Source: Escherichia coli | GTDB lineage: Bacteria; Pseudomonadota; Gammaproteobacteria; Enterobacterales; Enterobacteriaceae | Length of the DNA: 64,000 nucleotides | Reading direction: 5' to 3' (one strand) | Assembly (NCBI RefSeq): GCF_041248615.1 | Contig: NZ_CP158426.1 | Shown here: positions 1 through 64,000 of the stretch, piece after piece | How positions within the stretch are numbered: the first letter of the stretch is position 1 | How the letters are laid out: every line of letters begins with the position of its first letter | Translations under genes and position numbers: made by a program | The notes under the pieces: model-generated | What the model was told of the DNA's origin: nothing | Database searches by the model: none | The model's input: only the letters and a program-made list of their open reading frames with translations

Positions 1-2001
1 CATTGCGAGGATCCGCGCACCGTGAATATCTTCCACAGGTGCTGGTGTTGCCTGCATTTCATCAAAGAAAGGCGATAAGCGAATATAGGTTGAATCCTCC
101 TGCCAACCGTAGGTATCGGATCGTGCGACGTTAATTTCCTTCCACTCTGCTGTGCCTTCAAAAACTTCTGCGTACTCTTTACGGAACATTTCTGTGGAGA
201 CTTGTTCTACCGCACGGGCAATTTCTTGTGCCGAGGGCCAGATATCTTTCAGATATACCGGGTCGCCTTTACGATCGTGACCAATAGGCTCAGAAGCGAG
301 GTTAATATTCATATTTCCCGCCAGCGCATAGGCAACCACCAGCGGCGGCGAGGCCAGCCAGTTAGTTTTAACCAGCGGATGGATACGGCCTTCAAAGTTA
401 CGGTTGCCGGACAGCACCGCACCGACGGTTAAATCGCCTTTTTTGATTGCCGTTTCGATAGGATCGGGCAATGGACCAGAGTTACCAATACAGGTGGTAC
501 AACCGTATCCCACAAGGTTAAATCCCAGTTCATCCAGATACGGTGTCAGTTTCGCTTTTGCCAGATAATCAGAAACGACTTTCGAGCCTGGTGCCAGCGA
601 CGCTTTGACCCACGGTTGCCGCTTGAGGCCCAGAGTTACGGCTTTTTTCGCCAGCAAACCTGCGGCCATCAGCACACTTGGGTTAGAGGTGTTGGTGCAC
701 GACGTTATCGCAGCAATGACCACCGCGCCATCAGGTAACTGATACTGATGTCCGTTCATAACATAATCGACCGGCTGGCGATCTTTATGCGTGGCATTTA
801 CTTCCAGTTCGTTACTGGCGGCAAATGCTTTTGGTACATCGGGCAGTGCAACGCGATCCTGTGGGCGTTTTGGCCCTGCCAGGCTCGCTTCAACGTCATT
901 CATATCCAGTTCTAACGTACTGGTAAAAATCGGTTCATCGCCCGGGTTACGCCACATGCCCTGCGCTTTGGCATATTTTTCGACCAACTCGACCTGATCT
1001 TCGCTGCGCCCGCTTAAACGCATGTAATCGAGGGTGACAGCATCGATTGGGAAGAAGCCACAGGTGGCACCATATTCTGGCGACATATTGGCAATGGTGG
1101 CGCGATCCGCCAGCGGTAGTGAATCCAGCCCATCACCATAAAATTCGACGAATTTCCCCACCACACCATGTTTGCGCAGCATTTGGGTAACGGTGAGAAC
1201 CAGGTCTGTGGCGGTAATACCTTCACGTAATTTTCCGGTGAGTTTAAAGCCCACTACGTCTGGGATAAGCATGGAAACCGGCTGACCTAACATTGCGGCT
1301 TCTGCTTCGATCCCCCCCACGCCCCACCCCAGCACGCCAAGGCCGTTGATCATGGTGGTGTGCGAGTCAGTACCAACGAGTGTATCCGGATAAGCAATCC
1401 ATTCACCGTCCTGCAATTCGCTCCACACTGCTTTGCCGAGATATTCGAGGTTAACCTGATGGCAAATGCCTGTGCCTGGCGGCACGACGCTAAAACGACT
1501 GAACGCCTGCTTTCCCCATTTCAGGAACACATAACGTTCGTGGTTGCGCTCCATTTCCAGGCGCACGTTTTCTTCAAATGCCTCATCATCACCAAAACGA
1601 TCGACGGTCACCGAGTGGTCAATGACCAGGTCGACCGGTGAGAGCGGGTTAACCTTTGCAGTATCGCCACCGAGGCGTTTAACCGCTTCGCGCATTGCCG
1701 CCAGATCAACAACGGCAGGTACGCCGGTAAAGTCCTGCATCAGCACCCTTGCCGGGCGGTAGGCAATTTCACGGTCAGCATGGGCATTTTTCAGCCATCC
1801 CGCCAGCGCGTGGATATCCTCTTCGGTAACCGAGTTACCATCCTGCCAGCGCAGCAGGTTTTCGAGCAAAACTTTGAGTGACTTGGGCAGACGGGTGATA
1901 TTGCCCAGTGATTTGGCAGCAAGCGGCAGGCTGTAGTAGTGGTAAGTTTTATCTTTGGCCTGCAACGTGTCCTTACTGGCTTCTCGTAGGGTTGACGACA
2001 T
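1..2001 (-). CDS. acnA: Aconitate hydratase A, partial (C-terminal end lies beyond the window start)
   Basis: Reverse-strand reading frame runs from an ATG at 2001 (N-terminus MSSTLREAS...) to the window edge with aconitase-like translation; synteny next to cysB. Not in the ORF track because it is truncated by the window. Confidence 0.93.
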
Positions 2002-2164
2002 AGCTCCTCCTTAATGACAGGGTTGCGACGCCCTGATTCTCTTCAGGGTGAATATTAAAGATAACACAAACATCGCGTAACGATTTGATAACAACCCAAA
2101 TTGATAAAAGAGGAGAAACCTTGTGGCAAAGCAAATGAAAACCCCGCCGCAGCGGGGTCAGGTA

Positions 2165-2260
2165 TCAGTGAGTAATGATCCAGAGGAATTCGGCCCAGAA
2201 GAGCATCGACAGAGAAAACGCGCCCATCCAGGACCAATATTTCATATTTGTGTTGATCAT
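2165..2260 (-). CDS. Small hydrophobic protein, 31 aa (MINTNMKYWSWMGAFSLSMLFWAEFLWIITH), about 160 bp upstream of acnA
   Basis: Short reverse-strand ORF with one predicted transmembrane segment, below the 60-aa track cutoff; resembles the small membrane proteins annotated upstream of acnA in K-12 (ymiA/yciX family region), exact name not certain. Confidence 0.4.
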   Translation of the reverse strand: MINTNMKYWSWMGAFSLSMLFWAEFLWIITH

Positions 2261-2373
2261 AGGCTACACCTTTAACGGTTATTACTTTGTGTTGAGATAA
2301 CTCAACCTGTTATTGCTGCGGTGTATTAAAAGCCCTTTAATTCATTAAAAATGGGTAATAAGAATGATGATAA

Positions 2374-2541
2374 TTATTGTTTCGGCTGATCATCTTCAGC
2401 AAACAGTTCTATAAAGGCTTGCTGCTGCGATGTTAGTTGCCAGTCGTCTGGAATAACGACGGAACATTCCCGTTTCGTTTCTGTGTCATTGTCACTATGC
2501 TGGCATAATGGTGACGACTCCAGTTGCTCCTGACCGACCAT
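2374..2541 (-). CDS. yciX: Small acidic protein YciX-like, 55 aa
   Basis: Track ORF 2374..2562; the internal Met at 2541 gives a 55-aa product (MVGQEQLESSPLCQH...) matching the size I recall for YciX; lies upstream of acnA. Confidence 0.5.
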   Translation of the reverse strand: MVGQEQLESSPLCQHSDNDTETKRECSVVIPDDWQLTSQQQAFIELFAEDDQPKQ

Positions 2542-2543
2542 AG

Positions 2544-2672
2544 TTATCCCCACACTTTCCAAATCAGCAGTGCGACAACCACCCAGAAAAGTGCAGAACC
2601 AAGAAAAACCGCCAGCCAGGCTTTACGTTTTAATTCAGGATCGCGGCGGGGTTCCTGATTTCCAGAAGGCAT
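2544..2672 (-). CDS. Small single-pass membrane protein, about 42-46 aa (…KAWLAVFLGSALFWVVVALLIWKVWG)
   Basis: Reverse-strand ORF whose TAA stop (2546..2544) sits 2 nt before the yciX ATG (2541), suggesting translational coupling; GAGG Shine-Dalgarno upstream of the Met at 2672; alternative start at 2684. Confidence 0.4.
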   Translation of the reverse strand: MPSGNQEPRRDPELKRKAWLAVFLGSALFWVVVALLIWKVWG

Positions 2673-2917
2673 TGCTAACCTCATATAATCGCCATCACTT
2701 ATCAGCAAGACGTTGAACGATTGGTGTAATTAATCATACGATGAGACAAATCCTAAAGAAACTTTAGTCAAAAATCCAGCGAATTTACGAATCGTCTCCA
2801 GTGAATAATTCAATCTTTTGACCTGAAATAGATATTTGAAAACTGGAATTTGCGAGGCGGGTAATTAGACACTACTTTACAGGTAATTTACCCTATAAAT
2901 ATGAGGGATAAAAATAT

Positions 2918-2926
2918 TGTGCACGG
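2918..2926. repeat. Left copy of 9-bp target-site duplication TGTGCACGG flanking IS1
   Basis: Exact 9-mer directly abuts the IS1 left end and is repeated at 3695..3703. Confidence 0.9.
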
Positions 2927-2981
2927 GGTGATGCTGCCAACTTACTGATTTAGTGTATGATGGTGTTTTTGAGGTGCTCCA

Positions 2982-3257
2982 GTGGCTTCTGTTTCTATCA
3001 GCTGTCCCTCCTGTTCAGCTACTGACGGGGTGGTGCGTAACGGCAAAAGCACCGCCGGACATCAGCGCTATCTCTGCTCTCACTGCCGTAAAACATGGCA
3101 ACTGCAGTTCACTTACACCGCTTCTCAACCCGGTACGCACCAGAAAATCATTGATATGGCCATGAATGGCGTTGGATGCCGGGCAACCGCCCGCATTATG
3201 GGCGTTGGCCTCAACACGATTTTCCGCCATTTAAAAAACTCAGGCCGCAGTCGGTAA
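2982..3257 (+). CDS. insA: IS1 InsA (transposition repressor / N-terminal part of the transposase)
   Basis: 91-aa [42 protein letters not shown]... characteristic of IS1 InsA. Confidence 0.95.
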
Positions 3258-3679
3258 CCTCGCGCATACAGCCGGGCAGTGACGTCATCGTCTGCGCGGA
3301 AATGGACGAACAGTGGGGATACGTCGGGGCTAAATCGCGCCAGCGCTGGCTGTTTTACGCGTATGACAGGCTCCGGAAGACGGTTGTTGCGCACGTATTC
3401 GGTGAACGCACTATGGCGACGCTGGGGCGTCTTATGAGCCTGCTGTCACCCTTTGACGTGGTGATATGGATGACGGATGGCTGGCCGCTGTATGAATCCC
3501 GCCTGAAGGGAAAGCTGCACGTAATCAGCAAGCGATATACGCAGCGAATTGAGCGGCATAACCTGAATCTGAGGCAGCACCTGGCACGGCTGGGACGGAA
3601 GTCGCTGTCGTTCTCAAAATCGGTGGAGCTGCATGACAAAGTCATCGGGCATTATCTGAACATAAAACACTATCAATAA
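3176..3679 (+). CDS. insB: IS1 InsB (transposase catalytic part, made as InsAB' fusion by -1 frameshift)
   Basis: 167-aa ORF overlapping insA in the -1 frame; characteristic IS1 InsB sequence. Confidence 0.93.
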
Positions 3680-3694
3680 GTTGGAGTCATTACC

Positions 3695-3703
3695 TGTGCA
3701 CGG
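3695..3703. repeat. Right copy of 9-bp target-site duplication TGTGCACGG flanking IS1
   Basis: Exact repeat of 2918..2926 immediately after the IS1 right end. Confidence 0.9.
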
Positions 3704-3721
3704 TATACAAATAAGTAACAA

Positions 3722-3763
3722 AAGAGAATATATTCCGGCACCTTCGCTACATAAAAGGTGCCG
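3722..3763 (-). terminator. Putative intrinsic terminator downstream of cysB
   Basis: Inverted repeat CGGCACCTT...AAGGTGCCG followed by a T-rich stretch on the minus strand, just past the cysB stop. Confidence 0.45.
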
Positions 3764-3779
3764 AAAATAACGCAAGAAA

Positions 3780-4778
<999 letters not shown>

Positions 4779-4906
4779 TCAGAACATCGTTTTTTCGTCA
4801 CACCTGGCGGGTGACTAATACGATTTAATAATAAAAAAGGTGCTAACTATAACCACTATATCATTTATAGCCTTAGTGTATAGGTGTGAAGAAAAAATAA
4901 TATGCA

Positions 4907-4940
4907 ATAAAAAAGGGCCGCTTTCGCGACCCTTTGTTTA
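4907..4940 (-). terminator. Putative intrinsic terminator downstream of topA
   Basis: GC-rich imperfect hairpin (GGGCCGC...GCGACCC) followed by a T-run on the minus strand, 25-55 bp past the topA stop. Confidence 0.55.
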
Positions 4941-4963
4941 TAAAAACCTGACAGAATTAAAGG

Positions 4964-7561
4964 TTATTTTTTCCCTTCAACCCATTTGCCATCAACATAA
5001 AATGCTGACCAGCCAGTCGCCTTTCCGTCTTTTTCCGAAGAGACATATTGCTGTTTGGTTTTACGGCTAAAGCGAACCATGGTCTTATTACCTTCCGGAT
5101 CCTGCTGTGGCGCATCGGCCAGATAACGCAGTTTTTCCGGCAGACGGTCGCGGAAGCGATAAAGCTCTTCCACCAATGGCGCACGTGTTTCACGCGATTT
5201 CGGGAAGGTATTGGCCGCCAGGAACACACCGGCAGCACCGTCACGCAGCACGAAATAGGCATCTGATTTTTCGCACGGCAGCTCAGGTAATGGCACCGGA
5301 TCTTCTTTCGGTGGTGCCACTTCGCCGTTACGTAAAATCTTACGTGTGTTTTTACACTCTTCGTTGGTGCAGGCCATGTATTTACCGAAACGCCCCATTT
5401 TCAGGTGCATTTCAGAGCCACATTTTTCACACTCAACGATCGGGCCGTCATAACCTTTAATGCGGAATTCGCCCTCTTCGATCTCGTAACCGTCGCAGGT
5501 TGGGTTATTACCACAGACATGCAACTTACGTTTCGGATCGATGAGATAGCTGTCCATCGCCGTGCCGCATTTCGGGCAACGACGTTTTGCGCGCAGCGCG
5601 TTGGTTTCAGCGTCTTCACCTTCCAGCACGTTCAGCACTTCGTTTTCCGGCACCAGGTTAATGGTGGTTTTGCAACGCTCTTTTGGCGGCAGCGCATAAC
5701 CAGAACAGCCAAGGAATACCCCGGTGCTCGCTGTGCGAATCCCCATTTTGCGACCACAAGTCGGGCAGTCAATGCTGGTCAGAACCATCTGGTTCGGGCG
5801 CATACCCCCCTCTTCCGGATCTTTTTCAGCTTTATCTAACTGCTGGGTGAAATCCGAGAAGAAGTGATCCAGTACAGCTTTCCACTCTGCTTCGTGATTT
5901 GCCACCTGGTCGAGGCTGTTTTCCATCTGCGCGGTGAAGTCGTAGTTCATTAACTCGCGGAAATTCTCTTCCAGGCGATCGGTGACGATTTCGCCCATTT
6001 TTTCCGCATAGAAACGACGATTTTCTACTCGCACATAGCCACGATCCTGAATGGTCGAAATGATCGATGCATAGGTAGACGGACGACCGATACCGCGTTT
6101 TTCCAGCTCTTTAACCAGCGATGCTTCACTAAAACGGGCTGGCGGCTTGGTAAAGTGCTGGGCTGGTGTCAGTTCAACGAGCGTCAGAGCATCGCCTTTA
6201 TCGACTGCCGGTAAGATACGATCTTCATCGCCTTTACGCAGTGCAGGCATCACTTTTGTCCAGCCATCAAAGCGCAAAATACGACCGCGTGCTTTCAGGC
6301 GGAAATCGCCCGCACCAACGGTCAGCGTCGTGGAGTCATATTTCGCTGGGGTCATCTGGCAGGCAACGAACTGACGCCAGATTAACTGGTACAGTTTCTG
6401 CGCATCTGCTTCCATATCCTTCAGCGATTCCGCCATCACATTGACGTCAGAAGGACGAATCGCTTCGTGCGCTTCCTGTGAGTTTTCTTTGCTGGCGTAC
6501 TGATTCGGACTTTCCGGCAGATATTTCTTACCAAAATTATCGCTGATATAACCGCGAACCATATTTACCGCGTCCTGACTCAGGTTAGTGGAGTCGGTAC
6601 GCATGTAAGTGATATAGCCTGCTTCATACAAACGCTGCGCCATCATCATGGTTTTTTTCACGCCAAAACCAAGACGGGTGCTGGCAGCTTGTTGCAGCGT
6701 AGAGGTAATAAAAGGAGCGCCAGGTTTACTGGTTGTCGGTTTGTCTTCACGTTCCAGCACGCTGTAGCGCGCTTTTTCCAGCAGACTTACCGCAGCCTGA
6801 GTTTGTTCTTTGTTGACCGGGCGGAACGGTTTGTCGTTCTGATGAGTCACCTGCAACGCCAACGCATCACCAGATGGCGTGGTTGTGCTGGCATCGACTT
6901 CCCAGAACTCTTCCGGTACGAACGCTTTAATTTCACGCTCACGCTCGACCACCAGTCGAACCGCCACCGACTGAACACGACCTGCAGACAGACCACGAGC
7001 GATCTTTTTCCACAGCAGCGGCGAAACCATATACCCCACCACGCGGTCCATAAAGCGACGCGCCTGCTGGGCATTAACACGATCAATATTCAGCTCACCT
7101 GGTTTGTTAAATGCCTGGCGGATCGCGTTTTTAGTAATTTCGTTAAACACCACTCGGCTATAGCGCGCATCATCACCACCAATCACTTCCCGCAGGTGCC
7201 ATGCAATGGCTTCCCCTTCGCGGTCAAGGTCGGTTGCGAGATAGATGTGGTCGGCTTTTTCAGCCAGTTGTTTCAGTTCAGAGACGACCTTCTCTTTACC
7301 AGGCAACACTTCATAGTGCGCCTCCCAATTGTGCCACGGGTCAACCCCCATACGGTTGACGAGAGCGCCACGTTCATCCTTTTTAGGCTTTTTAGCCGTC
7401 TTGGTGGAGGTAGAGTCGGCACTCTTTTTGGCAGCTGAGCCACTGGTCGGCAAATCGCGGATGTGACCGACGCTGGATTTCACCACGTAGTCACTACCCA
7501 GATACTTGTTGATCGTTTTGGCTTTTGCCGGGGACTCAACGATGACAAGAGCTTTACCCAT
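4964..7561 (-). CDS. topA: DNA topoisomerase I
   Basis: 865-aa product starting [22 protein letters not shown]... with C-terminal zinc-ribbon repeats; track ORF extends 14 codons upstream to 7603, but the conserved N-terminus starts at the Met at 7561. Confidence 0.96.
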
Positions 7562-7940
7562 ATTCACCTTACCTAATTTGATTCTTCCAGGAATGCGTCG
7601 CACGTTGATAAACCTTCCACTGGCAACGAGTTACCGATATGGACTCGCTCTCTGCGGATATCAACCCCTTGTCGTGACTCTGTTCACGAAAATTCAGGTG
7701 ACTGAGTTAACAGGTCTTGGCCTACAGGCGCTATAGCACGACGGAATTTTGGTCGAATGTCAAGCAAATCTATTGCCAGATTGACGAAAGCGTCACACTG
7801 TACCTGATAAAATCCGATACGCAACTTTATTAGCATGCAAAATCCAAAGTTGCCAGTAAGGCGCTCTTGCCACCAGCGTGGTATATTTGTCTGCAAGCCA
7901 TGCCTGGCGTAGACTAATGTCCTTGTTTAAGGAGTAAATA

Positions 7941-8192
7941 ATGAACAAAGAGACACAACCCATCGACCGCGAGACGCTGTTGAAAGAGGCCAACAAAATC
8001 ATTCGTGAGCATGAGGATACGCTCGCAGGGATTGAAGCCACCGGCGTCACGCAGCGTAATGGCGTGCTGGTATTTACCGGCGACTACTTTTTAGATGAAC
8101 AAGGATTGCCAACAGCCAAAAGCACCGCGGTGTTTAATATGTTCAAACACCTGGCCCATGTGCTTTCAGAAAAATATCATCTGGTTGATTAA
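7941..8192 (+). CDS. yciN: Uncharacterized protein YciN
   Basis: 83-aa [33 protein letters not shown]...; conserved position between topA and sohB. Confidence 0.85.
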
Positions 8193-8202
8193 AAATAAAT
8201 AT

Positions 8203-8227
8203 CCTCCGGCATAGCCGGAGGTTTTTC
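8203..8227 (+). terminator. Intrinsic terminator after yciN
   Basis: Hairpin CCTCCGGC-ATA-GCCGGAGG followed by TTTTTC, 11 bp after the yciN stop. Confidence 0.7.
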
Positions 8228-8900
8228 AAATGCGCCTGTAAGGCTCTGTTACCAGCCGCGCCCTAACAGGCGCATACGATCTGACATTTGCATTCAACTT
8301 CGTTACTTACGGCCCGTAAACGGGCTGCCCGGATAGGGAATCGATAACTGCTCCCCCATTTTATCCTCTTCAAGCTGGTGCTTTATGTAGTCCTGTATCT
8401 TCGCCGTGTTCTTACCCACCGTATCGACATAGTACCCTCGGCACCAGAACTCCCTGTTTCTGTATTTGAATTTCAAATCCCCAAACTGCTCGTAAAGCAT
8501 CAGACTGCTTTTCCCTTTCAGATATCCCATAAAGCCGGATACGCTCATTTTGGGTGGGATTTCCACAAGCATATGGATATGATCTGCGCAGCACTCTGCT
8601 TCCAGAATCCGTACGCTTTTCCACTCACACAGCTTTCTCAAAATACTGCCTATCGCCCTACGCTTCTCTCCGTAAAACGCCAGTCTTCGGTATTTCGGCG
8701 CAAAAACTATGTGATATTTACAGTTCCAGCGGGTGTGCGCTAAGCTCTTTTCGTCCCCCATTGGGACCCCCTTTTGATTTCTTGTTTGACACTTGCAGTT
8801 GCCAGACCGCAAGGTGTTTTAACAAATCAAAAGGGGTTTTAATAACTGGCTCAAAGCTGAAAGCTTTCCGGAACCCCCAGCCTAGCTGGGGGTTTTCTGT
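8228..8900 (-). mobile_element. IS200-like insertion sequence (IS200/IS605 family); boundaries approximate
   Basis: Contains an intact IS200-type tnpA, a structured 5' leader with an RBS-sequestering inverted repeat and a perfect terminal hairpin (8874..8892), plus subterminal palindromes near 8231..8273 and 8307..8330. This family makes no target duplication, so ends cannot be set precisely by eye. Confidence 0.8.
8303..8761 (-). CDS. tnpA: IS200-type Y1 (HuH) transposase TnpA, 152 aa
   Basis: Translation MGDEKSLAHTRWNCKYHIVFAPKYRR...HIHMLVEIPPK...GYYVDTVGKN is near-identical to the IS200 TnpA I recall (HuH motif HIHML, catalytic Tyr region). Track ORF 8303..8812 has an upstream extension; the Met at 8761 has a GGGGG Shine-Dalgarno. 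Confidence 0.9.
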   Translation of the reverse strand: MGDEKSLAHTRWNCKYHIVFAPKYRRLAFYGEKRRAIGSILRKLCEWKSVRILEAECCADHIHMLVEIPPKMSVSGFMGYLKGKSSLMLYEQFGDLKFKYRNREFWCRGYYVDTVGKNTAKIQDYIKHQLEEDKMGEQLSIPYPGSPFTGRK

Positions 8901-8908
8901 GCACAACA

Positions 8909-8935
8909 AAACGCGAGGTCTTAGCCTCGCGTTTG
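8909..8935 (-). terminator. Putative intrinsic terminator downstream of sohB
   Basis: Hairpin AACGCGAGG-TCTTA-GCCTCGCGTT followed by a T-run on the minus strand, directly after the sohB stop at 8940. Confidence 0.6.
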
Positions 8936-8939
8936 TCTT

Positions 8940-9989
8940 TTACATCAATGGTTTTTGCCCCCGCTGCCACCAGCGTAACAACAATCGATCGGCGCTCTCT
9001 GCCGCGCTGCCGGTGAATCGGTCAATGAGTCGTTTACGCTGCATATAGCGTACATTGACCACTTCACGGCCTTCCATCAGGCTAAGAATAACTTCATCAC
9101 TGGTGTTGATTTCATCAACCAGGCCTTTCTCTACCGCCTGTTGTCCGTACCAGTGTTCACCCGTTGCCACCTGATCAATATTCAGAGACGGACGCATACG
9201 CTTCACAAAATCTTTAAATAACTGATGCGTTTCGTTCAGCTCTTCGCGGAATTTCTCCCGCCCTTCTTCGGTGTTTTCACCCAGCAAAGTCAGCGTGCGC
9301 TTATACTGCCCGGCGGTGTGCAGTTCGATATCAATATCTTTGCTTTTCAGGAAGCGGTTAAAGTTGGGCATTTGTGCCACCACGCCAATGGAACCCACAA
9401 TAGCAAACGGTGCGGAAACAATTTTGTCCGCCACACAGGCCATCATGTAACCGCCACTGGCAGCAACTTTGTCTACCGTAACAGTTAAAGGAATGTTTTT
9501 ATCACGCAGACGCTGCAGCTGCGAAGCCGCCAGCCCGTAACCATGCACCATGCCACCAGGGCTTTCCAGACGTAGCACAACCTGATCCTGCGGTTTGAAT
9601 GCTGCGAGTACCGCCGTTATCTCTTCACGTAGCGAGTTCACTTCATGGGCGTCCATGCTGCCTTTAAAATCCAGCACCCAGACGCGAGGTTTACTGTCAG
9701 TTGCCACCTCGCCCAGTTTGGCTTTCGCTTTTGCTGCTTTCGCTTCTTGCTTGTGCTTTTTCTTCTGCGCTTTGTGCCACTGTTTTTGCTGATGTGAGTC
9801 CATCAGCGCCGCGGCCAGTTCTTCTTTCATCTCCTTATACTGTTCGCTGAGATTGTTGACCCGTAACTCGCCACGCTGGCGTTTATTACGTTGAGCAACA
9901 TTGACAATAATGGCGGCAATCGCCGCAATCGCTAGCACAACGGTAACGATTTTCGCCAAAAACAAACCATATTCAGACAACAATTCCAC
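8940..9989 (-). CDS. sohB: Probable periplasmic protease SohB (S49 peptidase family)
   Basis: 349-aa ORF; N-terminal TM segment and ClpP/SppA-like core; conserved position. Confidence 0.93.
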   Translation of the reverse strand: MELLSEYGLFLAKIVTVVLAIAAIAAIIVNVAQRNKRQRGELRVNNLSEQYKEMKEELAAALMDSHQQKQWHKAQKKKHKQEAKAAKAKAKLGEVATDSKPRVWVLDFKGSMDAHEVNSLREEITAVLAAFKPQDQVVLRLESPGGMVHGYGLAASQLQRLRDKNIPLTVTVDKVAASGGYMMACVADKIVSAPFAIVGSIGVVAQMPNFNRFLKSKDIDIELHTAGQYKRTLTLLGENTEEGREKFREELNETHQLFKDFVKRMRPSLNIDQVATGEHWYGQQAVEKGLVDEINTSDEVILSLMEGREVVNVRYMQRKRLIDRFTGSAAESADRLLLRWWQRGQKPLM

Positions 9990-10208
9990 GAGTCCCCACC
10001 TTGGTTAAACAACGCTTTGGCTCACAGTTTACAACAGGCATGTTAAGCCGTCTCGCAGAGATGTTATTGCAGCGAAAGTATGACAAAGTATCCATTTTGC
10101 GGTGTTATCGCCCCAGGCTGATTGAAATGCCCTTCTGTTTCAGGCATAAAGCCCCAAAGTCATAAAGTACACTGGCAGCGCGACAGACAACGTCGTTGAG
10201 GAGTAGCC

Positions 10209-10967
10209 ATGCATTACCAGCCAAAACAAGATTTACTCAATGATCGCATTATCCTGGTGACGGGAGCCAGCGATGGTATTGGCCGTGAAGCCGCGATGAC
10301 GTATGCACGCTATGGTGCGACAGTGATTCTGTTGGGCCGTAATGAAGAAAAATTACGTCAGGTAGCCAGCCACATAAACGAAGAAACTGGACGTCAGCCA
10401 CAGTGGTTTATTCTCGATTTGCTGACCTGCACGTCCGAAGATTGCCAACAACTGGCACAGCGCATTGCCGTTAATTATCCGCGTCTGGATGGTGTTTTGC
10501 ATAATGCCGGATTGCTCGGCGATGTTTGCCCAATGAGCGAACAAAATCCGCAGGTCTGGCAGGACGTCATGCAGGTCAACGTTAATGCCACCTTTATGCT
10601 CACCCAGGCACTGCTTCCTTTATTACTCAAATCGGACGCCGGTTCACTGGTCTTTACTTCATCAAGCGTTGGACGTCAGGGACGAGCCAACTGGGGCGCA
10701 TATGCAGCGTCGAAATTTGCCACCGAAGGGATGATGCAGGTACTGGCCGATGAATATCAGCAGCGCCTGCGCGTCAACTGCATTAACCCAGGCGGTACGC
10801 GCACCGCAATGCGGGCCAGCGCCTTCCCGACCGAAGATCCACAGAAACTTAAAACACCCGCTGATATCATGCCGCTCTACCTCTGGCTGATGGGCGATGA
10901 CAGCCGCCGTAAAACCGGCATGACCTTTGACGCCCAACCGGGCCGTAAACCAGGAATTTCCCAATGA
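10209..10967 (+). CDS. yciK: Short-chain dehydrogenase/reductase YciK
   Basis: 252-aa ORF with Rossmann motif TGASDGIG and SDR catalytic YxxxK (YAASK); overlaps btuR by 4 bp. Confidence 0.93.
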   Translation: MHYQPKQDLLNDRIILVTGASDGIGREAAMTYARYGATVILLGRNEEKLRQVASHINEETGRQPQWFILDLLTCTSEDCQQLAQRIAVNYPRLDGVLHNAGLLGDVCPMSEQNPQVWQDVMQVNVNATFMLTQALLPLLLKSDAGSLVFTSSSVGRQGRANWGAYAASKFATEGMMQVLADEYQQRLRVNCINPGGTRTAMRASAFPTEDPQKLKTPADIMPLYLWLMGDDSRRKTGMTFDAQPGRKPGISQ

Positions 10968-11554
10968 GTGATGAACGCTACCAACAGCGTCAGCAGCGAG
11001 TGAAAGAAAAAGTCGATGCTCGTGTGGCCCAGGCCCAGGATGAACGCGGTATTATCATCGTTTTTACCGGCAATGGAAAAGGCAAAACCACCGCGGCATT
11101 TGGTACGGCAACTCGTGCAGTAGGCCATGGCAAAAAAGTGGGTATCGTGCAGTTTATTAAAGGCACCTGGCCTAATGGCGAGCGCAATCTACTGGAGCCA
11201 CATGGCGTTGAGTTTCAGGTGATGGCAACGGGCTTTACCTGGGATACACAAAATCGCGAATCTGATACCGCGGCCTGCCGTGAAGTCTGGCAACATGCCA
11301 AACGAATGCTGGCCGATCCTTCACTGGATATGGTTTTGCTCGATGAGCTGACTTATATGGTGGCGTATGATTATTTGCCACTTGAAGAAGTGGTGAAGGC
11401 GTTAAATGAACGTCCACATCAGCAAACCGTCATTATTACGGGTCGTGGTTGTCATCGGGATATACTTGAACTGGCGGATACGGTAAGTGAATTACGCCCC
11501 GTGAAACATGCGTTTGATGCCGGTGTAAAAGCGCAGATAGGGATTGACTACTAA
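10964..11554 (+). CDS. btuR: Cob(I)yrinic acid a,c-diamide adenosyltransferase
   Basis: 196-aa ORF with P-loop GNGKGKTTAAFG; matches BtuR/CobA. Confidence 0.93.
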   Translation: MSDERYQQRQQRVKEKVDARVAQAQDERGIIIVFTGNGKGKTTAAFGTATRAVGHGKKVGIVQFIKGTWPNGERNLLEPHGVEFQVMATGFTWDTQNRESDTAACREVWQHAKRMLADPSLDMVLLDELTYMVAYDYLPLEEVVKALNERPHQQTVIITGRGCHRDILELADTVSELRPVKHAFDAGVKAQIGIDY

Positions 11555-11559
11555 GTGAA

Positions 11560-11592
11560 AGCACCTCAAAAGAAGCCTCTTGAGGTGCTTTA
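11560..11592. terminator. Hairpin at btuR 3' end / islet 3' end (possible bidirectional terminator)
   Basis: Inverted repeat AGCACCTCAAAAG / CTCTTGAGGTGCT with a short loop, lying between two convergent gene ends. Confidence 0.5.
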
Positions 11593-11605
11593 ATCATGAT
11601 TATAT

Positions 11606-11914
11606 TCAAGCGGCAATAGCGAAATTCAGAATACGTGTAATCTCATTCAAATGTCCCGGATATGCTTCATGATTCTCAGCGTCAACATCTTCAATAAATA
11701 ATATCAGTTCAGTAATTAACGCATTAGCATCGTCATAATTTATCCCGGCTAACTCTGGCGAAGTTTCAGTACCATAGTTAATCGTCAGGTTGTTCATAAC
11801 TGTGAGGATATGGATAAAATATTTATGACAAACATTACATGTGGTTTTATTACCCAAAGTATTATACAGCATATCAAGTAATGCCAGTATTCTACGGTTT
11901 TGCACATCGTTCAT
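11606..11914 (-). CDS. Hypothetical 102-aa protein (no signal peptide), second gene of the AT-rich islet
   Basis: ORF in AT-rich DNA, 10 bp downstream of the lipoprotein gene on the same strand; contains a Cys-x2-Cys-His motif (CNVCH); no family recognised. Confidence 0.6.
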   Translation of the reverse strand: MNDVQNRRILALLDMLYNTLGNKTTCNVCHKYFIHILTVMNNLTINYGTETSPELAGINYDDANALITELILFIEDVDAENHEAYPGHLNEITRILNFAIAA

Positions 11915-11924
11915 AAAAAGCCTC

Positions 11925-12926
11925 CTATAACATTATTCCGCTGGCAATAAGTAATTTTGCCAGCCCCTCAGACGCCTTTAACCCACTAATGACCTGTGCG
12001 CGTAATATTTCATTTAATCTTTTTTGTTCAGCTGCCGTGCGTGTTTTATTAACGTATAAGCTTTTTAGATAATCACCCTTATCTATAAAGGCATTTAAAG
12101 CCTCAATCGCAGGCATGGCAGGTGCCGATGCCTGTAGTCTGGTTTCATTCACATTGATTACTGAACTTAGAAACTCCTTCCTGTTTTTCAGAGTGTTAAA
12201 CTCTGTATTCTTAGAGTTTTTAGATGCTGTATTATAATAAAACATATTATCATGCACATTCGCAAAGGTATAATTTTCAATCTTATTGCTTTTTGTATAA
12301 ATATCATTGCGCAAAACCGCCATGTTCTTTATAAGTCTTACCCAGTTTTCATCTGCCGTTTTGCCTATTTTTCCAGAATTGACTTTAATTATATATAACT
12401 CATTGAAATAATTTACCAAATCTTTAACCGCTGCTGCAGATTGAACTAAATCTTTGCTATGTGAAACACCAAGTAGTGTTTGTGCGTTGTTTGCGTGATC
12501 CAGAGCCTGTTTAAGTAATGCCACTTGCTGACTTTCCGTAGTTGCCATATCCTTTGTCAGAAGTTCCACATAAGCGCTCATGCTATTAATGACTTCCATT
12601 GAAGCCAGTAATTTTTCTTTCTCGAAAGGGACTAATTGTACTTGTTTTGTATTTGGCCCTGAACGCTGGCATAATTTTCCGCCATTCCCATCACCGCCTA
12701 TATCAATGGTATAATCAGGTCGCAGAGCACAATCCGGATTAGTCGCGTAGAAATTAACAAGGAAGTTTTCACGAGAAGCATAGTATTGTTTAAAGAAACT
12801 TGCATTCGCCGCTACTGCTTTGTTACCCGCAGTAATAACAGTTTCAGCTTGTTCGTTTTTCAATGCTTCAGTTGCACAACCTGAAAGCATTAACAGCGAT
12901 AGAAATATTCCACTATATCTAATCAT
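11925..12926 (-). CDS. Hypothetical 333-aa predicted lipoprotein, first gene of the AT-rich islet
   Basis: N-terminus MIRYSGIFLSLLMLSGC has a hydrophobic core and an LSGC lipobox (signal peptidase II type); the rest is Asn/Lys-rich with no recognisable catalytic motif; codon usage is AT-biased. Confidence 0.7.
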   Translation of the reverse strand: MIRYSGIFLSLLMLSGCATEALKNEQAETVITAGNKAVAANASFFKQYYASRENFLVNFYATNPDCALRPDYTIDIGGDGNGGKLCQRSGPNTKQVQLVPFEKEKLLASMEVINSMSAYVELLTKDMATTESQQVALLKQALDHANNAQTLLGVSHSKDLVQSAAAVKDLVNYFNELYIIKVNSGKIGKTADENWVRLIKNMAVLRNDIYTKSNKIENYTFANVHDNMFYYNTASKNSKNTEFNTLKNRKEFLSSVINVNETRLQASAPAMPAIEALNAFIDKGDYLKSLYVNKTRTAAEQKRLNEILRAQVISGLKASEGLAKLLIASGIML

Positions 12927-13052
12927 AACCCACCTCTTGACGTTGAGTTTATCTCAGATAATTAAATAGTAATGTGGCTATTTCCGGGTATTATTCATAA
13001 GCAAGTATGAAATTAAATTAAAATACTGCGACTATTTATCATGCTTCAAATG

Positions 13053-13080
13053 AAGAAAAGGCCCCGCAGGGCCTTTATTT
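13053..13080 (-). terminator. Intrinsic terminator downstream of rluB
   Basis: Hairpin AAAGGCCC-CGCA-GGGCCTTT flanked by A/T runs, 16 bp after the rluB stop. Confidence 0.65.
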
Positions 13081-13095
13081 TATACTTATCTTAAA

Positions 13096-13971
13096 TTAAC
13101 CGTTATTATTACGTCCGCCAGAACGGCGACCACCGCTCACCTGGCTATGACGTTTCACCGCACGACGAATCTGATTCGCCTTCATGCGACGACGGTCTTT
13201 TTCTACAGCGACTTTAGAGCTGGTTTCTGGCGGCAGCTCCACCAGTTCGCGCAGGTAGTTAGTCTGGGCGAGGTCCAGCTCCGTCCAGCCACCGCGTGGC
13301 AGACCTTTTGGCAGTGGGATATCACCGTAACGAACACGGATCAGGCGGCTTACCTGCACACCAACCGCTTCCCACAGACGACGAACTTCACGGTTACGGC
13401 CTTCGGTCAGAGTTACGTTGTACCACTGGTTGATCCCTTCGCCGCCGCTGAACTTGATGGTTTTAAAGGCTGCCGGACCATCTTCCAGCTGCACACCACG
13501 GCTTAAATCACGCAGTTTCGCGTCGTCAACCTGACCAAATACACGCACGGCATATTCACGTTCAACTTCACGGCTTGGGTGCATTAAACGGTTTGCCAGT
13601 TCACCATCGGTGGTGAACAGCAGCAGACCACAGGTATTAACGTCCAGGCGACCCACGGCAATCCAGCGTGCGCCACGCAGTTTTGGCAGACGGTCAAACA
13701 CCGTTGGACGTCCTTCCGGATCGTTACGGGTACACAACTCACCTTCCGGTTTGTAATAGGCCAGAACGCGACAAATTTGTTCAGCGGACTCACGTACCGA
13801 AATCAGGTGACCATCGATACGGATTTTCAATCCAGGGGTAATTTCAACACGATCGCCGAGTTTAGCAATTTTGCCATCAACACTCACACGACCGGCTTCA
13901 ATAATAGATTCGATTTCACGGCGAGAGCCGTGGCCGGCACGCGCCAGCACTTTCTGTAGCTTTTCGCTCAT
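13096..13971 (-). CDS. rluB: 23S rRNA pseudouridine(2605) synthase
   Basis: 291-aa ORF with S4 domain and RsuA-family pseudouridine synthase core, Arg/Gly-rich C-terminal tail. Confidence 0.94.
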
Positions 13972-14181
13972 AGAGCTTCCTTTTGGTGTCGCCTTCCCAG
14001 GCGTCTGATATGCTTTTGTGCAACAGTGAGTCAGAACTTACATCTGACTCACTGATAGTAAAGTCTGTTTGAACTCTTCAGGCCTTAAGTAAACGACTCG
14101 ACGTTTATCGACCTGGCTTTGAGGCGCAACATACTACACTATCTTTATGGTTAAAGCTTGTTTCGATTAACGTCGATTTGG

Positions 14182-16077
14182 TTACCAACCACCACCGCCT
14201 CCGCCACCCGCACCGCCGCCAGCACCACCACCGGAATAGCTTCGCCCCAACAAACTGGTATAGGCCCCGCAACTCAGGTGCGTCTGCAATGAGAATAAAA
14301 CGCCACTACGGGCAATTTCCGGGGCGCTAACAGCCGCTGTGAGTGATGGGGTGATACGTTCTGCCCATTCTCTGCCAAGGTTTGCCGAGACCGCCCAACC
14401 TAACAATGCGTAATCCAGTTTCCGTGTTTCCCCTTTCCGCCGCCGCCCACTGTGTGTTGCCGCCTCTTTACGCGCAAGATAGTTAACGATAGCTTCACCG
14501 TGGGCATAACGTTGCTGCCCAGTTTGGGTAAACTTTGGCAGAAAAATATACCCTATGCCAGTGAGATAACCGGTCAGAAAAACAGCGCTAAAATAACCCG
14601 CTGGCATATACCAGTAAAAGAATACATCTCCGACATTGATATAGAGAGAATAAAAGGCCACGCCTGAACAAATCAGCGGTAAAAACAAAGTGATGATTAC
14701 ACAATTAACGCAAGGCTTGTCATCATCGCGGGCAAACAAAAGCTCAAGGGAACAAAATAAAAAAGGAAGAAGCCAGCAGATCATAATAAACATATCGCCC
14801 ACCAGACTCATTCCTGCCCAGCCTACGGGACTCAGGTTACCGTAGAGAATGACCGCTAATATCGCCATTCCCCCCCATTGCAAAAACGCATCAGGTCGGT
14901 AAAACGAAGACTTTTTACGCGGCAGATAAAATTTCTGCATCCGTAAAAATGCACTGCGTAAGACTCTGTTGCGTCTCCCCGTAAGAACGACCTTATCGCC
15001 TTTACGAAATAACGCTTCCAGTAATAACTTCTCTGCGGGCAGTAATACCGCATTATTTCTGGTCGCGCCTTCATTAACACGAATCAGGATTTGCTGGTTC
15101 TTGTCATACTGATCTTTCAGATGAATTTTGCCTTTCACAATCAGATTTACGATATCGGCACAAAAACCTTTATCGTCGTAAACCAGTTTCGCATCGAGAC
15201 GTAACATGCCGGGTGTGTAATCTGGCGGAATGACATCGGTTTCAATCACATCTACCGGCGTAAATTGCGGCCTGCGCTTCCAGAGATATAACCATCCACA
15301 CGCCAGGAACAGACACGGAAACCAAATTAACAACGATGACGTAGAGGGTAAAAGAAGATGGCTGAAAATATTCGTCGTTTGTGGTGCCGGGGCATTACCA
15401 AGTAAAGCGTGAGGCCAGCGGTAGAGGACCGTGAAGTCTTCACGATAAAACGGATCGCGGGATTCAATTCTTCCGTCCTCAAGGATGCGGCCATTTCGAT
15501 ATGTGTCGCCCTCTTCTCCAGTAAAGAGATCAATTTCGCTAAATGAATTACCCGCAATATCAGGCAACTGGAGAGAAAATCGGGTCTTATAGATTTCAAA
15601 CGGCCACTTGTTACCGGTCACGTTCCAGATTAACAGATCAGAATCTCCCTCACGCAGGAAAGCATTTTTAACCTGATAATGAATTTGATAATGATAGTCA
15701 CCTTGAGGCAAGAAACGTTGTTTATCGCCCACGACAATACTCATTAAACCGATATGCCAGTCAAGATGCCAGGGTTCAGGAACACCATCACGGGTGACGC
15801 CAACAATATGATAGTTCAGCAGTGCAGCGTCACCATTAGGCTGCATCCATAGTCGTGGTAAATCACGATAAAATCCGTGCTTAATCTGCTGATTTCGCGC
15901 CTGAAAATGAATGTTCTCTTTGATGTCGAGCACCCCATCCAGTTGCAGGGTGGCTTCAACATCAAAGAGCGAGATCCCTTCTTCATAAGAAGGGATCTCC
16001 GTGTTTTCTGCATAACTTAGAGATGATACAAACAGCCCTGCTATCAACAGCAAAATGCAGCGAAACTTCCCTGCCAT
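14182..16077 (-). CDS. yciQ: Membrane protein YciQ (DUF2207 family) with C-terminal poly-Gly tail
   Basis: 631-aa ORF with signal peptide, multiple TM segments and a terminal GGGAGGGAGGGGGGGW tail. Confidence 0.9.
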   Translation of the reverse strand: MAGKFRCILLLIAGLFVSSLSYAENTEIPSYEEGISLFDVEATLQLDGVLDIKENIHFQARNQQIKHGFYRDLPRLWMQPNGDAALLNYHIVGVTRDGVPEPWHLDWHIGLMSIVVGDKQRFLPQGDYHYQIHYQVKNAFLREGDSDLLIWNVTGNKWPFEIYKTRFSLQLPDIAGNSFSEIDLFTGEEGDTYRNGRILEDGRIESRDPFYREDFTVLYRWPHALLGNAPAPQTTNIFSHLLLPSTSSLLIWFPCLFLACGWLYLWKRRPQFTPVDVIETDVIPPDYTPGMLRLDAKLVYDDKGFCADIVNLIVKGKIHLKDQYDKNQQILIRVNEGATRNNAVLLPAEKLLLEALFRKGDKVVLTGRRNRVLRSAFLRMQKFYLPRKKSSFYRPDAFLQWGGMAILAVILYGNLSPVGWAGMSLVGDMFIMICWLLPFLFCSLELLFARDDDKPCVNCVIITLFLPLICSGVAFYSLYINVGDVFFYWYMPAGYFSAVFLTGYLTGIGYIFLPKFTQTGQQRYAHGEAIVNYLARKEAATHSGRRRKGETRKLDYALLGWAVSANLGREWAERITPSLTAAVSAPEIARSGVLFSLQTHLSCGAYTSLLGRSYSGGGAGGGAGGGGGGGW

Positions 16078-16104
16078 AGTCTTCCATCCGTGGAACGCAA
16101 TTTG

Positions 16105-16725
16105 TTATAAGAAAGGCTTCACATCACCTACGCCTTCACGCACCACGACCGGCGTATCATCAGTAAGATCAATAACCGTTGTTGGTTTCTGCCCGAGATA
16201 GCCGCCGTGAATAATCAAATCCACCTGTTTTTCCAGACGGTCTTTAATTTCTTCCGGATCGGATTCGGTAAATTCGCTACCTGGCAGCATCAGTGATGTG
16301 GAAAGCATCGGTTCGCCCAATGCTTCAAGCAGCGCCTGCGCAATCGGGTTAGAAGGCACACGCATACCGATGGTTTTGCGTTTTTCCTGCAACAGACGGC
16401 GTGGCACTTCCTTCGTCCCCTTCAGGATGAAGGTATAGTTGCCCGGCGTGTTGTTTTTCATTAAACGAAACGCAACGTTATCGACAAATGAATAGGTCGA
16501 GAGTTCAGAAAGATCGCGACACATCAGGGTAAAGTTGTGACCGTCCGGCAGCTGGCGAATACGACAAATACGCTCCATCGCGTTTTTATCTTCAATTTTA
16601 CAGCCGAGCGCATAGCCGGAATCAGTTGGATAAACAATCACCCCGCCTTTACGCACGATCTCCACCGCCTGGTTGATCAGACGTTGCTGCGGGTTATCAG
16701 GATGAATATAAAAAAACTGGCTCAT
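16105..16725 (-). CDS. yciO: YrdC/Sua5-family RNA-binding protein YciO
   Basis: 206-aa product starting MSQFFYIHPDNPQQ...; track ORF is extended 12 codons upstream; start overlaps the trpH stop. Confidence 0.9.
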   Translation of the reverse strand: MSQFFYIHPDNPQQRLINQAVEIVRKGGVIVYPTDSGYALGCKIEDKNAMERICRIRQLPDGHNFTLMCRDLSELSTYSFVDNVAFRLMKNNTPGNYTFILKGTKEVPRRLLQEKRKTIGMRVPSNPIAQALLEALGEPMLSTSLMLPGSEFTESDPEEIKDRLEKQVDLIIHGGYLGQKPTTVIDLTDDTPVVVREGVGDVKPFL

Positions 16726-17603
16726 AATTCCCTCTCTGTGGTGTTCTGCGGCTGTTCCCATAGCTGCCAGACGCCTTCAACGCCTGCGGGCAGCCAGAGT
16801 TTACGACCCAGTTCGATCCACGGGCATGGCTGATGAAAATCAGATCCTTGTGATGCCCATAAATGATGCTGACGCGCAAGTGTCGCCAGCTGGGTGCGTT
16901 CATTGGGCGATTGCTGGCACTGCGCGACTTCCATCGCGTCGCCGTGGTGTTCGGCAAAATGCGCAACCAATCTTTTCAGCCATTTAGCACTAAGATTGTA
17001 CCGCCCAGGATGAGCTAGCACCGCCTTACCGCCAGAATGATGAATGACATCAATAGCTTGTTCTATTGTACACCACTGTGGCGGAACGTATCCGGTTTTC
17101 CCGCGCGCCAGATACTTTTTAAAGACATCCGCCATTGAACTGGCTTTGCCGCACTCCACAAGGAAACGCGCAAAATGACCGCGCGTCACCGCACCGCCCT
17201 GCGCCAGTCTTTGCGCGCCTTCCAGTGCCCCAGGTATTTGCGCTTTTTCAAGTCTTTCGGCAATCAGCTGCGCCCGCTGATTGCGCCGTTCTGTCTGCTG
17301 CGCGAGGAACTCACGCATTAGCGGATGAGTAATATCAATATTCAGCCCGACAATATGAATTTCATGATTTTCCCAGACTGTGGAAATTTCCACGCCGGGT
17401 ATAAGATTCAGCGCCAGTCCCGAACGTGAAATTTCCTCTCTTGCTGGCGCGATTGCAGCTGTGGTGTCATGGTCGGTGATCGCCAGGGTGCCGACGCGCA
17501 TCTCGACTGCACGGTGCACCAATGCTTCTGGCGTCAGGCAGCCATCGGAAGCTGTGGTATGGCTGTGCAGGTCGTAAATCACTGCGTAATTCGTGTCGCT
17601 CAA
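16722..17603 (-). CDS. trpH: PHP-domain 5'-3' exoribonuclease TrpH (YciV/Rnm)
   Basis: 293-aa ORF with PHP motifs (HSHTTASDG, HPGRY); located immediately upstream of and divergent from the trp operon. Confidence 0.92.
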   Translation of the reverse strand: MSDTNYAVIYDLHSHTTASDGCLTPEALVHRAVEMRVGTLAITDHDTTAAIAPAREEISRSGLALNLIPGVEISTVWENHEIHIVGLNIDITHPLMREFLAQQTERRNQRAQLIAERLEKAQIPGALEGAQRLAQGGAVTRGHFARFLVECGKASSMADVFKKYLARGKTGYVPPQWCTIEQAIDVIHHSGGKAVLAHPGRYNLSAKWLKRLVAHFAEHHGDAMEVAQCQQSPNERTQLATLARQHHLWASQGSDFHQPCPWIELGRKLWLPAGVEGVWQLWEQPQNTTEREL

Positions 17604-17678
17604 GGCGCACTCCCGTTCTGGATAATGTTTTTTGCGCCGACATCATAACGGTTCTGGCAAATATTCTGAAATGAGCTG

Positions 17679-17713
17679 TTGACAATTAATCATTGAACTA
17701 GTTAACTAGTACG
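17679..17713 (+). promoter_or_regulatory. trp promoter (-35 TTGACA 17679..17684, -10 TTAACT 17702..17707) with overlapping TrpR operator palindrome
   Basis: Classic sequence CTGTTGACAATTAATCAT.GAACTAGTTAACTAGTACGCAAG read directly; 17-bp spacer. Confidence 0.92.
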
Positions 17714-17740
17714 CAAGTTCACGTAAAAAGGGTATCGACA

Positions 17741-17785
17741 ATGAAAGCAATTTTCGTACTGAAAGGTTGGTGGCGCACTTCCTGA
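17741..17785 (+). CDS. trpL: trp operon leader peptide ([14 protein letters not shown])
   Basis: 14-codon ORF with tandem Trp codons TGG TGG at 17768..17773. Confidence 0.95.
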
Positions 17786-17827
17786 AACGGGCAGTGTATT
17801 CACCATGCGTAAAGCAATCAGATACCC

Positions 17828-17856
17828 AGCCCGCCTAATGAGCGGGCTTTTTTTTG
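17828..17856 (+). terminator. trp attenuator (3:4 terminator hairpin plus U-tract)
   Basis: AGCCCGCC-TAAT-GAGCGGGCT followed by TTTTTTTT, between trpL and trpE. Confidence 0.92.
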
Positions 17857-17876
17857 AACAAAATTAGAGAATAACA

Positions 17877-19439
17877 ATGCAAACACAAAAACCGACTCTT
17901 GAACTGCTAACCTGCGAAGGCGCTTATCGCGACAACCCGACTGCGCTTTTTCACCAGTTGTGTGGGAATCGTCCAGCAACGCTGCTGCTGGAATCCGCAG
18001 ATATCGACAGCAAAGATGATTTAAAAAGCCTGCTGCTGGTAGACAGTGCGCTGCGCATTACAGCATTAGGTGACACGGTCACAATTCAGGCACTTTCCGG
18101 CAATGGTGAAGCCCTGCTGGCACTACTGGATAACGCCCTGCCTGCGGGTGTGGAAAATGAACAATCACCAAACTGCCGTGTGCTGCGCTTCCCCCCTGTC
18201 AGTCCACTGCTGGATGAAGACGCCCGCTTATGCTCCCTTTCGGTTTTTGACGCTTTCCGCTTATTACAGAATCTGTTGCATGTACCGAAGGAAGAACGAG
18301 AAGCAATGTTCTTCGGCGGCCTGTTCTCTTATGACCTTGTGGCGGGGTTTGAAGATTTACCGCAACTGTCAGCGGAAAATAACTGCCCTGATTTCTGTTT
18401 TTATCTCGCTGAAACGCTGATGGTGATTGACCATCAGAAAAAAAGCACCCGCATTCAGGCCAGCCTGTTTGCTCCGAATGAAGAAGAAAAACAACGTCTC
18501 ACTGCTCGCCTGAACGATCTTCGCCAGCAACTGACCGAAACCGCGCCACCGCTGCCGGTGGTTTCCGTGCCGCATATGCGTTGTGAATGTAACCAGAGCG
18601 ATGAAGAGTTCGGTGGCGTAGTGCGTTTGTTGCAAAAAGCGATTCGCGCTGGAGAAATTTTCCAGGTGGTGCCATCTCGCCGTTTCTCTCTGCCCTGCCC
18701 GTCACCGCTGGCGGCCTATTACGTGCTGAAAAAGAGTAATCCCAGCCCGTACATGTTTTTTATGCAGGATAATGATTTCACCCTGTTTGGCGCGTCGCCG
18801 GAAAGTTCGCTCAAGTATGACGCCACCAGCCGCCAGATTGAGATCTACCCGATTGCCGGAACACGCCCGCGCGGTCGTCGCGCCGATGGCTCGCTGGACA
18901 GAGACCTCGACAGCCGCATCGAACTGGAAATGCGTACCGATCATAAAGAGCTTTCTGAACATCTGATGCTGGTGGATCTCGCCCGTAATGATCTGGCACG
19001 CATTTGCACCCCCGGTAGTCGCTACGTCGCCGATCTCACCAAAGTTGACCGTTATTCTTATGTGATGCACCTCGTCTCCCGCGTGGTCGGTGAGCTGCGC
19101 CACGATCTCGACGCCCTGCACGCTTACCGCGCCTGTATGAATATGGGGACATTAAGCGGTGCGCCGAAAGTGCGCGCCATGCAGTTAATTGCCGGGGCGG
19201 AAGGTCGTCGCCGCGGCAGCTACGGCGGCGCAGTAGGTTATTTCACCGCGCATGGCGATCTCGACACCTGCATTGTGATCCGCTCGGCGCTGGTGGAAAA
19301 CGGTATCGCCACCGTGCAAGCCGGTGCTGGCGTGGTACTTGATTCTGTTCCGCAGTCGGAAGCCGACGAAACCCGTAATAAAGCCCGCGCTGTACTGCGC
19401 GCTATTGCCACCGCGCATCATGCACAGGAGACGTTCTGA
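17877..19439 (+). CDS. trpE: Anthranilate synthase component I
   Basis: 520-aa [24 protein letters not shown]...; stop overlaps the trpD start (TGATG). Confidence 0.97.
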
Positions 19440-21034
19440 TGGCTGACATTCTGCTGCTCGATAATATCGACTCTTTTACTTACAACCTGGCAGATCAGTT
19501 GCGCAGCAATGGTCATAACGTGGTGATTTACCGCAACCATATTCCGGCGCAGACCTTAATTGAACGCCTGGCGACAATGAGCAATCCGGTGCTGATGCTT
19601 TCTCCTGGCCCCGGTGTGCCAAGCGAAGCCGGTTGTATGCCAGAACTCCTCACCCGCCTGCGCGGCAAGCTGCCAATTATTGGCATTTGCCTCGGTCATC
19701 AGGCGATTGTCGAAGCTTATGGGGGGTATGTCGGTCAGGCGGGCGAAATTCTTCACGGTAAAGCGTCGAGTATTGAACATGACGGTCAGGCGATGTTTGC
19801 CGGATTAACAAACCCATTGCCAGTGGCGCGTTATCACTCGCTGGTTGGCAGTAACATTCCGGCCGGTTTAACCATCAACGCCCATTTTAATGGCATGGTG
19901 ATGGCGGTGCGTCACGATGCAGATCGCGTTTGTGGATTCCAGTTCCATCCGGAATCCATTCTTACTACCCAGGGTGCTCGCCTGCTGGAACAAACGCTGG
20001 CCTGGGCGCAGCAGAAACTGGAACCGACCAACACGCTGCAACCGATTCTGGAAAAACTGTATCAGGCGCAGACCCTTAGCCAGCAGGAAAGTCACCAGCT
20101 GTTTTCAGCGGTGGTACGTGGCGAACTGAAACCGGAACAACTGGCGGCGGCGCTGGTGAGCATGAAAATTCGCGGCGAGCACCCGAACGAGATCGCCGGA
20201 GCAGCAACCGCGCTACTGGAAAATGCCGCGCCGTTCCCGCGCCCGGATTATCTGTTTGCTGATATCGTCGGTACTGGCGGTGACGGCAGTAACAGCATCA
20301 ATATTTCTACCGCCAGTGCGTTTGTCGCCGCGGCCTGTGGGCTGAAAGTGGCGAAACACGGCAACCGTAGCGTCTCCAGTAAATCCGGCTCGTCGGATCT
20401 GCTGGCGGCGTTCGGTATTAATCTTGATATGAACGCCGATAAATCGCGCCAGGCGCTGGATGAGTTAGGCGTCTGTTTCCTCTTTGCGCCGAAATATCAC
20501 ACCGGATTCCGCCACGCGATGCCGGTTCGCCAACAACTGAAAACCCGCACCCTGTTCAATGTGCTGGGGCCATTGATTAACCCGGCGCATCCGCCGCTGG
20601 CGCTAATTGGTGTTTATAGTCCGGAACTGGTGCTGCCGATTGCCGAAACCTTGCGCGTGCTGGGGTATCAACGCGCTGCGGTAGTGCACAGCGGCGGGAT
20701 GGATGAAGTTTCATTACACGCGCCGACAATCGTTGCCGAACTGCATGACGGTGAAATTAAGAGCTATCAGCTAACTGCAGAAGATTTTGGCCTGACACCC
20801 TACCACCAGGAGCAACTGGCAGGCGGAACACCGGAAGAAAACCGTGACATTTTAACACGCTTGTTACAAGGTAAAGGCGACGCCGCCCATGAAGCAGCCG
20901 TCGCGGCGAACGTCGCCATGTTAATGCGCCTGCATGGCCATGAAGATCTGCAAGCCAATGCGCAAACCGTTCTTGAGGTACTGCGCAGTGGTTCCGCTTA
21001 CGACAGAGTCACCGCACTGGCGGCACGAGGGTAA
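19439..21034 (+). CDS. trpD: Bifunctional anthranilate synthase component II / anthranilate phosphoribosyltransferase
   Basis: 531-aa ORF; N-terminal glutamine amidotransferase domain (GICLGHQ) fused to the PRT domain. Confidence 0.97.
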
Positions 21035-22396
21035 ATGATGCAAACCGTTTTAGCGAAAATCGTCGCAGACAAGGCGATTTGGGTAGAAACCCGCAAACAG
21101 CAGCAACCGCTGGCCAGTTTTCAGAATGAGGTTCAGCCGAGCACGCGACATTTTTATGATGCACTTCAGGGCGCACGCACGGCGTTTATTCTGGAGTGTA
21201 AAAAAGCGTCGCCGTCAAAAGGCGTGATCCGTGATGATTTCGATCCGGCACGCATTGCCGCCATTTATAAACATTACGCTTCGGCAATTTCGGTGCTGAC
21301 TGATGAGAAATATTTTCAGGGGAGCTTTGATTTCCTCCCCATCGTCAGCCAAATCGCCCCGCAGCCGATTTTATGTAAAGACTTCATTATCGATCCTTAC
21401 CAGATCTATCTGGCGCGCTATTACCAGGCCGATGCCTGCTTATTAATGCTTTCAGTACTGGATGACGAACAATATCGCCAGCTTGCTGCCGTCGCCCACA
21501 GTCTGGAGATGGGTGTGCTGACCGAAGTCAGTAATGAAGAGGAACTGGAGCGTGCCATTGCATTGGGGGCAAAGGTCGTTGGCATCAACAACCGCGATCT
21601 GCGTGATTTGTCGATTGATCTCAACCGTACCCGCGAGCTTGCGCCGAAACTGGGGCACAACGTGACGGTAATCAGCGAATCCGGCATCAATACTTACGCT
21701 CAGGTGCGCGAGTTAAGCCACTTCGCTAACGGTTTTCTGATTGGTTCGGCGTTGATGGCCCATGACGATTTGAACGCCGCCGTGCGCCGGGTGTTGCTTG
21801 GTGAGAATAAAGTGTGTGGCCTGACGCGTGGGCAAGATGCTAAAGCAGCTTATGACGCGGGCGCGATTTACGGTGGGTTGATTTTTGTTACAACGTCACC
21901 GCGTTGCGTCAGCGTTGAACAGGCGCAGGAAGTGATGGCTGCGGCACCGTTGCAATACGTTGGCGTATTCCGCAATCACGATATTGCCGATGTGGTGGAC
22001 AAAGCTAACGCGTTATCGCTGGCAGCAGTGCAACTGCATGGTAATGAAGATCAGCAATATATCGACGCACTGCGTGACGTGCTGCCCGCAAACGTTGCCA
22101 TCTGGAAAGCATTGAGCGTCGGTGAAACTCTTCCCGCACGCGATTTTCAGCACGTCGATAAATATGTTTTCGACAACGGCCAGGGTGGTAGCGGGCAACG
22201 TTTCGACTGGTCACTGTTAAACGGTCAATCGCTTGGCAACGTTCTGCTGGCGGGTGGCTTAGGCGCAGATAACTGCGTGGAAGCGGCACAAACCGGCTGC
22301 GCCGGACTTGATTTTAATTCTGCTGTAGAGTCACAACCGGGTATAAAAGACGCACATCTTTTGGCCTCGGTTTTCCAGACGCTGCGCGCATATTAA
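21035..22396 (+). CDS. trpC: Bifunctional indole-3-glycerol-phosphate synthase / phosphoribosylanthranilate isomerase
   Basis: 453-aa [21 protein letters not shown]...; start may be the second Met at 21038. Confidence 0.96.
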
Positions 22397-22407
22397 GGAA
22401 AGGAACA

Positions 22408-23601
22408 ATGACAACATTACTTAACCCCTATTTTGGTGAGTTTGGCGGCATGTACGTGCCACAAATCCTGATGCCTGCTCTGCGCCAGCTGGAAGAAGCT
22501 TTTGTCAGCGCGCAAAAAGATCCTGAATTTCAGGCCCAGTTCAACGACCTGTTGAAAAACTATGCCGGGCGTCCAACCGCACTGACCAAATGCCAGAACA
22601 TTACGGCTGGGACGAACACTACGCTGTATCTTAAGCGCGAAGATTTACTGCACGGCGGCGCGCATAAAACTAACCAGGTGCTCGGTCAGGCTTTACTGGC
22701 GAAGCGGATGGGTAAAACCGAAATCATCGCCGAAACCGGTGCCGGTCAGCATGGCGTGGCGTCGGCCCTTGCCAGTGCCCTGCTCGGCCTGAAATGCCGT
22801 ATTTATATGGGTGCCAAAGACGTTGAACGCCAGTCGCCAAACGTTTTTCGTATGCGCTTAATGGGTGCGGAAGTGATCCCGGTACATAGCGGTTCCGCGA
22901 CGCTGAAAGATGCCTGTAACGAGGCGCTACGCGACTGGTCCGGCAGTTATGAAACCGCGCACTATATGCTGGGCACCGCAGCTGGCCCGCATCCTTACCC
23001 GACCATTGTGCGTGAGTTTCAGCGAATGATTGGCGAAGAAACGAAAGCGCAGATTCTGGAAAGAGAAGGTCGCCTGCCGGATGCGGTTATCGCTTGTGTT
23101 GGCGGCGGTTCAAATGCCATCGGCATGTTTGCTGATTTCATCAACGAAACCGACGTCGGCCTGATTGGTGTCGAACCAGGCGGTCACGGTATCGAAACTG
23201 GCGAGCACGGCGCACCGTTAAAACACGGTCGCGTGGGCATCTATTTCGGTATGAAAGCGCCGATGATGCAAACCGAAGACGGGCAGATTGAAGAATCTTA
23301 CTCCATCTCCGCCGGACTGGATTTCCCGTCTGTCGGCCCACAACACGCGTATCTTAACAGCACTGGACGCGCTGATTACGTGTCAATTACCGATGATGAA
23401 GCACTGGAAGCCTTCAAAACGCTGTGCCTGCACGAAGGGATCATCCCGGCGCTGGAATCCTCCCACGCCCTGGCCCATGCGCTGAAAATGATGCGCGAAA
23501 ACCCGGAAAAAGAGCAGCTACTGGTGGTTAACCTTTCCGGTCGCGGCGATAAAGACATCTTCACCGTTCACGATATTTTGAAAGCACGAGGGGAAATCTG
23601 A
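22408..23601 (+). CDS. trpB: Tryptophan synthase beta chain
   Basis: 397-aa [24 protein letters not shown]... with the PLP-binding Lys region (HGGAHKTNQ). Confidence 0.97.
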
Positions 23602-24407
23602 TGCAACGCTACGAATCTCTGTTTGCCCAGTTGAAGGAGCGCAAAGAAGGCGCATTCGTTCCTTTCGTCACCCTCGGTGATCCGGGCATTGAGCAGTCGC
23701 TGAAAATTATCGACACGCTAATTGAAGCCGGTGCTGACGCGCTGGAGTTAGGTATCCCCTTCTCCGACCCACTGGCGGATGGCCCGACGATTCAAAACGC
23801 CACACTGCGTGCCTTTGCGGCAGGTGTGACCCCGGCACAGTGCTTTGAGATGCTGGCACTGATTCGCCAGAAGCACCCGACCATTCCCATCGGCCTTTTG
23901 ATGTATGCCAACCTGGTGTTTAACAAAGGCATTGATGAGTTTTATGCCCAGTGCGAGAAAGTCGGCGTCGATTCGGTGCTGGTTGCCGATGTGCCAGTGG
24001 AAGAGTCCGCTCCCTTCCGCCAGGCCGCGTTGCGTCATAATGTCGCACCTATCTTTATTTGCCCGCCGAATGCCGACGATGATTTGCTGCGCCAGATAGC
24101 CTCCTACGGTCGTGGATACACCTATTTATTGTCACGTGCGGGCGTGACCGGCGCAGAAAACCGCGCCGCGTTACCCCTCAATCATCTGGTCACGAAGCTG
24201 AAAGAGTACAATGCTGCGCCTCCATTGCAGGGCTTTGGTATTTCCGCCCCGGATCAGGTAAAAGCAGCGATTGATGCAGGAGCTGCGGGCGCGATTTCTG
24301 GTTCGGCCATTGTTAAAATCATCGAGCAACATATTAATGAGCCAGAGAAAATGCTGGCGGCACTGAAAGCTTTTGTACAACCGATGAAAGCGGCGACGCG
24401 CAGTTAA
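23601..24407 (+). CDS. trpA: Tryptophan synthase alpha chain
   Basis: 268-aa [31 protein letters not shown]...; start overlaps the trpB stop. Confidence 0.97.
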
Positions 24408-24413
24408 TCCCAC

Positions 24414-24441
24414 AGCCGCCAGTACCGCTGGCGGCATTTTA
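24414..24441 (+). terminator. trp operon terminator (trp t)
   Basis: Hairpin GCCGCCAG-TACCG-CTGGCGGC followed by ATTTT, 7 bp after the trpA stop. Confidence 0.8.
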
Positions 24442-24787
24442 ACTTTCTTTAACGAAGCCGGAAAAATCCTAAATTCATTTTATATTTATCTTTTTACCGT
24501 TTCGCTTACCCCTGTCGAACGTCAACTTACGTTATTTTTCCGCCCAACAGTAATATAATCAAACAAATTAATCCCGCAACATAACACCAGTAAAATAAAT
24601 AATTTTCTCTAAGTCACTTATTCCTCAGGCAATTGTTAATATATCCAGAACGTTCCTCATAATATATTTTCCCACTTTCTTCTCGTTACGCTTAATTTGA
24701 CTAATTCTCATTAGCGACTAATTTTAATGAGTGTCGACACACAACACTCATATTAATCAAACAATGCAACGCAACGGGAGAAATAAC

Positions 24788-24967
24788 ATGGCCGAACATC
24801 GTGGTGGTTCAGGAAATTTCGCCGAAGACCGTGAGAAGGCATCCGACGCAGGCCGTAAAGGCGGTCAGCATAGCGGCGGTAATTTTAAAAATGATCCGCA
24901 ACGCGCATCTGAAGCGGGTAAAAAAGGCGGTCAACAAAGCGGTGGTAATAAATCAGGCAAATCCTGA
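24788..24967 (+). CDS. yciG: Small Gly-rich stress-induced protein YciG (KGG-repeat protein)
   Basis: 59-aa product MAEHRGGSGNFAEDREKASDAGRKGGQHSGG...; track ORF starts 19 codons earlier, but the Met at 24788 has a GGAG Shine-Dalgarno. Confidence 0.85.
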   Translation: MAEHRGGSGNFAEDREKASDAGRKGGQHSGGNFKNDPQRASEAGKKGGQQSGGNKSGKS

Positions 24968-25052
24968 TTCACCGTTAATTATTAATATCAGCTGATAAAG
25001 ATAATTTCATCTGCGGGCCGTATGGCTCGCAGTGATTCCACTGGAGAAAAAT

Positions 25053-25553
25053 ATGAATATGAAGACCATTGAAGATGTATTTATTCACCTGCTTTCAGAT
25101 ACCTACAGCGCAGAAAAACAATTAACCCGTGCACTGGCAAAACTCGCTAGAGCAACATCAAACGAAAAATTAAGTCAGGCTTTTCATGCGCACCTCGAGG
25201 AAACTCATGGACAGATTGAACGAATTGATCAAGTTGTGGAATCTGAATCGAACCTGAAAATTAAGCGCATGAAATGTGTGGCAATGGAAGGTCTCATTGA
25301 AGAAGCTAATGAGGTTATCGAAAGCACCGAGAAAAACGAAGTGCGTGATGCCGCACTGATTGCCGCAGCGCAGAAAGTCGAGCACTATGAGATCGCCAGT
25401 TACGGGACATTAGCGACGCTGGCTGAACAATTAGGTTACCGTAAAGCAGCGAAGCTTCTGAAAGAAACTCTTGAAGAAGAAAAGGCCACCGACATCAAAC
25501 TGACTGATCTGGCACTTAATAACGTAAATAAGAAAGCCGAAAATAAAGCCTGA
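25053..25553 (+). CDS. yciF: DUF892 / ferritin-like stress protein YciF
   Basis: 166-aa product MNMKTIEDVFIHLLSDTYSAEKQ...; in the yciGFE cluster. Confidence 0.88.
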   Translation: MNMKTIEDVFIHLLSDTYSAEKQLTRALAKLARATSNEKLSQAFHAHLEETHGQIERIDQVVESESNLKIKRMKCVAMEGLIEEANEVIESTEKNEVRDAALIAAAQKVEHYEIASYGTLATLAEQLGYRKAAKLLKETLEEEKATDIKLTDLALNNVNKKAENKA

Positions 25554-25598
25554 AATATGAATTTTCACTTTTAGTCATTTTATAAAGAGGACATTTTC

Positions 25599-26105
25599 AT
25601 GAATCGTATTGAACATTATCATGACTGGTTACGTGACGCCCACGCAATGGAAAAGCAAGCCGAATCTATGCTTGAATCCATGGCCAGTCGTATAGATAAT
25701 TATCCTGAACTACGCGCTCGTATTGAACAACATCTTAGTGAAACCAAAAACCAGATTGTTCAACTGGAAACTATTCTTGATCGTAATGACATTTCACGTT
25801 CAGTCATTAAAGATTCCATGAGTAAAATGGCTGCGCTTGGGCAGTCAATCGGTGGTATATTCCCTTCTGATGAAATAGTCAAAGGCTCTATTAGCGGATA
25901 TGTCTTCGAGCAATTTGAAATCGCCTGTTACACCTCACTCTTAGCAGCAGCAAAAAATGCCGGTGATACAGCTTCAATTCCAACCATCGAAGCGATTTTA
26001 AATGAGGAAAAAGAAATGGCCGACTGGCTGATTCAGCATATTCCGCAAACAACTGAGAAATTTTTAATTCGCTCTGAAACTGATGGCGTAGAAGCGAAGA
26101 AATAA
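25599..26105 (+). CDS. yciE: DUF892 / ferritin-like stress protein YciE
   Basis: 168-aa ORF, paralogous to YciF. Confidence 0.88.
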   Translation: MNRIEHYHDWLRDAHAMEKQAESMLESMASRIDNYPELRARIEQHLSETKNQIVQLETILDRNDISRSVIKDSMSKMAALGQSIGGIFPSDEIVKGSISGYVFEQFEIACYTSLLAAAKNAGDTASIPTIEAILNEEKEMADWLIQHIPQTTEKFLIRSETDGVEAKK

Positions 26106-26130
26106 TACCCTTTATACCATGTCCTTATTG

Positions 26131-26157
26131 ACCCCGTATATTACGGGGTCGTTTTTG
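26131..26157. terminator. Bidirectional terminator between convergent yciE and ompW
   Basis: Hairpin ACCCCGTA-TAT-TACGGGGT followed by a T-run. Confidence 0.7.
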
Positions 26158-26164
26158 TGCGGAA

Positions 26165-26803
26165 TTAAAAACGATATCCTGCTGAGAACATAAACACCCA
26201 CGGATCGAGGCGTACGCTATCGTGTTGCTGTGCACCGCCCAGCTTATAATTGGCGGTGGTATCAATATCCATGTACCACACTGACATGTTAACCAACCAG
26301 TCACGGTTAATCAGATAATCAACCCCCACCTGCCCGGCAGCTCCCCAGGAATCTTTCAGACTGAGATCGGAAAGCCCCGCCTCTTTGCCATGATCGTTAA
26401 ATCCATTATCAAAGAAGGTGGTGTAGTTAATACCTGCCCCAACGTAAGGACGGAATTTGCTGCTGGCATCACCAAAATACCACTGCGCCATCAGTGTTGG
26501 CGGCAGATGATGAACGGTTGCAATATCGCCGGTCGCCCGGGTGCCGATTTTATGGCGGAACGGCGTCGCTGCCAGCAATTCCACACCAATGTTATCGGTC
26601 GCCATATAAGTAAACGTCAGGCCCAGTTGCGTGTTATTGGTCACGCTGAATCCACCCAGACTTCCTAACGTACCACCAGCACCTTCTGTTGGACGTACGG
26701 TTGCAGAACCTGCACGCATAAAAAATTCGCCTGCTTCATGCGCAAAGGCACTGCCAGAGAGAAGAGTTGTTACTGCCAAAGCCGCCACTGTTAACTTTTT
26801 CAT
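26165..26803 (-). CDS. ompW: Outer membrane protein W
   Basis: 212-aa ORF with signal peptide MKKLTVAALAVTTLLSGSAFA and C-terminal aromatic residue (…AGYRF) typical of beta-barrel OMPs. Confidence 0.95.
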   Translation of the reverse strand: MKKLTVAALAVTTLLSGSAFAHEAGEFFMRAGSATVRPTEGAGGTLGSLGGFSVTNNTQLGLTFTYMATDNIGVELLAATPFRHKIGTRATGDIATVHHLPPTLMAQWYFGDASSKFRPYVGAGINYTTFFDNGFNDHGKEAGLSDLSLKDSWGAAGQVGVDYLINRDWLVNMSVWYMDIDTTANYKLGGAQQHDSVRLDPWVFMFSAGYRF

Positions 26804-26951
26804 ATCCGCTCCGTCGTTATGGTTATAAAAACGTGACGAATATACCTACATTGGAGTAACAAATGATCCTACATAGATCACATTACATATGATAATTCAC
26901 CCTTTATTGATCTGGATTAATTTAGAAGTTGCATTGAGAATCCTGGTTAAC

Positions 26952-26965
26952 GTGATTTAAATCAA
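26952..26965. promoter_or_regulatory. Candidate FNR box (GTGAT-N4-ATCAA) upstream of ompW
   Basis: Near-consensus FNR palindrome about 150 bp upstream of the ompW start; a second weaker site TTGAT-N4-ATTAA lies at 26907..26920. Confidence 0.45.
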
Positions 26966-27159
26966 TTTTTAAATATTTTCGCTACGCAAATATTAACTCG
27001 TTCGCCACTTGCCGCGGTTTGCCCACGCCTGAAGGCCAGCAATTACCTCCGCTTTACAAAGATATGCTTTTCCATACAAGACCTGATGCTGCCACCCGAG
27101 GCTTAACCAGGGTACAATTGCCCGCTAATTAACACCTGCATAAAACTCAAGGAGAGTGC

Positions 27160-27903
27160 ATGTCTATCACGGCGCAGTCCGTATACCGTGACACCGGAAA
27201 TTTCTTCCGTAATCAATTTATGACCATTCTGTTGGTATCGTTGCTATGTGCGTTTATCACAGTGGTGTTAGGGCATGTTTTCTCACCCAGTGATGCACAG
27301 CTTGCGCAGCTCAATGATGGCGTGCCCGTTAGCGGCAGTAGTGGGTTGTTCGACCTGGTTCAGAATATGTCACCGGAACAGCAACAAATTTTGCTGCAGG
27401 CTTCAGCGGCGTCCACTTTTTCAGGATTAATCGGTAACGCCATTCTCGCCGGAGGCGTAATATTAATTATCCAGCTGGTGTCTGCGGGTCAGAGAGTCAG
27501 TGCGCTGCGAGGTATTGGTGCCAGTGCGCCGATATTGCCAAAGTTATTTATTCTGATTTTTCTGACTACCCTTTTAGTACAGATTGGCATCATGCTGGTG
27601 GTCGTTCCGGGAATTATCATGGCTATTTTACTGGCCCTGGCACCGGTGATGTTGGTACAGGACAAAATGGGCGTTTTTGCCTCGATGCGTAGCAGTATGC
27701 GGCTGACTTGGGCGAATATGCGTCTGGTGGCACCCGCAGTACTGAGCTGGTTGCTGGCAAAAACACTGTTGCTGCTTTTTGCCTCTTCTTTTGCCGCATT
27801 AACCCCGGAAATTGGTGCCGTACTGGCGAACACCTTGAGCAACCTGATTTCAGCCGTACTGCTCATCTATCTGTTCCGCCTGTATATGTTGATTCGCCAA
27901 TAA
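27160..27903 (+). CDS. yciC: UPF0259 inner membrane protein YciC
   Basis: 247-aa multi-TM ORF; conserved position. Confidence 0.9.
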
Positions 27904-27932
27904 CCTTAAGCATTTGATTACGGAATCGTAAA

Positions 27933-28472
27933 ATGAAGCAGTTTCTTGATTTTTTACCGCTGGTTGTCTTTTTCGCGTTTTACAAGATTTATGACATCTA
28001 TGCGGCTACTGCGGCGCTGATCGTCGCCACGGCGATTGTGCTTATATATAGCTGGGTTCGCTTTCGTAAGGTTGAGAAGATGGCCCTGATCACTTTTGTT
28101 CTGGTGGTCGTCTTCGGTGGCTTAACCCTGTTCTTCCACAATGATGAGTTTATTAAATGGAAGGTTACTGTCATTTATGCCCTGTTTGCAGGTGCCCTGT
28201 TAGTCAGCCAATGGGTGATGAAAAAGCCGCTAATTCAGCGGATGCTGGGTAAAGAACTCACGCTGCCGCAACCGGTATGGTCGAAGCTGAATCTGGCCTG
28301 GGCTGTTTTCTTTATCCTTTGCGGTCTGGCAAACATCTACATCGCATTCTGGCTGCCGCAAAATATTTGGGTCAACTTTAAAGTGTTTGGCCTGACCGCT
28401 CTTACCTTAATCTTCACATTGTTAAGCGGTATCTATATCTACCGCCACATGCCGCAGGAAGATAAATCCTAA
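27933..28472 (+). CDS. yciB: Inner membrane-spanning protein YciB (intracellular septation protein A family)
   Basis: 179-aa multi-[23 protein letters not shown]... Confidence 0.9.
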
Positions 28473-28576
28473 CCAGACTGCCAGTCCTTCGGGGCTGGCG
28501 CTGTATCTCCTCTGTTCTCCTCAGGAAAATCATAGTAGCATCGCGCCTGTGATTTTCCTTTTAAGTCGGTTTTACC

Positions 28577-28975
28577 ATGTCTACAACACATAACGTCCCT
28601 CAGGGCGATCTTGTTTTACGTACTTTAGCCATGCCCGCCGATACCAATGCCAATGGTGACATCTTTGGTGGTTGGTTAATGTCACAAATGGATATTGGCG
28701 GCGCTATTCTGGCGAAAGAAATTGCCCACGGTCGCGTAGTGACCGTGCGGGTTGAAGGAATGACTTTCTTACGACCGGTTGCGGTCGGCGATGTAGTGTG
28801 CTGCTATGCACGCGGTGTCCAGAAAGGGACGACATCGGTCAGCATTAATATTGAAGTGTGGGTGAAAAAGGTCGCGTCTGAACCCATCGGGCAACGTTAT
28901 AAAGCGACAGAAGCATTATTTAAGTATGTCGCGGTTGATCCTGAAGGAAAACCTCGCGCCTTACCTGTTGAGTAA
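28577..28975 (+). CDS. yciA: Acyl-CoA thioester hydrolase YciA (hotdog fold)
   Basis: 132-aa ORF; conserved position adjacent to tonB. Confidence 0.92.
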   Translation: MSTTHNVPQGDLVLRTLAMPADTNANGDIFGGWLMSQMDIGGAILAKEIAHGRVVTVRVEGMTFLRPVAVGDVVCCYARGVQKGTTSVSINIEVWVKKVASEPIGQRYKATEALFKYVAVDPEGKPRALPVE

Positions 28976-28980
28976 TAATC

Positions 28981-29004
28981 AAAAGCCTCCGGTCGGAGGC
29001 TTTT
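28981..29004. terminator. Bidirectional tonB / yciA terminator
   Basis: Symmetric AAAAGCCTCCG-GTC-GGAGGCTTTT hairpin with A-run and T-run on either side, between convergent gene ends. Confidence 0.85.
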
Positions 29005-29014
29005 GACTTTCTGC

Positions 29015-29734
29015 TTACTGAATTTCGGTGGTGCCGTTAATTTTAAACAGGATATTCACCACAATCCCACTGCCTGGCTTACCCGGCTCATAACGCCATC
29101 TGCGCATCGCATTTTTCACCTCACGCTCAAACATGTTCGCAGGCTTGGCTGAGAGGATTTGCACGTTATCCACGCGACCATCCGGCGTGACATCAAATTT
29201 AACTTTAACCTGCCCTTCAATGCGCAATGCCTGTGCTCGTGCCGGATACTGCGGCTGATTGCGGCTTAATGCGCGTGGTCCTGAAGCCACACTGGTAACC
29301 GGCTTGCTGGTTGTAGCCGTCGCCGTACTTGATGTCGGGCGCGCGGGCGCCGTATTTTCAAACGGTGATGCCGGACGCGACTCTACGGGTTTGACATCGC
29401 GTTTTGGCTGCTCCTGTACCTTTTTCACCGGCTTCGGTTTTGGCTTAGGTTTCGGCTTCGGCTTTTCAATGACCACCGGTGCTTCTTTTGGCGGTTCGGG
29501 GATCGGCTCAGGTTCCGGTTCTGGCTCTACCACCGGCTCCGGTGGCGGCTGAACGGCTTGTGGCGGTTCGAGATCCGCAGGCGCAACCATCGTGACAGAA
29601 ATTGGCTGCGCAGGCGCAGGTAGTTCAATAACCTGATGTACCGAGGTATAGAGCAGACCCGCCACAACAGCACCATGAATGCAGACCGAAAGTAACGTCG
29701 GCCAGGGGAAGCGGCGAGGTAAATCAAGGGTCAT
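29015..29734 (-). CDS. tonB: Energy transducer TonB
   Basis: 239-aa product starting [17 protein letters not shown]... with (EP)n/(KP)n Pro-rich spacer; track ORF carries a 17-codon upstream extension. Confidence 0.95.
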
Positions 29735-29780
29735 TGAAGTCATAATCATTTCAGTAGAAAAACCAGGCCTCGATTTTAAA

Positions 29781-29800
29781 TGCAAATAGCAATCATATTC
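29781..29800. promoter_or_regulatory. Candidate Fur box in the tonB promoter
   Basis: AAATAGCAATCATATTC resembles the Fur consensus (GATAATGATAATCATTATC) 45-65 bp upstream of the tonB start. Confidence 0.45.
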
Positions 29801-29957
29801 AATAAGGCAAGACGATCAGGATCAGTGAAAATGTCATTTTTGGCGTAATTGACCTTACTTTTTAAATGGTCTTAACAAAGACATCATCTTTCCGTTGCAG
29901 ATCTTCGCCCTTTCAAATAACGTACTTTACAACTTTCCCGAACAAGGAGTTGTGCCC

Positions 29958-30254
29958 GTGTTGTATGTTATTTACGCTCAAGACAAAGCTGATAGCCTCG
30001 AAAAACGCCTTTCCGTTCGTCCGGCACATTTAGCACGTTTACAGTTACTGCATGATGAAGGTCGATTGTTGACCGCCGGTCCAATGCCAGCAGTAGACAG
30101 TAACGATCCAGGGGCTGCGGGATTTACTGGCTCAACCGTTATTGCTGAATTTGAATCGCTGGAAGCAGCTCAGGCCTGGGCCGATGCTGACCCGTACGTA
30201 GCGGCAGGAGTCTATGAATACGTTTCAGTGAAACCATTTAAGAAAGTGTTCTGA
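29958..30254 (+). CDS. yciI: YciI-family protein (Dabb-type fold)
   Basis: 98-aa product from a GTG start at 29958 ([29 protein letters not shown]...) with AAGGAG upstream. Confidence 0.85.
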
Positions 30255-30276
30255 ATAGAGATTCAATATTTAAGGG

Positions 30277-30305
30277 CACGGTTTTTGCAACCGTGTTCTT
30301 GTTTG
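30277..30305 (+). terminator. Intrinsic terminator after yciI
   Basis: Hairpin CACGGTT-TTTGC-AACCGTG followed by a T-rich run. Confidence 0.6.
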
Positions 30306-30554
30306 GCCTTTCCTTATAGGTCGGTCAGTGCATTCACCCCTACAAGCAGATAATAACTTTATCTGTATTTCTTTATATGATGTGAGCATATTCAGGAAAA
30401 ATGCCCTTTCCTGACGCAGAGTTGCTCACTCAAAACCTTTGATTACTGCGGATAAAGTCATCTACTATTGTTTAACACATTCACGCGCTGCATGTATGTT
30501 CAGAAAATGTGCACGCTCAGATAATTAAACAAAATTGTGGTTACAGAGGTATCA

Positions 30555-31808
30555 GTGAGTCACTGGGCTACATTCAAACAAACAGCAACTAATTTATGGG
30601 TGACCCTACGGCACGACATTCTCGCGCTGGCCGTCTTTTTAAATGGATTGCTTATTTTTAAAACAATCTATGGTATGTCGGTCAATTTGCTAGATATTTT
30701 CCATATCAAAGCATTTTCAGAGTTGGATCTCTCCTTGCTGGCAAACGCCCCACTCTTTATGCTCGGCGTCTTTCTTGTCCTGAACTCCATTGGCTTACTG
30801 TTCCGGGCAAAGCTCGCATGGGCAATCAGTATCATTTTGTTGTTGATAGCGCTAATTTACACCCTGCATTTTTATCCCTGGCTGAAATTTAGTATTGGAT
30901 TTTGCATTTTTACGCTGGTGTTTTTGCTGATACTGCGCAAAGACTTCTCCCACAGTAGCGCCGCAGCCGGGACAATTTTCGCATTTATTAGTTTCACGAC
31001 GTTACTGTTTTACTCCACCTACGGTGCGCTTTATTTAAGCGAAGGTTTTAATCCGCGAATAGAAAGTTTGATGACCGCGTTCTATTTTTCGATAGAAACC
31101 ATGTCAACCGTCGGCTATGGCGATATTGTCCCTGTTTCTGAATCAGCACGATTGTTCACTATTTCGGTCATTATTTCCGGCATTACCGTTTTTGCCACCT
31201 CTATGACCTCAATTTTTGGTCCGCTTATCCGCGGGGGATTCAACAAACTTGTAAAAGGAAACAATCATACAATGCATCGTAAAGATCATTTTATTGTTTG
31301 CGGACATTCGATTCTCGCCATCAATACGATCCTGCAACTGAATCAACGCGGACAAAACGTAACGGTTATCAGCAACTTGCCTGAAGATGATATCAAGCAA
31401 CTTGAGCAACGCTTAGGCGATAACGCTGATGTTATCCCCGGTGACAGTAATGACAGTTCAGTCTTAAAGAAAGCGGGAATCGATCGTTGCCGGGCCATTC
31501 TGGCGCTGAGTGATAACGATGCAGATAACGCGTTTGTTGTACTCTCGGCAAAAGATATGAGCAGTGATGTCAAAACAGTTCTCGCCGTCAGTGATAGCAA
31601 AAACCTGAATAAGATTAAGATGGTACATCCGGATATCATTCTCTCGCCGCAACTGTTTGGCAGCGAAATTCTGGCGCGAGTTTTAAATGGTGAAGAGATT
31701 AATAATGATATGCTCGTTTCAATGTTGTTGAACTCCGGTCATGGCATTTTCAGCGATAACGATGAACAAGAAACGAAAGCTGACAGTAAAGAATCGGCGC
31801 AAAAATAG
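30555..31808 (+). CDS. kch: Voltage-gated K+ channel homolog Kch
   Basis: 417-aa product from a GTG start at 30555; pore signature TVGYGD and C-terminal RCK/TrkA domain. Confidence 0.93.
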   Translation: MSHWATFKQTATNLWVTLRHDILALAVFLNGLLIFKTIYGMSVNLLDIFHIKAFSELDLSLLANAPLFMLGVFLVLNSIGLLFRAKLAWAISIILLLIALIYTLHFYPWLKFSIGFCIFTLVFLLILRKDFSHSSAAAGTIFAFISFTTLLFYSTYGALYLSEGFNPRIESLMTAFYFSIETMSTVGYGDIVPVSESARLFTISVIISGITVFATSMTSIFGPLIRGGFNKLVKGNNHTMHRKDHFIVCGHSILAINTILQLNQRGQNVTVISNLPEDDIKQLEQRLGDNADVIPGDSNDSSVLKKAGIDRCRAILALSDNDADNAFVVLSAKDMSSDVKTVLAVSDSKNLNKIKMVHPDIILSPQLFGSEILARVLNGEEINNDMLVSMLLNSGHGIFSDNDEQETKADSKESAQK

Positions 31809-31862
31809 AGTTTAAAGACGGAAGAGTAAACTTATTGGGCACCGCAATGGTGCCCAGTACAT

Positions 31863-32036
31863 TTAGATATTGTAGATCGCAAACAATAACGAGTTACGCT
31901 GTTTGTTTAGAATGCACTTCCTGATGCTGTGGATACGCATATTTCGGCGCGATTGCCCCTCAAGCCAACGCGATTTACGTCGGCTAGCCTGACGCTGCAT
32001 GCGCCAGCGCCCCACTTCCGTTCTACTCCGCTTCAT
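31863..32036 (-). CDS. yciY: Small basic protein, 57 aa (MKRSRTEVGRWRMQRQASRRKSRW...), YciY-like
   Basis: Internal Met of track ORF 31863..32147; size and position between kch and clsA match the small K-12 ORF I recall as yciY; functional status uncertain. Confidence 0.4.
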   Translation of the reverse strand: MKRSRTEVGRWRMQRQASRRKSRWLEGQSRRNMRIHSIRKCILNKQRNSLLFAIYNI

Positions 32037-32178
32037 GTTAACTACTCTATGCAATAACAGAATGGTCATTATACCCCCGCCCCCGACGCTGACCAGTGCT
32101 TTTCCCGCGTTTTTATTTGCCAGATGAATCCATATGCGTAAACTCATAACAATGCGCTTTCAAAAGGATTTCTAATCT

Positions 32179-34003
<1,825 letters not shown>

Positions 34004-34023
34004 ATAATCGCTTTCGGCGTGAA

Positions 34024-34055
34024 AAAGGGCTGACAACTGTCAGCCCTTATTGTGT
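34024..34055. terminator. Bidirectional terminator between convergent yciU and oppF
   Basis: Hairpin AAGGGCTGACA-AC-TGTCAGCCCTT flanked by A-run and T-rich sequence. Confidence 0.7.
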
Positions 34056-35060
34056 TTAAAGCGGATCGACTTTCAGGCAAGAAACGGCGTGTCTGAAACT
34101 CCCCTCCAGAACAGGACGTGTTTTGGCGCACTCCGGACCGGCAATCGGGCAACGGGTACGGAAAACACAACCGGAAGGCGGGTTGATCGGCGACGGTAAT
34201 TCCCCTTCCAGTAACTGGATGGTTTTGTTCTTCTCCAGATCCGGATCAGGTATGGGGACTGCCGACATCAATGCCCTGGTGTAAGGATGTAGTGGATTGT
34301 GGTAGACCTCATCATAGGTCCCCAGTTCTACCGCATGGCCGAGATACATCACCAGCACACGATCGGAAATGTGTTTTACCACGGCAAGGTCGTGAGCGAT
34401 AAAAATTAATGACAATCCCATCTCGCGTTGCAGCTGCTGGAGCAGGTTGACCACCTGCGCCTGAATTGACACGTCCAGCGCCGACACCGGCTCATCACAG
34501 ATAATCAGCTTCGGTTCAAGAATAAGAGCACGAGCAATCCCGATACGCTGGCACTGCCCACCAGAGAACTCATGCGGATAGCGGTTAATCAGGTTAGGCA
34601 ATAACCCGACTTTCAGCATCATCGCCTTCACGCGCTCGCGAACTTCCTGGCGTGACATTTTCGGATGATAGGTACGCAGCGGTTCAGCGATAATCTCGCC
34701 GATGGTCATACGCGGGTTAAGCGATGCCAATGGATCCTGGAAAATCATCTGAATATCACTGCGAACGGCACGCCATTCATCGGGCTTCATGCCCAGCAAC
34801 TCTTTACCTAACCAGGCAACATGACCGTCGGTCGCCTTGACCAAACCGATGATGGCGCGAGCAAAGGTGGACTTACCGCATCCCGATTCCCCTACCACAC
34901 CTAATGTTTCCCCTTCATACAGGCGAAGAGTGACACCATCGACGGCTTTGAGCGTTTTCGGCGGTTGCCAGAACCACTGTTTGCCATCTTTGATTTCAAA
35001 ATGCACTTTCAGATCGGCGATTTCGAGGAGGACTTTTCTTCCTTCGGTTACAGCATTCAT
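34056..35060 (-). CDS. oppF: Oligopeptide ABC transporter ATP-binding protein OppF
   Basis: 334-aa ORF with Walker [10 protein letters not shown] and ABC signature LSGGQ. Confidence 0.96.
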
Positions 35061-36070
35061 AACAGTTCCTCCACCGGTTTAAAGCAAGCACGCAGACGGC
35101 CAGGCGTAAACTCTTCCAGCGGCGGTGCGCTACTACAAATTTCCATCGCATGTGGACAACGTGGCTGGAACGGGCAACCTTTCGGTAATCGCAGCAGGTT
35201 TGGCGGATTACCCGGGATGGTCAACATTGTTTCACCTTCCGCATCGAGACGCGGCACCGCGTTGAGCAAACCGATAGAATAAGGATGAACGGGTTGATAA
35301 AAGACATCGCGCGCATTGCCATATTCCATCGTGCGCCCGGCGTACATTACCAGCACTTTGTCGCAGATCCCCGCAACCACGCCAAGATCGTGGGTGATCA
35401 TAATGATGGCGGTATTAAATTCCCGCTTCAGTTCATTTAATAGCGTCATGATCTGCGCCTGTACGGTGACGTCCAGCGCAGTAGTGGGTTCATCAGCAAT
35501 CAGCAGCTTAGGTCGACATAGCAATGCCATCGCAATCATGACTCGCTGACGCATGCCACCAGAAAATTCGTGCGGGTACATTTTCATGCGTTTACGCGCT
35601 TCCGGCATTTTTACCGCATCTAGCATCCGCACCGACTCTTCAAACGCCTCAGCTTTGCTCATGTTCTTATGCAGCATCAGCACTTCCATCAACTGCTCAC
35701 CGACGCGCATATAGGGATTCAACGAAGTCATTGGGTCCTGAAAAATCATTGAGATTTGTTCAGCGCGCAGTCTATTGAGTTCACGCTCTGGCAAATTGAG
35801 GATTTCACGCCCATTGAAGGTTGCCGATCCGCCAATACGTCCGTTGGCAGCCAGCAGGCCCATCAACGCAAACGCAGTTTGCGATTTACCCGAACCAGAC
35901 TCACCTACAATGCCCAGCGTTTCTCCGGCACGTAGGGAAAAATTCAAATCATTGACCGCCGTGACGTCTCCGTCCGGGGTACTAAAGGTGACACGCAAAT
36001 CTTTCACGTTCAGCAGTGCGTCAGCCTGTTGTTGTGCGAGCGGCACAGTTGCAGTTTCAATTACGCTCAT
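35057..36070 (-). CDS. oppD: Oligopeptide ABC transporter ATP-binding protein OppD
   Basis: 337-aa ORF with Walker [10 protein letters not shown]; overlaps oppF by 4 bp. Confidence 0.96.
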
Positions 36071-36081
36071 GGCTGCACTCC

Positions 36082-36990
36082 TTAACGATCTTTCGGGTCG
36101 AGGGCATCACGCAAGCCATCGCCGATAAAGTTGAAACAAAATAGCGTCACCACGAGGAATCCCGCTGGGAACAACAGTAACCATGGAGAGACTTCCATCG
36201 AGTTCGCGCCATCACTCAGCAATGCGCCCCAGCTGCTTAACGGCTCTTGCGTCCCCAACCCCAGGAAGCTAAGGAAAGATTCAAAGAGGATCATGCTGGG
36301 CACCAGTAGCGATGCGTAGACCACCACCACACCGAGTACGTTCGGTACAATGTGGCGAATAACAATGCCCGGCGTCGATACACCGCCAACTTGTGCCGCC
36401 TCAATAAACTCTTTACGCTTCAGACTCAGGGTTTGCCCACGCACAATACGAGCCATATCCAGCCAGGAAACCATGCCAATCGCCACGAAAATCAGCAGGA
36501 TGTTTTGACCGAAAAAGGTCACCAGCAAAATGACGAAGAACATGAATGGGAAGGAGTTGAGGATTTCCAGCAGACGCATCATTACCGAATCCACTTTACC
36601 GCCCAGATAACCGGAAAGCGAACCATAAAGTGTCCCGACGACCACAGCCACCAGTGCCGCAGCAACACCGACCATGAGTGAGATACGCCCGCCAATCGCA
36701 ACGCGCACAAGCAGGTCGCGACCGGATGAGTCAGTACCAAAGTAGTGACCGGACTCCATATCCGGGGCGCTGGACATCATCGCCCAGTCAGTATCGTCAT
36801 AGGCAAACTGCGAAAGCATCGGTGCCAGGATGACAAATAACGCGATCAGCACCAGCACTATCAGACTGGCAACCGCCGCACGGTTATGCATAAAACGTCG
36901 ACGTGCGTCCTGCCACAAGCTGCGCCCTTCGACCTCCAGCTTTTCACTGAAATTTTCCAGCGTCTCGCTGTTTTTCTTACTTAACATCAT
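36082..36990 (-). CDS. oppC: Oligopeptide ABC transporter permease OppC
   Basis: 302-aa multi-TM permease; operon context. Confidence 0.95.
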
Positions 36991-37004
36991 CGCGAGCTCC
37001 AGTA

Positions 37005-37925
37005 TCAGTAACGGATTTTCGGGTCGATAACCGCATATAGCACATCGACAATGGCATTAAACAAAATGGTTAACGCACCAACCAGGATAGTCAGGCTTAA
37101 CACTAAGGAATAGTCACGGTTCAATGCGCCATTAACGAACAGTTGCCCAATCCCCGGCAAACCATAAATGGTTTCGATAACCATAGAACCGGTAATAATG
37201 CCGACAAATGCGGGGCCCATATAGGAGAGCACGGGTAACAGAGCAGGTTTTAATGCGTGGCGTAAAATGATCCGCCGCATAGGCAACCCTTTCGCCCGGG
37301 CAGTACGAATAAAGTTGGAGTGTAAAACCTCAATCATAGAGCCACGGGTAATACGCGCAATACTGGCGATATAGGCGAGTGACAACGCCACCATTGGCAG
37401 TATCATGAATTTAAGCGCACCACCATTCCAGCCACCGCCCGGCAGCCAATGCAAAATGATCGCAAATATCATGACTAATAATGGCGCAACCACAAAACTG
37501 GGGATAACAACCCCGGTCATTGCCAGCCCCATCACGGTATAGTCCCATTTGGTGTTTTGTTTTAATGCGGCAATAACGCCAGCACTAACACCCAGTATTA
37601 CCGCAAGGAAAAATGCTGCGGCTCCCAGTTTGGCAGAAACGGGAAAACTGGATGCAACCAGGTCGTTGACCGAATAATCTTTATATTTAAACGATGGACC
37701 GAAATCGCCATGCGCCAGTTGTTTCAGGTAGCTGAAATACTGTGTCATGATCGGATCATTAAGATGATATTTCGCTTCGATATTGGCCATCACTTCTGGC
37801 GGTAAAGTACGTTCGCCGGTAAAAGGGCTTCCCGGCGCGAGGCGCATCATAAAGAACGAAATAGTAATAAGAATAAATAGCGTCGGAATCGCTTCCAGAC
37901 AGCGACGTAGAATAAATTTTAACAT
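37005..37925 (-). CDS. oppB: Oligopeptide ABC transporter permease OppB
   Basis: 306-aa multi-TM permease; operon context. Confidence 0.95.
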   Translation of the reverse strand: MLKFILRRCLEAIPTLFILITISFFMMRLAPGSPFTGERTLPPEVMANIEAKYHLNDPIMTQYFSYLKQLAHGDFGPSFKYKDYSVNDLVASSFPVSAKLGAAAFFLAVILGVSAGVIAALKQNTKWDYTVMGLAMTGVVIPSFVVAPLLVMIFAIILHWLPGGGWNGGALKFMILPMVALSLAYIASIARITRGSMIEVLHSNFIRTARAKGLPMRRIILRHALKPALLPVLSYMGPAFVGIITGSMVIETIYGLPGIGQLFVNGALNRDYSLVLSLTILVGALTILFNAIVDVLYAVIDPKIRY

Positions 37926-38010
37926 TGCCCTACCTTCTGGCCTGTGCCTTCTGTAATGCGATAAAAATCAGACACCGTGGAGCAGGACACGCCTGCCCCA
38001 CGTATTGCCA

Positions 38011-39642
38011 TTAGTGCTTCACAATGTACATATTCCGGGTGTAGGTATTATCCAGCGGATCTTTGCCGGTATAGCCACCAACCCACGGTTTCACCAGACG
38101 CGCATTCACGTAGTAATAAACAGGAACAATGGCCGAATCCTTATCCAGCTGTTGTTCTGCTTTAGTGTACAGAGCTGTGCGCTGCGCCTCGTCAGTCGCT
38201 TTCAGCGTTTCCGCCATAATGCTGTCAAAGGCCGGGCTCTTATAATGCGCGGTATTCATCGAGCTGTTCGACAGCATGGTGTTCAGGAAGGAAGTTGGTT
38301 CGTTGTAGTCTGCACACCAGCCTGCACGGGCCACATCAAAAGTGCCCTGGTGACGGGTGTCGAGGAATGTTTTCCACTCCTGGTTAACCAGTTTGACGTT
38401 TACACCAATGTTTTTCTTCCACAATGAAGAGGCAGCAATCGCCAGCTTTTTATGCAGATCGGAGGTGTTATACAACAGGTTGATGGTTAACGGTTTGTCT
38501 GCGGTATAACCCGCTTCAGCCAGCAGTTTTTTCGCTTCTTCGTTACGTTTTTCCTGGCTCCAGCCAAACCATTCCGGCTGAGTCAATTTTGCGCCATCAG
38601 TATACGGTGGAGTGTAACCATAGGCGGGCATGTCGCCCTGCGCTTTCACTTTATTAACAATGATATCGCGGTCCATACCCAGTTTCAGTGCGGTACGCAC
38701 ACGTACATCGTTAAATGGCGGTTTCTGGTTGTTAATTTCGTAATAATAAGTGCACAGGTATGGATCAACGTGAACTTCGTCCGGGATCTCTTTTTTCAGC
38801 TTCTGGAACAATTCGATCGGCATGTTGTTATAAGTCATGTCGATTTCACCACTACGGTAGCGATTGACATCGGTAACTTCAGAAGCAATAGGCAAATAGG
38901 TTACCTGGTTAATAACGGTTTTCGCGTTGTTCCAGTAGGTCGGGCTGCGTTCAAGAACGATTCGTTCGTTTACGACCCAATCTTTTAAGGTATAGGCACC
39001 GTTGGTGACGATATTACCAGGCTGGGTCCATTTTTCGCCGAATTTCTCGATAGCGGCTTTTGGCACCGGTGAAGTTGATGGGTGAACAAGTAATTTATAG
39101 AAGTACGGAACAGGTTCACTTAAGGTGACTTCTAATGTGTGATCATCAATAGCTTTCACGCCGAGATCGGTAATCGGTTTTTTCCCTTCAAGAATTTCAT
39201 CAATACCGGCGATATGCCCATATTGCAGATAACTGGCATACGGAGAAGCGGTGTTCGGATCAACAGAACGTTGCCAGCTATACACAAAGTCTTGGGCTGT
39301 GACTGGCGTGCCATCAGACCATTTCGCATCTTTACGCAAATGGAAGGTCCAGACTTTCGCGTCTTTATTATCCCAGGATTCAGCGACGCCAGGTGCCGGA
39401 TGGCCGTCAAGATCGCTGACCAGTAAGCCTTCAAACAGGTCTCGGCTGATATTAGACTCCGGAACACCTTCAATTTTGTGCGGATCTAATGACTGAACTT
39501 CTGAACCATTGTTACGTACCAGCGTTTGTTTTTCCGCCAGTGTGACGCCTGCGGGTACATCAGCTGCCAGCGCGACATTCCCTGCCATAAGCGCAGCCAG
39601 AACGCCAGCTGCTACTAAACTTCTCTTGGTGATGTTGGTCAT
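38011..39642 (-). CDS. oppA: Periplasmic oligopeptide-binding protein OppA
   Basis: 543-aa product starting MTNITKRSLVAAGVLAALMAGNVALA (signal peptide) with strong GAGGGAG Shine-Dalgarno; track ORF is extended 24 codons upstream. Confidence 0.96.
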   Translation of the reverse strand: MTNITKRSLVAAGVLAALMAGNVALAADVPAGVTLAEKQTLVRNNGSEVQSLDPHKIEGVPESNISRDLFEGLLVSDLDGHPAPGVAESWDNKDAKVWTFHLRKDAKWSDGTPVTAQDFVYSWQRSVDPNTASPYASYLQYGHIAGIDEILEGKKPITDLGVKAIDDHTLEVTLSEPVPYFYKLLVHPSTSPVPKAAIEKFGEKWTQPGNIVTNGAYTLKDWVVNERIVLERSPTYWNNAKTVINQVTYLPIASEVTDVNRYRSGEIDMTYNNMPIELFQKLKKEIPDEVHVDPYLCTYYYEINNQKPPFNDVRVRTALKLGMDRDIIVNKVKAQGDMPAYGYTPPYTDGAKLTQPEWFGWSQEKRNEEAKKLLAEAGYTADKPLTINLLYNTSDLHKKLAIAASSLWKKNIGVNVKLVNQEWKTFLDTRHQGTFDVARAGWCADYNEPTSFLNTMLSNSSMNTAHYKSPAFDSIMAETLKATDEAQRTALYTKAEQQLDKDSAIVPVYYYVNARLVKPWVGGYTGKDPLDNTYTRNMYIVKH

Positions 39643-40379
39643 TGTTTTTTGGACTCCCTCATTATAATTACTGGTATTAACCAGCATGTGTAATCCCGGA
39701 TTGGGACCCTGCACAGGCTCGGAGACTTTCTGCTGTCAGGTTACTTTATCGTTACGTATTACTATCACCGACTTTATTTATTCTGGTGATTCAGACGATC
39801 ACCTTATGTCGATTCGTACTGTGTCTCCCCTGTCGAGACACATTATTCTTTCGCGACGCTCTTTAATTGTTAATTATTCTCATTACCAATAAAGAATCGT
39901 CTGGCGGTTGCCCGAAAAGTACCAAATGCGGTTCTTACTCGCCAATACATTTTGCAAAATTGTTAAGCAATTCTCTTTTATTGACCGTATCAGAATCTAT
40001 AGCTTGCATCCATGTCTTAACAAACATCTTTTAATTCAATTAAATAGAGATTGGTTAAGCATGTCTCTCTTTTCTGATTACAGTTCCAGTAGTGAAATGC
40101 ACAATAATTTAACAATTGATTATTATTTAGCACTTTCCTCTACCAAAGGCAGTGGAATTACTAATATCATTTCAATTATTCTTCAGCAAGCCCAGGATTA
40201 TGATGTGGCGAAAATAACATGATGGTGAGGAGAAGCAGTTAAGGAAATCCTTATAACCAACTGTAATTTGAGAAGAATATTTTCACCCATTCCTTTTGCT
40301 TTTGATAACTGCGCGGGAACAAAGTAAAAATAATGACGAAGTAAACGGAGCATGACAGCTCCGTTTCATTTGAAAGGAA

Positions 40380-41027
40380 TTAATTAAGCAGGCCGGGGAA
40401 AATCCCCTTAATACCAGTAACGATAAATTCAATCCCCAATGCCATCAGCAATAGCCCCATAATACGCGTGATCACGTTGATGCCGGTTTGGCGTAAAACC
40501 CGTACCAGCCACGGTGCCATGCGGAACAATCCCCAGCAACATAAAGCGAACAATGCAATAGCCACAAAGAAACCAAACAGATAGCTAATGCTGTGATAAC
40601 GCGTACCCCAGACGATGGTAGAACTGATCGCCCCTGGCCCCGCCATCAACGGCAACGCCAGTGGCACCACACCAATGCTTTCACGTACCGCGGTTTCTGA
40701 TTTTTCTTGCTTGTTCTGTTTATCCTCGCCAAGCTTGCCGCTGATCATCGACATCGCTATCGTCACCACCAGGATGCCCCCGGCGATACGGAACGAATCA
40801 ATTGATATACCAAAAAGTTGCAGAATCGTGTCGCCGAGAAAAAGCGAGATCCACAAGATAATGGCCACAGACAGGTTGGCTGTAAGGTTAGTTTTGTTTC
40901 GCGCTGCCGCTGTCTGATAACTGGTCATGCTGATAAAGACGGGAATAATCCCTACCGGGTTGACCAGCGCAAATAACCCGATGAAAAATTTGAAGTAAAC
41001 GGGAAAATCAAAAAGGGTCTGAATCAC
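40380..41027 (-). CDS. ychE: MarC-family inner membrane protein YchE
   Basis: 215-aa multi-TM ORF MIQTLFDFPVYFKFFIGLFALVNPVG... Confidence 0.9.
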   Translation of the reverse strand: MIQTLFDFPVYFKFFIGLFALVNPVGIIPVFISMTSYQTAAARNKTNLTANLSVAIILWISLFLGDTILQLFGISIDSFRIAGGILVVTIAMSMISGKLGEDKQNKQEKSETAVRESIGVVPLALPLMAGPGAISSTIVWGTRYHSISYLFGFFVAIALFALCCWGLFRMAPWLVRVLRQTGINVITRIMGLLLMALGIEFIVTGIKGIFPGLLN

Positions 41028-41503
41028 GGTTAGCTCCGAAGCAAAAGCCGGATAATGTTAGCCATAAATAAGGTTAAAAAGACGCGCTGACAATACGCCT
41101 TTTGACAGCATTTTTCACCTCCTAACTACTTAAAATTGCTATCATTCGTTATTGTTATCTGGTTGTGTAAAACATGATAATGTAGCCAACAAATCATACT
41201 ACAATTTATTAACTGTTAGCTATAATGGCGAAAAGCGATGCTGAAAGGTGTCAGCTTTGCAAAAATTTGATTTGGATCACGTAATCAGTACCCAGAAGTG
41301 AGTAATCTTGCTTACGCCACCTGGAAGTGACGCATTAGAGATAATAACTCTAATGTTTAAACTCTTTTAGTAAATCACAGTGAGTGTGAGCGCGAGTAAG
41401 CTTTTGATTTTCATCGGTTAAGCAAATCATCACCGCACTGACTATACTCTCGTATTCGAGCAGATGATTTACTAAAAAAGTTTAACATTATCAGGAGAGC
41501 ATT

Positions 41504-44179
41504 ATGGCTGTTACTAATGTCGCTGAACTTAACGCACTCGTAGAGCGTGTAAAAAAAGCCCAGCGTGAATATGCCAGTTTCACTCAAGAGCAAGTAGACA
41601 AAATCTTCCGCGCCGCCGCTCTGGCTGCTGCAGATGCTCGAATCCCACTCGCGAAAATGGCCGTTGCCGAATCCGGCATGGGTATCGTCGAAGATAAAGT
41701 GATCAAAAACCACTTTGCTTCTGAATATATCTACAACGCCTATAAAGATGAAAAAACCTGTGGTGTTCTGTCTGAAGACGACACTTTTGGTACCATCACT
41801 ATCGCTGAACCAATCGGTATTATTTGCGGTATCGTTCCGACCACTAACCCGACTTCAACTGCTATCTTCAAATCGCTGATCAGCCTGAAGACCCGTAACG
41901 CCATTATCTTCTCCCCGCACCCGCGTGCAAAAGATGCAACCAACAAAGCAGCTGATATCGTTCTGCAGGCTGCTATCGCTGCCGGTGCTCCGAAAGATCT
42001 GATCGGCTGGATCGATCAACCTTCTGTTGAACTGTCTAACGCACTGATGCACCACCCAGACATCAACCTGATCCTCGCGACTGGTGGTCCGGGCATGGTT
42101 AAAGCCGCATACAGCTCCGGTAAACCAGCTATCGGCGTAGGCGCGGGCAACACTCCAGTTGTTATCGATGAAACTGCTGATATCAAACGTGCAGTTGCAT
42201 CTGTACTGATGTCCAAAACCTTCGACAACGGCGTAATCTGTGCTTCTGAACAGTCTGTTGTTGTTGTTGACTCTGTTTATGACGCAGTACGTGAACGTTT
42301 CGCAACCCACGGCGGCTATCTGTTGCAGGGTAAAGAGCTGAAAGCTGTTCAGGACGTTATCCTGAAAAACGGTGCGCTGAACGCGGCTATCGTTGGTCAG
42401 CCAGCCTATAAAATTGCTGAACTGGCAGGCTTCTCTGTACCAGAAAACACCAAGATTCTGATCGGTGAAGTGACCGTTGTTGATGAAAGCGAACCGTTCG
42501 CACATGAAAAACTGTCCCCGACTCTGGCAATGTACCGCGCTAAAGATTTCGAAGACGCGGTAGAAAAAGCAGAGAAACTGGTTGCTATGGGCGGTATCGG
42601 TCATACCTCTTGCCTGTACACTGACCAGGATAACCAACCGGCTCGCGTTTCTTACTTCGGTCAGAAAATGAAAACGGCTCGTATCCTGATTAACACCCCG
42701 GCTTCTCAGGGTGGTATCGGTGACCTGTATAACTTCAAACTCGCACCTTCCCTGACTCTGGGTTGTGGTTCCTGGGGTGGTAACTCCATCTCTGAAAACG
42801 TTGGTCCGAAACACCTGATCAACAAGAAAACCGTTGCTAAGCGAGCTGAAAACATGTTGTGGCACAAACTTCCGAAATCTATCTACTTCCGCCGTGGCTC
42901 CCTGCCAATCGCGCTGGATGAAGTGATTACTGATGGCCACAAACGTGCGCTCATCGTGACTGACCGCTTCCTGTTCAACAATGGTTATGCTGATCAGATC
43001 ACTTCCGTACTGAAAGCAGCAGGCGTTGAAACTGAAGTCTTCTTCGAAGTAGAAGCTGACCCGACCCTGAGCATCGTTCGTAAAGGTGCAGAACTGGCAA
43101 ACTCCTTCAAACCAGACGTGATTATCGCGCTGGGTGGTGGTTCCCCGATGGACGCCGCGAAGATCATGTGGGTTATGTACGAACATCCGGAAACTCACTT
43201 CGAAGAGCTGGCGCTGCGCTTTATGGATATCCGTAAACGTATCTACAAGTTCCCGAAAATGGGCGTGAAAGCGAAAATGATCGCTGTCACCACCACTTCT
43301 GGTACAGGTTCTGAAGTCACTCCGTTTGCGGTTGTAACTGACGACGCTACTGGTCAGAAATATCCGCTGGCAGACTATGCGCTGACCCCGGATATGGCGA
43401 TTGTCGATGCCAACCTGGTTATGGACATGCCGAAGTCCCTGTGTGCTTTCGGTGGTCTGGACGCAGTAACTCACGCCATGGAAGCTTATGTTTCTGTACT
43501 GGCATCTGAGTTCTCTGATGGTCAGGCTCTGCAGGCGCTGAAACTGCTGAAAGAATATCTGCCAGCGTCCTACCACGAAGGATCTAAAAATCCGGTAGCG
43601 CGTGAACGTGTTCACAGTGCAGCAACTATCGCGGGTATCGCGTTTGCGAACGCCTTCCTGGGTGTATGTCACTCAATGGCGCACAAACTGGGTTCCCAGT
43701 TCCATATTCCGCACGGTCTGGCAAACGCCCTGCTGATTTGTAACGTTATTCGCTACAACGCGAACGACAACCCGACCAAGCAGACTGCATTCAGCCAGTA
43801 TGACCGTCCGCAAGCTCGCCGTCGTTATGCTGAAATTGCTGACCACCTGGGTCTGAGCGCACCGGGCGACCGTACTGCTGCTAAGATCGAGAAACTGCTG
43901 GCATGGCTGGAAACGCTGAAAGCTGAACTGGGTATTCCGAAATCTATCCGTGAAGCTGGCGTTCAGGAAGCAGACTTCCTGGCGAATGTGGATAAACTGT
44001 CTGAAGATGCATTCGATGACCAGTGCACCGGCGCTAACCCGCGTTACCCGCTGATCTCCGAGCTGAAACAGATTCTGCTGGATACCTACTACGGTCGTGA
44101 TTATGTAGAAGGTGAAACTGCAGCGAAAAAGGAAGCCGCTCCGGCTAAAGCTGAGAAAAAAGCGAAGAAATCCGCTTAA
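41504..44179 (+). CDS. adhE: Bifunctional aldehyde/alcohol dehydrogenase AdhE
   Basis: 891-aa [57 protein letters not shown]...; ALDH and iron-ADH domains. Confidence 0.97.
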
Positions 44180-44202
44180 TCAGTAGCGCTGTCTGGCAAC
44201 AT

Positions 44203-44234
44203 AAACGGTCCCTTCTGGGGCCGTTTTTTTGTTT
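44203..44234 (+). terminator. Intrinsic terminator after adhE
   Basis: Hairpin AACGGTCCC-TTCT-GGGGCCGTT followed by TTTTTTTGTTTT. Confidence 0.75.
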
Positions 44235-44481
44235 TACCCAAAGCAACTTTCCCATAAACCGACAGCATTTGCCTTCATCATATTTACGGCGATGTATAAC
44301 GCCTACACACAGCGATATTGTACTTTACAGGTCACAAGTCAACGTCACTGTAAAAGCGCTCTGTGAGGGGTATAGTGGCGTTAAAGAACTGTCGAGAAGG
44401 GTATATACACCGGATGAAGTGAGTAAAACGAACTGACAGGATAAAAGCGCCCTGCTCACCCTGTCAGTAAAGAAATTCTTA

Positions 44482-45099
44482 TTAATCGTGGCGATGCCTT
44501 TCCTGAATAGCCGTTAATGAGCCGACTTCTAACGCTTCTTTATAGTGTTTACGGCATACAGAAACGTAGCGTTCATTACCACCAATAACCACCTGCTCAC
44601 CTTCGTTATAAGGTCTGCCTGCTTGATCAAGACGCAGCACCATGCTTGCTTTGCGGCCACAAAAACAGATGGTTTTTAATTCAACCAGTTTGTCGGACCA
44701 TGCCAGTAAGTATTGGCTGCCAATAAATAACTCACCTCGAAAATCGGTACGTAAACCATAACAAAGTACGGGTATATCGAGTTGATCGACAACCTCCGAT
44801 AATTCATATACTTGTTGTCTGGTTAAAAACTGGCATTCATCAACCAGTACGCAATGAATTGCCTGCTGTTCATGTTCCGCACGAATCTCATCAAATAATG
44901 ATGAATTTTGGTTAAATAATTTTGCAGGCGATGACAAACCTATACGCGAACTGACTTTCCCGGCACCAAAGCGATCGTCAATTTCTGCCGTATATACGAC
45001 AGTGCGCATGCCGCGTTCCTGGTAATTGTATGAAGATTGCAACAATGCTGTAGACTTACCCGCATTCATTGCGGAATAGTAGAAATATAGCTGTGCCAT
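44482..45099 (-). CDS. tdk: Thymidine kinase
   Basis: 205-aa [24 protein letters not shown]... (P-loop) with C-terminal zinc-binding cysteines. Confidence 0.95.
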
Positions 45100-45702
45100 C
45101 AGCCACAGGCCCTCAATGATATGAAATAAAGTTGGCTGGAGTTTATCATAATTCGTCAGTTTTTCAGCTCAACAGTATGCACAGAAGTGGTATATGCGTT
45201 CTCCCTTACGAAGCCTTGCATAATCCTTCTGAGCTATCATTACAACTGCCTCGCTTGTTATAAGCGGGTAAATGACTGCTGGTAACTATTCACAATCTTT
45301 AACCTGTTGCGCAAGTAATAGCCCTCTGTTGACCTCCAGGAGATAGTGCAATACTAAGTCCCTGCTCTTATTGCGACTGTTCTACTTTTCATCATTCGCT
45401 TAATAGGGAATTCTCGTAAACACGACTAATACAGAAGACTGAAAGGTCGTCAGCCTACGATAATCTCCCCATAAAATGTGACATGAATCAGGAAGTTTTA
45501 ACCTCACGTGCTGCGAAATCATCGGCGCAAATAGGGCTATATGCCGCGTCTTTTCTGGCTAATTTTATGAAAAGATATTTATTGGCGGCACAAAATAAAG
45601 AACAATTTTGAATTCCTTACATTCCTGGCTATTGCACAACTGAATTTAAGGCTCTATTATTACCTCAACAAACCACCCCAATATAAGTTTGAGATTACTA
45701 CA

Positions 45703-46116
45703 ATGAGCGAAGCACTTAAAATTCTGAACAACATCCGTACTCTTCGTGCGCAGGCAAGAGAATGTACACTTGAAACGCTGGAAGAAATGCTGGAAAAATT
45801 AGAAGTTGTTGTTAACGAACGTCGCGAAGAAGAAAGCGCGGCTGCTGCTGAAGTTGAAGAGCGCACTCGTAAACTGCAGCAATATCGCGAAATGCTGATC
45901 GCTGACGGTATTGACCCGAACGAACTGCTGAATAGCCTTGCTGCCGTTAAATCTGGCACCAAAGCTAAACGTGCTCAGCGTCCGGCAAAATATAGCTACG
46001 TTGACGAAAACGGCGAAACTAAAACCTGGACTGGCCAGGGCCGTACTCCAGCTGTAATCAAAAAAGCAATGGATGAGCAAGGTAAATCCCTCGACGATTT
46101 CCTGATCAAGCAATAA
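45703..46116 (+). CDS. hns: Nucleoid-associated protein H-NS
   Basis: 137-aa [44 protein letters not shown]...TWTGQGRTP. Confidence 0.97.
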
Positions 46117-46140
46117 TCTTTTGTAGATTGCACTTGCTTA

Positions 46141-46169
46141 AAAATCCCGCCATCGGCGGGATTTTTTAT
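46141..46169 (+). terminator. Intrinsic terminator after hns
   Basis: Hairpin AAATCCCGCC-ATC-GGCGGGATTT followed by TTTTTATT. Confidence 0.8.
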
Positions 46170-46204
46170 TGTCCGGTTTAAGACAATTTAATAAGAATAA
46201 GCTA

Positions 46205-46236
46205 TAAAAAAACGGCGTCGATTGCTCAACGCCGTT
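46205..46236 (-). terminator. Intrinsic terminator after galU
   Basis: Hairpin AACGGCGT-(12 nt loop)-ACGCCGTT followed by a T-run on the minus strand. Confidence 0.7.
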
Positions 46237-46260
46237 TCGTGGATAACACCGATACGGATG

Positions 46261-47169
46261 TTACTTCTTAATGCCCATCTCTTCTTCAAGCCAGGCTTTA
46301 AATTCCGTACCAAGGGTGTTATGACGAATACCGTATTCAACGAAGGCCTGCATGTAACCTAATTTATTACCACAGTCATGGCTCTTCCCTTTCATATGAT
46401 AGGCTTCCACCGTTTCTTTTTCGATCAGCATATCAATTGCGTCGGTGAGCTGAATTTCATCACCAGCTCCCGGAGGGGTTTTTGCCAGCAACGGCCAAAT
46501 ATCCGCGCTAAGTACGTAACGACCCACAATAGCGAGATTAGACGGCGCAACATCCGCTTTTGGTTTTTCAACCACGCCAACCATAGGTACGCTTTCACCC
46601 GGCGCTAATTCAACGCCTTTGCAATCCACAACGCCATATGCGGTCACATCAGCAACCGGTTCAACCATGATCTGGCTATGACCCGTTTCATCAAAGCGGC
46701 GGATCATCTCTGCCAGGTTATCCTGTGACAAATCGGATTCATATTCATCCAGAATAACGTCAGGCAAAATAACAGCCACAGGTTCATCACCCACTACCGG
46801 GTGAGCACACAATACCGCATGTCCCAGGCCTTTCGCCAGCCCCTGACGAACTTGCATAATAGTCACGTGCGGCGGACAAATAGACTGCACTTCATCAAGC
46901 AGTTGACGTTTTACACGTTTTTCCAGCATTGCTTCCAGTTCAAAACTGGTATCAAAGTGGTTTTCAATAGAGTTTTTAGATGAGTGAGTAACCAGCACAA
47001 TTTCAGTAATGCCAGCCGCAATACATTCATTCACGACGTATTGAATTAATGGCTTATCGACAAGTGGCAGCATCTCTTTCGGGATGGCTTTCGTCGCCGG
47101 CAACATCCTGGTTCCTAATCCCGCAACGGGGATAACGGCTTTTTTGACTTTCGTATTAATGGCAGCCAT
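46261..47169 (-). CDS. galU: UTP--glucose-1-phosphate uridylyltransferase
   Basis: 302-aa ORF with N-terminal nucleotidyltransferase motif ([26 protein letters not shown]). Confidence 0.96.
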
Positions 47170-47370
47170 TTAAATTCTCCTGGACTGTTCGTGTTTTGAA
47201 CGTGTTCATATTTCTGTATCGCATCCCAGTATATCAGCACCCCGAAGGGGCTAAGTTCTGAAAAGGATGCGAGTTAGCATAATTAAGACAATTACTTATA
47301 CGAATGGCGACGATAGTACCACCAGCCGACATTAGCTGGTAATGCAAATTTAGCCCGCGTTATCGTTTGC

Positions 47371-48384
47371 TCATTCTGCAGACAACATCAAGCGAAGCCG
47401 ACCACCGGTTCCCCATATTTGGCATTGCCAGGCATCGCATCGCTGGCTCAATTGATTCAAATAAGCGTTACCTAAAGTGCCTAACGGAACACCATTACTG
47501 ATTTGCACCTGGTGTTCGCCGGTATTTAACGTCGCATTCAGACCCGCAGAAACCAGAATGAGATTTTTCAGTTCGCGATGATAATAGCCAACTAATAGCG
47601 GAAACTGCCCCGGCAGATTGGCCTGACGGAGTAAATGGTTTACCTGCTTCAATAACGCGCCCAACTCTGGCAACCGTTGATTTTGGTGTGCAAGCTGTTC
47701 CTGTAATAATCCGTTAAACAATGCGCGTAATAACAAGGCAGCAAGTACGCCATTATGTCCAGCTCGGGTGACATCAAGGCAATAAAATGCCAGATCGTTT
47801 TCCGAAAGTGCGGCAATATCAAGCACCAGGCCGGGTTTGTCCGCGGCAACCAATTGACGATAATTAACCCGGCAATGGGAAATCACCTGCTGAACCGGCG
47901 GTTGCAATTCCTGTAATAATTTCGCCGCTGCGGCAGGGTTATCAACCATTGCATCCCAGTCGCGAAAAAGCCTTTCCTCTTCCTCAACGCGGGAATTAAA
48001 CATGCTGGGATAGAGACAGGCAAAAACCATCTCGCGCAAGCGATTCAGATCTTTAACTGGTTTCAGCAAAACATCTTCAACGCCCAGACGTAACGCTTTG
48101 GCAATATCTGCCATATTTTCAGTGGCAGATATCACCAGAACCGGTGTCTGGTCACCTCTGTTGCGTATATGTTCCAGCAGTTTAAGCCCGTTCATTCGTG
48201 GCATCGCGATATCACATATCATCAGGTCTGGAGTGAAACCTCCCAGCAACTCAAGGGCATCCACCCCATCAGCCGCCAGTACCGTTGTCGCTCCCAATGA
48301 GGAAAACCACGAATCCAGAAGCGAGCGAAATACCTGCTCATCTTCAACAATGAGAATCTGTTTTCCGACCAATGGCTGCGTCAT
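47371..48384 (-). CDS. rssB: Response regulator RssB (RpoS proteolysis adaptor)
   Basis: 337-aa ORF with N-terminal receiver domain (phospho-acceptor Asp in LMICDIAMP) and PP2C-like C-terminal domain. Confidence 0.94.
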   Translation of the reverse strand: MTQPLVGKQILIVEDEQVFRSLLDSWFSSLGATTVLAADGVDALELLGGFTPDLMICDIAMPRMNGLKLLEHIRNRGDQTPVLVISATENMADIAKALRLGVEDVLLKPVKDLNRLREMVFACLYPSMFNSRVEEEERLFRDWDAMVDNPAAAAKLLQELQPPVQQVISHCRVNYRQLVAADKPGLVLDIAALSENDLAFYCLDVTRAGHNGVLAALLLRALFNGLLQEQLAHQNQRLPELGALLKQVNHLLRQANLPGQFPLLVGYYHRELKNLILVSAGLNATLNTGEHQVQISNGVPLGTLGNAYLNQLSQRCDAWQCQIWGTGGRLRLMLSAE

Positions 48385-48475
48385 GTTCTCTCCCCTGACT
48401 GGCTTTACTCAATAGTGGCATGCTATTGCCACCTGCGCCTGTCAGAATTAACTTAAGTGTAGATAAAAATTCTGG

Positions 48476-49381
48476 TCAAATGTTGGTGCGTACCAACGGC
48501 AAAAGTTCGTCCATTTTCTTTTCCACTGCCAGCTGCCCAGCCGCAATGGCAGCGTGCGCGCGATGGAAATCAAGCGTAGATATTTGCGGGCAAACAGGTT
48601 GAATCAGAATATCGGGCGGATCACCTGCCATGCGGTTCCTTTTAAGGCGGTTCTCCAGCACCTGGATAGAAGTGGTCATAATCTCTGTTGCCGTTGGCGC
48701 TGTCACCGCCCGACGTGTCGTTATGCTGCCCAACCTTTCTTTCAGACGCGCATGCCACGGCAGAGAATCACCATTCTCGCTATTTTCTTCACTGACATTA
48801 AAGGAGAGCAGATCTTGTTGCATCAAATGAGCATCGTGCTGCAGGTCGACCGCTATCACAATATCAGCACCCAATGCACGCGTGAGCGAAATAGGAATTG
48901 GGTTAACTACAGCGCCATCAACCAGCCAGTAGCCGTTATGCGCAACGGGTGCCATTAGTCCTGGAATACTGCATGATGCACGAATAGCAAGATGGAGATC
49001 GCCTTCAGTAAACCATAATTCGCGCCCAGTACTTAAATTGGTGGCAACAGCCGCGAAGCGACGGGAACAATTTTCGATCTCTGTTTCCGGCATTATTTCG
49101 CGATATTGATTGAAGACACGCTCGCCGCGCAGTAACCCACCGCGCTGCCAGGAGAGATCCATCAGGCGTAAAACATCCCAATAACTGAAAGAGGTCACCC
49201 AATCTTCCAGCGCAGATAGTCGATCGCATGCATAGGCAGCGCCCACCAGCGAACCAATTGAACATCCTGCAACGATATCAATTTCAATACCCACTTTTTT
49301 TAGCGCATTAATAACGCCAATATGCGACCAACCTCTCGCCGCGCCAGATCCCAGCGCCAGCCCTATTTTTATCTTTCTCAT
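48476..49381 (-). CDS. rssA: Patatin-like phospholipase RssA
   Basis: 301-aa ORF with glycine-rich oxyanion motif GSGAARG and the patatin GxSxG lipase motif (GCSIG). Confidence 0.92.
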   Translation of the reverse strand: MRKIKIGLALGSGAARGWSHIGVINALKKVGIEIDIVAGCSIGSLVGAAYACDRLSALEDWVTSFSYWDVLRLMDLSWQRGGLLRGERVFNQYREIMPETEIENCSRRFAAVATNLSTGRELWFTEGDLHLAIRASCSIPGLMAPVAHNGYWLVDGAVVNPIPISLTRALGADIVIAVDLQHDAHLMQQDLLSFNVSEENSENGDSLPWHARLKERLGSITTRRAVTAPTATEIMTTSIQVLENRLKRNRMAGDPPDILIQPVCPQISTLDFHRAHAAIAAGQLAVEKKMDELLPLVRTNI

Positions 49382-49493
49382 TATTCCCGCAAGATTCCCC
49401 TGGAATGCAATCGTAGCAACATCGCTACTGCTCGGTTAACATAGTGCTACTCAGGCGGTTAATACGCCGTTATTGTTTCCAGGGAGATTATTT

Positions 49494-49952
49494 GTGTCTC
49501 AGCTTTGTCCCTGTGGTAGTGCTGTCGAGTATAGCCTATGTTGCCACCCTTATGTGTCTGGTGAAAAGGTTGCACCTGATCCAGAACATCTCATGCGTTC
49601 GCGTTACTGCGCTTTTGTGATGAAAGACGCAGATTATTTAATAAAGACCTGGCATCCATCTTGTGGAGCGGCGGCGTTACGTGCCGAATTGATTGCCGGA
49701 TTTGCGCATACTGAATGGTTGGGATTGACCGTATTTGAACATTGTTGGCAGGACGTCGACAATATCGGATTTGTCAGTTTTGTTGCGCGATTTACCGAAG
49801 GTGGCAAAACAGGTGCAATCATTGAACGTTCGCGATTTTTGAAAGAAAACGGTCAATGGTACTATATTGACGGTACACGTCCGCAGTTTGGCCGCAACGA
49901 TCCCTGCCCTTGTGGTTCAGGTAAAAAATTTAAAAAGTGCTGCGGCCAATAA
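49494..49952 (+). CDS. ychJ: SEC-C motif protein YchJ (UPF0225)
   Basis: 152-aa product from a GTG start at 49494; N- and C-terminal CPCGSG SEC-C-like metal-binding motifs. Confidence 0.85.
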
Positions 49953-50001
49953 TGGTTGACGGTACGGTTTAGCAAACACTCTCAACAAGGTTTTTCCAGC
50001 A

Positions 50002-50844
50002 ATGCATTCACTCCAACGTAAAGTTCTGCGTACTATTTGTCCGGACCAAAAAGGTCTGATCGCACGTATTACCAATATTTGCTACAAGCACGAGTTAAAT
50101 ATCGTACAGAACAATGAATTTGTTGATCACCGTACCGGGCGCTTTTTTATGCGCACGGAACTGGAAGGAATTTTTAATGATTCCACCCTGCTGGCGGATC
50201 TTGACAGCGCATTGCCAGAAGGCTCCGTACGTGAGCTGAATCCTGCTGGTCGTCGCCGGATAGTGATTCTGGTCACTAAAGAGGCGCATTGCCTTGGCGA
50301 TTTGTTGATGAAAGCCAATTACGGTGGCCTGGATGTCGAAATCGCGGCAGTTATTGGTAACCACGATACTTTACGTTCTCTGGTTGAGCGTTTTGATATT
50401 CCGTTTGAACTGGTAAGTCATGAAGGATTAAGCCGCAACGAGCACGATCAAAAGATGGCGGATGCCATTGATGCTTATCAGCCTGACTACGTGGTGCTGG
50501 CGAAGTATATGCGGGTATTAACGCCAGAATTTGTGGCACGCTTCCCGAATAAGATCATCAATATTCACCATTCATTCCTGCCAGCGTTTATCGGCGCACG
50601 TCCTTATCACCAGGCCTATGAACGTGGCGTGAAGATTATTGGCGCAACCGCTCACTATGTGAATGACAATCTGGACGAAGGTCCAATCATCATGCAGGAC
50701 GTTATTCATGTCGATCATACCTACACAGCTGAAGATATGATGCGCGCAGGTCGTGACGTCGAGAAAAACGTCTTAAGTCGCGCACTCTACAAAGTACTGG
50801 CGCAGCGCGTCTTTGTTTACGGTAATCGGACGATTATTCTTTAA
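50002..50844 (+). CDS. purU: Formyltetrahydrofolate deformylase
   Basis: 280-aa ORF with N-terminal ACT domain and formyltransferase core. Confidence 0.95.
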   Translation: MHSLQRKVLRTICPDQKGLIARITNICYKHELNIVQNNEFVDHRTGRFFMRTELEGIFNDSTLLADLDSALPEGSVRELNPAGRRRIVILVTKEAHCLGDLLMKANYGGLDVEIAAVIGNHDTLRSLVERFDIPFELVSHEGLSRNEHDQKMADAIDAYQPDYVVLAKYMRVLTPEFVARFPNKIINIHHSFLPAFIGARPYHQAYERGVKIIGATAHYVNDNLDEGPIIMQDVIHVDHTYTAEDMMRAGRDVEKNVLSRALYKVLAQRVFVYGNRTIIL

Positions 50845-50911
50845 TCGCCAGCAAAAATAACTGGTTACCTTTAATCCGTTACGGATGAAAATTACGCAAC
50901 CAGTTCATTTT

Positions 50912-50960
50912 TCTCAACGTAACACTTTACAGCGGCGCGTCATTTGATATGATGCGCCCC
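50912..50960 (+). promoter_or_regulatory. tyrT promoter (-35 TTTACA 50926..50931, -10 TATGAT 50948..50953, GC-rich discriminator)
   Basis: Classic sequence TCTCAACGTAACACTTTACAGCGGCGCGTCATTTGATATGATGCGCCCCGCTTCCCG read directly upstream of the first tRNA-Tyr. Confidence 0.9.
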
Positions 50961-51003
50961 GCTTCCCGATAAGGGAGCAGGCCAGTAAAAAGCATTACCC
51001 CGT

Positions 51004-51088
<85 letters not shown>

Positions 51089-51122
51089 TCTCAAGCATTA
51101 CCTCAAAATTTGAATTACCCCT

Positions 51123-51207
<85 letters not shown>

Positions 51208-51742
51208 TCACTTTCAAAAGTCCCTGAACTCTCAAACGAATCCGTAATTAAATATTCTGCCCAAGCGGGGAAGGATGAGAAGCTTCGACCAAGGTTCGAC
51301 TTGAGCGCCAGCGAGAGAGCGTGGCCGCAGGCAACGACCCGAAGGGCGAAGCGCGCAGCGCTGAGTAATCCTTCCCCCACCACCATAACTTTCAAAAGCC
51401 CCGGAATTCTCAAACGAATCCGCAATCAAATATTCTGCCCATGCGGGGAAGGATGAGAAGCTTCAACCAAGGTTCGACTTGAGCGCCAGCGAGAGAGCGT
51501 TGCCGCAGGCAACGACCCGAAGGGCGAAGCGCGCAGCGCTGAGTAATCCTTCTCCCACCACCATCACTTTTCAAAAGTCCGTGAACTCTCAAACGAATCC
51601 GCAATTAAATATTCTGCCCATGCGGGGAAGGATGAGAAGCTTCGACCAAGGTGCGACTCGAGCGCCAGCGAGAAAGCGTTGCCGCAGGCAACGACCCGAA
51701 GGGTGAAGCGCGCAGCGCTGAGTAATCCTTCCCCCACCACCA
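51208..51742 (+). repeat. Three tandem 178-bp repeat units distal to tyrV (rtT / tpr region)
   Basis: Units at about 51208..51385, 51386..51563 and 51564..51742, each ending in the tRNA-Tyr 3' terminal sequence AATCCTTCCCCCACCACCA; contains a protamine-like basic ORF. Confidence 0.9.
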
Positions 51743-51807
51743 TCACTTCCTGTAAATACTCAAAACCTGTTACTCCGAGCTAATTCTACCCAATGGCACC
51801 GCGTTTA

Positions 51808-51861
51808 CCGGACCTACAATATCCTCCCCTGTAGGTCGGATAAGCGAAGCGCATCCGACAA
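51808..51861. repeat. REP-like palindromic element
   Basis: CGGACCTACA...TGTAGGTCGGATAAGCGAAGCGCATCCGACA inverted-repeat structure typical of enterobacterial REP units. Confidence 0.5.
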
Positions 51862-51882
51862 CTCACCCCGTACCGTGCCCAT

Positions 51883-51906
51883 AAAAAAACCCCGCCGAAG
51901 CGGGGT
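51883..51906 (-). terminator. Intrinsic terminator after narI
   Basis: Hairpin CCCCGC-CGAA-GCGGGG followed by a T-run on the minus strand. Confidence 0.75.
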
Positions 51907-51926
51907 CTATGCAAACTAAAATTCGC

Positions 51927-52604
51927 TTAGTGACGAGCGCGCACCAGCTGATACTTACGTGTCAGATACTCCACCGGTACGCTCCAGATGTGCACCAGAC
52001 GTGAGAACGGGAACAGCAAGAATAACGTCATCCCCAGCACCAGGTGCAGACGGAAGATAAACGCCACACCATCAAGGTGTTGAGAAGCACCACCGTGGAA
52101 GGTCACTACCGACTGCGCCCAGCCAACCAGTTTCATCATCTCGCTACCGTCCATATGCTGGGCGGAGAACGGAATGGTCAGCAAGCCCAGAGCGCACTGG
52201 ATAACCAGCAGAGACAGGATCAGGATATCCGCTCCGGTAGTCGTTGCACGCACGCGTGGGCTGAACAGACGACGTTTCAGCAACAGCACGCCGCCAATCA
52301 GACACAGCACGCCGCTGGCACCACCAGCAAACATCGCCATTTTCTGTTTCACTTCAATCGGCAGCCAGGCTTCATACATCCAGTGCGGCGTCAGCATACC
52401 AAAGAAGTGACCGACAAAAATCCCCAGAATACCGATATGGAACAGGTTCGACGCCAGGTTCATCCCTTTGCGATCCAGCATCTGGCTGGACGCCGCGCGC
52501 CAGGTGTACTGCCCGTAGTCATAACGCAGCCAGCTACCAATCAGGAAGACCGCCCCGGCTATGTACGGGTAGATATCAAAGAAGAACATATTCAGGAATT
52601 GCAT
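51927..52604 (-). CDS. narI: Respiratory nitrate reductase 1 gamma subunit (cytochrome b)
   Basis: 225-aa multi-[36 protein letters not shown]... Confidence 0.95.
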
Positions 52605-53314
52605 TAGTGCTGTCCTCCGGTGGTGATATTCAGATATTGCGGCGCGACGGCACCGGCAAAGCGACGCTGATGAGCAGTGATTGCTGAATCACCGCAGCCT
52701 TTGTCAGCAAAGAATTTAACCTGCTCTTCTTCCCAGACAGCATCCAGCGCCTGCGGCGTATCGTCGCGCGCTTCGTCGGCAATTTTTTCCGCCACTTTGT
52801 CACTGTCGATAGCGGTATTGGCCAGTTTCAGCAGCAGATCAAACAGCACGGCATAACGGCTTTCACGCTGTTGCAGACGCGCGCTCAGCAATGCCAGAAT
52901 CGGCGCAATATCTTTCAAACCCTCCACGGCTTCGCTTTGCGGCAGCTGCGCCAGATACTCCAGATACAGCGGCAGGTGGTCCGGCAATTCGCGGCTGTTT
53001 AACTGCAAACCGTGCTGCTCGTACTGTGCCAGCAGGTCCACCATCGCCTGACCGCGATCGCGGGATTCCCCGTGAACGTGTTCAAACAGCAACAGCGACG
53101 TGGCGCGACCACGATCGAACAGTTCGCTGTACTGCGCCTGGGCATCGAGCGGATCCATCGTCGTTAAATCGCGCAGGAAAATGCCCAGCGCATGGGCATC
53201 TTCTTTCGACAGATTTTTCGACGCAGCAATTGCCTCAAACATCTCTTGTTGATGCTGCCATAAAGCAGCATCCGGATATTCAAGGAGACGCGATACAATC
53301 ACGAGTTCGATCAT
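52604..53314 (-). CDS. narJ: Nitrate reductase 1 assembly chaperone
   Basis: 236-aa ORF; operon context, overlapping neighbours. Confidence 0.94.
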
Positions 53315-54849
53315 GGGTGCGGCTCCGTTTTGCTGGTTACGTCGATGGCATCGATACGGCGGCTGTTGAACAGATTGAATTTGGTATCTGAACCGTGGCA
53401 GCCATCACCAAAGGTAAAGCCGCAGCCATTTTTCTCCGGGAAGGCTTCCCGCGCCAGTTCACGATGACTGCTCGGCACCACAAAGCGATCTTCGTAGTTA
53501 GCAATCGCCAGATAACGGTACATCTCCTGTGCCTGGGCTTCGGTCAGACCGACCTCTTCCAGCGCACGGGTATCGACTTTACCGTCAACGGTTTCAGCAC
53601 GTTTGTAATGACGCATCGCCAGCATACGTTTCAGCGCGCGCAGTACCGGTTTGGTATCACCGGCGGTCAGCAGATTCGCCAGATACTGTACCGGAATACG
53701 CAGGCTTTCGACGTCTGGCAGAATGCCGTTGCTGCCCAGCTCACCCGCGTCTGCTGCAGACTGAATCGGCGACAGAGGCGGCACGTACCAGACCATCGGC
53801 AGTGTGCGATATTCTGGATGCAGCGGCAGCGCCAGTTTCCATTCCATCGCCATTTTATAAACCGGCGACTGCTGTGCGGCTTCAATAACGCTCAGCGGAA
53901 TACCGTCTTTAATTGCCTGCTCGATGACTTTCGGATCGTTCGGATCGAGGAACACCTCCAGCTGACGCTGGTAGAGATCTTTCTCGTTCTCGGTGCTGGC
54001 TGCACGTTCAATGGCGTCCGCATCGTACAGCAGCACGCCGAGATAACGGATACGACCGACACAGGTTTCAGAGCACACCGTCGGCTGACCCGCTTCAATA
54101 CGCGGATAGCAGAAGATGCACTTCTCAGACTTACCGCTCTTCCAGTTGAAGTAGATTTTTTTGTATGGGCATCCGGTGATGCACATACGCCAGCCACGGC
54201 ATTTATCCTGGTCGATCAGGACGATGCCATCTTCTTCACGCTTGTAAATCGCACCGCTCGGGCAGGTCGCCACACATGCCGGGTTCAGGCAGTGTTCGCA
54301 CAGGCGCGGCAAATACATCATGAAGGTGTTTTCGAACTGGCTATACATCGCCTTCTGGATGTTGTCGAAGTTCTTGTCTTTCGCCAGTTTGTCAAACTCA
54401 CCGCCCAGGTCATCTTCCCAGTTCGGCCCTTTTTCGATTTTCGCCATCCGTTCCCCGGTAATCAGCGAACGCGGACGGGCAATCGGCTGCGATTTGCTGC
54501 CTTCCGGCGCGGTATGCAGGTTCTGATAGTCAAAATCGAACGGCTCGTAATAATCGTCGATCCCCGGCAGATGCGGGTTAGCGAAGATTTTACCCAGCAG
54601 CATGGCACGGTTACCCATGCGCGGCTGCAGTTTGCCGTTGATTTTACGAATCCAGCCGCCTTTGTATTTTTCCTGGTTTTCCCAGTCAGTCGGGAAGCCC
54701 TGGCCCGGCTTGGTTTCCACGTTGTTGAACCACGCGTATTCCACGCCTTCGCGGCTGGTCCAGACGTTTTTACAGGTAACTGAACAGGTGTGGCAGCCGA
54801 TGCACTTATCGAGATTCAGCACCATGCCGACTTGTGAACGAATTTTCAT
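53311..54849 (-). CDS. narH: Respiratory nitrate reductase 1 beta subunit (Fe-S)
   Basis: 512-aa ORF with multiple Cys clusters (CIGCHTC, CEHCLNPACVATCP). Confidence 0.96.
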   Translation of the reverse strand: MKIRSQVGMVLNLDKCIGCHTCSVTCKNVWTSREGVEYAWFNNVETKPGQGFPTDWENQEKYKGGWIRKINGKLQPRMGNRAMLLGKIFANPHLPGIDDYYEPFDFDYQNLHTAPEGSKSQPIARPRSLITGERMAKIEKGPNWEDDLGGEFDKLAKDKNFDNIQKAMYSQFENTFMMYLPRLCEHCLNPACVATCPSGAIYKREEDGIVLIDQDKCRGWRMCITGCPYKKIYFNWKSGKSEKCIFCYPRIEAGQPTVCSETCVGRIRYLGVLLYDADAIERAASTENEKDLYQRQLEVFLDPNDPKVIEQAIKDGIPLSVIEAAQQSPVYKMAMEWKLALPLHPEYRTLPMVWYVPPLSPIQSAADAGELGSNGILPDVESLRIPVQYLANLLTAGDTKPVLRALKRMLAMRHYKRAETVDGKVDTRALEEVGLTEAQAQEMYRYLAIANYEDRFVVPSSHRELAREAFPEKNGCGFTFGDGCHGSDTKFNLFNSRRIDAIDVTSKTEPHP

Positions 54850-57800
54850 TTTACGCTCTCCTGTACCTGGTCATTGCCTTCGCCATCTAACCAGTCAATG
54901 TTCTTCATCTTACGCACCACAACAAACTCATCGCGGTTAGAACCTACGGTGCCGTAGTAGTTAAAGCCGTATGCCAGATGGGCATAGCCGCCAATCATAT
55001 GCGTCGGTTTCGGCGTGATACGGGTGACCGAGTTATGGATACCACCACGCTGTTGGGTAATTTCCGAACCCGGCAGGTTAACGATACGTTCCTGCGCGTG
55101 GTACATCATGGTCATCCCTGCCGGAACACGCTGGCTGACAACCGCACGGGCAGTCAGTGCACCGTTGCTGTTGAAGACTTCAATCCAGTCGTTATCGGCG
55201 ATACCCAGCTCTTTGGCATCGGCTTCACTCAACCAGACCACCGGACCACCGCGACCTAAAGTCAGCATCAGCAGGTTGTCGCTGTAGGTGGAGTGGATAC
55301 CCCACTTCTGGTGCGGCGTCAGGAAGTTGAGCGCTTTTTCCGGGTTACCGTTAGATTTCTGGCCCATCACCTCTTTTACCGAACGGGTGTCGATTGGCGG
55401 GCGATAAACCAGCAGGCTTTCACCGAAATCACGCATCCACTGGTGATCCTGATACAGCTGCTGACGGCCAGAGAGCGTACGCCATGGGATCAGCTCGTGA
55501 ACGTTGGTGTAACCGGCGTTGTAAGAAACGTGTTCATCTTCAAGGCCAGACCAGGTCGGGCTGGAGATGATTTTGCGCGGCTGTGCCTGAATATCGCGGA
55601 AGCGAATCTTCTCGTCTTCTTTATTCAGCGCCAGATGCGTATGGTCACGACCGGTAAACTCGCTCAGGGCAGCCCAGGCTTTCACGGCTACCTGACCGTT
55701 GGTTTCCGGTGCCAGCGTCAGGATCATCTCTGCCGCATCAATTGCGGTGTTCAGCATGGGCTGGCCTTTTGCCGGACCTTCCGCTTTGGTGTAGTTGAGC
55801 TTACGCAGCAGATCCATCTCGCTCTGGGTGTTCCAGGCAATCCCTTTACCGCCGTTACCGATTTTCTCCATCAGCGGGCCGATAGAGGTAAAGCGTTCGT
55901 AAGTTGCCGGATAATCGCGCTCTACGACCATAATGTGCGGTGCAGTTTTACCTGGGATCAGGTCGCATTCGCCTTTTTTCCAGTCTTTCACATCCAGCGG
56001 TTGCGCCAGTTCAGCGGCAGAGTCGTGCTGGATAGGCAGCGTGACGATGTCAGTTTCTTTACCCAGATGACCAACGCACACTTCGGAGAATTTCTTCGCG
56101 ATGGCTTTGTAGATTTCCCAGTCGCTTTTCGCTTCCCAGGCCGGATCGACCGCCGCAGACAGCGGGTGAATAAACGGATGCATATCCGAAGTATTCATGT
56201 CGTCTTTTTCGTACCAGGTCGCCGTCGGCAAAATGATGTCGGAATAGAGACAGGTGCTCGACAGACGGAAGTCCAGCGTCACCACCAGATCCAGCTTGCC
56301 TTCCAGACCGTTGTCCTGCCAGTCCACTTCTTCCGGCTTCACGCCGCCCTGCTGCCCCAGGTCTTTGCCCTGGATACCGTGCTCCGTCCCCAGCAGGTAC
56401 TTGAGCATAAACTCATGACCTTTACCGGAAGAACCGAGCAGGTTAGAACGCCAGATGAACAGGTTACGCGGGTGGTTTTTACCGTTTTCTGGTTGTTCTG
56501 CCGCAAAACGGATAGAACCCTCTTTCAGGGATTTCACGGTGTAATCCACCGGATTCATGCCCGCTTTTTTCGCTTCGCCAGCGATAGTTAGCGGGTTAGT
56601 GCCTAACTGCGGCGCAGACGGCAGCCAGCCCATACGTTCTGCACGGACGTTAAAGTCGATCAGATGTCCGGTATAACGGGATTTATCCGCCATCGGCGAC
56701 AACAACTCTTCTGCGGTCACGGTTTCATAACGCCACTGGCTGGAGTGGTTATAGAAATAAGAGGTGCTGTTCATGTGACGCGCCGGACGCTGCCAGTCAA
56801 GAGCAAACGCCAGCGGCTGCCAGCCGGTTTGCGGACGCAGTTTTTCCTGACCTACATAGTGCGCCCAGCCACCACCGCTCTGACCTACACAGCCGCAGAA
56901 AATCAGCATGTTGATCAGACCACGATAGTTCATATCGAGGTGATACCAGTGGTTCAGCCCCGCACCGACGATAATCATCGAACGACCGTGGGTTTTATCA
57001 GCGTTATCGGCAAATTCACGGGCGATGCGAATAATCTGGCTGCGAGAAACGCCGGTAATCTGCTCGGCCCACGCAGGGGTGTAAGCTTTCACATCGTCGT
57101 AGCTGGTTGCGCAGTTAACGTCGTTCAGGCCACGTTCCAGACCATAGTTTGCCAGCGTCAGATCGTAAACGGTGGTCACCAGAGCGGTGCAGCCATCAGC
57201 CAGTTGCAGGCGTTTCACCGGCAGCTTGTGCAGCAGAATGTTTTCCAGTTCCACTTTGTTGAAGTGTTCAGTGCCGTCGCCACCAAAGTACGGGAAGCCC
57301 ACCTCAGCGATCTCATCCTGGCTACCCAGCAGGCTCAGTTGCAGCTCGGTTTCTTCGCCAGTTTTGCCGTCGCGCTGTTCAAGATTCCATTTGCCCTTCT
57401 CGCCCCAGCGGAAGCCAATAGAACCGTTCGGCGCAACCATTTCGCCATTGGTATTAAAGGCGACAGTTTTCCATTCCGGATTGTTTTCCTGGCCCAGCGC
57501 ATCCACCAGATCAGCAGCGCGCAGCATACGACCTGCGGCGTAGTAACCGTCGCGTTCTTCCAGCATCACCAGCATCGGCATGTCGGTGTAGCGACGCACA
57601 TAGTCGGTGAAATACTGGCTTGGGTTGTCGAGGTGGAATTCACGCAGCATTACGTGGCCCATCGCCAGCGCCATTGCCGCATCGGTGCCCTGTTTCGGTG
57701 CCAGCCACAGATCGCACAGTTTGGCGATTTCAGCGTAGTCTGGCGTGACGGCAACAGTTTTGGTGCCTTTGTAACGCACTTCAGTAAAGAAGTGAGCATC

Positions 57801-58589
57801 CGGGGTACGCGTCTGCGGCACGTTTGAACCCCAGGCGATGATGTAGCTGGAGTTGTACCAGTCAGCAGATTCCGGTACGTCAGTCTGCTCGCCCCAGGTT
57901 TGCGGAGACGCAGGAGGCAGGTCGCAGTACCAGTCGTAGAAGCTTAAGCAAGTACCGCCAAGCAGCGAGAGATAACGCGCGCCGGAAGCGTAAGAAACCA
58001 TCGACATTGCCGGAATTGGCGAGAAGCCAGCGACGCGGTCCGGGCCGTAGTTTTTGATGGTGTAAACGTTAGAGGCGGCGATCAGTTCATTCACTTCCTG
58101 CCAGGAAGAACGAACAAAACCACCGCGTCCACGCGCCTGCTTAAAGCTTTTCGCTTTATCGGCGTCTTCAATGATAGAAGCCCATGCCTCAACTGGATCG
58201 CTATGCAGCGCTTTCGCTTCACGCCACATTTTCATCAGGCGTTTGCGCATCATCGGGTATTTCAGGCGGTTGGCGCTGTAAAGATACCAGGAGTAGCTGG
58301 CACCGCGCGGGCAGCCGCGAGGTTCATGGTTTGGCAGGTCCGGGCGAGTACGCGGATAGTCAGTCTGCTGGGTTTCCCAGGTCACCAGACCGTTTTTGAC
58401 GTAGATTTTCCAGCTGCAGGAGCCGGTGCAGTTTACCCCGTGGGTAGAGCGGACGATTTTGTCATGCTGCCAACGCTGGCGATATCCATCCTCCCAGTCA
58501 CGGTTGGTATTGAGAAGCTGGCCATGCCCATCGGCAAAGGTTTCACCCTTCTGTTTGAAGTAGCGAAACCGGTCCAGGAATTTACTCAT
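54846..58589 (-). CDS. narG: Respiratory nitrate reductase 1 alpha subunit (molybdopterin)
   Basis: 1247-aa ORF MSKFLDRFRYFKQKGETFADGHGQ... Confidence 0.97.
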   Translation of the reverse strand: MSKFLDRFRYFKQKGETFADGHGQLLNTNRDWEDGYRQRWQHDKIVRSTHGVNCTGSCSWKIYVKNGLVTWETQQTDYPRTRPDLPNHEPRGCPRGASYSWYLYSANRLKYPMMRKRLMKMWREAKALHSDPVEAWASIIEDADKAKSFKQARGRGGFVRSSWQEVNELIAASNVYTIKNYGPDRVAGFSPIPAMSMVSYASGARYLSLLGGTCLSFYDWYCDLPPASPQTWGEQTDVPESADWYNSSYIIAWGSNVPQTRTPDAHFFTEVRYKGTKTVAVTPDYAEIAKLCDLWLAPKQGTDAAMALAMGHVMLREFHLDNPSQYFTDYVRRYTDMPMLVMLEERDGYYAAGRMLRAADLVDALGQENNPEWKTVAFNTNGEMVAPNGSIGFRWGEKGKWNLEQRDGKTGEETELQLSLLGSQDEIAEVGFPYFGGDGTEHFNKVELENILLHKLPVKRLQLADGCTALVTTVYDLTLANYGLERGLNDVNCATSYDDVKAYTPAWAEQITGVSRSQIIRIAREFADNADKTHGRSMIIVGAGLNHWYHLDMNYRGLINMLIFCGCVGQSGGGWAHYVGQEKLRPQTGWQPLAFALDWQRPARHMNSTSYFYNHSSQWRYETVTAEELLSPMADKSRYTGHLIDFNVRAERMGWLPSAPQLGTNPLTIAGEAKKAGMNPVDYTVKSLKEGSIRFAAEQPENGKNHPRNLFIWRSNLLGSSGKGHEFMLKYLLGTEHGIQGKDLGQQGGVKPEEVDWQDNGLEGKLDLVVTLDFRLSSTCLYSDIILPTATWYEKDDMNTSDMHPFIHPLSAAVDPAWEAKSDWEIYKAIAKKFSEVCVGHLGKETDIVTLPIQHDSAAELAQPLDVKDWKKGECDLIPGKTAPHIMVVERDYPATYERFTSIGPLMEKIGNGGKGIAWNTQSEMDLLRKLNYTKAEGPAKGQPMLNTAIDAAEMILTLAPETNGQVAVKAWAALSEFTGRDHTHLALNKEDEKIRFRDIQAQPRKIISSPTWSGLEDEHVSYNAGYTNVHELIPWRTLSGRQQLYQDHQWMRDFGESLLVYRPPIDTRSVKEVMGQKSNGNPEKALNFLTPHQKWGIHSTYSDNLLMLTLGRGGPVVWLSEADAKELGIADNDWIEVFNSNGALTARAVVSQRVPAGMTMMYHAQERIVNLPGSEITQQRGGIHNSVTRITPKPTHMIGGYAHLAYGFNYYGTVGSNRDEFVVVRKMKNIDWLDGEGNDQVQESVK

Positions 58590-58680
58590 CGGTTTTCTCC
58601 TGTGGGAGCCTGTCGGCCCTCTGATAAATCGACATTGCTAATGTTTAAGGGCAAGGTAACGCTCTGAAACAGCGTGAGAA

Positions 58681-58694
58681 TTGATAACGATCAA
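58681..58694. promoter_or_regulatory. FNR box (TTGAT-AACG-ATCAA) in the narG promoter
   Basis: Perfect consensus FNR palindrome about 100 bp upstream of the narG ATG; a NarL heptamer-like TACCCCT lies further upstream near 58733..58740. Confidence 0.75.
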
Positions 58695-58983
58695 GAGTGA
58701 TGGGGATGAAAAATAAAGTAAATTCCTAAGATACCCCTTTAGGATAATTAACAGCCACCACATAACAGACTGTAAATTAAGACGTTTTATACCTGTAGTT
58801 ATTTAAACTATTAAGATTTTTATGCAGATGGGTATTAAGGAGTATTCCCCATGGGTAACATATTAATGGCTCTTAATGAAATCCGGCGAAATAAGCCACT
58901 CACACATAAGTATGTTGTAACTAAACGACAGATAAAAAAAAGCGCGACATCATGCCGCGCAAAGGATAATCAAATATTAAGAT

Positions 58984-60375
58984 TTATTTTTTAGAATGCC
59001 GACCATATACCGCCCAGGTAATCACCACGCAGGCGATATAGAAAATCAAAAATACCTTCATTGCGCCGACTGGCGAACCCGTTAATGCCAGCGAGCTACC
59101 AAACGCTTTCGGGATAAAGAAGCCACCAATAGCGCCAATCGCAGAGATGAAACCCAGCGCCGCCGCCGTGTCGGTTGCCGCTTCACGCATCGCTCGTTCG
59201 TCAGAACCCCCTTCTGCTTTCACGCGATCCATTGTCAGTTTACGGAAGATCACGGAAATCATCTGGAAAGTGGAACCACTACCCAGCCCAGCTGTCAGGA
59301 ACAGCGCCAGGAAGACTGCGAAGAACGCCATGAAGCTTCCGCCCTGCCCGTCAGTCGGTAAGGTCAGGAACAGCAGGCCGCTGAAAATCGCCATCAGGAT
59401 AAAGTTCACCAGTGTGACACGAGTTCCGCCCAGACGGTCAGATAATGCACCACCTGCAGAACGCGCCAGCGCACCAATAAACGGCCCGAAGAAAGCGTAT
59501 TGCAGAATCTGAACATCCGGGAACTGCGTTTTTGACAGCATCGCAAAGCCCGCGGAGAAGCCGATGAAGGAGCCGAAGGTTGCCAGATACAGCAGGCTCA
59601 TAATCCACAGATGACCCCGTTTGAGTACCGGCAACTGCTCCTTGATGGAGGCTTTCGAGGTAGCAAGATCGTTCATGCCAAACCACGCCGCAATGGTGAA
59701 GATGGCAAGGAACGGCACCCATACCCAGGACGCATTCGCCAGATACAGCTCAGTCCCATCCGGCTGTTTGACACCCTGGCTACCAAATACTGCGAAAATC
59801 GACAGTGATACCACCAGCGGAGCAACCAACTGCATGACGCTGACGCCCATGTTGCCCAGACCACCATTCAGGCCCAGCGCGCCACCCTGCTTCTGTTTCG
59901 GAAAGAAGAAGCTGATGTTTGCCATACTCGATGCGAAGTTCGCGCCAGCAAAGCCGCACAGCAGAGAGATGATGATGAAGACGCTATAAGGCGTGGAGGT
60001 ATCCTGCACGGCAAAACCCAGCCAGACGCAAGGAATAATCAGAATACCAGTGCTGAACGCCGTCCAGCGACGACCACCGAAGATAGGAACCATAAAGGAG
60101 TATGGAACACGTAATAACGCGCCAGAAACCGAAGGCAGCGCAGTCAACATAAATAGCTGATCGGTCGTAAAATTAAAACCGACTTTCGGTAAGTTCACCG
60201 CAACAGCGCTGAACAACATCCATACGCAAAACGCCAGCAGCAGACAGGGAACGGAAATCCACAGGTTGCGGCTGGCAATACGTTGACCGCGTTGTTGCCA
60301 GAACGCAGGATCTTCCGGTCGCCAATCTGTAATGACAGCTCCAGTAGCCCTTTCGGGGGCGGATGAGTGACTCAT
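58984..60375 (-). CDS. narK: Nitrate/nitrite transporter NarK (MFS)
   Basis: 463-aa product starting MSHSSAPERATGAVITDWRPEDPAFW...; track ORF begins two codons upstream at an alternative start. Confidence 0.95.
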   Translation of the reverse strand: MSHSSAPERATGAVITDWRPEDPAFWQQRGQRIASRNLWISVPCLLLAFCVWMLFSAVAVNLPKVGFNFTTDQLFMLTALPSVSGALLRVPYSFMVPIFGGRRWTAFSTGILIIPCVWLGFAVQDTSTPYSVFIIISLLCGFAGANFASSMANISFFFPKQKQGGALGLNGGLGNMGVSVMQLVAPLVVSLSIFAVFGSQGVKQPDGTELYLANASWVWVPFLAIFTIAAWFGMNDLATSKASIKEQLPVLKRGHLWIMSLLYLATFGSFIGFSAGFAMLSKTQFPDVQILQYAFFGPFIGALARSAGGALSDRLGGTRVTLVNFILMAIFSGLLFLTLPTDGQGGSFMAFFAVFLALFLTAGLGSGSTFQMISVIFRKLTMDRVKAEGGSDERAMREAATDTAAALGFISAIGAIGGFFIPKAFGSSLALTGSPVGAMKVFLIFYIACVVITWAVYGRHSKK

Positions 60376-60434
60376 AGACACCTCTGATACTCGTTTCGAT
60401 GTCTGCCACCTTAGTGTCTATAGCTAAAGGCAAT

Positions 60435-60448
60435 TTGATGTAAATCAA
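60435..60448. promoter_or_regulatory. FNR box (TTGAT-GTAA-ATCAA) in the narK promoter
   Basis: Perfect consensus FNR palindrome 60-75 bp upstream of the narK ATG. Confidence 0.7.
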
Positions 60449-60713
60449 ACGATAAGATAACTTTATCTATCATTGATATTTATCATTACCCATAGTGAGT
60501 ACAGTGATTTCATAAAAATTATGAGATTTTTCACGGTGCTGTAAAATCCCTACCCTTACCGATGTAAAGCGACTAACCACGCGGCAAATAAGGAGTAACT
60601 CTTTCCGGGTATGGGTATACTTCATCCAATAGCCGAGAATACTGCCATTCCAGAATGTATCGTCACATTCATTAAGGTTATTGCTCATTTAAAGCCTGAA
60701 GGAAGAGGTTTAC

Positions 60714-62510
60714 ATGCTTAAACGTTGTCTCTCTCCGCTCACCCTGGTTAATCAGGTTGCGCTTATTGTGTTGCTTTCTACTGCTATTGGACTGGCAGGG
60801 ATGGCAGTTTCTGGCTGGCTAGTGCAAGGCGTTCAGGGCAGCGCCCATGCGATCAACAAAGCGGGATCGCTGCGCATGCAAAGTTACCGTCTGTTGGCAG
60901 CAGTGCCATTAAGCGAGAAAGACAAGCCCTTAATTAAAGAGATGGAACAAACAGCATTTAGCGCCGAATTAACCCGAGCAGCAGAACGAGACGGACAACT
61001 GGCGCAATTACAGGGTTTACAAGATTACTGGCGTAATGAACTGATCCCTACGCTGATGCGTGCACAAAACCGCGAAACGGTGTCAGCGGATGTCAGCCAG
61101 TTTGTTGCCGGGCTTGATCAGCTGGTATCTGGTTTTGACCGCACCACGGAAATGCGCATTGAGACAGTGGTACTGGTCCATCGGGTAATGGCGGTATTTA
61201 TGGCACTTTTACTGGTGTTCACTATTATCTGGTTGCGGGCGCGATTGCTACAACCGTGGCGGCAACTGCTGGCAATGGCGAGTGCCGTCAGCCATCGCGA
61301 TTTTACCCAACGCGCAAACATCAGCGGGCGCAACGAAATGGCGATGCTTGGAACTGCATTGAACAATATGTCTGCAGAACTGGCCGAAAGTTATGCCGTA
61401 CTTGAGCAGCGGGTTCAGGAGAAAACTGCCGGGCTGGAGCATAAAAATCAGATCCTCTCTTTTTTATGGCAGGCTAACCGCCGTTTGCATTCCCGCGCCC
61501 CGCTGTGTGAACGCCTGTCACCTGTACTCAACGGCTTACAGAATTTAACCCTGCTACGTGATATCGAACTGCGGGTGTATGACACTGATGATGAAGAGAA
61601 TCATCAGGAGTTTACCTGCCAGCCAGATATGACTTGTGATGATAAAGGCTGCCAGCTCTGCCCGCGCGGCGTATTACCCGTTGGCGATCGCGGCACAACC
61701 CTGAAGTGGCGGCTGGCTGACTCTCATACGCAGTACGGTATTTTGCTGGCGACCCTGCCGCAGGGGCGTCATCTTAGCCATGATCAACAACAACTGGTGG
61801 ATACCCTGGTTGAACAACTCACCGCCACGCTGGCGTTGGATCGCCATCAGGAACGTCAGCAACAGTTGATCGTGATGGAAGAGCGTGCCACCATTGCGCG
61901 CGAACTGCATGATTCTATTGCCCAATCTCTCTCTTGCATGAAGATGCAGGTGAGTTGTTTACAGATGCAGGGCGATGCGCTGCCAGAAAGCAGCCGCGAA
62001 CTGTTAAGTCAGATCCGTAACGAACTGAATGCATCCTGGGCGCAGTTGCGTGAATTGCTCACCACATTCCGCTTGCAGCTCACCGAGCCTGGATTACGTC
62101 CGGCGCTGGAAGCGAGTTGCGAAGAGTACAGCGCCAAATTTGGCTTCCCGGTGAAGCTGGATTATCAATTGCCGCCTCGTCTGGTGCCCTCGCATCAGGC
62201 AATCCACTTGTTGCAAATTGCCCGTGAGGCATTAAGTAACGCCCTCAAACATTCGCAAGCGAGTGAGGTCGTGGTGACGGTGGCGCAAAACGATAATCAG
62301 GTCAAACTGACCGTCCAGGATAACGGCTGCGGCGTGCCTGAAAATGCCATCCGCAGCAATCACTACGGCATGATAATAATGCGCGACCGTGCGCAAAGTT
62401 TACGAGGCGATTGCCGCGTCCGCCGTCGTGAATCAGGTGGCACCGAAGTGGTGGTCACCTTTATTCCCGAAAAAACTTTCACAGACGTCCAAGGAGATAC
62501 CCATGAGTAA
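60714..62510 (+). CDS. narX: Nitrate/nitrite sensor histidine kinase NarX
   Basis: 598-aa ORF with two TM helices flanking a periplasmic sensor, HAMP, and HisKA_3 / ATPase domains (ELHDSIAQ). Confidence 0.96.
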
Positions 62511-63153
62511 TCAGGAACCGGCTACTATCCTGCTGATCGACGATCACCCGATGCTGCGAACTGGCGTAAAACAGCTTATCAGTATGGCACCAGATATCAC
62601 CGTGGTTGGCGAAGCGAGTAATGGCGAACAGGGTATTGAACTGGCGGAATCTCTTGATCCCGATTTGATCCTGTTAGATCTCAATATGCCCGGCATGAAC
62701 GGTCTGGAAACGCTGGATAAACTGCGCGAAAAGTCCCTCTCCGGGCGCATTGTGGTATTCAGCGTTTCTAACCATGAAGAAGATGTGGTCACCGCACTGA
62801 AACGCGGCGCGGATGGCTATCTGTTAAAAGATATGGAACCGGAAGATCTGCTGAAAGCGTTACATCAGGCAGCTGCTGGCGAAATGGTATTAAGCGAAGC
62901 ATTAACGCCTGTTCTGGCCGCCAGCTTGCGTGCTAACCGTGCCACTACTGAGCGCGATGTTAACCAGTTAACCCCACGCGAGCGCGATATTCTCAAGCTG
63001 ATTGCCCAGGGTTTGCCGAACAAGATGATTGCCCGCCGCCTGGACATCACCGAAAGCACAGTAAAAGTGCACGTCAAACACATGCTGAAGAAAATGAAGC
63101 TCAAGTCTCGCGTGGAAGCAGCGGTATGGGTGCATCAGGAGCGCATTTTCTGA
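62503..63153 (+). CDS. narL: Nitrate/nitrite response regulator NarL
   Basis: 216-aa product starting [22 protein letters not shown]... with LuxR-type HTH C-terminus; GGAG Shine-Dalgarno before the ATG at 62503; overlaps the narX stop. Confidence 0.96.
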
Positions 63154-64000
63154 TTACGGTTCCCAGCGCAGTTCGTCGTTTGACAATGCATCGAACGGTT
63201 CGACAAGCGTTAGCGTGATCTCATTGGAGGAGACACGCTGCCCCTGGTTATCTTCCACCACCACCGACAATCGCCAGTGATTGCTTGCCCCTTCCCCGTT
63301 CTGCCAGTCAGGCATGATCAGCGTCCAGCCCTCCGCGCTGTTGGCTTGTGCGCCCGGCGTCAAACTTAATATCTGCGTATCGCCCTGCCAAATCAGTTGC
63401 CGAATACCGTAACGACTGCGGATTTGTAATTTCAGCGGCACTGTTTCGCCAGGTTTTAGATCCCACGGAGGTGTCGCCAGAAACACCGTTAACGTTTTTC
63501 GCTGTCGGTACTCAAGAGTCGGTAGATTATTTCGCTGCGGATTGTCATAGCGACTACCACGTAACGACTGACTTTCGGCAACCTCGCCCGCAGAAAGTTG
63601 TTTTTTGAGCGGTACACCAAAGCGGTAATTAAGATTCAGCCCGAGGTTATTTTGATTTTCGCCACTTTCACCCTGTTTATGCTGGGCCGTCACAGTGACT
63701 AATGGCACTGGGGTGTAATTTAATCCCAGACTCAACGCGACGGGATTGTGATAACCCGTACCAGAGTTAAACAAATCAACACGATCACCAAAATACTGTT
63801 CTACGCTGACACTGGTATTGAGGTGTTGATAGAACGGCATGCGCATCCGGGCTGTCAGGTCGTACCCGCGCGCCATCCGTTGTTCCTGCGTGGCTGTCTG
63901 TTCGTGCCATGCAGCAAACGGCTGGTAAAAGTTTGCCGATAGTCGCAAATATTCGCCCCACGCTTCGGCACCAAAGCCCGCTCGCTGAAGATTTTCGTCC
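63154..64000 (-). CDS. ychO: Putative invasin-like outer membrane protein YchO, partial (N-terminus beyond the window end)
   Basis: Reverse-strand ORF open to the window edge, convergent with narL; K-12 synteny places ychO here; the track only shows an internal-Met fragment. Confidence 0.7.
   Translation of the reverse strand, partial: DENLQRAGFGAEAWGEYLRLSANFYQPFAAWHEQTATQEQRMARGYDLTARMRMPFYQHLNTSVSVEQYFGDRVDLFNSGTGYHNPVALSLGLNYTPVPLVTVTAQHKQGESGENQNNLGLNLNYRFGVPLKKQLSAGEVAESQSLRGSRYDNPQRNNLPTLEYRQRKTLTVFLATPPWDLKPGETVPLKLQIRSRYGIRQLIWQGDTQILSLTPGAQANSAEGWTLIMPDWQNGEGASNHWRLSVVVEDNQGQRVSSNEITLTLVEPFDALSNDELRWEP

What the first reader, a model, noticed from the sequence alone, without database searches (positions are those of the whole stretch)
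11606..11914. Islet gene 2: 102-aa cytoplasmic partner with a CxxCH motif
A small ORF immediately downstream of the lipoprotein gene with no signal peptide. The motif TTCNVCHKYFIH (Cys-x2-Cys-His plus a nearby His) could bind a metal, and there is an acidic C-terminal half (EDVDAENHE). The 10-bp spacing to the upstream gene suggests co-expression. The pairing of an exported lipoprotein with a small cytoplasmic protein is reminiscent of effector/immunity or sensor/effector pairs, but this is only inference.
Basis: inference. Interest (0 to 1): 0.5.

Follow-up and report, generated by a model that had tools for sequence, protein, structure and literature searches.

The report
Small partner gene of a variable lipoprotein
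This is a real, conserved but uncharacterised E. coli gene for a small four-helix-bundle protein with a Cys-x2-Cys…His cluster. It is always encoded directly behind a highly variable lipoprotein gene in a two-gene islet carried by about a fifth of E. coli strains, and its function is still unknown.

Summary
The 102-codon ORF (minus strand, 11914→11606) is a genuine gene. Between the two main E. coli alleles, synonymous sites are saturated (pS 0.79) while pN is 0.14. An AGGAGG ribosome-binding site overlaps the lipoprotein stop codon. The lipoprotein→small-gene order is kept in Escherichia, in Citrobacter, and in a 35%-identical pair on a Duffyella conjugative element.

The islet sits between cobO/btuR and rluB. 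Of 5,426 complete E. coli genomes, 424 carry this allele, 776 a divergent one (including ST131), and 4,183 have an empty site.

The protein has no signal peptide. AlphaFold2 gives a confident four-helix bundle (pLDDT 91), and the acidic C-terminal half is conserved. C26, C29 and H88 are invariant. The His of "CxxCH" is Lys in Duffyella, and the "nearby His" (H35) is found in only a few strains.

No Pfam, NCBIfam, PADLOC, PHROG, PDB or viral relative exists, and the fold matches are generic.

The effector/immunity idea is not supported. No toxin domain was found. The small protein does not co-vary with the lipoprotein's hypervariable centre. A frameshifted small gene coexists with an intact lipoprotein gene.

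Best guess, at low confidence: a metal- or redox-centred cytoplasmic accessory factor of the lipoprotein.

The parts
11606..11914 (-). Small gene, 102 codons plus stop. Product is an acidic (pI 4.6) cytoplasmic four-helix-bundle protein.
   Evidence: ORF listing; purifying selection; AF2 pLDDT 91.4, helices 3-21, 27-42, 60-78, 82-95; RefSeq WP_001000710.1 'hypothetical protein'
11825..11839 (-). Codons for Cys26-Asn-Val-Cys29-His30 (the CxxCH motif), at the N-terminus of helix 2
   Evidence: Sequence. C26 and C29 are invariant in all 9 lineage representatives including Duffyella; H30 is Lys in Duffyella.
11651..11653 (-). Codon for His88 in helix 4, the third invariant potential ligand
   Evidence: Alignments A2 and A5
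11921..11926 (-). Shine-Dalgarno AGGAGG overlapping the lipoprotein stop codon TAG (11927-11925), 6 nt before the ATG
   Evidence: Sequence; identical in both E. coli alleles; equivalent sites in Citrobacter and Duffyella
11925..12926 (-). Upstream partner gene: 333-aa lipoprotein with lipobox LSG|C17, +2 Ala, and conserved Cys66/Cys86. Residues 1-72 and 291-333 are conserved; residues 73-290 are hypervariable.
   Evidence: AF2 all-helical model, pLDDT 62.6
11558..11591 (.). 15-bp-stem hairpin between the convergent small gene and cobO; a probable bidirectional terminator, conserved in both alleles
   Evidence: Inverted repeat I2; RNA fold -23.3 kcal/mol, z = -3.9; alignment A1
12927..13056 (-). 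Upstream non-coding region of the operon, 95-100% identical between alleles. It holds only a weak hand-picked promoter candidate: TTGAAG 13049-13044, 18 nt, TATTTT 13025-13020.
   Evidence: Sequence; the consensus scan found no minus-strand promoter at its threshold; conservation
13057..13076 (.). rluB terminator hairpin marking the rluB-side edge of the islet
   Evidence: Terminator scan; comparison with the K-12 empty site

Best explanation
**Shown.** The ORF is a genuine protein-coding gene. It is the second, translationally coupled cistron of a two-gene AT-rich accessory operon inserted between cobO and rluB. Its product stays in the cytoplasm and is predicted to fold as a compact acidic four-helix bundle. 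It carries an invariant Cys26-x2-Cys29 at the start of helix 2 and an invariant His88 in helix 4.

**Inferred.**
- These three residues form a buried structural metal (Zn-type) site or a redox-sensitive dithiol centre.
- The protein is a dedicated accessory partner of the lipoprotein encoded just upstream. Most likely it handles or binds the lipoprotein precursor, or its conserved C-terminal tail, before export, or it adjusts the lipoprotein's production.
- It is not a specificity-matched immunity protein for the lipoprotein's variable domain.
- The lipoprotein looks like a polymorphic envelope or surface protein under diversifying or balancing selection, and the small protein is the conserved part of the module.
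For: **Gene reality**
- pS 0.79 vs pN 0.14 between alleles; within-allele dN/dS 0.18-0.26.
- It is 102 aa in E. coli, E. albertii and E. whittamii, and 104 aa in Citrobacter.

**Coupling**
- The intercistronic gap is 9-14 nt, with GGAGG next to or overlapping the stop codon in three lineages.
- The pair is also kept in a Duffyella gerundensis conjugative element, at 35% (small protein) and 26% (lipoprotein) identity.

**Fold**
- AF2 pLDDT 91.4, pTM 0.84, four helices.

**Putative centre**
- C26, C29 and H88 are invariant across all lineages.
- Allele-2 proteins contain exactly two Cys and two His, all at these positions.
- By helical periodicity, C29 (with F33 and L37) and H88 (with Y85 and I92) lie on core-facing stripes near the same end of the bundle. 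This is inference only.

**Against a variable-domain immunity protein**
- Haplotype P0030 pairs an allele-1-type small protein (91-96% identity) with a central lipoprotein domain only 50% identical to allele 1.

**Persistence**
- The small gene stays intact where the lipoprotein gene is broken: IS1 insertion, premature stops, and the E. albertii type strain.
Against: - No experiment and no homologue of known function exists. Every family library and structure search returned nothing specific.
- The two proteins are predicted to end up in different compartments, so any contact would have to occur before export.
- Co-inheritance of the small protein with the lipoprotein C-tail may be plain physical linkage.
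- The small gene persists where the lipoprotein is a pseudogene, which fits an independent function as well as recent decay.
- A frameshifted small gene sits next to an intact lipoprotein gene, so it is not essential.
- H30 is not universally conserved.
Confidence: 0.33

Rival explanations
1. Cognate immunity or antitoxin protein. The lipoprotein would be a (polymorphic) toxin, and the small cytoplasmic protein would neutralise it in the producer, as SitI does for the SitA lipoprotein toxins or Im proteins do for colicin DNases.
For: - The small acidic helical protein is encoded directly after, and coupled to, an exported lipoprotein.
- There is a sharp boundary between a conserved N-terminus (codons 1-72, dN 0) and a strongly diverged remainder plus downstream gene.
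- Decay is asymmetric: at least 4 lineages have a broken lipoprotein with an intact small gene, against 1-2 the other way round.
- SitA/SitI gives a precedent for lipoprotein toxin plus cytoplasmic immunity (PMC5562445, PMC8546572).
Against: - No toxin, nuclease or enzyme domain was found in the lipoprotein. The only hit, HEPN_DZIP3, scores 20.6 bits against a cut-off of 27, occurs only in Citrobacter, and lacks an Rx4-6H motif.
- The variable part is central, not C-terminal, and its variants remain homologous.
- The small-protein type does not track the variable domain.
- A frameshifted small gene coexists with a lipoprotein 100% identical to the ST131 one in two independent sequencing runs.
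- No delivery system is linked to the islet.
Confidence: 0.12
2. Autonomous cytoplasmic metal- or redox-sensing regulator, or adaptor acting on a host target, that merely shares an operon with the lipoprotein.
For: - There is a conserved CxxC at a helix N-terminus plus an invariant His.
- The small gene remains intact in lineages where the lipoprotein gene is a pseudogene, including the E. albertii type strain.
- Helix 3 (ANxxITELxLFI) and the N-terminus are the most conserved parts, irrespective of the lipoprotein haplotype.
Against: - No DNA-binding or known regulatory domain was found.
- It is not a ZAS anti-sigma factor: Asn22 stands where the His of HxxxCxxC would be, and there is no sigma gene nearby.
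- The gene is never found without the lipoprotein gene or its remnant.
Confidence: 0.2
3. Two-gene exclusion or anti-phage defence module of mobile-element origin. The lipoprotein would sense an envelope event and the four-helix bundle would act as a membrane-disrupting executioner, like MLKL, HeLo or CC domains.
For: - The only distant homologue pair is cargo in a conjugative element, next to an Mrr-type restriction gene.
- The islet is patchy and AT-rich, and shows ancient polymorphism typical of conflict genes.
Against: - De novo designed helical bundles score equally well, so the match is a generic fold.
- There are no PADLOC or PHROG hits and no viral relatives.
- The rluB/cobO site holds only this islet or nothing, so it is not a defence hotspot.
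Confidence: 0.05
4. c-type cytochrome-like haem attachment through CxxCH (a four-helix-bundle class II cytochrome c).
For: CxxCH is invariant in Escherichia and Citrobacter, and the fold is a four-helix bundle.
Against: - There is no signal peptide, whereas haem c attachment by Ccm takes place in the periplasm (established knowledge).
- The motif is N-proximal.
- The His is Lys in the Duffyella homologue.
- There is no cytochrome family hit.
Confidence: 0.01
5. Spurious reading frame in AT-rich DNA.
For: There is no family or functional annotation. One RefSeq name, 'amino acid kinase family protein', is unsupported.
Against: - Synonymous sites are saturated while the protein is conserved.
- The start codon, RBS and length are conserved across genera.
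- AF2 gives a confident fold.
- By my own arithmetic, at 36% GC about 7% of random codons are stops, so 102 open codons has a probability of roughly 6e-4 per start.
Confidence: 0.01

Closest known systems
SitA/SitI polymorphic lipoprotein toxin-immunity cassettes of Myxococcus (PMC5562445, PMC8546572)
   Same: An outer-membrane-type lipoprotein gene is followed directly by a small cytoplasmic protein gene. The lipoprotein has a conserved N-terminal part and a diverged remainder. The module is mobile and accessory.
   Different: No nuclease or toxin domain was found. The variable region is central and its variants remain homologous. The small protein does not co-vary with it. E. coli has no known outer-membrane-exchange machinery. 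A natural frameshift of the small gene is tolerated. There is no sequence similarity.
Colicin/pyocin DNase immunity proteins (Im7/Im9 type; resemblance recalled from knowledge)
   Same: These are about 85-100 aa, acidic, four-helix proteins encoded immediately downstream of their partner gene, and their alleles diverge within a species.
Zinc-binding anti-sigma (ZAS) domains, HxxxCxxC four-helix bundles
   Same: A small helical bundle with a CxxC motif at a helix start and a distal His, possibly a zinc or redox switch.
   Different: The His of HxxxCxxC is replaced by an invariant Asn22. There is no adjacent sigma factor gene and no zf-HC2 hit.
MLKL / HeLo / plant CC and CC-R four-helix bundles
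   Different: Sequence identity is 7-13%, and designed bundles score the same. The protein is stand-alone, with no attached sensor or activation domain.
Proteins with conserved ends and a hypervariable centre under diversifying selection, such as flagellin or surface lipoproteins of pathogens. This applies to the partner lipoprotein and is recalled from knowledge.
   Same: The lipoprotein has conserved N- and C-terminal segments flanking a centre that is about 50% identical among three E. coli haplotypes. Synonymous divergence is as deep as between genera.
   Different: Surface exposure was not tested and there is no homology to any such family. None of those proteins is known to need a small cytoplasmic CxxC partner.

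Membership tests
SitA/SitI-type polymorphic lipoprotein toxin-immunity pair | The upstream protein has a type II signal peptide with a lipobox | tested here: met
   MIRYSGIFLSLLMLSG|C17, with Cys17 invariant in 15 homologues
SitA/SitI-type polymorphic lipoprotein toxin-immunity pair | A recognisable C-terminal toxin (nuclease) domain in the lipoprotein | tested here: not met
SitA/SitI-type polymorphic lipoprotein toxin-immunity pair | The immunity allele co-varies with the variable toxin domain | tested here: not met
   Haplotype P0030 combines a central domain 50% identical to allele 1 with a small protein 91-96% identical to the allele-1 type.
SitA/SitI-type polymorphic lipoprotein toxin-immunity pair | The immunity gene is indispensable while the toxin gene is intact | tested here: inconclusive
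   A 1-nt deletion in codon 21 of the small gene occurs in two sequencing runs alongside a lipoprotein 100% identical to ST131. The expression state is unknown.
SitA/SitI-type polymorphic lipoprotein toxin-immunity pair | A delivery route (TraAB outer membrane exchange) in the host | not tested
   SitA is reported only in species with traAB (PMC5562445). The presence of any analogue in E. coli was not examined.
c-type cytochrome (CxxCH haem attachment) | CxxCH conserved across the family | tested here: not met
   The Duffyella homologue has CDNCK.
c-type cytochrome (CxxCH haem attachment) | An export signal for periplasmic maturation | tested here: not met
   There is no hydrophobic N-terminal segment, and the N-terminus is helix 1 of the bundle.
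ZAS anti-sigma domain | H-x3-C-x2-C motif and an adjacent sigma factor gene | tested here: not met
   An invariant Asn22 occupies the His position. The neighbours are the lipoprotein gene and cobO.
Zinc-finger families (zf-FCS, RecR_ZnF) | Pfam score above the gathering threshold | tested here: not met
   zf-FCS scores 13 bits against a cut-off of 22.4, E = 0.07-0.1.
Colicin/pyocin immunity proteins | A sequence-family match | tested here: not met
   No Pfam hit and no PDB sequence hit.
MLKL/HeLo/CC four-helix-bundle executioner domains | A specific fold match beyond a generic four-helix bundle | tested here: inconclusive
Known anti-phage defence systems (PADLOC-DB v2) | An HMM match for either protein | tested here: not met
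   No hits for either allele of either protein.

The most novel reading that the evidence does not exclude
The islet would be a previously unrecognised two-component conflict module, for kin discrimination, exclusion or defence. A polymorphic envelope lipoprotein held in at least three ancient haplotypes by balancing selection would work with a new type of cytoplasmic Cys2-His four-helix-bundle protein. That protein would either license the lipoprotein or execute the response. The family would be unrelated to any described system and would be present in about a fifth of E. coli, including pandemic ST131.
Probability: 0.1. Interest if true: 0.7.

Novelty: new variant of a known kind. Interest (0 to 1): 0.38.

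Why it matters
The gene belongs to a narrow, entirely uncharacterised family, found in Escherichia and Citrobacter plus one conjugative element of Duffyella. It is nevertheless carried by about 22% of complete E. coli genomes, including the ST131 lineage.

The islet alleles are as diverged at synonymous sites as different genera, while the flanking core genes are nearly identical. The partner lipoprotein has a hypervariable centre. This pattern is typical of genes involved in interactions with phages, competitors or hosts.

Establishing what the small Cys-x2-Cys…His protein does would give a handle on the whole module. If it turns out to be only a structural accessory protein, the finding is a routine conserved hypothetical gene.

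Tried and rejected
**Family and structure searches**
- Pfam, NCBIfam, PADLOC and PHROGs gave nothing above threshold for either protein, either allele, or the Citrobacter and Duffyella versions.
- The weak HEPN_DZIP3 hit is rejected. It appears only in near-identical Citrobacter lipoproteins, is below the cut-off, and has no Rx4-6H motif.
- PDB sequence profiles found nothing.
- An exhaustive profile search of 1.84 billion representatives found only one distant relative.
- A word-indexed search with the lipoprotein profile found no new lineages.
- The genome-contig scan returned only E. whittamii and E. albertii.
- Phage, plasmid and viral-contig searches found no true hits.

**Artefacts set aside**
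- The 33%-identity 'plasmid' hit CP054249.1 is an error-ridden chromosome fragment.
- CP116919.1 has junk sequence at the locus.

**RNA and repeats**
- Rfam found only a chance SraG match at E = 0.97.
- The cistron junction has no conserved RNA structure.
- The islet edges carry no flanking direct repeats or target-site duplication.

**Motif readings rejected**
- The Arg7-Arg8 pair is not a Tat signal. It is not conserved in Duffyella, the following hydrophobic run is broken by Asp14, and the segment is helix 1 of the bundle.
- The cytochrome c and ZAS readings are rejected; see the membership tests.

**Literature**
- Searches by gene neighbours and protein accessions found nothing on this locus.

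Full report

The window is an E. coli chromosome segment: yciN, an IS200-type tnpA, sohB, yciK, cobO/btuR, the islet, rluB, yciQ. The reported ORF is at 11606-11914 but on the minus strand. Its ATG is at 11914 and its TGA stop at 11608-11606, giving 102 aa.

It follows a 333-aa gene (12926-11925) whose product starts MIRYSGIFLSLLMLSG|C, a classical lipobox. The junction reads TAGGAGGCTTTTTATG, so an AGGAGG Shine-Dalgarno site overlaps the lipoprotein stop codon and ends 6 nt before the ATG.

The motifs TTCNVCHKYFIH and EDVDAENHE are present. A 15-bp-stem hairpin (11558-11591; -23.3 kcal/mol, z = -3.9) separates the gene from the convergent cobO.

The islet is 34-39% G+C against about 50-55% in the flanks, and the small gene is 35.6%. 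K-12 and CFT073 have only a 39-bp spacer with a different terminator at this site.

**2. Is it a gene?**

Yes.
- RefSeq annotates it as a hypothetical protein, WP_001000710.1.
- A second allele of the islet exists, for example in ST131. It also encodes 102 aa, at 74% identity.
- Between the two alleles, synonymous sites are saturated (pS 0.79) while pN is 0.14. Within alleles, dN/dS is 0.18-0.26.
- The start codon, the N-terminal sequence MND(V/N)Q and the GGAGG site are conserved in Citrobacter (TAGGAGGCAATGATG) and in Duffyella (TAATTTTTGGAGGAAAAATG).

That test fails to refute. All listed islet-bearing complete genomes carry two annotated genes, and disrupted copies are rare exceptions (section 6).

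**3. Distribution**

| State of the rluB/cobO site in 5,426 complete E. coli genomes | Genomes |
|---|---|
| Empty site (rluB and cobO adjacent) | 4,183 |
| Window-type islet | 424 |
| ST131-type islet | 776 |

About 37 further genomes match the islet query only in part and belong to neither of these two counts. The site therefore holds this islet or nothing and is not a general cargo hotspot.

Protein searches found the small protein and the lipoprotein only in Escherichia (coli, albertii, whittamii and unnamed clades) and Citrobacter. They are always at the same rluB/cobO site and always adjacent.

An exhaustive HMM search of 1.84 billion representative proteins added one distant relative. 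P0043 is 95 aa, 35% identical, E = 1e-7. It lies in Duffyella gerundensis, inside a conjugative element with TraG-type coupling protein, RAQPRD, DUF3262 through DUF3438, and TraC_F_IV genes. There too it sits directly behind a 347-aa lipoprotein that is 26% identical to the E. coli one, and next to an Mrr-type restriction gene. The two-gene order is therefore the conserved unit.

**4. The protein**

There is no signal peptide or membrane segment. Charged residues at positions 3, 7, 8 and 14 break the N-terminus, and the most hydrophobic 15-mer is internal.

AlphaFold2 on a 14-sequence alignment gives pLDDT 91.4 and pTM 0.84. The model is a four-helix bundle with helices at 3-21, 27-42, 60-78 and 82-95.

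A charge dipole is conserved: the N-terminal half is +1 or +2, and the C-terminal half is -7 to -10 (-4 in Duffyella).

Residues invariant in every lineage include C26, C29, H88, N22 and most of helix 3 (ANxxITELxLFI). H30 is conserved in Escherichia and Citrobacter but is Lys in Duffyella. H35, the 'nearby His', is Leu in most sequences. Allele-2 proteins contain only two Cys and two His, all at these positions.

From helical periodicity, C29 and H88 lie on core-facing stripes near the same end of the bundle. A buried Cys2-His(+1) metal site or a redox-active CxxC is therefore plausible. This is inference only, because the model coordinates could not be inspected.

**5. Comparison with known families**

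Nothing specific was found.
- Pfam, NCBIfam, PADLOC and PHROGs gave no hit above threshold. zf-FCS scores 13 bits against a cut-off of 22.4.
- PDB sequence profiles gave nothing.
- There is no viral structural or sequence relative.
- A sub-threshold HEPN_DZIP3 hit in the Citrobacter lipoproteins lacks the catalytic motif and is discounted.
- The haem-c reading of CxxCH is rejected. There is no export signal, and the His is not conserved.
- The ZAS anti-sigma reading is rejected. Asn22 replaces the His, and there is no sigma gene.

**6. Evolution, and what it says about the pair**

Divergence between the window and ST131:

| Gene or segment | dS | dN |
|---|---|---|
| yciK | 0.09 | 0.002 |
| rluB | 0.135 | 0 |
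| cobO | 0.42 | 0.016 |
| Lipoprotein codons 1-72 | 0.30 | 0 |
| Lipoprotein codons 73-end | 1.63 | 0.34 |
| Small gene | saturated (pS 0.79) | 0.16 |

For comparison, rluB dS between E. coli and Citrobacter is 0.76. The islet haplotypes are therefore as old as genera, while the flanks are ordinary E. coli. The boundary at lipoprotein codon 72 is abrupt.

A third haplotype (P0030, locus L027) is a mosaic. Its central lipoprotein region (residues 73-290) is only 50-56% identical to either of the other alleles. Its last 43 residues are 98-100% identical to allele 1, and its small protein is 91-96% identical to the allele-1 type.

So the hypervariable element is the centre of the lipoprotein. The small protein does not co-vary with it and follows only the adjacent C-terminal tail. 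That tail, the ribosome-binding site and the start of the small gene form a local peak of nucleotide conservation, 85-88% against 55-75% around it. This argues against a specificity-matched immunity protein for the variable domain. It fits a polymorphic envelope protein with a conserved accessory partner, or simple linkage.

Natural knock-outs occur in both directions.
- **Lipoprotein broken, small gene intact (102 aa):**
  - an IS1 insertion (L023, L024);
  - a premature stop (L022);
  - a frameshift in E. albertii, including the type strain (L025, L026, L014);
  - a fragmented copy in a Duffyella-type element (L008).
- **Small gene broken, lipoprotein intact:** a 1-nt deletion in codon 21 of the small gene is present in two independent sequencing runs, next to a lipoprotein gene 100% identical to the ST131 one.

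Neither gene is therefore indispensable for the other's carriage.

**7. Best explanation and rivals**

The gene, the operon coupling, the cytoplasmic location, the predicted four-helix bundle and the conserved Cys-x2-Cys…His triad are shown by the sequence data and the model. The rest is inference.

I rate the candidate mechanisms as follows:
- **About 0.33:** a metal- or redox-centred accessory partner that acts on the lipoprotein precursor or its C-terminal tail, or on its production, before export.
- **About 0.2:** an autonomous redox or metal-responsive regulator or adaptor.
- **About 0.12:** a true immunity or antitoxin protein.
- **About 0.05:** an MLKL-like executioner in a defence or exclusion module.
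- **About 0.01 each:** haem c attachment, or a spurious ORF.

The remaining probability is for functions not considered here.

**8. Novelty and verdict**

The gene is already annotated as a hypothetical protein, so its existence is not new. It belongs to no described family. The nearest architectural analogue, the SitA/SitI lipoprotein toxin-immunity cassettes (PMC5562445, PMC8546572), fails on the defining features tested here.

The interesting aspect is population-genetic. This is an ancient, multi-haplotype, presence/absence polymorphism at a fixed site in about 22% of E. coli. As a single finding it remains a conserved hypothetical gene with a plausible but untested metal or redox centre, so interest is moderate to low (0.38).

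Noticed in passing
window 11925-12926 (-); loci L003, L027: The partner lipoprotein exists in at least three E. coli haplotypes. Their central 218 residues are only 50-56% identical to one another, while residues 1-72 are 93-100% identical. Haplotype P0030 is a mosaic with an allele-1 C-terminus. This looks like diversifying or balancing selection on an envelope protein.
   Followed up: partly
window 10964-11554 (+) cobO/btuR: cobO next to the islet has dS 0.42 between the window and ST131. yciK has 0.09 and rluB 0.135. This suggests the old haplotype divergence extends into the flanking core gene.
   Followed up: partly
window 8303-8812 (-): There is an IS200/IS605-type transposase ORF (…HTRWNCKYHIVFAPKYRR…) between yciN and sohB. 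CFT073 has an IS200C copy at the same relative position.
   Followed up: no
locus L004 1567-1875 (NZ_CM172811.1, WP_001000713.1): RefSeq names one allele of the small protein 'amino acid kinase family protein'. The only related signal is an 11-bit arcC hit against a cut-off of 358, so the name is unsupported.
   Followed up: yes
locus L006 4943-7220 (Duffyella gerundensis GCA_025881875.1): The only distant homologue pair is cargo in an integrative conjugative element. It lies between the coupling-protein/DtrJ-like genes and the RAQPRD pilus operon, adjacent to an oppositely oriented Mrr_cat restriction gene.
   Followed up: partly
loci L014 2898-4237 and L025 2501-3840 (E. albertii): In E. albertii, including type strain NBRC 107761, the lipoprotein gene is frameshifted into 244-aa and 96-aa pieces, while the small gene stays intact at 102 aa.
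   Followed up: partly
loci L019 2041-2348 and L020 729-1036: The same 1-nt deletion in codon 21 of the small gene is seen in two independent sequencing runs, beside an intact ST131-type lipoprotein gene.
   Followed up: yes
loci L015 (CP054249.1) and L021 (CP116919.1): Two public 'complete' records are unreliable at this locus. One is a frameshift-ridden chromosome fragment deposited as a plasmid. The other contains poly-G/poly-A junk in place of the lipoprotein gene.
   Followed up: yes
window 12952-13079 (+): There is a weak Rfam SraG match (21 bits against a gathering score of 50, E = 0.97) in the region upstream of the lipoprotein gene. It is most likely chance.
   Followed up: no

Follow-up and report, generated by a model that had tools for sequence, protein, structure and literature searches.

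The single base that separates this Escherichia coli trp promoter from the textbook K-12 sequence, a T in place of C at position -21, is a natural allele of the species. The window, meaning the whole stretch of 64,000 nucleotides that was analysed, carries a standard and intact trp regulatory region in which this common allele is the sole difference from the textbook. With a probability of roughly 90%, the site is an ordinary E. coli trp promoter/operator with a common natural SNP that is derived, old, and near-neutral. The promoter/operator element is already known, the -21T allele has already been sequenced, and the observation matters very little beyond confirming ordinary strain variation.

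Identification of the variant base

An initial annotation, made from the window's sequence alone, had claimed a C to T difference from K-12 in the trp promoter/operator, allowing that the K-12 sequence it quoted might be inexact. Alignment of window positions 17400-17900 with K-12 MG1655 (NC_000913.3) places a C in K-12 opposite the window's T at 17694. The difference is real and the K-12 sequence had been quoted correctly, as K-12 does have C and not T at this position. Only two other differences from K-12 fall within the aligned stretch 17424-17900. These are G in the window versus A in K-12 at 17586, inside rnm, and T versus C at 17900, inside trpE. In the intergenic region, the leader, and the attenuator, the aligned window equals K-12 at every base except 17694.

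The window contains the string ATTAATCATTGAACTAGTTAACTAGTACGCAAG a single time, on the + strand at 17685-17717, and shuffled sequences gave 0 matches. The location given earlier, 17671-17713, is shifted by a few bases relative to this string but does include the variant. The window as a whole is 100% identical to the chromosome of the clinical E. coli isolate NRZ14408 (NZ_LT599825.1, 2947672-3011671).

Organization of the trp promoter and operator

The elements of the regulatory region are collected in Table 1. The TTGACA and TTAACT hexamers of the promoter are separated by a spacer of 17 bp, and the pair stands upstream of trpL. By RefSeq annotation of the identical NRZ14408 record, the genes under its control are trpE, trpD, trpCF, trpB, and trpA. 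The +1 position was assigned from the trpL AUG, whose location at +27 is established for the trp operon.

Table 1. Features of the trp regulatory region and adjoining genes in the window.
Feature	Coordinates	Strand	Basis
rnm (trpH/yciV), divergent	16722..17603	-	RefSeq annotation of NRZ14408 record
trp promoter -35 hexamer, TTGACA	17679..17684	+	Direct sequence reading
Variant base T (-21 of trp promoter)	17694..17694	+	Sequence, K-12 alignment, allele counts
18-bp TrpR core operator, GAACTAGTTAACTAGTAC	17695..17712	+	Sequence; identical to K-12
trp promoter -10 hexamer, TTAACT, inside operator	17702..17707	+	Direct sequence reading
trp transcription start, +1 = A	17715	+	Set so that trpL AUG falls at +27
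AGTTC (GAACT on - strand), likely half-site of downstream tandem TrpR dimer	17716..17720	-	Sequence
trpL leader peptide gene	17741..17785	+	RefSeq annotation of NRZ14408 record
Trp leader/attenuator RNA, Rfam RF00513	17762..17855	+	93.1 bits versus gathering score of 41
Attenuator terminator hairpin, then T run	17828-17848	+	Terminator-like site scan
trpE, trpD, trpCF, trpB, trpA structural genes	17877..24407	+	RefSeq annotation of NRZ14408 record

The half-site bound by TrpR is GNACT, present as an inverted pair 8 bp apart (PMC9413887), and trpO is commonly taken as an 18-bp site (PMC7518442). In the window, the half-sites of the core are inverted, with GAACT at 17695-17699 and AGTAC at 17708-17712 (GTACT on the - strand), and they are separated by the 8-bp spacer AGTTAACT. 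The operator formed by these two inverted GNACT half-sites overlaps the -10 element. The variant at 17694 lies in the -35/-10 spacer, directly 5′ of G(-20). It stands one base beyond the core and belongs to none of the GNACT half-sites. The K-12 operator can be read as a 20-bp imperfect palindrome whose outermost bases, C(-21) and G(-2), pair symmetrically; T at -21 abolishes this C/G symmetry pair. The initial annotation was accurate in placing the base at the palindrome's edge.

A model of tandem binding by TrpR dimers has been published (PMC8745587). AGTTC at 17716-17720 stands 8 bp downstream of TAACT at 17703-17707, giving a second, downstream-shifted arrangement, TAACT-N8-AGTTC, which likely fits tandem TrpR binding as a predicted site. 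Positions +1 to +7 are strongly conserved, at 1.1-1.9 bits, in the 117 species among the matches listed (see below). A tandem site upstream of the core was rejected, as the would-be half-site at 17687-17691 reads TAATC, a poor match to GNACT. In addition, positions -28 to -25 are essentially unconserved, at 0.05-0.31 bits, in the same 117 species among the matches listed. Therefore, the variant falls in no credible upstream tandem site.

The trp promoter was missed by a generic consensus promoter scan, whose rule for the -10 element demands an A at position 2, which TTAACT lacks. This is a limit of the scan and no evidence against the promoter. A new promoter created by the T was also considered and rejected: TTGAAC at 17693-17698 resembles a -35 element, but the hexamers 16-18 bp downstream (AAGTTC, AGTTCA, and GTTCAC) are unlike TATAAT.

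All elements with an assigned function are those of K-12, so regulation should work as it does in K-12. Tryptophan-bound TrpR dimers on the operator would cover the -10 element and keep RNA polymerase out, and any transcript started despite TrpR would then face attenuation in the leader. The neighbourhood is the usual one, acnA-cysB-topA-sohB-rluB-yciQ-yciO-rnm / trpLEDCBA / ompW-tonB-opp-adhE-hns-nar, and trpR is located outside the 64-kb window. The start codon of the divergent rnm is 91 bp from the variant, which lies upstream of it.

Frequency of the allele in E. coli

To count the alleles, 33-mers centred on -21 were searched by Megablast in 5,426 complete E. coli genomes. Because the program requires a word of 28 identical bases, a 33-mer finds only genomes that have its allele and no other SNP in the central 23 bases. 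T at -21 was found in 256 of the 5,426 genomes, including HS, ATCC 8739, and many clinical and animal isolates. C was found in the K-12-type 33-mer in 4,371 genomes, together with -28 T>C in 270 (the O157:H7 lineage), and together with -16 T>C in 161 (strain 536, BH100, and others), for a total of at least 4,802 of the 5,426. A occurs in 8 of these genomes, and G in 0 of the 5,426 by 33-mer match. The remaining genomes, approximately 355 of the 5,426, match no 33-mer because of other SNPs inside it. They are represented by two samples, E2348/69 (-23 A>G) and FDAARGOS_1298 (-24 C>T), both with C at -21.

T is a well-established minority allele, at a frequency of at least 4.7%, and is neither rare nor new. 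A rare or private variant was rejected at this frequency (4.7%), with reference strains among the carriers. Strain divergence, which the initial annotation had offered as a simple explanation, is supported, since 256/5426 genomes carry T, a natural minority allele, on several haplotype backgrounds. For users of a trp or tac promoter reference, this means that the K-12 C at -21 is the majority state and that other natural states exist.

Position -21 is one of several natural SNPs in the spacer stretch from -28 to -21. The -28 T>C change marks 270 genomes of the O157:H7 lineage, and spacer positions -24 and -23 are likewise variable. Elsewhere in the promoter, ATCC 8739 carries -1 C>A. The -16 T>C change, at the equivalent of window base 17699, is also found in O55:H7 DEC5E. 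It lies within the core operator and turns the left TrpR half-site from GAACT to GAACC. For altered repression it is a more plausible candidate than the change at -21. A small number of matches fell on plasmids. Among the 256 exact matches with T, one is on a record labelled plasmid, and the K-12-type 33-mer with C has five matches on plasmid records. Vectors with the trp promoter, F-primes, or mislabelled contigs could account for these.

Ancestry and haplotypes of the T allele

The outgroups E. albertii, E. whittamii, and Escherichia sp. E1V33 all carry C at -21, so T is derived within E. coli. Haplotypes of nine E. coli with T and six with C were compared over the 3.9 kb that surround the site. 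By distance clustering, T is found on at least six local haplotypes, which are interleaved with C haplotypes and differ from one another by up to 3%. The T haplotypes are those of NRZ14408; of 7/2, 50579417, and A10; of O169:H41; of HS and ATCC 8739; of M19; and of 06-00048. Moreover, all four allele combinations exist with a site 108 bp upstream, namely A/C in K-12, A/T in M19, G/T in the window, and G/C in TUM14771. The four-combination pattern and the interleaving require recombination or recurrent mutation, and a single clade of T carriers was rejected on the same two grounds. The -21T allele would thus have spread by recombination, by recurrent mutation, or by both.

The trp region is highly polymorphic, with differences of 2-3.6% between strains. 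According to Milkman and co-workers, it is reportedly a classic mosaic of "clonal segments" in wild E. coli. In a region known as a mosaic, the haplotype pattern is expected, and selection is not indicated by the pattern alone. The haplotypes indicate that T is an old polymorphism that is recombined or recurrent.

Conservation at the flanks of the core operator

One genome per GTDB species was scanned for the 18-bp core, which gave at least 120 loci. Among the matches listed, TTGAC stands at the matching distance in 117 of 120 loci. The 117 species were chosen by an exact 18-bp core and are not phylogenetically independent, and the counts that follow are to be read with this in mind. At -21, among the matches listed, 76 species have C, 40 have T, 1 has A, and 0 have G. 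This means that T occupies -21 in 34% of the orthologous operators listed, all of which have an otherwise identical core. At -2, the position symmetric to -21, G is present in 99 of the 117 listed species and A in 18.

Each flank of the 18-bp core therefore holds approximately 1 bit of information, with a pyrimidine on the left and a purine on the right, which reads as YGNACT on each strand. Position -21, with 1.0 bit, hardly ever holds a purine, and C outnumbers T by about two to one among the matches listed. Citrobacter, Enterobacter, Vibrio, Kluyvera, Buttiauxella, and Siccibacter each include species with C and species with T, so the switch at -21 has happened many times.

The near-absence of purines implies that the base at -21 is sensed by something, and the constraint appears to be for a pyrimidine rather than for C. 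The YGNACT pattern suggests a weak extra specificity, or a DNA-shape requirement, one base beyond the canonical half-site. This flank restriction is consistent with T and C being interchangeable at -21.

Functional consequences and alternative explanations

The change stays within the tolerated pyrimidine set, so it is most likely near-neutral. A slight change in repressor binding had been raised in the initial annotation. The comparative evidence, which consists of the C/T interchange across species and the flanks of the aroH and trpR operators, argues for little or no such change, and from these data we infer that -21T has no meaningful consequence for TrpR binding or for the strength of the promoter. 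Most likely, TrpR affinity and promoter strength would be unchanged by C>T at -21 or would shift by a very small amount. A small shift in affinity, in cooperative tandem binding, or in promoter strength may occur. A search of the literature found no open-access source for position-by-position mutagenesis of the operator.

A functional change, in which weaker or stronger TrpR binding or a spacer-dependent promoter strength would tune basal trp expression in carriers, is improbable. It could arise through loss of the outer C/G pair of the 20-bp palindrome or through a changed DNA step beside G(-20), and the base at -21 does directly abut the G(-20) of the GAACT half-site. It is also limited to pyrimidines across species and hence is not invisible. 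However, T is the base at this position in 34% of the orthologous operators among the matches listed, whose core is otherwise identical, T flanks GNACT in the aroH and trpR operators of K-12, and the base lies outside all GNACT half-sites (PMC9413887). The presence of T on several haplotype backgrounds could in principle be produced by recurrent selection, but the allele reaches only 4.7%, it is mixed among haplotypes in a mosaic region with 2-3.6% divergence, and recombination alone would give such mixing. Somewhat more doubtful still is a narrower form of this idea, in which -21T slightly retunes the repression of tryptophan synthesis, through an altered base step beside G(-20) or a shifted balance between single and tandem TrpR dimers, and in which the at least six haplotypes reflect repeated selection rather than recombination.

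The chance that T arose from faulty sequencing or assembly, or from a laboratory mutation found in this isolate alone, is minute. Only the prior possibility common to any single-base difference speaks for it, and against it stands the presence of the allele in 256 complete genomes that were assembled independently, HS and ATCC 8739 among them; moreover, the 24 kb of the window around the site match NZ_OW967178.1 at 100.0% (rounded). Sequencing error was rejected on the exact 33-mer with T in the 256 genomes. It is equally hard to credit that the change acts not on trp but on the divergent rnm (trpH), via an upstream element of the rnm promoter. A consensus-like - strand promoter, TTCAGA-17-TATGAT, can be read at 17670-17642, 24 bp from the variant, but this match is at chance level (1 found versus 0.7 expected in shuffles), and the variant would be at about -60 of this candidate promoter, outside its core elements. 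A near-neutral natural SNP in an ordinary trp promoter/operator is the explanation preferred here.

Other features of the region

Several further variants were observed in and beside the trp leader. HS and ATCC 8739 carry GGT>GCT in trpL (Gly9Ala), beside the two regulatory Trp codons, and strain 2017.06.04CC carries GTA>ATA (Val6Ile). In strain M19, a 1-bp deletion is present between the attenuator T run and trpE.

Farther from the operon, two adjacent hypothetical genes, encoding 102 and 333 amino acids, occupy 11606-12926 on the - strand between cobO and rluB. Neither protein gave a Pfam or PADLOC family match, and in strain M19 cobO and rluB are only 39 bp apart. This segment is a small accessory insert of hypothetical genes. 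An IS1B-family element lies at 2982-3679 between ymiA and cysB, and an IS200/IS605-family tnpA at 8303-8761 between yciN and sohB. Between ompW and yciC, at 27043-27132, lies a short pseudogene fragment from the YkgJ family of cysteine-cluster proteins. Finally, two tandem tRNA-Tyr genes followed by three annotated RtT sRNA repeats are located at 51004-51742.

Comparison with known operators

In the literature of 1987-1993, the critical determinants of TrpR recognition are reported to lie inside the ACTAG/GNACT blocks. The operator crystallised with TrpR by Otwinowski et al. in 1988 reportedly began with TGTACT.

Among the closest known systems is the trpO of K-12, with which the window shares TTGACA, the 17-bp spacer, TTAACT, the core GAACTAGTTAACTAGTAC, AGTTC, trpL, the attenuator, and the gene order, all of them identical. 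It differs in having T rather than C at -21, with which the outermost C/G symmetry pair is lost. HS, ATCC 8739, and 254 other genomes have the same -21 T in a 33-bp context identical to that of the window, whereas the flanking haplotypes differ by 2-3%. ATCC 8739 additionally differs by -1 C>A, and both HS and ATCC 8739 by trpL G9A.

In the aroH and trpR operators of K-12, too, half-sites of the GNACT type are inverted and 8 bp apart, and each is preceded on its 5′ side by a pyrimidine. Both flanking pyrimidines are T in the aroH operator, T-GTACTAGAGAACTAGTGC-A (T-GTACT...AGTGC-A); in the trpR operator, C-GTACTCTTTAGCGAGTAC-A (C-GTACT...AGTAC-A), one is C and the other T. Both operators differ from that of the window in their central sequences, half-site variants (GCACT in aroH), and promoter contexts. 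Lastly, the trp operators of Citrobacter, Enterobacter, Buttiauxella, Rosenbergiella, Vibrio, and others have the identical 18-bp core and the same -35 spacing, whereas their spacer from -28 to -22 and their leader sequences are freely divergent from those of the window.

Follow-up and report, generated by a model that had tools for sequence, protein, structure and literature searches.

The proline-rich spacer of Escherichia coli TonB is encoded by an imperfect hexanucleotide repeat whose length differs, always in frame, among natural genomes. The explanation that best accounts for all observations, to which we assign a probability of about 90%, is that this is the known TonB spacer, with a hexamer repeat undergoing passive in-frame insertions and deletions and with an open reading frame on the opposite strand that is a shadow of the gene. 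The locus was analysed within a window of 64,000 nt, the whole stretch from which the piece displayed here is taken, and was compared with complete E. coli genomes and with TonB proteins of E. coli and Shigella.

On the evidence of its sequence, the reading frame spanning this piece is E. coli tonB, and the interval under study (29380..29545) encodes the proline-rich spacer, or domain II (Table 1). The translation consists, in order, of an N-terminal membrane anchor, the Pro-rich spacer and a C-terminal domain. TonB_N (PF16031) matches residues 33-157 over the entire profile (1-138 of 138; E = 2.9e-37, 128.8 bits, cut-off 33) and TonB_C (PF03544) matches residues 160-230 (E = 5.8e-20, 72 bits, cut-off 24.6). 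The single N-terminal transmembrane anchor contains the SHLS motif S-x3-H-x6-L-x3-S at S16, H20, L27 and S31, following the definition of the TonB anchor given in PMC12204202, while the codon table and the TonB_N match place an acidic X-Pro tract and then a basic X-Pro tract in the periplasmic spacer. Full-length TonB chains in the PDB match residues 1-239, and the C-terminal domain matches the solved E. coli TonB structures 1u07, 2gsk, 1ihr and 2grx, in line with a predicted TonB-box binding. The DNA of the gene is 100% identical to the annotated tonB of E. coli strain Ch1, and its neighbours are yciA and yciI, in the same yciA-tonB-yciI order as in every E. coli region fetched. Matches to tonB were obtained in 5423 E. 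coli records (5422 of 5426 genomes with a match), and no Rfam family matches in or near the gene at the gathering threshold. The original prediction, which had assigned the region to tonB, is thus borne out by Pfam, by complete DNA identity and by the neighbouring genes. The tonB of MG1655 is the same gene with the same architecture and the same spacer amino-acid sequence, and the window DNA is 98.1% identical to it; 14 DNA positions differ, with no difference in the spacer feature itself, and outside the spacer MG1655 has T, L and A at residues 50, 134 and 142 where the window has A, P and T.

Table 1. Features of the tonB locus, with positions in the 64,000-nt window, strand and basis of assignment
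Feature	Position	Strand	Basis
tonB coding sequence, 239 aa plus stop	29015..29734	-	ORF, translation, Pfam, annotated matches, PDB chains
Glu-Pro tract, codons 66-81	29492..29539	-	codon table; lag-6 identity 0.52
Core (EP)4, GAGCCA GAACCG GAACCT GAGCCG	29504..29527	-	codon table
Non-repetitive hinge PKEAPVVIE, codons 82-90	29465..29491	-	lag-6 identity 0.24, background level
Lys-Pro tract, codons 91-102, (KP)6	29429..29464	-	TRF; lag-6 identity 0.77
Only perfect tandem, (AAGCCG)2	29453..29464	-	DNA alignments of alleles
12-nt unit duplicated in KP8, AAGCCAAAACCG	29435..29446	-	alleles of LH13-b and RMDEC332
10-nt direct repeat CGAACCGCCA, upstream copy	29561..29570	-	repeat search, family D4
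10-nt direct repeat CGAACCGCCA, downstream copy	29489..29498	-	repeat search, family D4
8-nt direct repeat AGCCGGTG, upstream copy	29531..29538	-	repeat search, family D1
8-nt direct repeat AGCCGGTG, downstream copy	29426..29433	-	repeat search, family D1
9-nt direct repeat AGCCAAAAC, upstream copy	29437..29445	-	junction analysis
9-nt direct repeat AGCCAAAAC, downstream copy	29401..29409	-	junction analysis
Gln107 codon, 3-nt indel, GTACAGGAG to GTGGAG in the 717-bp allele	29414..29416	-	alignments
Antisense ORF, 97 aa, TTG start, Gly/Phe/Ser-rich translation	29259..29552	+	ORF list
Symmetric GC-rich hairpin, 12-bp stem, A and T runs on its flanks	28979..29006	.	terminator scan

The protein repeats a dipeptide, and the DNA is therefore an imperfect hexanucleotide repeat. 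Over the interval 29380..29545 the self-identity at lag 6 is 0.444, as compared with 0.281 ± 0.036 in dinucleotide-preserving shuffles (z = 4.5, 0 of 2000), and the same shuffles give z = 4.2 at lag 12 (0 of 2000) and z = 3.7 at lag 18 (1 of 2000). The lag-6 signal resides in two blocks, the Lys-Pro tract (0.77) and the Glu-Pro tract (0.52), against a window background of 0.27, and no clear periodicity relative to that background is seen in the hinge (0.24) or in the lowest part of the interval studied, 29380..29428 (0.35). TRF reports a single period-6 array in the window, coinciding with the Lys-Pro tract (6.0 copies, 76% matches). The short-period repeat proposed for this interval is therefore present, as are its two proposed plus-strand motifs inside the tracts, but the interval was drawn about 50 nt too generously on the low side. 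The motif GGCTTCGG, at 29430 and 29454, has two of its three occurrences in the window there, and GGTTCCGG, at 29511, its only one; the degenerate form GGYTYNGG has 25 sites in the whole window, 10 of them in the interval.

In coding orientation the six units of the Lys-Pro tract read AAGCCG AAGCCG AAACCT AAGCCA AAACCG AAGCCG, the first two forming the perfect tandem, and in the (EP)4 core no neighbouring pair of units is identical. Resampling of synonymous codons yields a DNA periodicity as predicted from the dipeptide sequence (P 0.15-0.22), and a codon choice that avoids or favours perfect DNA repeats found no support, there being no significant departure in this test of low power, which used codon usage derived from the window with a few long antisense shadow ORFs in the table.

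A comparison of tonB across strains, set beforehand as the check on the predicted in-frame length variation, revealed repeat-number variation in addition to the periodicity: complete genomes carry KP2, KP5, KP7, KP8 and EP5 alleles. Of the 5423 records from complete E. coli genomes, about 97.6% carry KP6 and about 123 have a different unit number in the Lys-Pro tract (KP7 in about 117, KP5 in 3, KP8 in 3 and KP2 in at least 1). These counts derive from a census in which 5302 records matched without gaps at 95% identity or more, 120 fell in a band with a 6-nt gap, 1 in the 80-90% band and 7 gave partial matches, together with a KP7-specific query (112 + 14 records at 95% identity or more) and a KP5-specific query (exactly 3 single-piece matches). 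The Glu-Pro tract is gapped in only 2 of the 5423 records, and the one examined, KE48, carries EP5 by duplication of GAACCG.

DNA alignments locate these changes to particular units. Both KP7 and KP5 arise at the perfect tandem, by gain to (AAGCCG)3 and by loss to (AAGCCG)1, respectively. The 12 additional nucleotides of KP8, found in three genomes, are a duplication of AAGCCAAAACCG, as established with a 177-nt query; an origin by a fourth AAGCCG was rejected. KP2, in strain 7_33_46A (the complete genome of a bovine isolate), results from a 24-nt deletion between two copies of CCGAAGCCG. Two SNP backgrounds were found for each of KP5, KP7 and KP8, mismatches being counted over ungapped alignment columns only. 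KP7 is found in an allele otherwise identical to MG1655 (VE-T9, 0 mismatches) and in the window-like AR_0015 (3 mismatches from the window, 11 from MG1655), KP5 in a REF2-identical allele that lacks Gln107 and in a different allele that has it, and KP8 in two alleles differing in 9 columns. Over the 177 nt examined, most of the KP7 genomes have a single haplotype in common, and most probably descend clonally from a small number of events. As an in-frame coding tandem repeat, the region combines significant periodicity with whole-unit polymorphism that has arisen more than once.

Overall, tonB lengths of 696, 711, 714, 717, 720, 723, 726 and 732 bp occur in complete E. coli genomes. Across the 23 enterobacterial spacers tabulated, the longest EP run comprises 2-5 units and the longest KP run 2-6, and the PKEAPVVI hinge is the same in all 23. 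No catalogue of E. coli tonB repeat-number alleles was found in the literature searched, the nearest being a statement on Klebsiella pneumoniae MLST in PMC3299796.

Larger losses are also concentrated in the spacer. In TonB proteins of 199-237 aa from E. coli and Shigella, seventeen distinct in-frame deletion types were identified, 15 of them lying wholly within residues 56-111, one (90-129) beginning there and one (128-136) lying outside. Microhomology at the junctions reaches 10 nt: copies of CGAACCGCCA (10 nt) flank a 72-nt deletion of residues 56-79, copies of AGCCAAAAC (9 nt) a 36-nt deletion of residues 98-109 in 227-aa alleles, and copies of AGCCGGTG (8 nt) a 105-nt deletion of residues 67-101 in a 203-aa allele present on 7 contigs. 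Exact microhomology of 4-10 nt is seen for about half of the deletion alleles, which fits deletion between direct repeats; the remainder, including several large ones, have 0-3 nt and fit a simple direct-repeat model poorly. The null distribution for microhomology includes the repeat region itself, so that the P values are conservative. Some alleles are well represented: 37 contigs carry the one without residues 77-97, and 13 the KP5 protein P0002. A difference of another kind is the 717-bp allele without Gln107 (11 of 60 systematically sampled records), which has no junction microhomology in the allele alignments and is not a change in repeat units.

In the reading that we favour, the TonB spacer consists of an acidic Glu-Pro and a basic Lys-Pro tract with a short conserved hinge between them, and the tract would be moderately prone to in-frame indels. 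Replication slippage, either at (AAGCCG)2 or at 12-nt units nearby, would add or remove whole Lys-Pro units, and misalignment between the many direct repeats of 4-10 nt across both tracts may remove larger in-frame blocks. Indel alleles would persist, as nearly neutral variants, because spacer function appears only loosely dependent on length and experiments have shown that the region can be dispensed with. In population data the effects of mutation and selection are mixed; an elevated indel rate at the tract is a prediction, and slippage is inferred from allele structure. Deletions could be clustered in the spacer either through a higher mutation rate or through selection, given that deletions elsewhere would kill function.

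This reading agrees with what is described for TonB. The EP and KP repeats form extended polyproline-II rods (PMC10771500), which span about 100 Angstrom from the inner-membrane anchor and ExbB-ExbD across the periplasm to the outer-membrane TonB-dependent transporters (PMC10771500; bioRxiv 10.1101/2021.12.08.471779), and the proline-rich domain was deleted with retention of activity by Larsen, Wood and Postle in 1993 (as cited in bioRxiv 10.1101/2021.12.08.471779). Natural alleles without residues 67-101, 65-91, 73-99 or 77-97 remove a segment similar to that of the engineered deletions, but are of spontaneous origin, with short direct repeats often found at their ends. In the sister genus, the K. 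pneumoniae MLST scheme likewise has natural in-frame length polymorphism in tonB, with indels in 28 of 176 alleles (PMC3299796); these are not mapped to repeat units in the available text of that source, whereas the E. coli series is mapped to hexamer and 12-mer units. In the paralogous Tol system, domain II of TolA is also a low-complexity repetitive spacer, connecting a motor in the inner membrane with the outer membrane, and its deletions are described as tolerated until reach is lost (PMC10666116; PMC12204202), although in E. coli TolA it is an alpha-helical Lys/Ala/Glu repeat and in TonB a polyproline-II dipeptide repeat. The polyproline-II rods, the dispensable Pro-rich domain and the Klebsiella MLST tonB indels are all already known biology, and the locus is ordinary and understood.

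An adaptive role is an unlikely alternative, in which the spacer would be an evolvable length tuner and the KP gains and losses and the large deletions would be selected rather than merely tolerated, possibly by TonB-dependent phages, colicins or siderophore-antibiotics, against which a shortened TonB might protect in part, or by the width or osmolarity of the periplasm, to which length would be matched. The recurrence of length classes on different backgrounds, the persistence of near-complete spacer deletions in lineages (the alleles on 37 and 7 contigs) and the different EP and KP numbers among enterobacterial genera are compatible with such a role, as is the statement that truncation of TonB lowers its function through a shorter reach across the periplasm (PMC10666116). 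Against it, the predominance of KP6 and the near absence of gaps in the Glu-Pro tract resemble stabilising selection or low mutation input, a pair of perfect units offers only a small mutation supply, and the variant strains come from heterogeneous hosts and sources (human, swine, chicken, bovine, plant). A phase-variable contingency locus was considered separately and rejected, since changes are always in frame, only two adjacent units are identical and the variant genes are intact. The contingency loci of Neisseria and Haemophilus likewise have, within coding sequence, a short tandem repeat that gains and loses copies through slippage, but in tonB the 6-nt unit preserves the frame, only two units are perfect, variants amount to about 2% and no ON/OFF switching follows; the tract works like a weak microsatellite rather than a contingency locus.

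Artefacts of sequencing or assembly, for instance collapsed repeats or indel errors of long reads, are a very improbable source of the length variants, even though some deletion alleles (P0025, P0038, P0039, P0040, P0049 and P0063) come from a single short draft contig and start-codon calls are inconsistent among database entries. The whole repeat, at 36-48 nt, is far below any read length, which makes collapse implausible. Every change in length is divisible by 3, and most amount to complete units of 6 or 12 nt. The same KP7, KP5 and KP8 alleles recur in independent complete genomes, some alleles are carried on as many as 37 or 13 contigs, and all variant genes are annotated as intact by PGAP. 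Artefact is thus largely refuted, and passive variation of a genuine spacer repeat remains the preferred reading.

Antisense to the spacer, an open reading frame is present where it had been predicted and its description as spurious holds up, but the repeat is not its specific cause. By the tests applied, it appears to be a by-product of the composition of tonB and no gene. Its frame shares wobble positions with tonB, such that stops are possible only opposite Tyr codons or Gln and His codons that follow a codon ending in T, and it stays open for 97 codons because this part of tonB lacks such codons; the open stretch extends far past the repeats, from Gln62 to Gln160, with an antisense TGA at both ends. 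When the codons of tonB were shuffled, an open antisense stretch of at least 98 codons was obtained in 53% of trials (P = 0.53), and of the 93 ORFs in the window that reach 97 aa, 32 are embedded antisense in this manner, the one at tonB being the shortest, so that the idea of an unusually long ORF was rejected. It has no Pfam match and, among the matches listed for the 5423 matching records, no feature besides tonB is annotated under the match. That it is a genuine overlapping gene for a Gly/Phe/Ser-rich peptide is hardly credible, for although its 97 codons are free of stops and it is open in all 8 alleles examined (76-101 aa), this openness is forced by the frame and ends exactly at Gln62 and Gln160, its length is no greater than composition explains and shifts with every tonB indel, it begins with TTG with no obvious Shine-Dalgarno seen by eye in the 25 nt upstream, and it carries neither a Pfam match nor, among the matches listed, any annotation other than tonB.

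The low-complexity stretch and its 97-codon antisense ORF hence represent nothing new, and gene callers should skip the latter. The length of E. coli tonB is not fixed; where typing schemes, primers or allele callers take it as constant, about 2% of genomes will be mis-handled on account of the repeat and about 18% on account of the Gln107 codon. Large deletions in the spacer of natural strains are ready-made alleles for testing the reach that TonB needs in vivo.

The hairpin listed in Table 1 lies between the convergent yciA and tonB and resembles a bidirectional terminator.

The interval 29380..29545 lies within an open reading frame (ORF) whose identification as tonB is upheld by Pfam matches to TonB_N (residues 33-157, E 2.9e-37) and TonB_C (residues 160-230, E 5.8e-20), full-length matches to PDB chains named TonB, 100% DNA identity with tonB as annotated in E. 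coli strain Ch1 (98.1% with that of MG1655), and the neighbouring yciA and yciI, which flank tonB likewise in every E. coli region fetched. Of 5426 complete E. coli genomes, 5422 have a tonB match, and the four without one could be tonB-trp deletion strains. The hairpin between yciA and tonB (TCAAAAGCCTCCGGTCGGAGGCTTTTGA) is presumably the classic bidirectional rho-independent terminator of this locus, and the sigma-70-like match upstream of tonB, the sole one in the scanned region, is overlapped by an AT-rich putative Fur-box-like sequence recognised by eye (GAATATGATTGCTATTTGC). An in-frame TTG at 29785 in the window would make the tonB ORF 256 aa long. Database TonB entries P0001, P0003, P0005, P0007, P0020 and P0027 have inconsistent N-termini (MTSMTLDL..., MANATMPNSYNTMTLDL... 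and others), owing to differing start-codon calls or upstream sequence differences.

Features of the tonB locus and of its Pro-rich spacer
Feature	Position	Strand	Remarks
yciA	28577..28975	+	4HBT thioesterase; tonB neighbour
GC-rich hairpin	28979-29006		symmetric, 12-bp stem; flanked on each side by A and T runs; separates the convergent yciA and tonB
tonB ORF	29015..29734	-	239 aa; encloses 29380..29545
Antisense ORF	29259..29552	+	97 aa, TTG start; ORF scan
Lys-Pro tract (KP)6	29429..29464	-	codons 91-102; AAGCCG AAGCCG AAACCT AAGCCA AAACCG AAGCCG
(AAGCCG)2	29453..29464	-	only perfect tandem
Hinge PKEAPVVIE	29465..29491	-	codons 82-90; non-repetitive
Glu-Pro tract	29492..29539	-	codons 66-81
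Sigma-70-like match	29773-29802	-	TTGAAT-18 nt-TAAAAT; upstream of tonB; consensus match
yciI	29958..30254	+	YCII domain; tonB neighbour

Repeat periodicity, on which the original prediction had been staked, is evident in the DNA: lag-6 self-identity over 29380..29545 is 0.444, as against 0.281 +/- 0.036 in 2000 dinucleotide-preserving shuffles (z 4.5; 0/2000), with harmonics at twice and three times that lag (12, z 4.2; 18, z 3.7) and no signal at other lags, and the sole period-6 array that TRF reports in the window coincides with the Lys-Pro tract (6.0 copies, 76% matches). The motifs quoted in the prediction are in place (GGCTTCGG at 29430 and 29454, GGTTCCGG at 29511) and nearly unique to the spacer within the 64-kb window. 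Since 29380..29428 is, like the hinge, at or near background, the interval proposed for the repeat holds for the Lys-Pro (KP) and Glu-Pro (EP) tracts (lag-6 identity 0.77 and 0.52, respectively) but is ~50 nt too wide at its low end. When synonymous codons were resampled with the amino-acid sequence fixed and usage taken from the long ORFs of the window, a procedure of low power, expected and observed lag-6 identities were alike for the KP tract (0.84 and 0.77, P 0.17), its EP4 counterpart (0.83 and 0.72, P 0.15) and the whole spacer (0.52 and 0.50, P 0.22), with no sign of codon choice breaking up or sharpening the repeat; the DNA periodicity is therefore a mere shadow of the dipeptide repeat.

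Alignment of tonB across strains, the check proposed for the predicted in-frame length variation, reveals it as changes in repeat number, with KP2, KP5, KP7, KP8 and EP5 alleles (numerals giving the units) beside the KP6 and EP4 of the window. Among 60 records sampled systematically from the 5423 with a match, gene length is 720 bp in 46, 717 bp in 11 and 726 bp in two, the gene being IS-interrupted in one. The 726-bp allele is KP7, with (AAGCCG)3 aligned to the (AAGCCG)2 of KP6. The 717-bp allele, common at ~18% (11/60), lacks the Gln107 codon (GTACAGGAG to GTGGAG, 29414..29416, inside the predicted interval), a 3-nt loss that leaves the repeat units unaltered, shows no microhomology at its junction and accompanies a distinct SNP haplotype resembling REF2, a comparison E. 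coli allele without Gln107.

Short tract-specific queries were run against the E. coli genomes, their identity bands telling gapped from ungapped matches. A 77-nt KP6 query matched 5302 records at no less than 95%, 120 in the 6-nt-gap band, one lower and seven partially; one partial match is bovine strain 7_33_46A (tonB 696 bp), in which a 24-nt deletion between two copies of CCGAAGCCG leaves KP2. The KP7 query matched 112 + 14 records at 95% or above, or ~117-119 genomes once partial matches are allowed for, and a 177-nt query is consistent with this total. Exactly three single-piece matches were obtained with the KP5 query (CAU16175, PEC240 and L1PEag1), and the 177-nt query found +12 nt in three genomes, two of which were examined (LH13-b and RMDEC332, 732-bp tonB) and are KP8 through duplication of AAGCCAAAACCG. 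KP6 is kept in 97.6% of genomes, which suggests low mutational input (two perfect units only), stabilising selection, or both. The EP tract is far stabler than the KP tract, being gapped in only 2/5423 records, and in KE48, the one examined, the change is a duplicated GAACCG unit that makes EP5; this stability fits the DNA, in which every EP unit differs from its neighbours.

Mismatches counted across ungapped alignment columns place KP7 on an MG1655-identical background (VE-T9, 0 mismatches) and on a window-like one (AR_0015, 3 mismatches from the window and 11 from MG1655), KP5 on both a REF2-identical allele without Gln107 and a distinct allele with it, and KP8 on two alleles that differ at 9 columns. 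The simplest reading of these backgrounds is that KP5, KP7 and KP8 each originated independently more than once, although recombination of a short segment, a less simple but possible account, could likewise have put the length classes on several SNP backgrounds. Most KP7 genomes have one local haplotype in common and are probably clonal.

Larger losses came from a protein search, in which numerous TonB sequences of 199-237 aa from E. coli and Shigella were recovered, representing 17 distinct in-frame deletion types when aligned to the window protein. Fifteen lie wholly inside residues 56-111 (window ~29400..29570), one (residues 90-129) begins there and one (residues 128-136) is outside. Short direct repeats flank many of these deletions in the DNA, with lengths of 10 nt (CGAACCGCCA) for residues 56-79, 9 nt (AGCCAAAAC) for residues 98-109, 8 nt (AGCCGGTG) for residues 67-101, 6 nt (AAGCCG) for residues 91-100, 4-5 nt for four others and 0-3 nt for the remainder. 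The allele without residues 77-97 was found on 37 contigs, that without residues 67-101 on seven and the KP5 protein P0002 on 13, one a 4.77-Mb record; some deletion alleles are thus common enough to be inherited, and lower weight is given to several others that are singletons on short draft contigs. From this allele structure we infer that replication slippage at perfect or near-perfect 6- and 12-nt units would add or remove whole Lys-Pro units, and that misalignment of dispersed short direct repeats would remove larger blocks; with a 6-nt unit, all products stay in frame, and variants would survive because the spacer tolerates altered length.

The long antisense ORF that the repeat was said to create exists exactly as described, but it is the general composition of tonB, not the repeat as such, that keeps it open. 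Its frame has third-codon positions in common with tonB, and antisense stops are possible only at a Tyr codon after a T- or C-ending codon, or at a Gln or His codon after a T-ending one; tonB has exactly seven such sites, and the ORF is the gap from Gln62 to Gln160, covering the entire disordered middle of TonB, beyond the repeats. Codon-shuffled tonB has a mean longest open stretch of 107 codons, reaching at least 98 in 53% of trials, ORF length follows every tonB indel (76 to 101 aa in eight alleles), and the Gly/Phe/Ser low-complexity translation has no Pfam match, all of which marks the ORF as spurious, as originally proposed. No Shine-Dalgarno sequence is obvious by eye in the 25 nt upstream of its TTG, and no feature besides tonB is annotated under the tonB match among the matches listed. 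A genuine overlapping antisense gene fails every test applied. The window has 93 ORFs that reach 97 aa or more; 32 of them are antisense shadows of longer ORFs, that of tonB being the shortest shadow. Far longer ones occur at 53395-54783 (+; 462 aa in a 512-aa ORF), 41855-43672 (-; 605 aa in an 891-aa ORF), and 55293-56591 and 56664-57827 (+; 432 + 387 aa in a 1247-aa ORF), and their hosts look like narH, adhE and narG by size and order.

The EP and KP repeats have been known since the tonB sequence was originally reported in the 1980s. Conformation and dispensability of the spacer were reportedly addressed by Evans in 1986, Brewer in 1990, Larsen in 1993 and Kohler in 2010. The tracts are two oppositely charged polyproline-II rods in a ~70-residue proline-rich region (PMC10771500), a shortened spacer has less reach and weaker function (PMC10666116), and paired acidic and basic tracts are confined to Enterobacterales, Pasteurellales and B. 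pertussis (PMC12204202). Among 22 TonB sequences from enterobacteria, the maximum run is 2 to 5 units for EP and likewise 2 to 5 for KP, as against 6 KP units in E. coli, and the PKEAPVVI hinge is constant in those compared. As in E. coli, natural indels are documented at the Klebsiella pneumoniae MLST tonB locus, in 28/176 alleles (PMC3299796). Unlike a contingency locus, the tonB repeat has an in-frame unit, two perfect units and no switching. The feature is real, and as the TonB spacer of the textbooks it is both known and fully explained, the E. coli allelic series being an unsurprising case of a known phenomenon; mildly new are the explicit series, which no paper found in the literature searched sets out, the contrast of a variable KP tract with a stable EP one, and the collection of natural deletions that remove nearly all of the spacer.

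In XL1-Blue (locus L006, NZ_CP132550.1, 1107-3164) an IS4-family ISVsa5 (IS10-like) element breaks the tonB 3' end, leaving a 66-nt remnant annotated as a partial hypothetical protein and a truncated tonB re-annotated as a 702-bp gene. KE48 'plasmid unnamed1' (locus L010, NZ_CP141085.1, 385,579 bp) bears the chromosomal block cls-yciY-kch-yciI-tonB-yciA-yciB-yciC-ompW; across the E. coli collection 13 tonB matches fall on plasmid-labelled records, which may be mis-assigned chromosome fragments, F-prime-like elements or chromids, and some genomes have up to three tonB places. Elsewhere in the window, Rfam gathering-level matches to the sRNAs STnc180 (2131-2333, -) and STnc490 (8771-8894, -) and to the tryptophan operon leader (17762-17855, +) fit the trp-tonB region of the E. 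coli chromosome. The known tyrT-tyrV/RtT arrangement occupies 51004-51748: after a pair of tRNA genes come three tandem repeats of 178 bp, all of them Rfam RtT matches (127-131 bits). The strongest lag-6 signal in the window comes from a period-12/18 tandem repeat at 14188-14233, which encodes the terminal Gly/Ala tail GGGAGGGAGGGGGGGW of a 631-aa membrane-protein ORF (14182-16077, -) and is a further candidate site of in-frame length variation.

Follow-up and report, generated by a model that had tools for sequence, protein, structure and literature searches.

The K-12 reference strain of E. coli carries an insertion sequence between ychE and oppA, and this raises the question of whether a spacer without that insertion marks a special background or is the usual form of the oppA control region. 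We examined this in a stretch of 64,000 nucleotides of E. coli DNA (the window). An earlier note, made from the letters of the window alone, had described about 740 bp of AT-rich DNA without a transposase between the two genes. The ychE open reading frame (ORF), stop codon included, ends at 40380 on the minus strand, and the spacer is thus exactly 737 bp long, on the strand that it shares with both ychE and oppA; adhE lies beyond ychE on the plus strand. The GC fraction of the spacer is 0.370, compared with 0.495 for the whole window. Equal AT-richness is found in just 1.2% of all 737-bp segments, and the spacer ranks second in the 64 kb, after 11690-12426 (GC 0.341). A small ORF of 17 aa that is annotated in RefSeq genomes, ychT, lies just upstream of ychE at 41058-41111 on the minus strand, with coordinates carried over from the identical strain KE55.

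Searches for mobile elements agreed with this description. The 16-bp terminal inverted repeats of IS5 (GGAAGGTGCGAAYAAG) had 0 matches anywhere in the window, even when up to 2 mismatches were allowed, and the IS5U copy of MG1655, used as a BLAST query against the whole 64-kb window, gave zero matches. No transposase was found when ORFs of the spacer were scanned with Pfam and NCBIfam, and nothing reached the cut-offs; a GatZ-like match for one of them (15.7 bits, under its cut-off of 26.7 bits) was rejected. The window has no duplicated CTAA flanking an insert, and a single CTAA is present at 40127-40130. A repeat search of the spacer returned no direct repeats and two short imperfect inverted pairs, which we take as chance. 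An inverted pair of 19 nt (17/19 complementary) connects 39662-39680, in the oppA ribosome-binding region, with 40408-40426, at the 3' end of ychE; these segments could pair only in a read-through transcript, and the match is probably due to chance. Rfam has no family that covers the oppA leader. At gathering scores, a scan of the whole window gave no match inside the spacer, and with a permissive E-value the spacer region gave RsaE, mir-399 and SCARNA7 at chance level, far under their gathering scores. Elsewhere in the window, at 51004-51742 on the plus strand, lies the usual tyrT-tyrV/rtT arrangement, with three tandem RtT repeats after two tRNA genes and with Rfam scores well above gathering.

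What, then, does the spacer contain? We are confident that it is native DNA without interruption, made up of the regulatory region of oppABCDF and its long 5' leader, and that the plus-strand ORF inside it is a chance frame. In K-12, oppA is transcribed from P1 (+1) and P2 (+246), with stronger expression from P1, and the leader is processed by RNase E at +341 (PMC9988348). The small RNA MicF pairs with +372..+392, more than 100 nt upstream of the oppA AUG, and activates translation, while GcvB targets the translation initiation region and Hfq binds just upstream of the Shine-Dalgarno sequence (PMC9988348). That paper also cites an earlier mapping of the K-12 oppA region by Igarashi and colleagues.

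K-12 positions were transferred to the window through the published primer sequences (PMC9988348). The T7-oppA primer EM4528, for which the RNA starts at +341, begins at 39813, which places P1 at 40153, P2 at 39908, the MicF site at 39782..39762 and the AUG at +512. In agreement with this, the primer for the P1-promoter fragment ends at 40154, the P2-only construct begins at 40151, and EM5064 and EM1320 flank 40153. The numbering by itself would also allow P1 to lie inside IS5 in strains that carry it; we rejected this, since the primers for the P1 fragment and those for the P2 construct match native sequence on the two sides of 40153. In this way we infer the start sites, the cleavage site and the sites of sRNA and protein binding in this strain from K-12 experiments (Table 1).

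Table 1. Features of the ychE-oppA interval and its flanks, with positions in the window.
Feature	Position	Strand	Basis or remark
ychE, MarC/NAAT family membrane protein, upstream neighbour	40380..41027	-	Pfam PF01914, E=1.6e-76; RefSeq annotation of KE55
ychE-oppA intergenic interval: oppABCDF regulatory region and 5' leader	39643..40379	-	737 bp, GC 0.37
Putative ychE intrinsic terminator: 9-bp GC-rich hairpin after the ychE stop, then U-rich	40343..40366	-	Fold -14.9 kcal/mol, z=-4.0
P1 promoter region, P1 -1..-66, conserved across genera	40154..40219	-	PMC9988348 primers and conservation
Predicted P1 transcription start (+1), by K-12 transfer	40153	-	Primer positions; 511-nt leader, AUG at +512
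Early-leader block, conserved, +17..+53	40101..40137	-	23-sequence Enterobacteriaceae alignment
Empty IS5 target site CTAA, P1 +24..+27	40127..40130	-	Alignment with MG1655; TTAG on the plus strand
Variable, very AT-rich leader segment, +54..+173	39981..40100	-	Poor conservation between genera
Conserved block upstream of P2 and predicted P2 start (39908, +246)	39908..39979	-	K-12 mapping and alignment
Candidate sigma-70-like site TTAACA-17-AAGAAT	39845..39873	-	Consensus scan; same hexamer pair in PMC3946193
8-bp leader hairpin, +312..+334, just upstream of the RNase E site	39820..39842	-	Terminator-like on the plus strand
Predicted RNase E processing site (+341), inside the conserved CGACATAAGG block	39813	-	PMC9988348 transfer and alignment
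Predicted MicF sRNA pairing site, +372..+392	39762..39782	-	Identical to K-12, strongly conserved
Translation initiation region; Shine-Dalgarno GAGGGAG at 39654-39660	39643..39700	-	Sequence, conservation; published GcvB/Hfq repression
oppA CDS, periplasmic oligopeptide-binding protein	38011..39642	-	ATG at 39642; ORF list and RefSeq annotation
Antisense ORF, 104 aa (98 aa from the ATG at 39926)	39908..40222	+	ORF list

The hexamers assigned to P1 are TTGCTG (40184-40189) and TATTAG (40161-40166), separated by 17 nt. A consensus promoter scan picked neither P1 nor P2 and gave 4 other, weak sites, barely more than the 2.4±1.6 of shuffled sequences; we did not rely on it. The hairpin that follows ychE is probably the intrinsic terminator of that gene, and the leader (541 nt folded) is more stable than its shuffles (z=-3.25). 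When the 5' end of MicF was paired with the leader, the best duplex fell at 39762-39782, with -20.3 kcal/mol against -14.2±2.1 for shuffled leaders. A MicF-complementary site about 120 nt upstream of the AUG is thus present, and it is conserved across genera.

Taken together, these features suggest how the region would work. Transcription of ychE would be ended by the hairpin, and the roughly 220 bp of AT-rich DNA that follow would bear the main promoter, P1, with its start at 40153, under Lrp repression and H-NS binding. P1 would give rise to the 511-nt leader, within which the second promoter, P2, would start at 39908. RNase E would cut this leader at 39813, MicF would bind at 39762-39782 and thereby activate translation, and GcvB together with Hfq would repress at the ribosome-binding region. 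MG1655 differs only by its IS5 copy at the CTAA of +24..+27, where the window retains the ancestral empty site, and the plus-strand ORF is very probably a chance open frame antisense to the leader.

The earlier note had suggested a region with several promoters that is bound by nucleoid proteins. In addition to P1 and P2 (PMC9988348), published K-12 data include two Lrp ChIP peaks at the oppA promoter, which are abolished by leucine (PMC10127797). In a genomic SELEX study the ychE>oppA spacer is entered with a flag for H-NS and with TTAACA-17-AAGAAT as an RpoD site (PMC3946193), and this hexamer pair maps to 39873..39845 on the minus strand of the window. By analogy with K-12, on whose published data it rests, the suggestion is likely to hold for this strain. 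The spacer is the oppA control region, already characterized in detail and here in its ordinary state, and nothing new is needed to account for it.

The plus-strand ORF lies opposite the P1 core and the leader's first 246 nt, in antisense orientation. In many RefSeq E. coli genomes, though not in KE55, PGAP annotates the frame at 39926-40222 as a hypothetical protein (for example WP_001211521.1 and WP_001211514.1). Could it be a genuine gene of recent origin, specific to Escherichia and encoded opposite the oppA leader? In favor of such a gene, besides the PGAP calls, the frame is open in most E. coli, and there are protein clusters with hundreds of members. However, the ORF has no Pfam or NCBIfam family match, and in a search of 5.8 billion proteins all relatives but one record, which is labelled Enterobacter hormaechei, came from Escherichia or Shigella; many of the relatives are truncated forms, such as those of 53 aa. 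The frame is disrupted by a frameshift and stops in E. albertii, by stops in the divergent E. coli E69, by two in-frame stops in a Dutch environmental E. coli, and by stops in every other genus aligned, with stops or a frameshift in 20 other Enterobacteriaceae. The only residues that appear conserved, at the N-terminus, overlie the conserved DNA block upstream of P2. Relative to MG1655, the ORF has 4 nonsynonymous and 2 synonymous changes, which are too few for a formal test. The consensus scan gave no plus-strand promoter-like site upstream of the ORF, and by eye neither start codon is preceded by an obvious Shine-Dalgarno sequence. Finally, the IS5 copy of MG1655 breaks the ORF without known consequence. 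We consider a real gene here very unlikely. As the earlier note had supposed, the ORF is very probably spurious, judging from its sequence and distribution, and the PGAP call would be an over-annotation.

Another reading would take the spacer for a decayed, horizontally acquired AT-rich island or mobile-element remnant instead of native regulatory DNA. The low GC fraction, the reported H-NS binding and the IS elements that are drawn to the spacer could each be read in favor of such an island. We used a degenerate pattern from a conserved OppA motif to collect 120 Enterobacterales loci. The order of ychE and oppA, with a spacer of about 600-870 bp, is retained in Escherichia, Salmonella, Citrobacter, Enterobacter, Klebsiella, Erwinia, Edwardsiella, Hafnia and Yersinia. 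An alignment of 23 Enterobacteriaceae sequences revealed conserved blocks at P1 -66..-1, at +17..+53, at +175..+243 upstream of P2, at the +341 site, at the MicF site and in the Shine-Dalgarno region. These blocks coincide with the mapped P1, early leader, pre-P2 region, RNase E, MicF and Shine-Dalgarno sites. The spacer also lacks repeats, terminal inverted repeats and transposase remnants in the searches described above. Because synteny and multiple blocks are conserved, a foreign or decayed element is ruled out for practical purposes, and we regard that origin as extremely improbable. In E. coli E69 (CP089930.1), OppA and YchE are 99% and 98% identical to those of the window, and the variable leader segment has only about 80% DNA identity, which suggests that its leader allele is divergent or that the site has undergone local recombination.

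We then compared the native region with MG1655. The earlier note had placed an IS5 copy between ychE and oppA in that strain. NC_000913.3 indeed has IS5U, with insH21, annotated between these genes at 1299499-1300693, and the alignment shows that it is flanked by a CTAA duplication; the MG1655 interval is not uninterrupted. When IS5 and one CTAA copy are removed, the alignment with the window is gap-free, with 11 SNPs over 737 bp (98.5% identity). The note's phrase that the oppA leader is intact in the window is literally true, since the K-12 insertion site lies at +24..+27 of the P1 transcript. The sequence of the window matches the urinary isolate KE55 with 100% identity.

The frequency of the two states answers the opening question. 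The interval is contiguous in 5334 of 5426 complete E. coli genomes (~98%). The MG1655-type junction is limited to 55 genomes, all of them MG1655 derivatives or DH1; according to one paper, K-12 MG1655 is the sole carrier of IS5U (PMC5379014). These data indicate that the uninterrupted spacer is the species norm and that the IS5 copy of MG1655 is an oddity of a laboratory lineage. The insertion is not even K-12-wide, as the K-12 strains C600, J53, ER1709 and an MG1655 stock are without interruption. The point that the earlier note missed is that the uninterrupted state is not a special background but the norm. That the lineage of the window once had IS5 and lost it by precise excision is exceedingly unlikely, even though papers on MG1655 derivatives report clean 1,199-bp "deletions" of insH21 when these are compared with the reference (PMC12003319, PMC10044804). 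The empty site is a single CTAA without a scar, the insertion is missing from every other genus that we examined and from ~98% of E. coli genomes, and the window is not K-12, with its 11 SNPs and its identity to KE55.

In other genomes IS elements have entered the P1 core repeatedly. At least five independent insertions fall within 42 bp, at positions corresponding to 40127-40168 of the window (P1 -15..+27). MG1655 and DH1 have IS5 with its transposase in the oppA direction. At the same CTAA, other K-12 sublines (HB101, NBRC 3301, a "K-12" assembly and a "W3110" assembly) have IS5 in reversed orientation, and one wild isolate, from raw milk, has ISKpn26 (40127-40130). The reference W3110 and its derivatives (9 genomes) have IS2 at 40161-40168, or P1 -8..-15, in agreement with the literature (PMC2072959). 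EC_T6 and ij001 have ISKpn26 at the plus-strand CTAA of 40161-40164, in the P1 -10 region. These five events, identified among the matches listed, account for 71 of the 89 interrupted genomes. The segment around the oppA P1 start is possibly a convergent hot spot for IS insertion, a reading that we put forward tentatively and lean somewhat against. Besides target-site preference, the clustering may be the result of selection for insertions that free oppA from its main, Lrp-controlled promoter, and laboratory storage or growth on peptide-rich media may be settings for such selection. The clustering is the only item here that might repay a small follow-up.

P1 itself also differs between the window and K-12. 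Position 40161 (P1 -8) is G in the window, giving TATTAG, and T in K-12, giving TATTAT, which is closer to the -10 consensus. Of 5421 records, 4818 (about 89%) have exactly the 61-mer that the window has around P1, and G is also found in other genera. The K-12 T allele is therefore derived. With G at P1 -8, the strength of P1 or its exact start could differ from K-12, and K-12 data may overstate the typical strength of this promoter. The MG1655 reference is atypical at this locus, with IS5 27 nt into the main oppA transcript, and W3110 is atypical too, with IS2 within the P1 -10 region. What is measured on regulation in particular K-12 stocks may thus not carry over directly to natural E. coli.

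Compared with known systems, the window is closest to the K-12 region in which P1 and P2 were mapped (Carrier, Lalaouna & Masse 2023, PMC9988348). This is the same locus, without indels and with the 11 SNPs noted above. The two sequences agree fully in the MicF site, in the RNase E site block and in the Shine-Dalgarno region, and the window has G rather than T at P1 -8 and T rather than C at P2 -7. The MG1655 reference allele has the same flanks and CTAA target as the window but a 1195-bp IS5 that splits P1 from oppA at +27, where the window has the empty site. In the W3110 reference allele, IS2 lies inside the P1 core at -8..-15 of the same locus, which is uninterrupted in the window. Salmonella provides a further comparison. 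OppX, described by Vogel's group as cited in PMC9988348, is a MicF sponge from the oppA 5' UTR. Its leader is homologous to that of the window, and the MicF-complementary site is conserved in S. arizonae and S. diarizonae in our alignment. Unlike OppX, no stable leader fragment was detected in E. coli, where MicF instead activates oppA translation (PMC9988348).

Follow-up and report, generated by a model that had tools for sequence, protein, structure and literature searches.

The 603 bp that separate tdk from hns in Escherichia coli are very probably a shared, non-coding control region for these two divergent core genes, with a promoter at each end and a regulatory spacer between. At the right end, transcription of hns begins at position 45667, from a σ70 promoter, and passes through a 36-nt leader. 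Published experiments show that the DNA upstream of that promoter is the seat of activation by Fis, of autorepression by H-NS and of induction by CspA in the cold. At the left end, conservation points to a probable promoter of tdk, small and of the extended −10 type. Between the promoters, some 450 bp of spacer drift freely in sequence from genus to genus, the length of the interval being held near 550 bp, and an island within the spacer might serve hns control as a protein-binding, DNA-shaping site, for which a Fis-type 15-mer fits best. The hns–tdk divergent promoter region is already known; indeed, it has been studied more closely than most promoter regions of E. coli. What we add is a base-level map of constraint over the interval across a bacterial family, a likely promoter for tdk, and a candidate site in the DNA before hns, more distinct in Klebsiella, Enterobacter and Kluyvera than it is in E. 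coli itself. The level of H-NS determines how far foreign DNA and virulence genes are silenced, so an extra conserved input to the hns promoter would be of modest specialist interest. Coordinates are collected in Table 1.

Table 1. Features of the tdk–hns interval and its flanking genes. Positions are those of the window; negative distances are counted from the hns transcription start (TSS).
Feature	Coordinates	Strand	Basis and remarks
tdk, thymidine kinase, 205 aa, ATG start	44482–45099	−	ORF list; annotated in KE55 and K-12; left boundary
tdk extended −10 promoter, predicted	45140–45148 (TG 45148–45147, TAAACT 45145→45140)	−	Cross-genus conservation
Poorly conserved tdk-side segment, largely Escherichia-specific	45190–45275		Alignment gap in 35–83% of other genera
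Central island, E. coli copy; consensus TAATACaAAAGGtTGATATTTATCCa	45427–45452 (centre about −223)		Alignments and position matrix
Weak CRP-like match TGTGACATGAATCAGG, candidate	45477–45492 (centre −183)		Two mismatches to the consensus
AT-rich hns upstream region	45556–45600 (−111 to −67)		Partly conserved blocks AAATTTAAGTTA / TTAAT / AAA-TAA
Highly conserved block ATTTTGAATTCCTTACATTC	45605–45624 (−62 to −43)	+	70–90% or more column identity across genera
hns σ70 core promoter	−35 TTGCAC 45632–45637, 17-bp spacer, −10 TATTAT 45655–45660	+	PMC7601328 description; promoter scan
hns TSS, A 45667, and 36-nt 5′ leader	45667–45702	+	TSS-seq table, Kim et al. 2012
hns, 137 aa	45703–46116	+	ORF list; annotated in KE55 and K-12; right boundary

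With tdk, on the minus strand, reaching up to 45099 and hns starting at 45703, the gap between the two ORFs spans 45100–45702, exactly 603 bp. A first-pass annotation had described it as an AT-rich, unusually long stretch of about 600 bp, and so it is, albeit modestly on the first count and locally on the second. Its GC content is 40.1%, against 49.5% for the window—by which we mean the whole 64,000-nt stretch of DNA that was analysed—and a value as low is seen in only 4.1% of 603-bp windows. The tdk gene has a GC content of 42.9%, and a 2026 paper gives 59% AT for 1400 bp that comprise tdk and the 700 bp preceding it. By the annotation of strain KE55 only one intergenic gap in the 64 kb exceeds the interval in length, and among the ten or so divergent pairs none does. 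That one, of 737 bp, lies between oppA and ychE (39643–40379), and the micro-protein gene ychT is annotated just past ychE. The A/T tracts that the same annotation remarked upon are also present, nine of them if homopolymer runs of at least four are counted, but not in numbers above chance: shuffled sequence yields 6.7 ± 2.4, and 25% of 603-bp windows across the whole window carry as many. They are clustered, rather, in the 150 bp that adjoin hns (45550–45702), where GC falls to 32% and five of the nine are found.

The interval belongs to the core genome. In KE55 it is 100% identical and the genes are arranged in the same way; of 5426 complete E. coli genomes, 5422 have it, and in 5323 E. coli records identity is at least 99%. 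Neither the KE55 annotation nor the curated annotation of K-12 MG1655 places any feature between tdk and hns, and none is annotated there among the roughly 60 E. coli records listed. On the far side of tdk, K-12 MG1655 has an ISZ/insZ pseudogene element between tdk and adhE (L001, 3427–4406), whereas in the window and in KE55 these genes are only 302 bp apart (44180–44481). Elsewhere in the window, the KE55 annotation places four tandem RtT sRNA copies (51254–51919) after two tRNA-Tyr genes. Beyond E. coli, the 80 closest Enterobacteriaceae loci of other species were collected with Tdk as bait, and in all 78 of those that extend far enough hns lies divergently upstream of tdk.

The hns promoter can be placed to the base. 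In the published description (PMC7601328) the spacer measures 17 bp, the bases at −13 and −8 are C and A, C also occupies −4, −3 and −1, and, downstream of the start, +2, +3 and +6 are A, C and A; only TTGCAC-17-TATTAT with its start at A 45667 fits. In the TSS-seq table of Kim et al. (2012) the hns UTR is 36 nt long and the flanking sequence stops at 45667; no other start within the interval is listed there. The GC-rich discriminator renders this promoter sensitive to (p)ppGpp. Across the family this is the most strongly preserved part of the region: CTATTGCA...CTCTATTATTA and the hns leader are nearly invariant among 78 aligned sequences, and conservation in a profile of 69 aligned sequences is 0.8–0.99 at 45610–45702. 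Directly upstream of the −35 hexamer stands the block ATTTTGAATTCCTTACATTC, which might be an UP-like element or an activator site.

Farther upstream, constraint weakens without vanishing. Fainter conserved blocks extend over the AT-rich DNA from about −106 to −67, and some register at 45560–45610 in the conservation profile. Predicted curvature peaks at 45559 (−108), at 10.3 degrees per turn by a wedge model; this is above the 99th percentile of the window, although not among its 12 highest peaks. By the same model, mean curvature is unremarkable, at 4.2 degrees per turn for the interval versus 3.7. Nearby, at 45581–45585 (about −84), the sequence reads ATTGG, the complement of CCAAT; a CCAAT box has reportedly been proposed for the action of CspA at hns. 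Outside E. coli the pentamer is not kept, the site reading ATTGC in E. albertii and being unrelated in other genera.

Much is known of how hns is controlled. In the literature (including PMC7601328) Fis is an activator of hns transcription and H-NS a repressor of its own gene, while CspA induces the gene and (p)ppGpp inhibits it, and the 'hns promoter' constructs in this literature reach to −313 or span +12 to −540. Those ends fall at about 45354 and about 45127, so that together the constructs cover most or all of the interval. In genomic SELEX, the σ70 holoenzyme of RNA polymerase binds the hns–tdk spacer. Shimada et al., by genomic SELEX in vitro, did not flag the spacer as a site for H-NS, although stpA–alaE was flagged. 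The best-match promoter hexamers that they list here, ATGAAA-17-TATCAT and TTACCA-17-TATAAC, lie in unconserved DNA; neither is the mapped hns promoter, and we discount them. In Salmonella LT2, tdk and hns (STM1750/STM1751) both appear as differentially transcribed in the RNA-seq table for a Δfis strain, with values of 1.48 and 1.71 (PMC3662779, Table S5); the Fis ChIP-seq table of the same study includes neither gene. That the two Δfis values have the same sign hints that tdk and hns may share an input.

The first-pass annotation took the interval to be, in all likelihood, an autoregulatory region bound by H-NS and Fis. Control by these two proteins is supported by published biochemistry and genetics; the sequence by itself does not prove it. 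Two further qualifications apply: the probable promoter of tdk shares the interval, and the AT-rich, tract-bearing part of it is only the 150 bp nearest to hns.

The probable promoter of tdk was found through its conservation. In the orientation of tdk, one element recurs among 79 Enterobacteriaceae sequences, and it is the sole conserved element of the last 140 bp: TATGnTAcAAT, preserved at 70–90% or more some 40 bp before the tdk ATG. In E. coli it reads ATGATAAACT, and conservation over 45140–45149 is 0.75 in the profile of 69 aligned sequences. The same 79 sequences have no conserved −35 hexamer. If this element is the promoter, transcription of tdk would start near 45133 and the leader would be about 34 nt long; the table of Kim et al. 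(2012) does not include a start for tdk. The promoter scanner proposed a different arrangement, TTGAGC-16-TATGAT, which we abandoned in favor of a register shifted by 5 bp, the conserved TGnTAAACT.

The two promoters are separated by about 450 bp in which conservation is low, approximately 0.1–0.4 in the profile of 69 aligned sequences, with one exception. At 45420–45445 it rises to 0.56–0.65, and when the alignments are examined an island of 26 bp comes into view. Its consensus is conserved in about 60 Enterobacteriaceae species (among loci L003–L082), some 267–281 bp upstream of the hns ATG, with an information content of 1–2 bits per position versus about 0.1 in the flanks. In E. coli the island is degenerate. 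Its copy there departs from consensus at nine of the 26 positions, keeping TAATAC..AAG..TGA and having lost the right half, and the same degeneration is seen in E. albertii and in two divergent Escherichia; in four other loci (L070, L073, L066 and L055) the island is absent or displaced. Since it is the E. coli copy that was footprinted, and this copy has decayed, the island may have escaped notice.

To which of the two genes does the island belong? The distance from its center to the hns −35 hexamer falls into two narrow classes, 177–180 bp in 23 genomes and 186–193 bp in 41, that differ by about one helical turn; the distance from the island to the tdk −10 element, on the other hand, is spread over 222–403 bp. 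The two tight groups on one side and the wide spread on the other argue that the island goes with hns and keeps to a single face of the helix. It might be an uncharacterized architectural binding site—for Fis, for nucleation of H-NS, or for some other factor—that organizes the DNA upstream of hns, the gene of the master silencer, and thereby contributes to its control across the Enterobacteriaceae, a suggestion that we make tentatively and rate below an even chance. That it is a functional site, hitherto undescribed as such, is likewise a possibility rather than a probability.

Which protein might bind there was explored with consensus sequences for Fis, IHF, FNR, CRP and H-NS. The Fis 15-mer is degenerate, with G at −7, C at +7 and an AT-rich center; the consensus for IHF is WATCAANNNNTTR; and the high-affinity nucleation motif of H-NS is reportedly TCGATAAATT. 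Strict forms of the Fis, IHF, FNR and H-NS high-affinity motifs have no matches in the E. coli interval. Allowing one mismatch, the Fis 15-mer occurs once, at 45309–45323, which is no more than chance would supply. The island consensus outside E. coli, GGTTGATATTTATCC, nevertheless fits the Fis 15-mer at every position: G at −7 is invariant (100%), C at +7 has a frequency of 86%, and there is agreement at the Y, R, AT-center, Y and R positions too. The island is, moreover, in helical phase with the hns promoter, as a Fis upstream activating region would be; such phasing is typical of upstream Fis sites. H-NS is the other candidate of note. Eight of the ten positions of its nucleation motif match the island consensus. 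In the E. coli interval no match to this motif occurs at two mismatches or fewer, and when up to three are allowed the count rises to 11, where 5.2 would be expected in 603 bp, an excess of only about 2-fold, with clusters at −106 to −86, −48, −19, and −205 to −194.

Other readings of the island fit less well. An IHF-like sequence, TATCAACCTTTTG, is present on the minus strand in many genera, but its TT is only 56–64% conserved while the positions that IHF leaves free (N) are 84–100% conserved; the E. coli island has three mismatches to the IHF consensus, and the E. coli interval has no IHF match at one mismatch or fewer. A dyad of the FNR/CRP type, TTGAT-N4-ATCAA, fails because C is conserved (86%) where A is needed and because the dyad is only 4 bp; its N4 is itself 84–100% conserved, and E. 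coli has no such dyad at two mismatches or fewer. A DnaA box was considered and rejected, given which positions are conserved. Comparison of these positions with all of the candidate motifs makes a Fis-type site, or a composite site for Fis and H-NS, our best guess. Separate from the island is the weak CRP-like match listed in Table 1, the TGTGAC of which is kept only in Escherichia, Citrobacter and Salmonella.

The island might be read differently, as a promoter in its own right, TTGATA-15-TATAAT on the plus strand (CTGAAA...GATAAT in E. coli), that gives rise to a second hns transcript, with a long leader, or to an unannotated sRNA. TATAAT does often occur seven bases after the island in other species, perfectly so in Enterobacter, Klebsiella/Raoultella, Phytobacter and others, and E. 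coli has GATAAT at 45459–45464. The spacer would be just 15 bp, however, and no −35 hexamer fits at 16–17 bp; in Salmonella and Citrobacter the −10 hexamer is without the key A2 or T6 (TATTTC, TATTTG); the DNA downstream is unconserved; and the sole start that TSS-seq places in the E. coli interval is that of hns. Nor does the region look like an sRNA gene, with no terminator on the plus strand, no Rfam match, and a folding z-score no better than −2.3 in 14 windows. At the island itself an RNA hairpin would have only the 4-bp dyad to build upon, with no covariation of pairs. A promoter here is very improbable, we think, and a protein-binding site that serves hns remains our preferred reading of the island.

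Could the spacer around it be filler in evolutionary terms, or what remains of a gene or mobile element since lost, its length a mere accident? Most of 45175–45600 is unconserved, and Escherichia and Citrobacter carry 50–90 bp extra on the tdk side; ORFs that cross the largely Escherichia-specific segment at 45190–45275 are broken even in E. albertii. Relatives accommodate larger additions still. In Phytobacter ursingii (L025) the gap is 1750 bp and contains, between the central island and hns, an ORF of 326 aa for an IS5-family transposase, which implies that in at least one species the region tolerates large insertions. Gaps of 879–914 bp occur in Kluyvera, Pseudocitrobacter and one Citrobacter (L029, L035, L042, L047, L050 and L053 in Kluyvera and relatives; L027 and L007); there, about 350 bp are extra, on the tdk side, and the long gaps have no ORF in common. 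Two Klebsiella, at 673 and 712 bp, are outliers also. Against filler, the length is otherwise tight—the median is 554 bp, and 68 of the 79 Enterobacteriaceae sequences measure 489–646 bp—despite the turnover of sequence, and the distance from island to hns promoter is kept to two helical registers. There is no similarity to true plasmids, and a search of the interval for direct, inverted and tandem repeats found just short two-copy pairs of the kind that arise by chance. The full-length matches in the plasmid collection are near-identical copies of the chromosomal interval; the 20 plasmid-labelled matches are all non-mobilizable, several of them in Mb-sized records. They are not mobile DNA, and a mobile-element origin was rejected. 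We regard filler as very improbable, and the spacer of a control region, maintained for its length, as the better account.

The interval is non-coding and without structured RNA, a conclusion that several lines of evidence support. Nine ORFs of 20–43 aa can be drawn within it if ATG, GTG and TTG starts are allowed, but in a six-frame test none of the nine, all of at least 20 aa, is kept outside E. coli. Eight are intact in no more than two of 68 other genomes, with stops and frameshifts already in E. albertii and divergent Escherichia. The ninth (45565–45639, minus strand) is intact in 22 of the 68, but it lies across the nearly invariant promoter of hns and is broken in Salmonella. A longer ORF of 100 aa (45660–45962, minus strand) lies opposite the beginning of hns, in antisense, and extends into the promoter; it is without support and appears to be a call of the spurious type. 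Such spurious antisense ORFs had been noted in the first-pass annotation, which held that no coding feature is supported here. Conservation of ORFs, Rfam, folding, terminators and annotation, all of them negative, bear this out; neither a conserved small ORF nor an sRNA was found. A small protein, encoded for example by 45132–45263 (plus strand), 45400–45522 (minus) or 45483–45611 (plus), is therefore scarcely credible, for although annotation often misses small proteins and these ORFs do exist, the curated K-12 record that is silent here annotates micro-proteins such as YchT nearby.

The searches for RNA can be reported briefly. Rfam models, searched against 44000–46400 at E ≤ 10, have no match within the interval. 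The nearest matches, all sub-threshold, overlie the hns terminator. One of them, to frnS, at 46141–46242 on the minus strand, scores 28 bits (E = 0.04), where the gathering score is 60; it covers the terminator hairpin of hns, between hns and galU, and is probably due to chance. A terminator scan found no candidate on the plus strand of the interval and only weak ones on the minus strand, two of which lie on the start of tdk. Folding z-scores for 14 windows of 150 nt, taken from both strands, range from +0.18 to −2.26; the best of these is not significant for 14 tests, and it falls in DNA that is not conserved.

How does this region compare with others that have been described? On the hns side there is no difference in kind. 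The promoter is the Phns of Falconi et al. (1993, 1996), Ueguchi et al. (1993) and La Teana et al. (1991), as cited in PMC4390576 and PMC7601328; the locus is the same, and the −35, −10, discriminator and start reported here match the published description base for base. The putative tdk promoter resembles extended −10 (TGn) σ70 promoters in having a conserved TG, one base before the −10 hexamer, but no conserved −35; it differs in that the E. coli hexamer, TAAACT, matches at only four of six positions, whereas other genera have TACAAT. The closest parallels for the regulatory arrangement are rrnB P1, cspA and virF, growth-phase promoters with upstream activating regions that Fis activates and H-NS represses. 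Like them, hns has AT-rich DNA upstream, is subject to antagonism between Fis and H-NS, is sensitive to ppGpp, and has an island in phase with its promoter. Unlike them, it has this island unusually far upstream, at about −223, and in E. coli it is without strict matches to the Fis motif.

Follow-up and report, generated by a model that had tools for sequence, protein, structure and literature searches.

The three tandem repeats at positions 51208-51742 of the Escherichia coli DNA analyzed here (the window, a stretch of 64,000 nucleotides) are the known RtT array of the tyrT-tyrV locus, which is modelled in Rfam and annotated by RefSeq PGAP. The array is an ordinary one, useful at most as a strain marker. 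In all probability its three RtT units form a repeated 3' trailer of the tyrT-tyrV operon, a trailer that recombination shuffles and that would be co-transcribed with the tRNAs, processed in the manner of a tRNA precursor, and ended by Rho.

RtT is the 178-bp tyrT-locus repeat reportedly described by Egan and Landy in 1978 and by Rossi et al. in 1981. As cited in later papers, Bosl and Kersten reportedly found in 1991 that an rtT RNA of about 171 nt is released from the tyrT transcript, and are said to have proposed that it has a modulating effect on the stringent response, that is, during amino-acid starvation. This 1991 proposal is repeated in later papers (including PMC4986893), which supply no mechanism for it. 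The literature found contains no base-pairing target for RtT, no sponge activity, no association with Hfq, and no later mechanistic work, and the CoCoNuTs preprint in its current version does not refer to rtT.

Identity and layout of the array

Each of the three units matches the Rfam model for RtT RNA (RF00391, gathering threshold 45 bits) along its full length (model positions 1-130, E values from 2e-28 to 2e-27). The scores are 128.2 bits for unit 1 (E 1.1e-27), 127.0 bits for unit 2, and 131.2 bits for unit 3 (E 2e-28). Furthermore, from purU to narI (50846-51926) the sequence matches that of the E. coli NRZ14408 chromosome (NZ_LT599825.1) at 100% identity, and for this chromosome the RefSeq annotation gives purU, two consecutive tRNA-Tyr genes, three features called 'RtT sRNA, processed from tyrT transcript', and convergent narI. 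Between purU and narI of NRZ14408 there are only RtT and tRNA features, with no mobility gene or cargo. The initial annotation of this DNA had already placed the repeats in the tyrT-tyrV trailer and had described their ends as copies of the tRNA-Tyr 3' end. Both points are confirmed, and the name given to such repeats by Rfam and RefSeq is RtT RNA, 'processed from tyrT transcript'. The features of the locus are as follows.

50926-50953, + strand: tyrT promoter, consisting of TTTACA, a 16-nt spacer, and TATGAT, followed by a GC-rich stretch (consensus scan, 10 of 12 matches, TG extension)
51004-51088, + strand: tRNA-Tyr (GTA), tyrT (ARAGORN; Rfam tRNA model, 53.4 bits; RefSeq)
51089-51122, + strand: inter-tRNA spacer of 34 bp, which together with the following tRNA makes up a 119-bp tRNA module
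51123-51207, + strand: tRNA-Tyr (GTA), tyrV, identical to tyrT (ARAGORN; Rfam; RefSeq)
51208-51385, + strand: RtT unit 1, 178 bp; leader 51208-51266 (C/G ratio 2.8), core 51267-51385; exact 19-mer end
51386-51563, + strand: RtT unit 2, 178 bp; leader 51386-51444, core 51445-51563; 19-mer with a C-to-T change
51564-51742, + strand: RtT unit 3, 179 bp; leader 51564-51623, core 51624-51742; exact 19-mer end
51743-51748, + strand: TCACTT, the opening 6 nt of a further unit (sequence; the Tandem Repeats Finder array ends at 51748)
51887-51908, - strand: intrinsic terminator of the convergent narGHJI operon, a 9-bp stem followed by a T-run

When the units are delimited by cutting after each CCA, their outer borders fall exactly on the coordinates from which three tandem repeats had been reported, and their head-to-tail order and near-identity (93-95%) are likewise borne out. 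The reported unit length of 178 bp holds for units 1 and 2 but not for unit 3, whose extra base is one T within its leading T-run. Tandem Repeats Finder describes a single array at 51189-51748 with a period of 178, 3.1 copies, 93% matches, no indels, and a score of 1006, and a separate repeat search of the window returned three copies with 94-95% identity. The first unit begins at the base next to the CCA of tyrV. After the CCA of each unit the trailer reads TCACTT, or nearly so (TAACTT after unit 1), which repeats the trailer of tRNA-Tyr itself. Because TCACTT is retained after unit 3 as well, the fractional tenth in the count of 3.1 copies is explained.

Units 1 and 2 differ at 10 positions, and unit 3 is set apart by a one-base insertion together with 8 substitutions relative to unit 1 and 10 relative to unit 2. 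The AAG/ATG difference quoted in the initial annotation, CCCAAGCGGGG in unit 1 versus CCCATGCGGGG in units 2 and 3, is correct. The 19-mer at the end of tRNA-Tyr, AATCCTTCCCCCACCACCA, has five occurrences in the window when at most two mismatches are allowed, with none expected from shuffled sequences; two of these lie in the tRNAs and one closes each RtT unit. An exact copy had been claimed for every unit, and this is so for units 1 and 3, but unit 2 ends in AATCCTTCTCCCACCACCA, which is one mismatch (C to T) away from the tRNA-Tyr 19-mer.

Operon context and transcription

The promoter at 50926-50953 has the same sequence as lhm-T2, a primer for the K-12 tyrT promoter given in PMC2887954, and tyrT and tyrV share the tyrT promoter (PMC2887954). 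According to a published table, tyrT-tyrV-tpr is transcribed as one polycistronic RNA, which builds up together with its spacers in cells with defective RNase E (PMC3082872). The 34/35-bp spacer found here precedes every second or later tRNA-Tyr gene in K-12, M37H, and the other E. coli loci compared.

No intrinsic terminator was found on the + strand between 50800 and 52000. The only good terminator at the locus is the minus-strand one that serves narI, and since it offers no T-run on the + strand, read-through from tyrT is unlikely to be stopped there. Between the array and this terminator lies a REP-like palindrome, CTGTAGGTCGGATAAGCGAAGCGCATCCGACAAC (51826-51862), the sole copy in the window, to which the IS621 insertion found at this locus in strain H152 may be related. 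On the minus strand, ORFs of 60-65 codons with TTG or GTG starts repeat along with the units (51232-51746) and are regarded as mechanical. Also, a 2024 preprint describes a putative sRNA antisense to tRNA-Tyr for which tpr, the small reading frame discussed below, is a predicted target (PMC11623569).

A conserved RNA fold in the core

Each unit is composed of a C-rich, G-poor leader of about 59 nt and a structured core of about 119 nt, with C/G ratios of 2.4-2.8 in the leaders and about 0.9 in the cores. The predicted fold of the core is closed by a 10-bp helix between GGGGAAGGAU at the 5' end and AUCCUUCCCC close to the 3' end; past the helix, 8 nt (CACCACCA) stay single-stranded as a tail. 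In unit 2 the helix is one base longer and the tail is 7 nt. The z-scores of the predicted folds range from -2.3 to -3.7 (unit 1, -3.2; unit 3, -3.65). As 10 of the 19 mimic nucleotides pair with the 5' end of the core in these predictions, the 19-mer would lie outside any tRNA-like cloverleaf.

Covariation among 149 distinct cores points to the same structure. In this set 96.4% of cells are paired and 10 of 28 pairs have changed on both sides; none of 500 shuffles reaches the observed score, and slid alignments are only 45-52% paired. The predicted folds of the window units share the closing helix of the family. The C-to-T change of unit 2 converts one G-C pair of this helix to G-U. A lineage-specific C-to-T variant of the tRNA-Tyr end also falls in the closing helix, and in 13 sequences it is offset by a G-to-A change on the RtT 5' strand, which turns G-C into A-U. 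A pair compensated in this way shows that the RNA fold is under selection. Inside the core the helices hardly vary and thus provide no means of choosing between the long-range pairings proposed by Rfam and by RNAalifold.

The RtT tail follows the local tRNA

Searching one genome per species with the core motif, from which the 19-mer had been excluded, returned 116 loci. Using nhmmer, 230 cores were located in 110 of these loci, essentially all in Enterobacterales, so that the core of about 119 nt is present in about 110 Enterobacterales species. Wherever a locus includes upstream sequence, the core stands 52-61 nt after tRNA-Tyr or after another RtT, with one exception, which follows tRNA-Gln.

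The last 12 nt of RtT equal the end of the local tRNA-Tyr in 134 of 144 units, and this agreement extends over three forms of the tRNA end.

tRNA-Tyr end CCCCCACCACCA: 94 matching RtT units at 56 loci
tRNA-Tyr end CCCCCGCCACCA: 23 matching RtT units at 14 loci
tRNA-Tyr end CTCCCACCACCA: 17 matching RtT units at 8 loci

In both lineages with a tRNA-Tyr end unlike that of E. coli, no RtT end is discordant, and a lineage-specific A-to-G change in the tRNA is followed by the RtT tail at a single-stranded position. The exceptional tRNA-Gln case comes from a Cellvibrionaceae metagenome-assembled genome (L056, about 2800-3054), in which tRNA-Gln is followed after 58 nt by an RtT-like core whose final 19 nt, AATCCTTCCACCCCAGCCA, reproduce the 3' end of that tRNA-Gln exactly. 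A core that copies the end of tRNA-Gln suggests that the element adopts the end of whichever tRNA precedes it.

Gene conversion, selection, or the two together can account for the agreement of the mimic with the tRNA, and gene conversion by itself could suffice without any functional need. Tail tracking at a single-stranded position fits gene conversion and selection alike and does not discriminate between them. It is quite unlikely that the identity of the RtT tail with the 3' strand of the tRNA-Tyr acceptor is kept for a function as opposed to gene conversion alone. If the identity were functional, one reading is that the released RNA, or the repeats while still in the precursor, compete as decoys for factors that recognize the tRNA-Tyr 3' end, namely 3' exonucleases, the CCA-adding enzyme, or RelA and the ribosome in sensing uncharged tRNA, and an alternative is that the tail base-pairs with the acceptor 5' strand of pre-tRNA-Tyr and so adjusts how that precursor matures. 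In either case copy number (0-8) would set the dose.

Copy number and architecture within E. coli

The proposal that repeat number varies among strains and can serve as a strain marker is upheld by complete genomes, which carry 0-8 RtT units and 1-4 tRNA-Tyr genes among those sampled. The census drew a systematic sample of 60 rows from 5,425 matching complete-genome records, with 1500-bp flanks on each side; shorter flanks (404 + 408 bp) could not join inserts longer than 906 bp. The annotated RtT copies in the 60-row sample were distributed as listed.

0 copies: 1 record
1 copy: 8 records
2 copies: 12 records
3 copies: 14 records
4 copies: 10 records
5 copies: 1 record
6 copies: 1 record
8 copies: 2 records

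Three further sampled loci carry insertions of IS4 or IS621, and 8 of the 60 records were not joined across the locus; one of the latter was fetched (CFT073) and holds a 7-gene island. Inserts of 738-739 bp, the length found in the window, occur in 5 of the 60 records. A query with the 121-nt junction of tRNA, 34-bp spacer, and tRNA matched 5418 of 5426 genomes, a count that is non-discriminating because the search joins separate pieces. Individual architectures, written with T for a tRNA module and R for an RtT module, are as follows.

Window (NRZ14408): T-T-R-R-R
K-12 type: T-R-T-R-R-R
CFT073: T-T-R, then a 7-gene island
IR53017: T-T, no RtT
Br_167_kylling: T-T-T-R-R-R
PEC011: T-T-Rx5
LR-21-1: T-R-R-R-T-R-R-R
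M171-1: T-Rx3-T-Rx5
M37H: T-R-T-R-R-R-T-R-R-R-T-R
O157:H7: T-R-T-R-R

The spacer between the tRNAs of the K-12 type (L002, 1345-1553) measures 209 bp and consists of a 175-nt RtT variant plus the same 34 bp. The window spacer lacks this 175-nt variant, and thus the inter-tRNA copy of RtT is missing from the window strain. With architecture frequencies inferred from insert lengths in the 60-row sample, the sampled E. coli genomes divide about evenly between the 34-bp and 209-bp forms. RtT of the 175-nt type and RtT of the 178-nt type have a common core and unrelated leaders. In these arrangements the array behaves as modules of two exchangeable kinds, one for the tRNA (119 bp) and one for RtT (175-179 bp), which unequal recombination shuffles, and they back the earlier suggestion that copy number changes through recombination. 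IR53017 is without any RtT, and RtT must therefore be dispensable, at least in that strain.

Several individual loci are of separate interest. M37H (L004, 1501-3358) combines four tRNA-Tyr genes and eight RtT units in a higher-order repeat, and Br_167_kylling (L005, 404-726) has three consecutive tRNA-Tyr genes, which alters the dosage of tRNA-Tyr genes. In CFT073 (L003, 10898-17779) a cluster of seven genes sits between a single RtT and narI, beginning 16 bp past the RtT CCA. It encodes an acyl-CoA desaturase, a member of the sterol desaturase family, a PAP2 phosphatase, an F390 synthetase-related protein, an MBL-fold hydrolase, an epimerase/dehydratase, and a KAS III-like gene product, and no integrase is annotated in the cluster. 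The five RtT units of PEC011 (L006) are found on NZ_JBRAXZ010000002.1, a 517-kb record named 'plasmid pPEC011-1' that bears ychJ-purU-tyrT-narI and is probably a mislabelled or split chromosome.

The tpr frame and other readings of the repeats

The initial annotation had stated that the units encode a short Arg-rich, protamine-like ORF. This applies to unit 3 alone, and there in truncated form, but not to units 1 and 2, in which TGA follows after 9 codons.

51275-51304, + strand: tpr-frame stub of unit 1, 9 codons; TGA where K-12 has CGA, at codon 10
51453-51482, + strand: tpr-frame stub of unit 2, 9 codons (MRSFNQGST, then stop); TGA for CGA at codon 10
51632-51706, + strand: tpr-like ORF of unit 3, 24 codons, or 28 from an upstream ATG at 51620

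K-12 Tpr has 29 residues and is encoded only by the first unit after tyrV. Relative to K-12 tpr (b1229), the frame in unit 3 has the same start and the same Arg-rich reading, with 22 of its first 24 residues identical, whereas a CGA-to-TGA change ends it 5 codons earlier. With frames of 9, 9, and 24 codons versus 29 in K-12, all three window units lack the intact 29-codon frame.

That each unit is a Tpr gene whose RNA features are incidental is a reading with some points in its favor. Altman et al. reportedly described a gene for a 'protamine-like protein' (tpr) in 1981; the first unit after tyrV in K-12 holds the intact 29-codon frame, unit 3 of the window retains an Arg-rich version of 24 codons, and the tpr ATG is conserved in 119 of 149 cores. 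This ATG, however, is located inside the closing helix, which explains its conservation without coding. Of 40 E. coli units examined, just 10 retain all 29 codons (8 in the K-12 sequence, 2 as variants), and O157:H7 and M37H have no such unit; in the window, two frames end after 9 codons and the remaining one is cut short. In the wider set from Enterobacterales, 107 of 149 distinct cores reach a stop after 5 codons, and single-base indels often fall within the frame. The coding explanation is weak because the frames are broken and unconserved, and we consider it very unlikely. Judged from these alignments, the conserved entity is the RNA structure rather than the tpr ORF.

The same structure bears on the idea that the units are decayed duplicates of tRNA-Tyr, functionless and diverged in their interior. 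Units and tRNA-Tyr do have the trailer and the terminal 19 nt in common, the interior of the unit contains another short match (CTTCG...AAGGTTCG, T-arm), and the units occupy one tandem array with real tRNA genes and exchange with them. Yet the only tRNAs recognized by ARAGORN and by Rfam RF00005 are those at 51004-51088 and 51123-51207, with no cloverleaf called in the units, the resemblance outside the 19-mer lacks significance (47 of 500 shuffles reach its score), and the units have a non-cloverleaf structure of their own that has been kept, with covariation, across about 110 species, which neutral decay would not preserve. Decay from tRNA-Tyr is thus a highly improbable account, while RtT may have a distant origin in a tRNA gene. 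A more specific candidate, the unit as a tRNA-Tyr relic with a T-loop insertion, was rejected, the T-arm match having a score of 19 that the same 47 shuffles equal. Integrases often target the 3' ends of tRNA genes and leave direct repeats of about 19 bp, and the 19-bp repeats could on this ground be scars of small integrative elements that repeatedly entered the tRNA-Tyr 3' end; the 7-gene cluster of CFT073, starting so close behind an RtT CCA, lends itself to such a history. But neither the window nor CFT073 has an integrase or other mobility gene in or beside the array. The units share one length and are constant in orientation and spacing, the structured RNA is conserved at one locus across Enterobacterales, and unequal crossing-over between long homologous modules fully explains the changes in copy number. 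Repeated integration is therefore the least credible of these accounts, with hardly any probability left to it.

A model for the tyrT-tyrV trailer

The preferred reading, a repeated operon trailer made of RtT units, can be laid out in four steps. Transcription from the tyrT promoter would produce one precursor of the form tRNA-tRNA-RtT-RtT-RtT, as has been published for K-12; we infer a single precursor from the promoter at 50926-50953 and from the missing intrinsic terminator on the + strand. RNase E would then cleave the trailer and exonucleases would trim to CCA at each boundary, by analogy with tRNA maturation, releasing rtT RNAs of about 171 nt. Because the unit boundaries reproduce a tRNA 3' end plus its trailer, the enzymes of tRNA 3' maturation would be expected to act there. 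The description of the 19-mer end as a 'processing-site mimic' is plausible, and no stronger wording is warranted since the 19-mer is outside a tRNA-like fold within the unit.

Transcription may subsequently fade through Rho-dependent termination in the C-rich leaders. Both Kupper et al. in 1978 and Rossi et al. in 1981 are said to have placed Rho-dependent termination in the second unit, and such termination is consistent with the C-rich leaders and with the missing intrinsic terminator. Finally, unequal homologous recombination among the 119-bp tRNA and 175-179-bp RtT modules lets the array grow and shrink, as the comparison of strain architectures shows.

Beyond housekeeping the importance of the RtT array is small, and it can be viewed as a textbook-era curiosity of the tyrT locus. 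Its practical use is as a hypervariable marker that combines 0-8 RtT units, 1-4 tRNA-Tyr genes, and point variants, and it is also a likely trap in short-read assembly. Work on RtT function nevertheless gains a cleaner basis, namely a tpr frame that is unconserved, an RNA structure that is conserved, and a 3' end that tracks the local tRNA. Apart from its copy number and a broken small ORF, the array is like that of other strains, and the window adds nothing special to the old question of what RtT does.

Comparison with known systems

The closest counterpart is RtT (rttR) of K-12, which the window resembles in the order of the locus (purU, tyrT, tyrV, repeats, narI), in unit length, in the 19-nt tRNA-Tyr 3' end, in the match to the covariance model, and in its RefSeq annotation. 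The window units are about 95% identical to the RtT units of K-12. Unlike K-12, the window strain has no 175-nt RtT variant between tyrT and tyrV and thus has a spacer of 34 bp versus 209 bp; its unit 3 measures 179 bp, its unit 2 has a 19-mer with a C-to-T change, and none of its units keeps the full tpr frame.

A comparable RNA is 3'ETS-leuZ, an sRNA cut from the trailer of the polycistronic tRNA precursor glyW-cysT-leuZ. RtT differs from it in being tandemly repeated and in ending with a copy of a tRNA 3' end, and both operons are listed as RNase E-dependent in PMC3082872. Arrc20 and Arrc21 of Actinobacillus pleuropneumoniae, a member of the Pasteurellaceae, are RtT-family RNAs that were detected by northern blot near tRNA-Asn and tRNA-Lys (PMC4986893). 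They belong to the same Rfam family as the window units and likewise lie beside tRNA genes, but their tRNA partners differ from the tRNA-Tyr that precedes the array described here.
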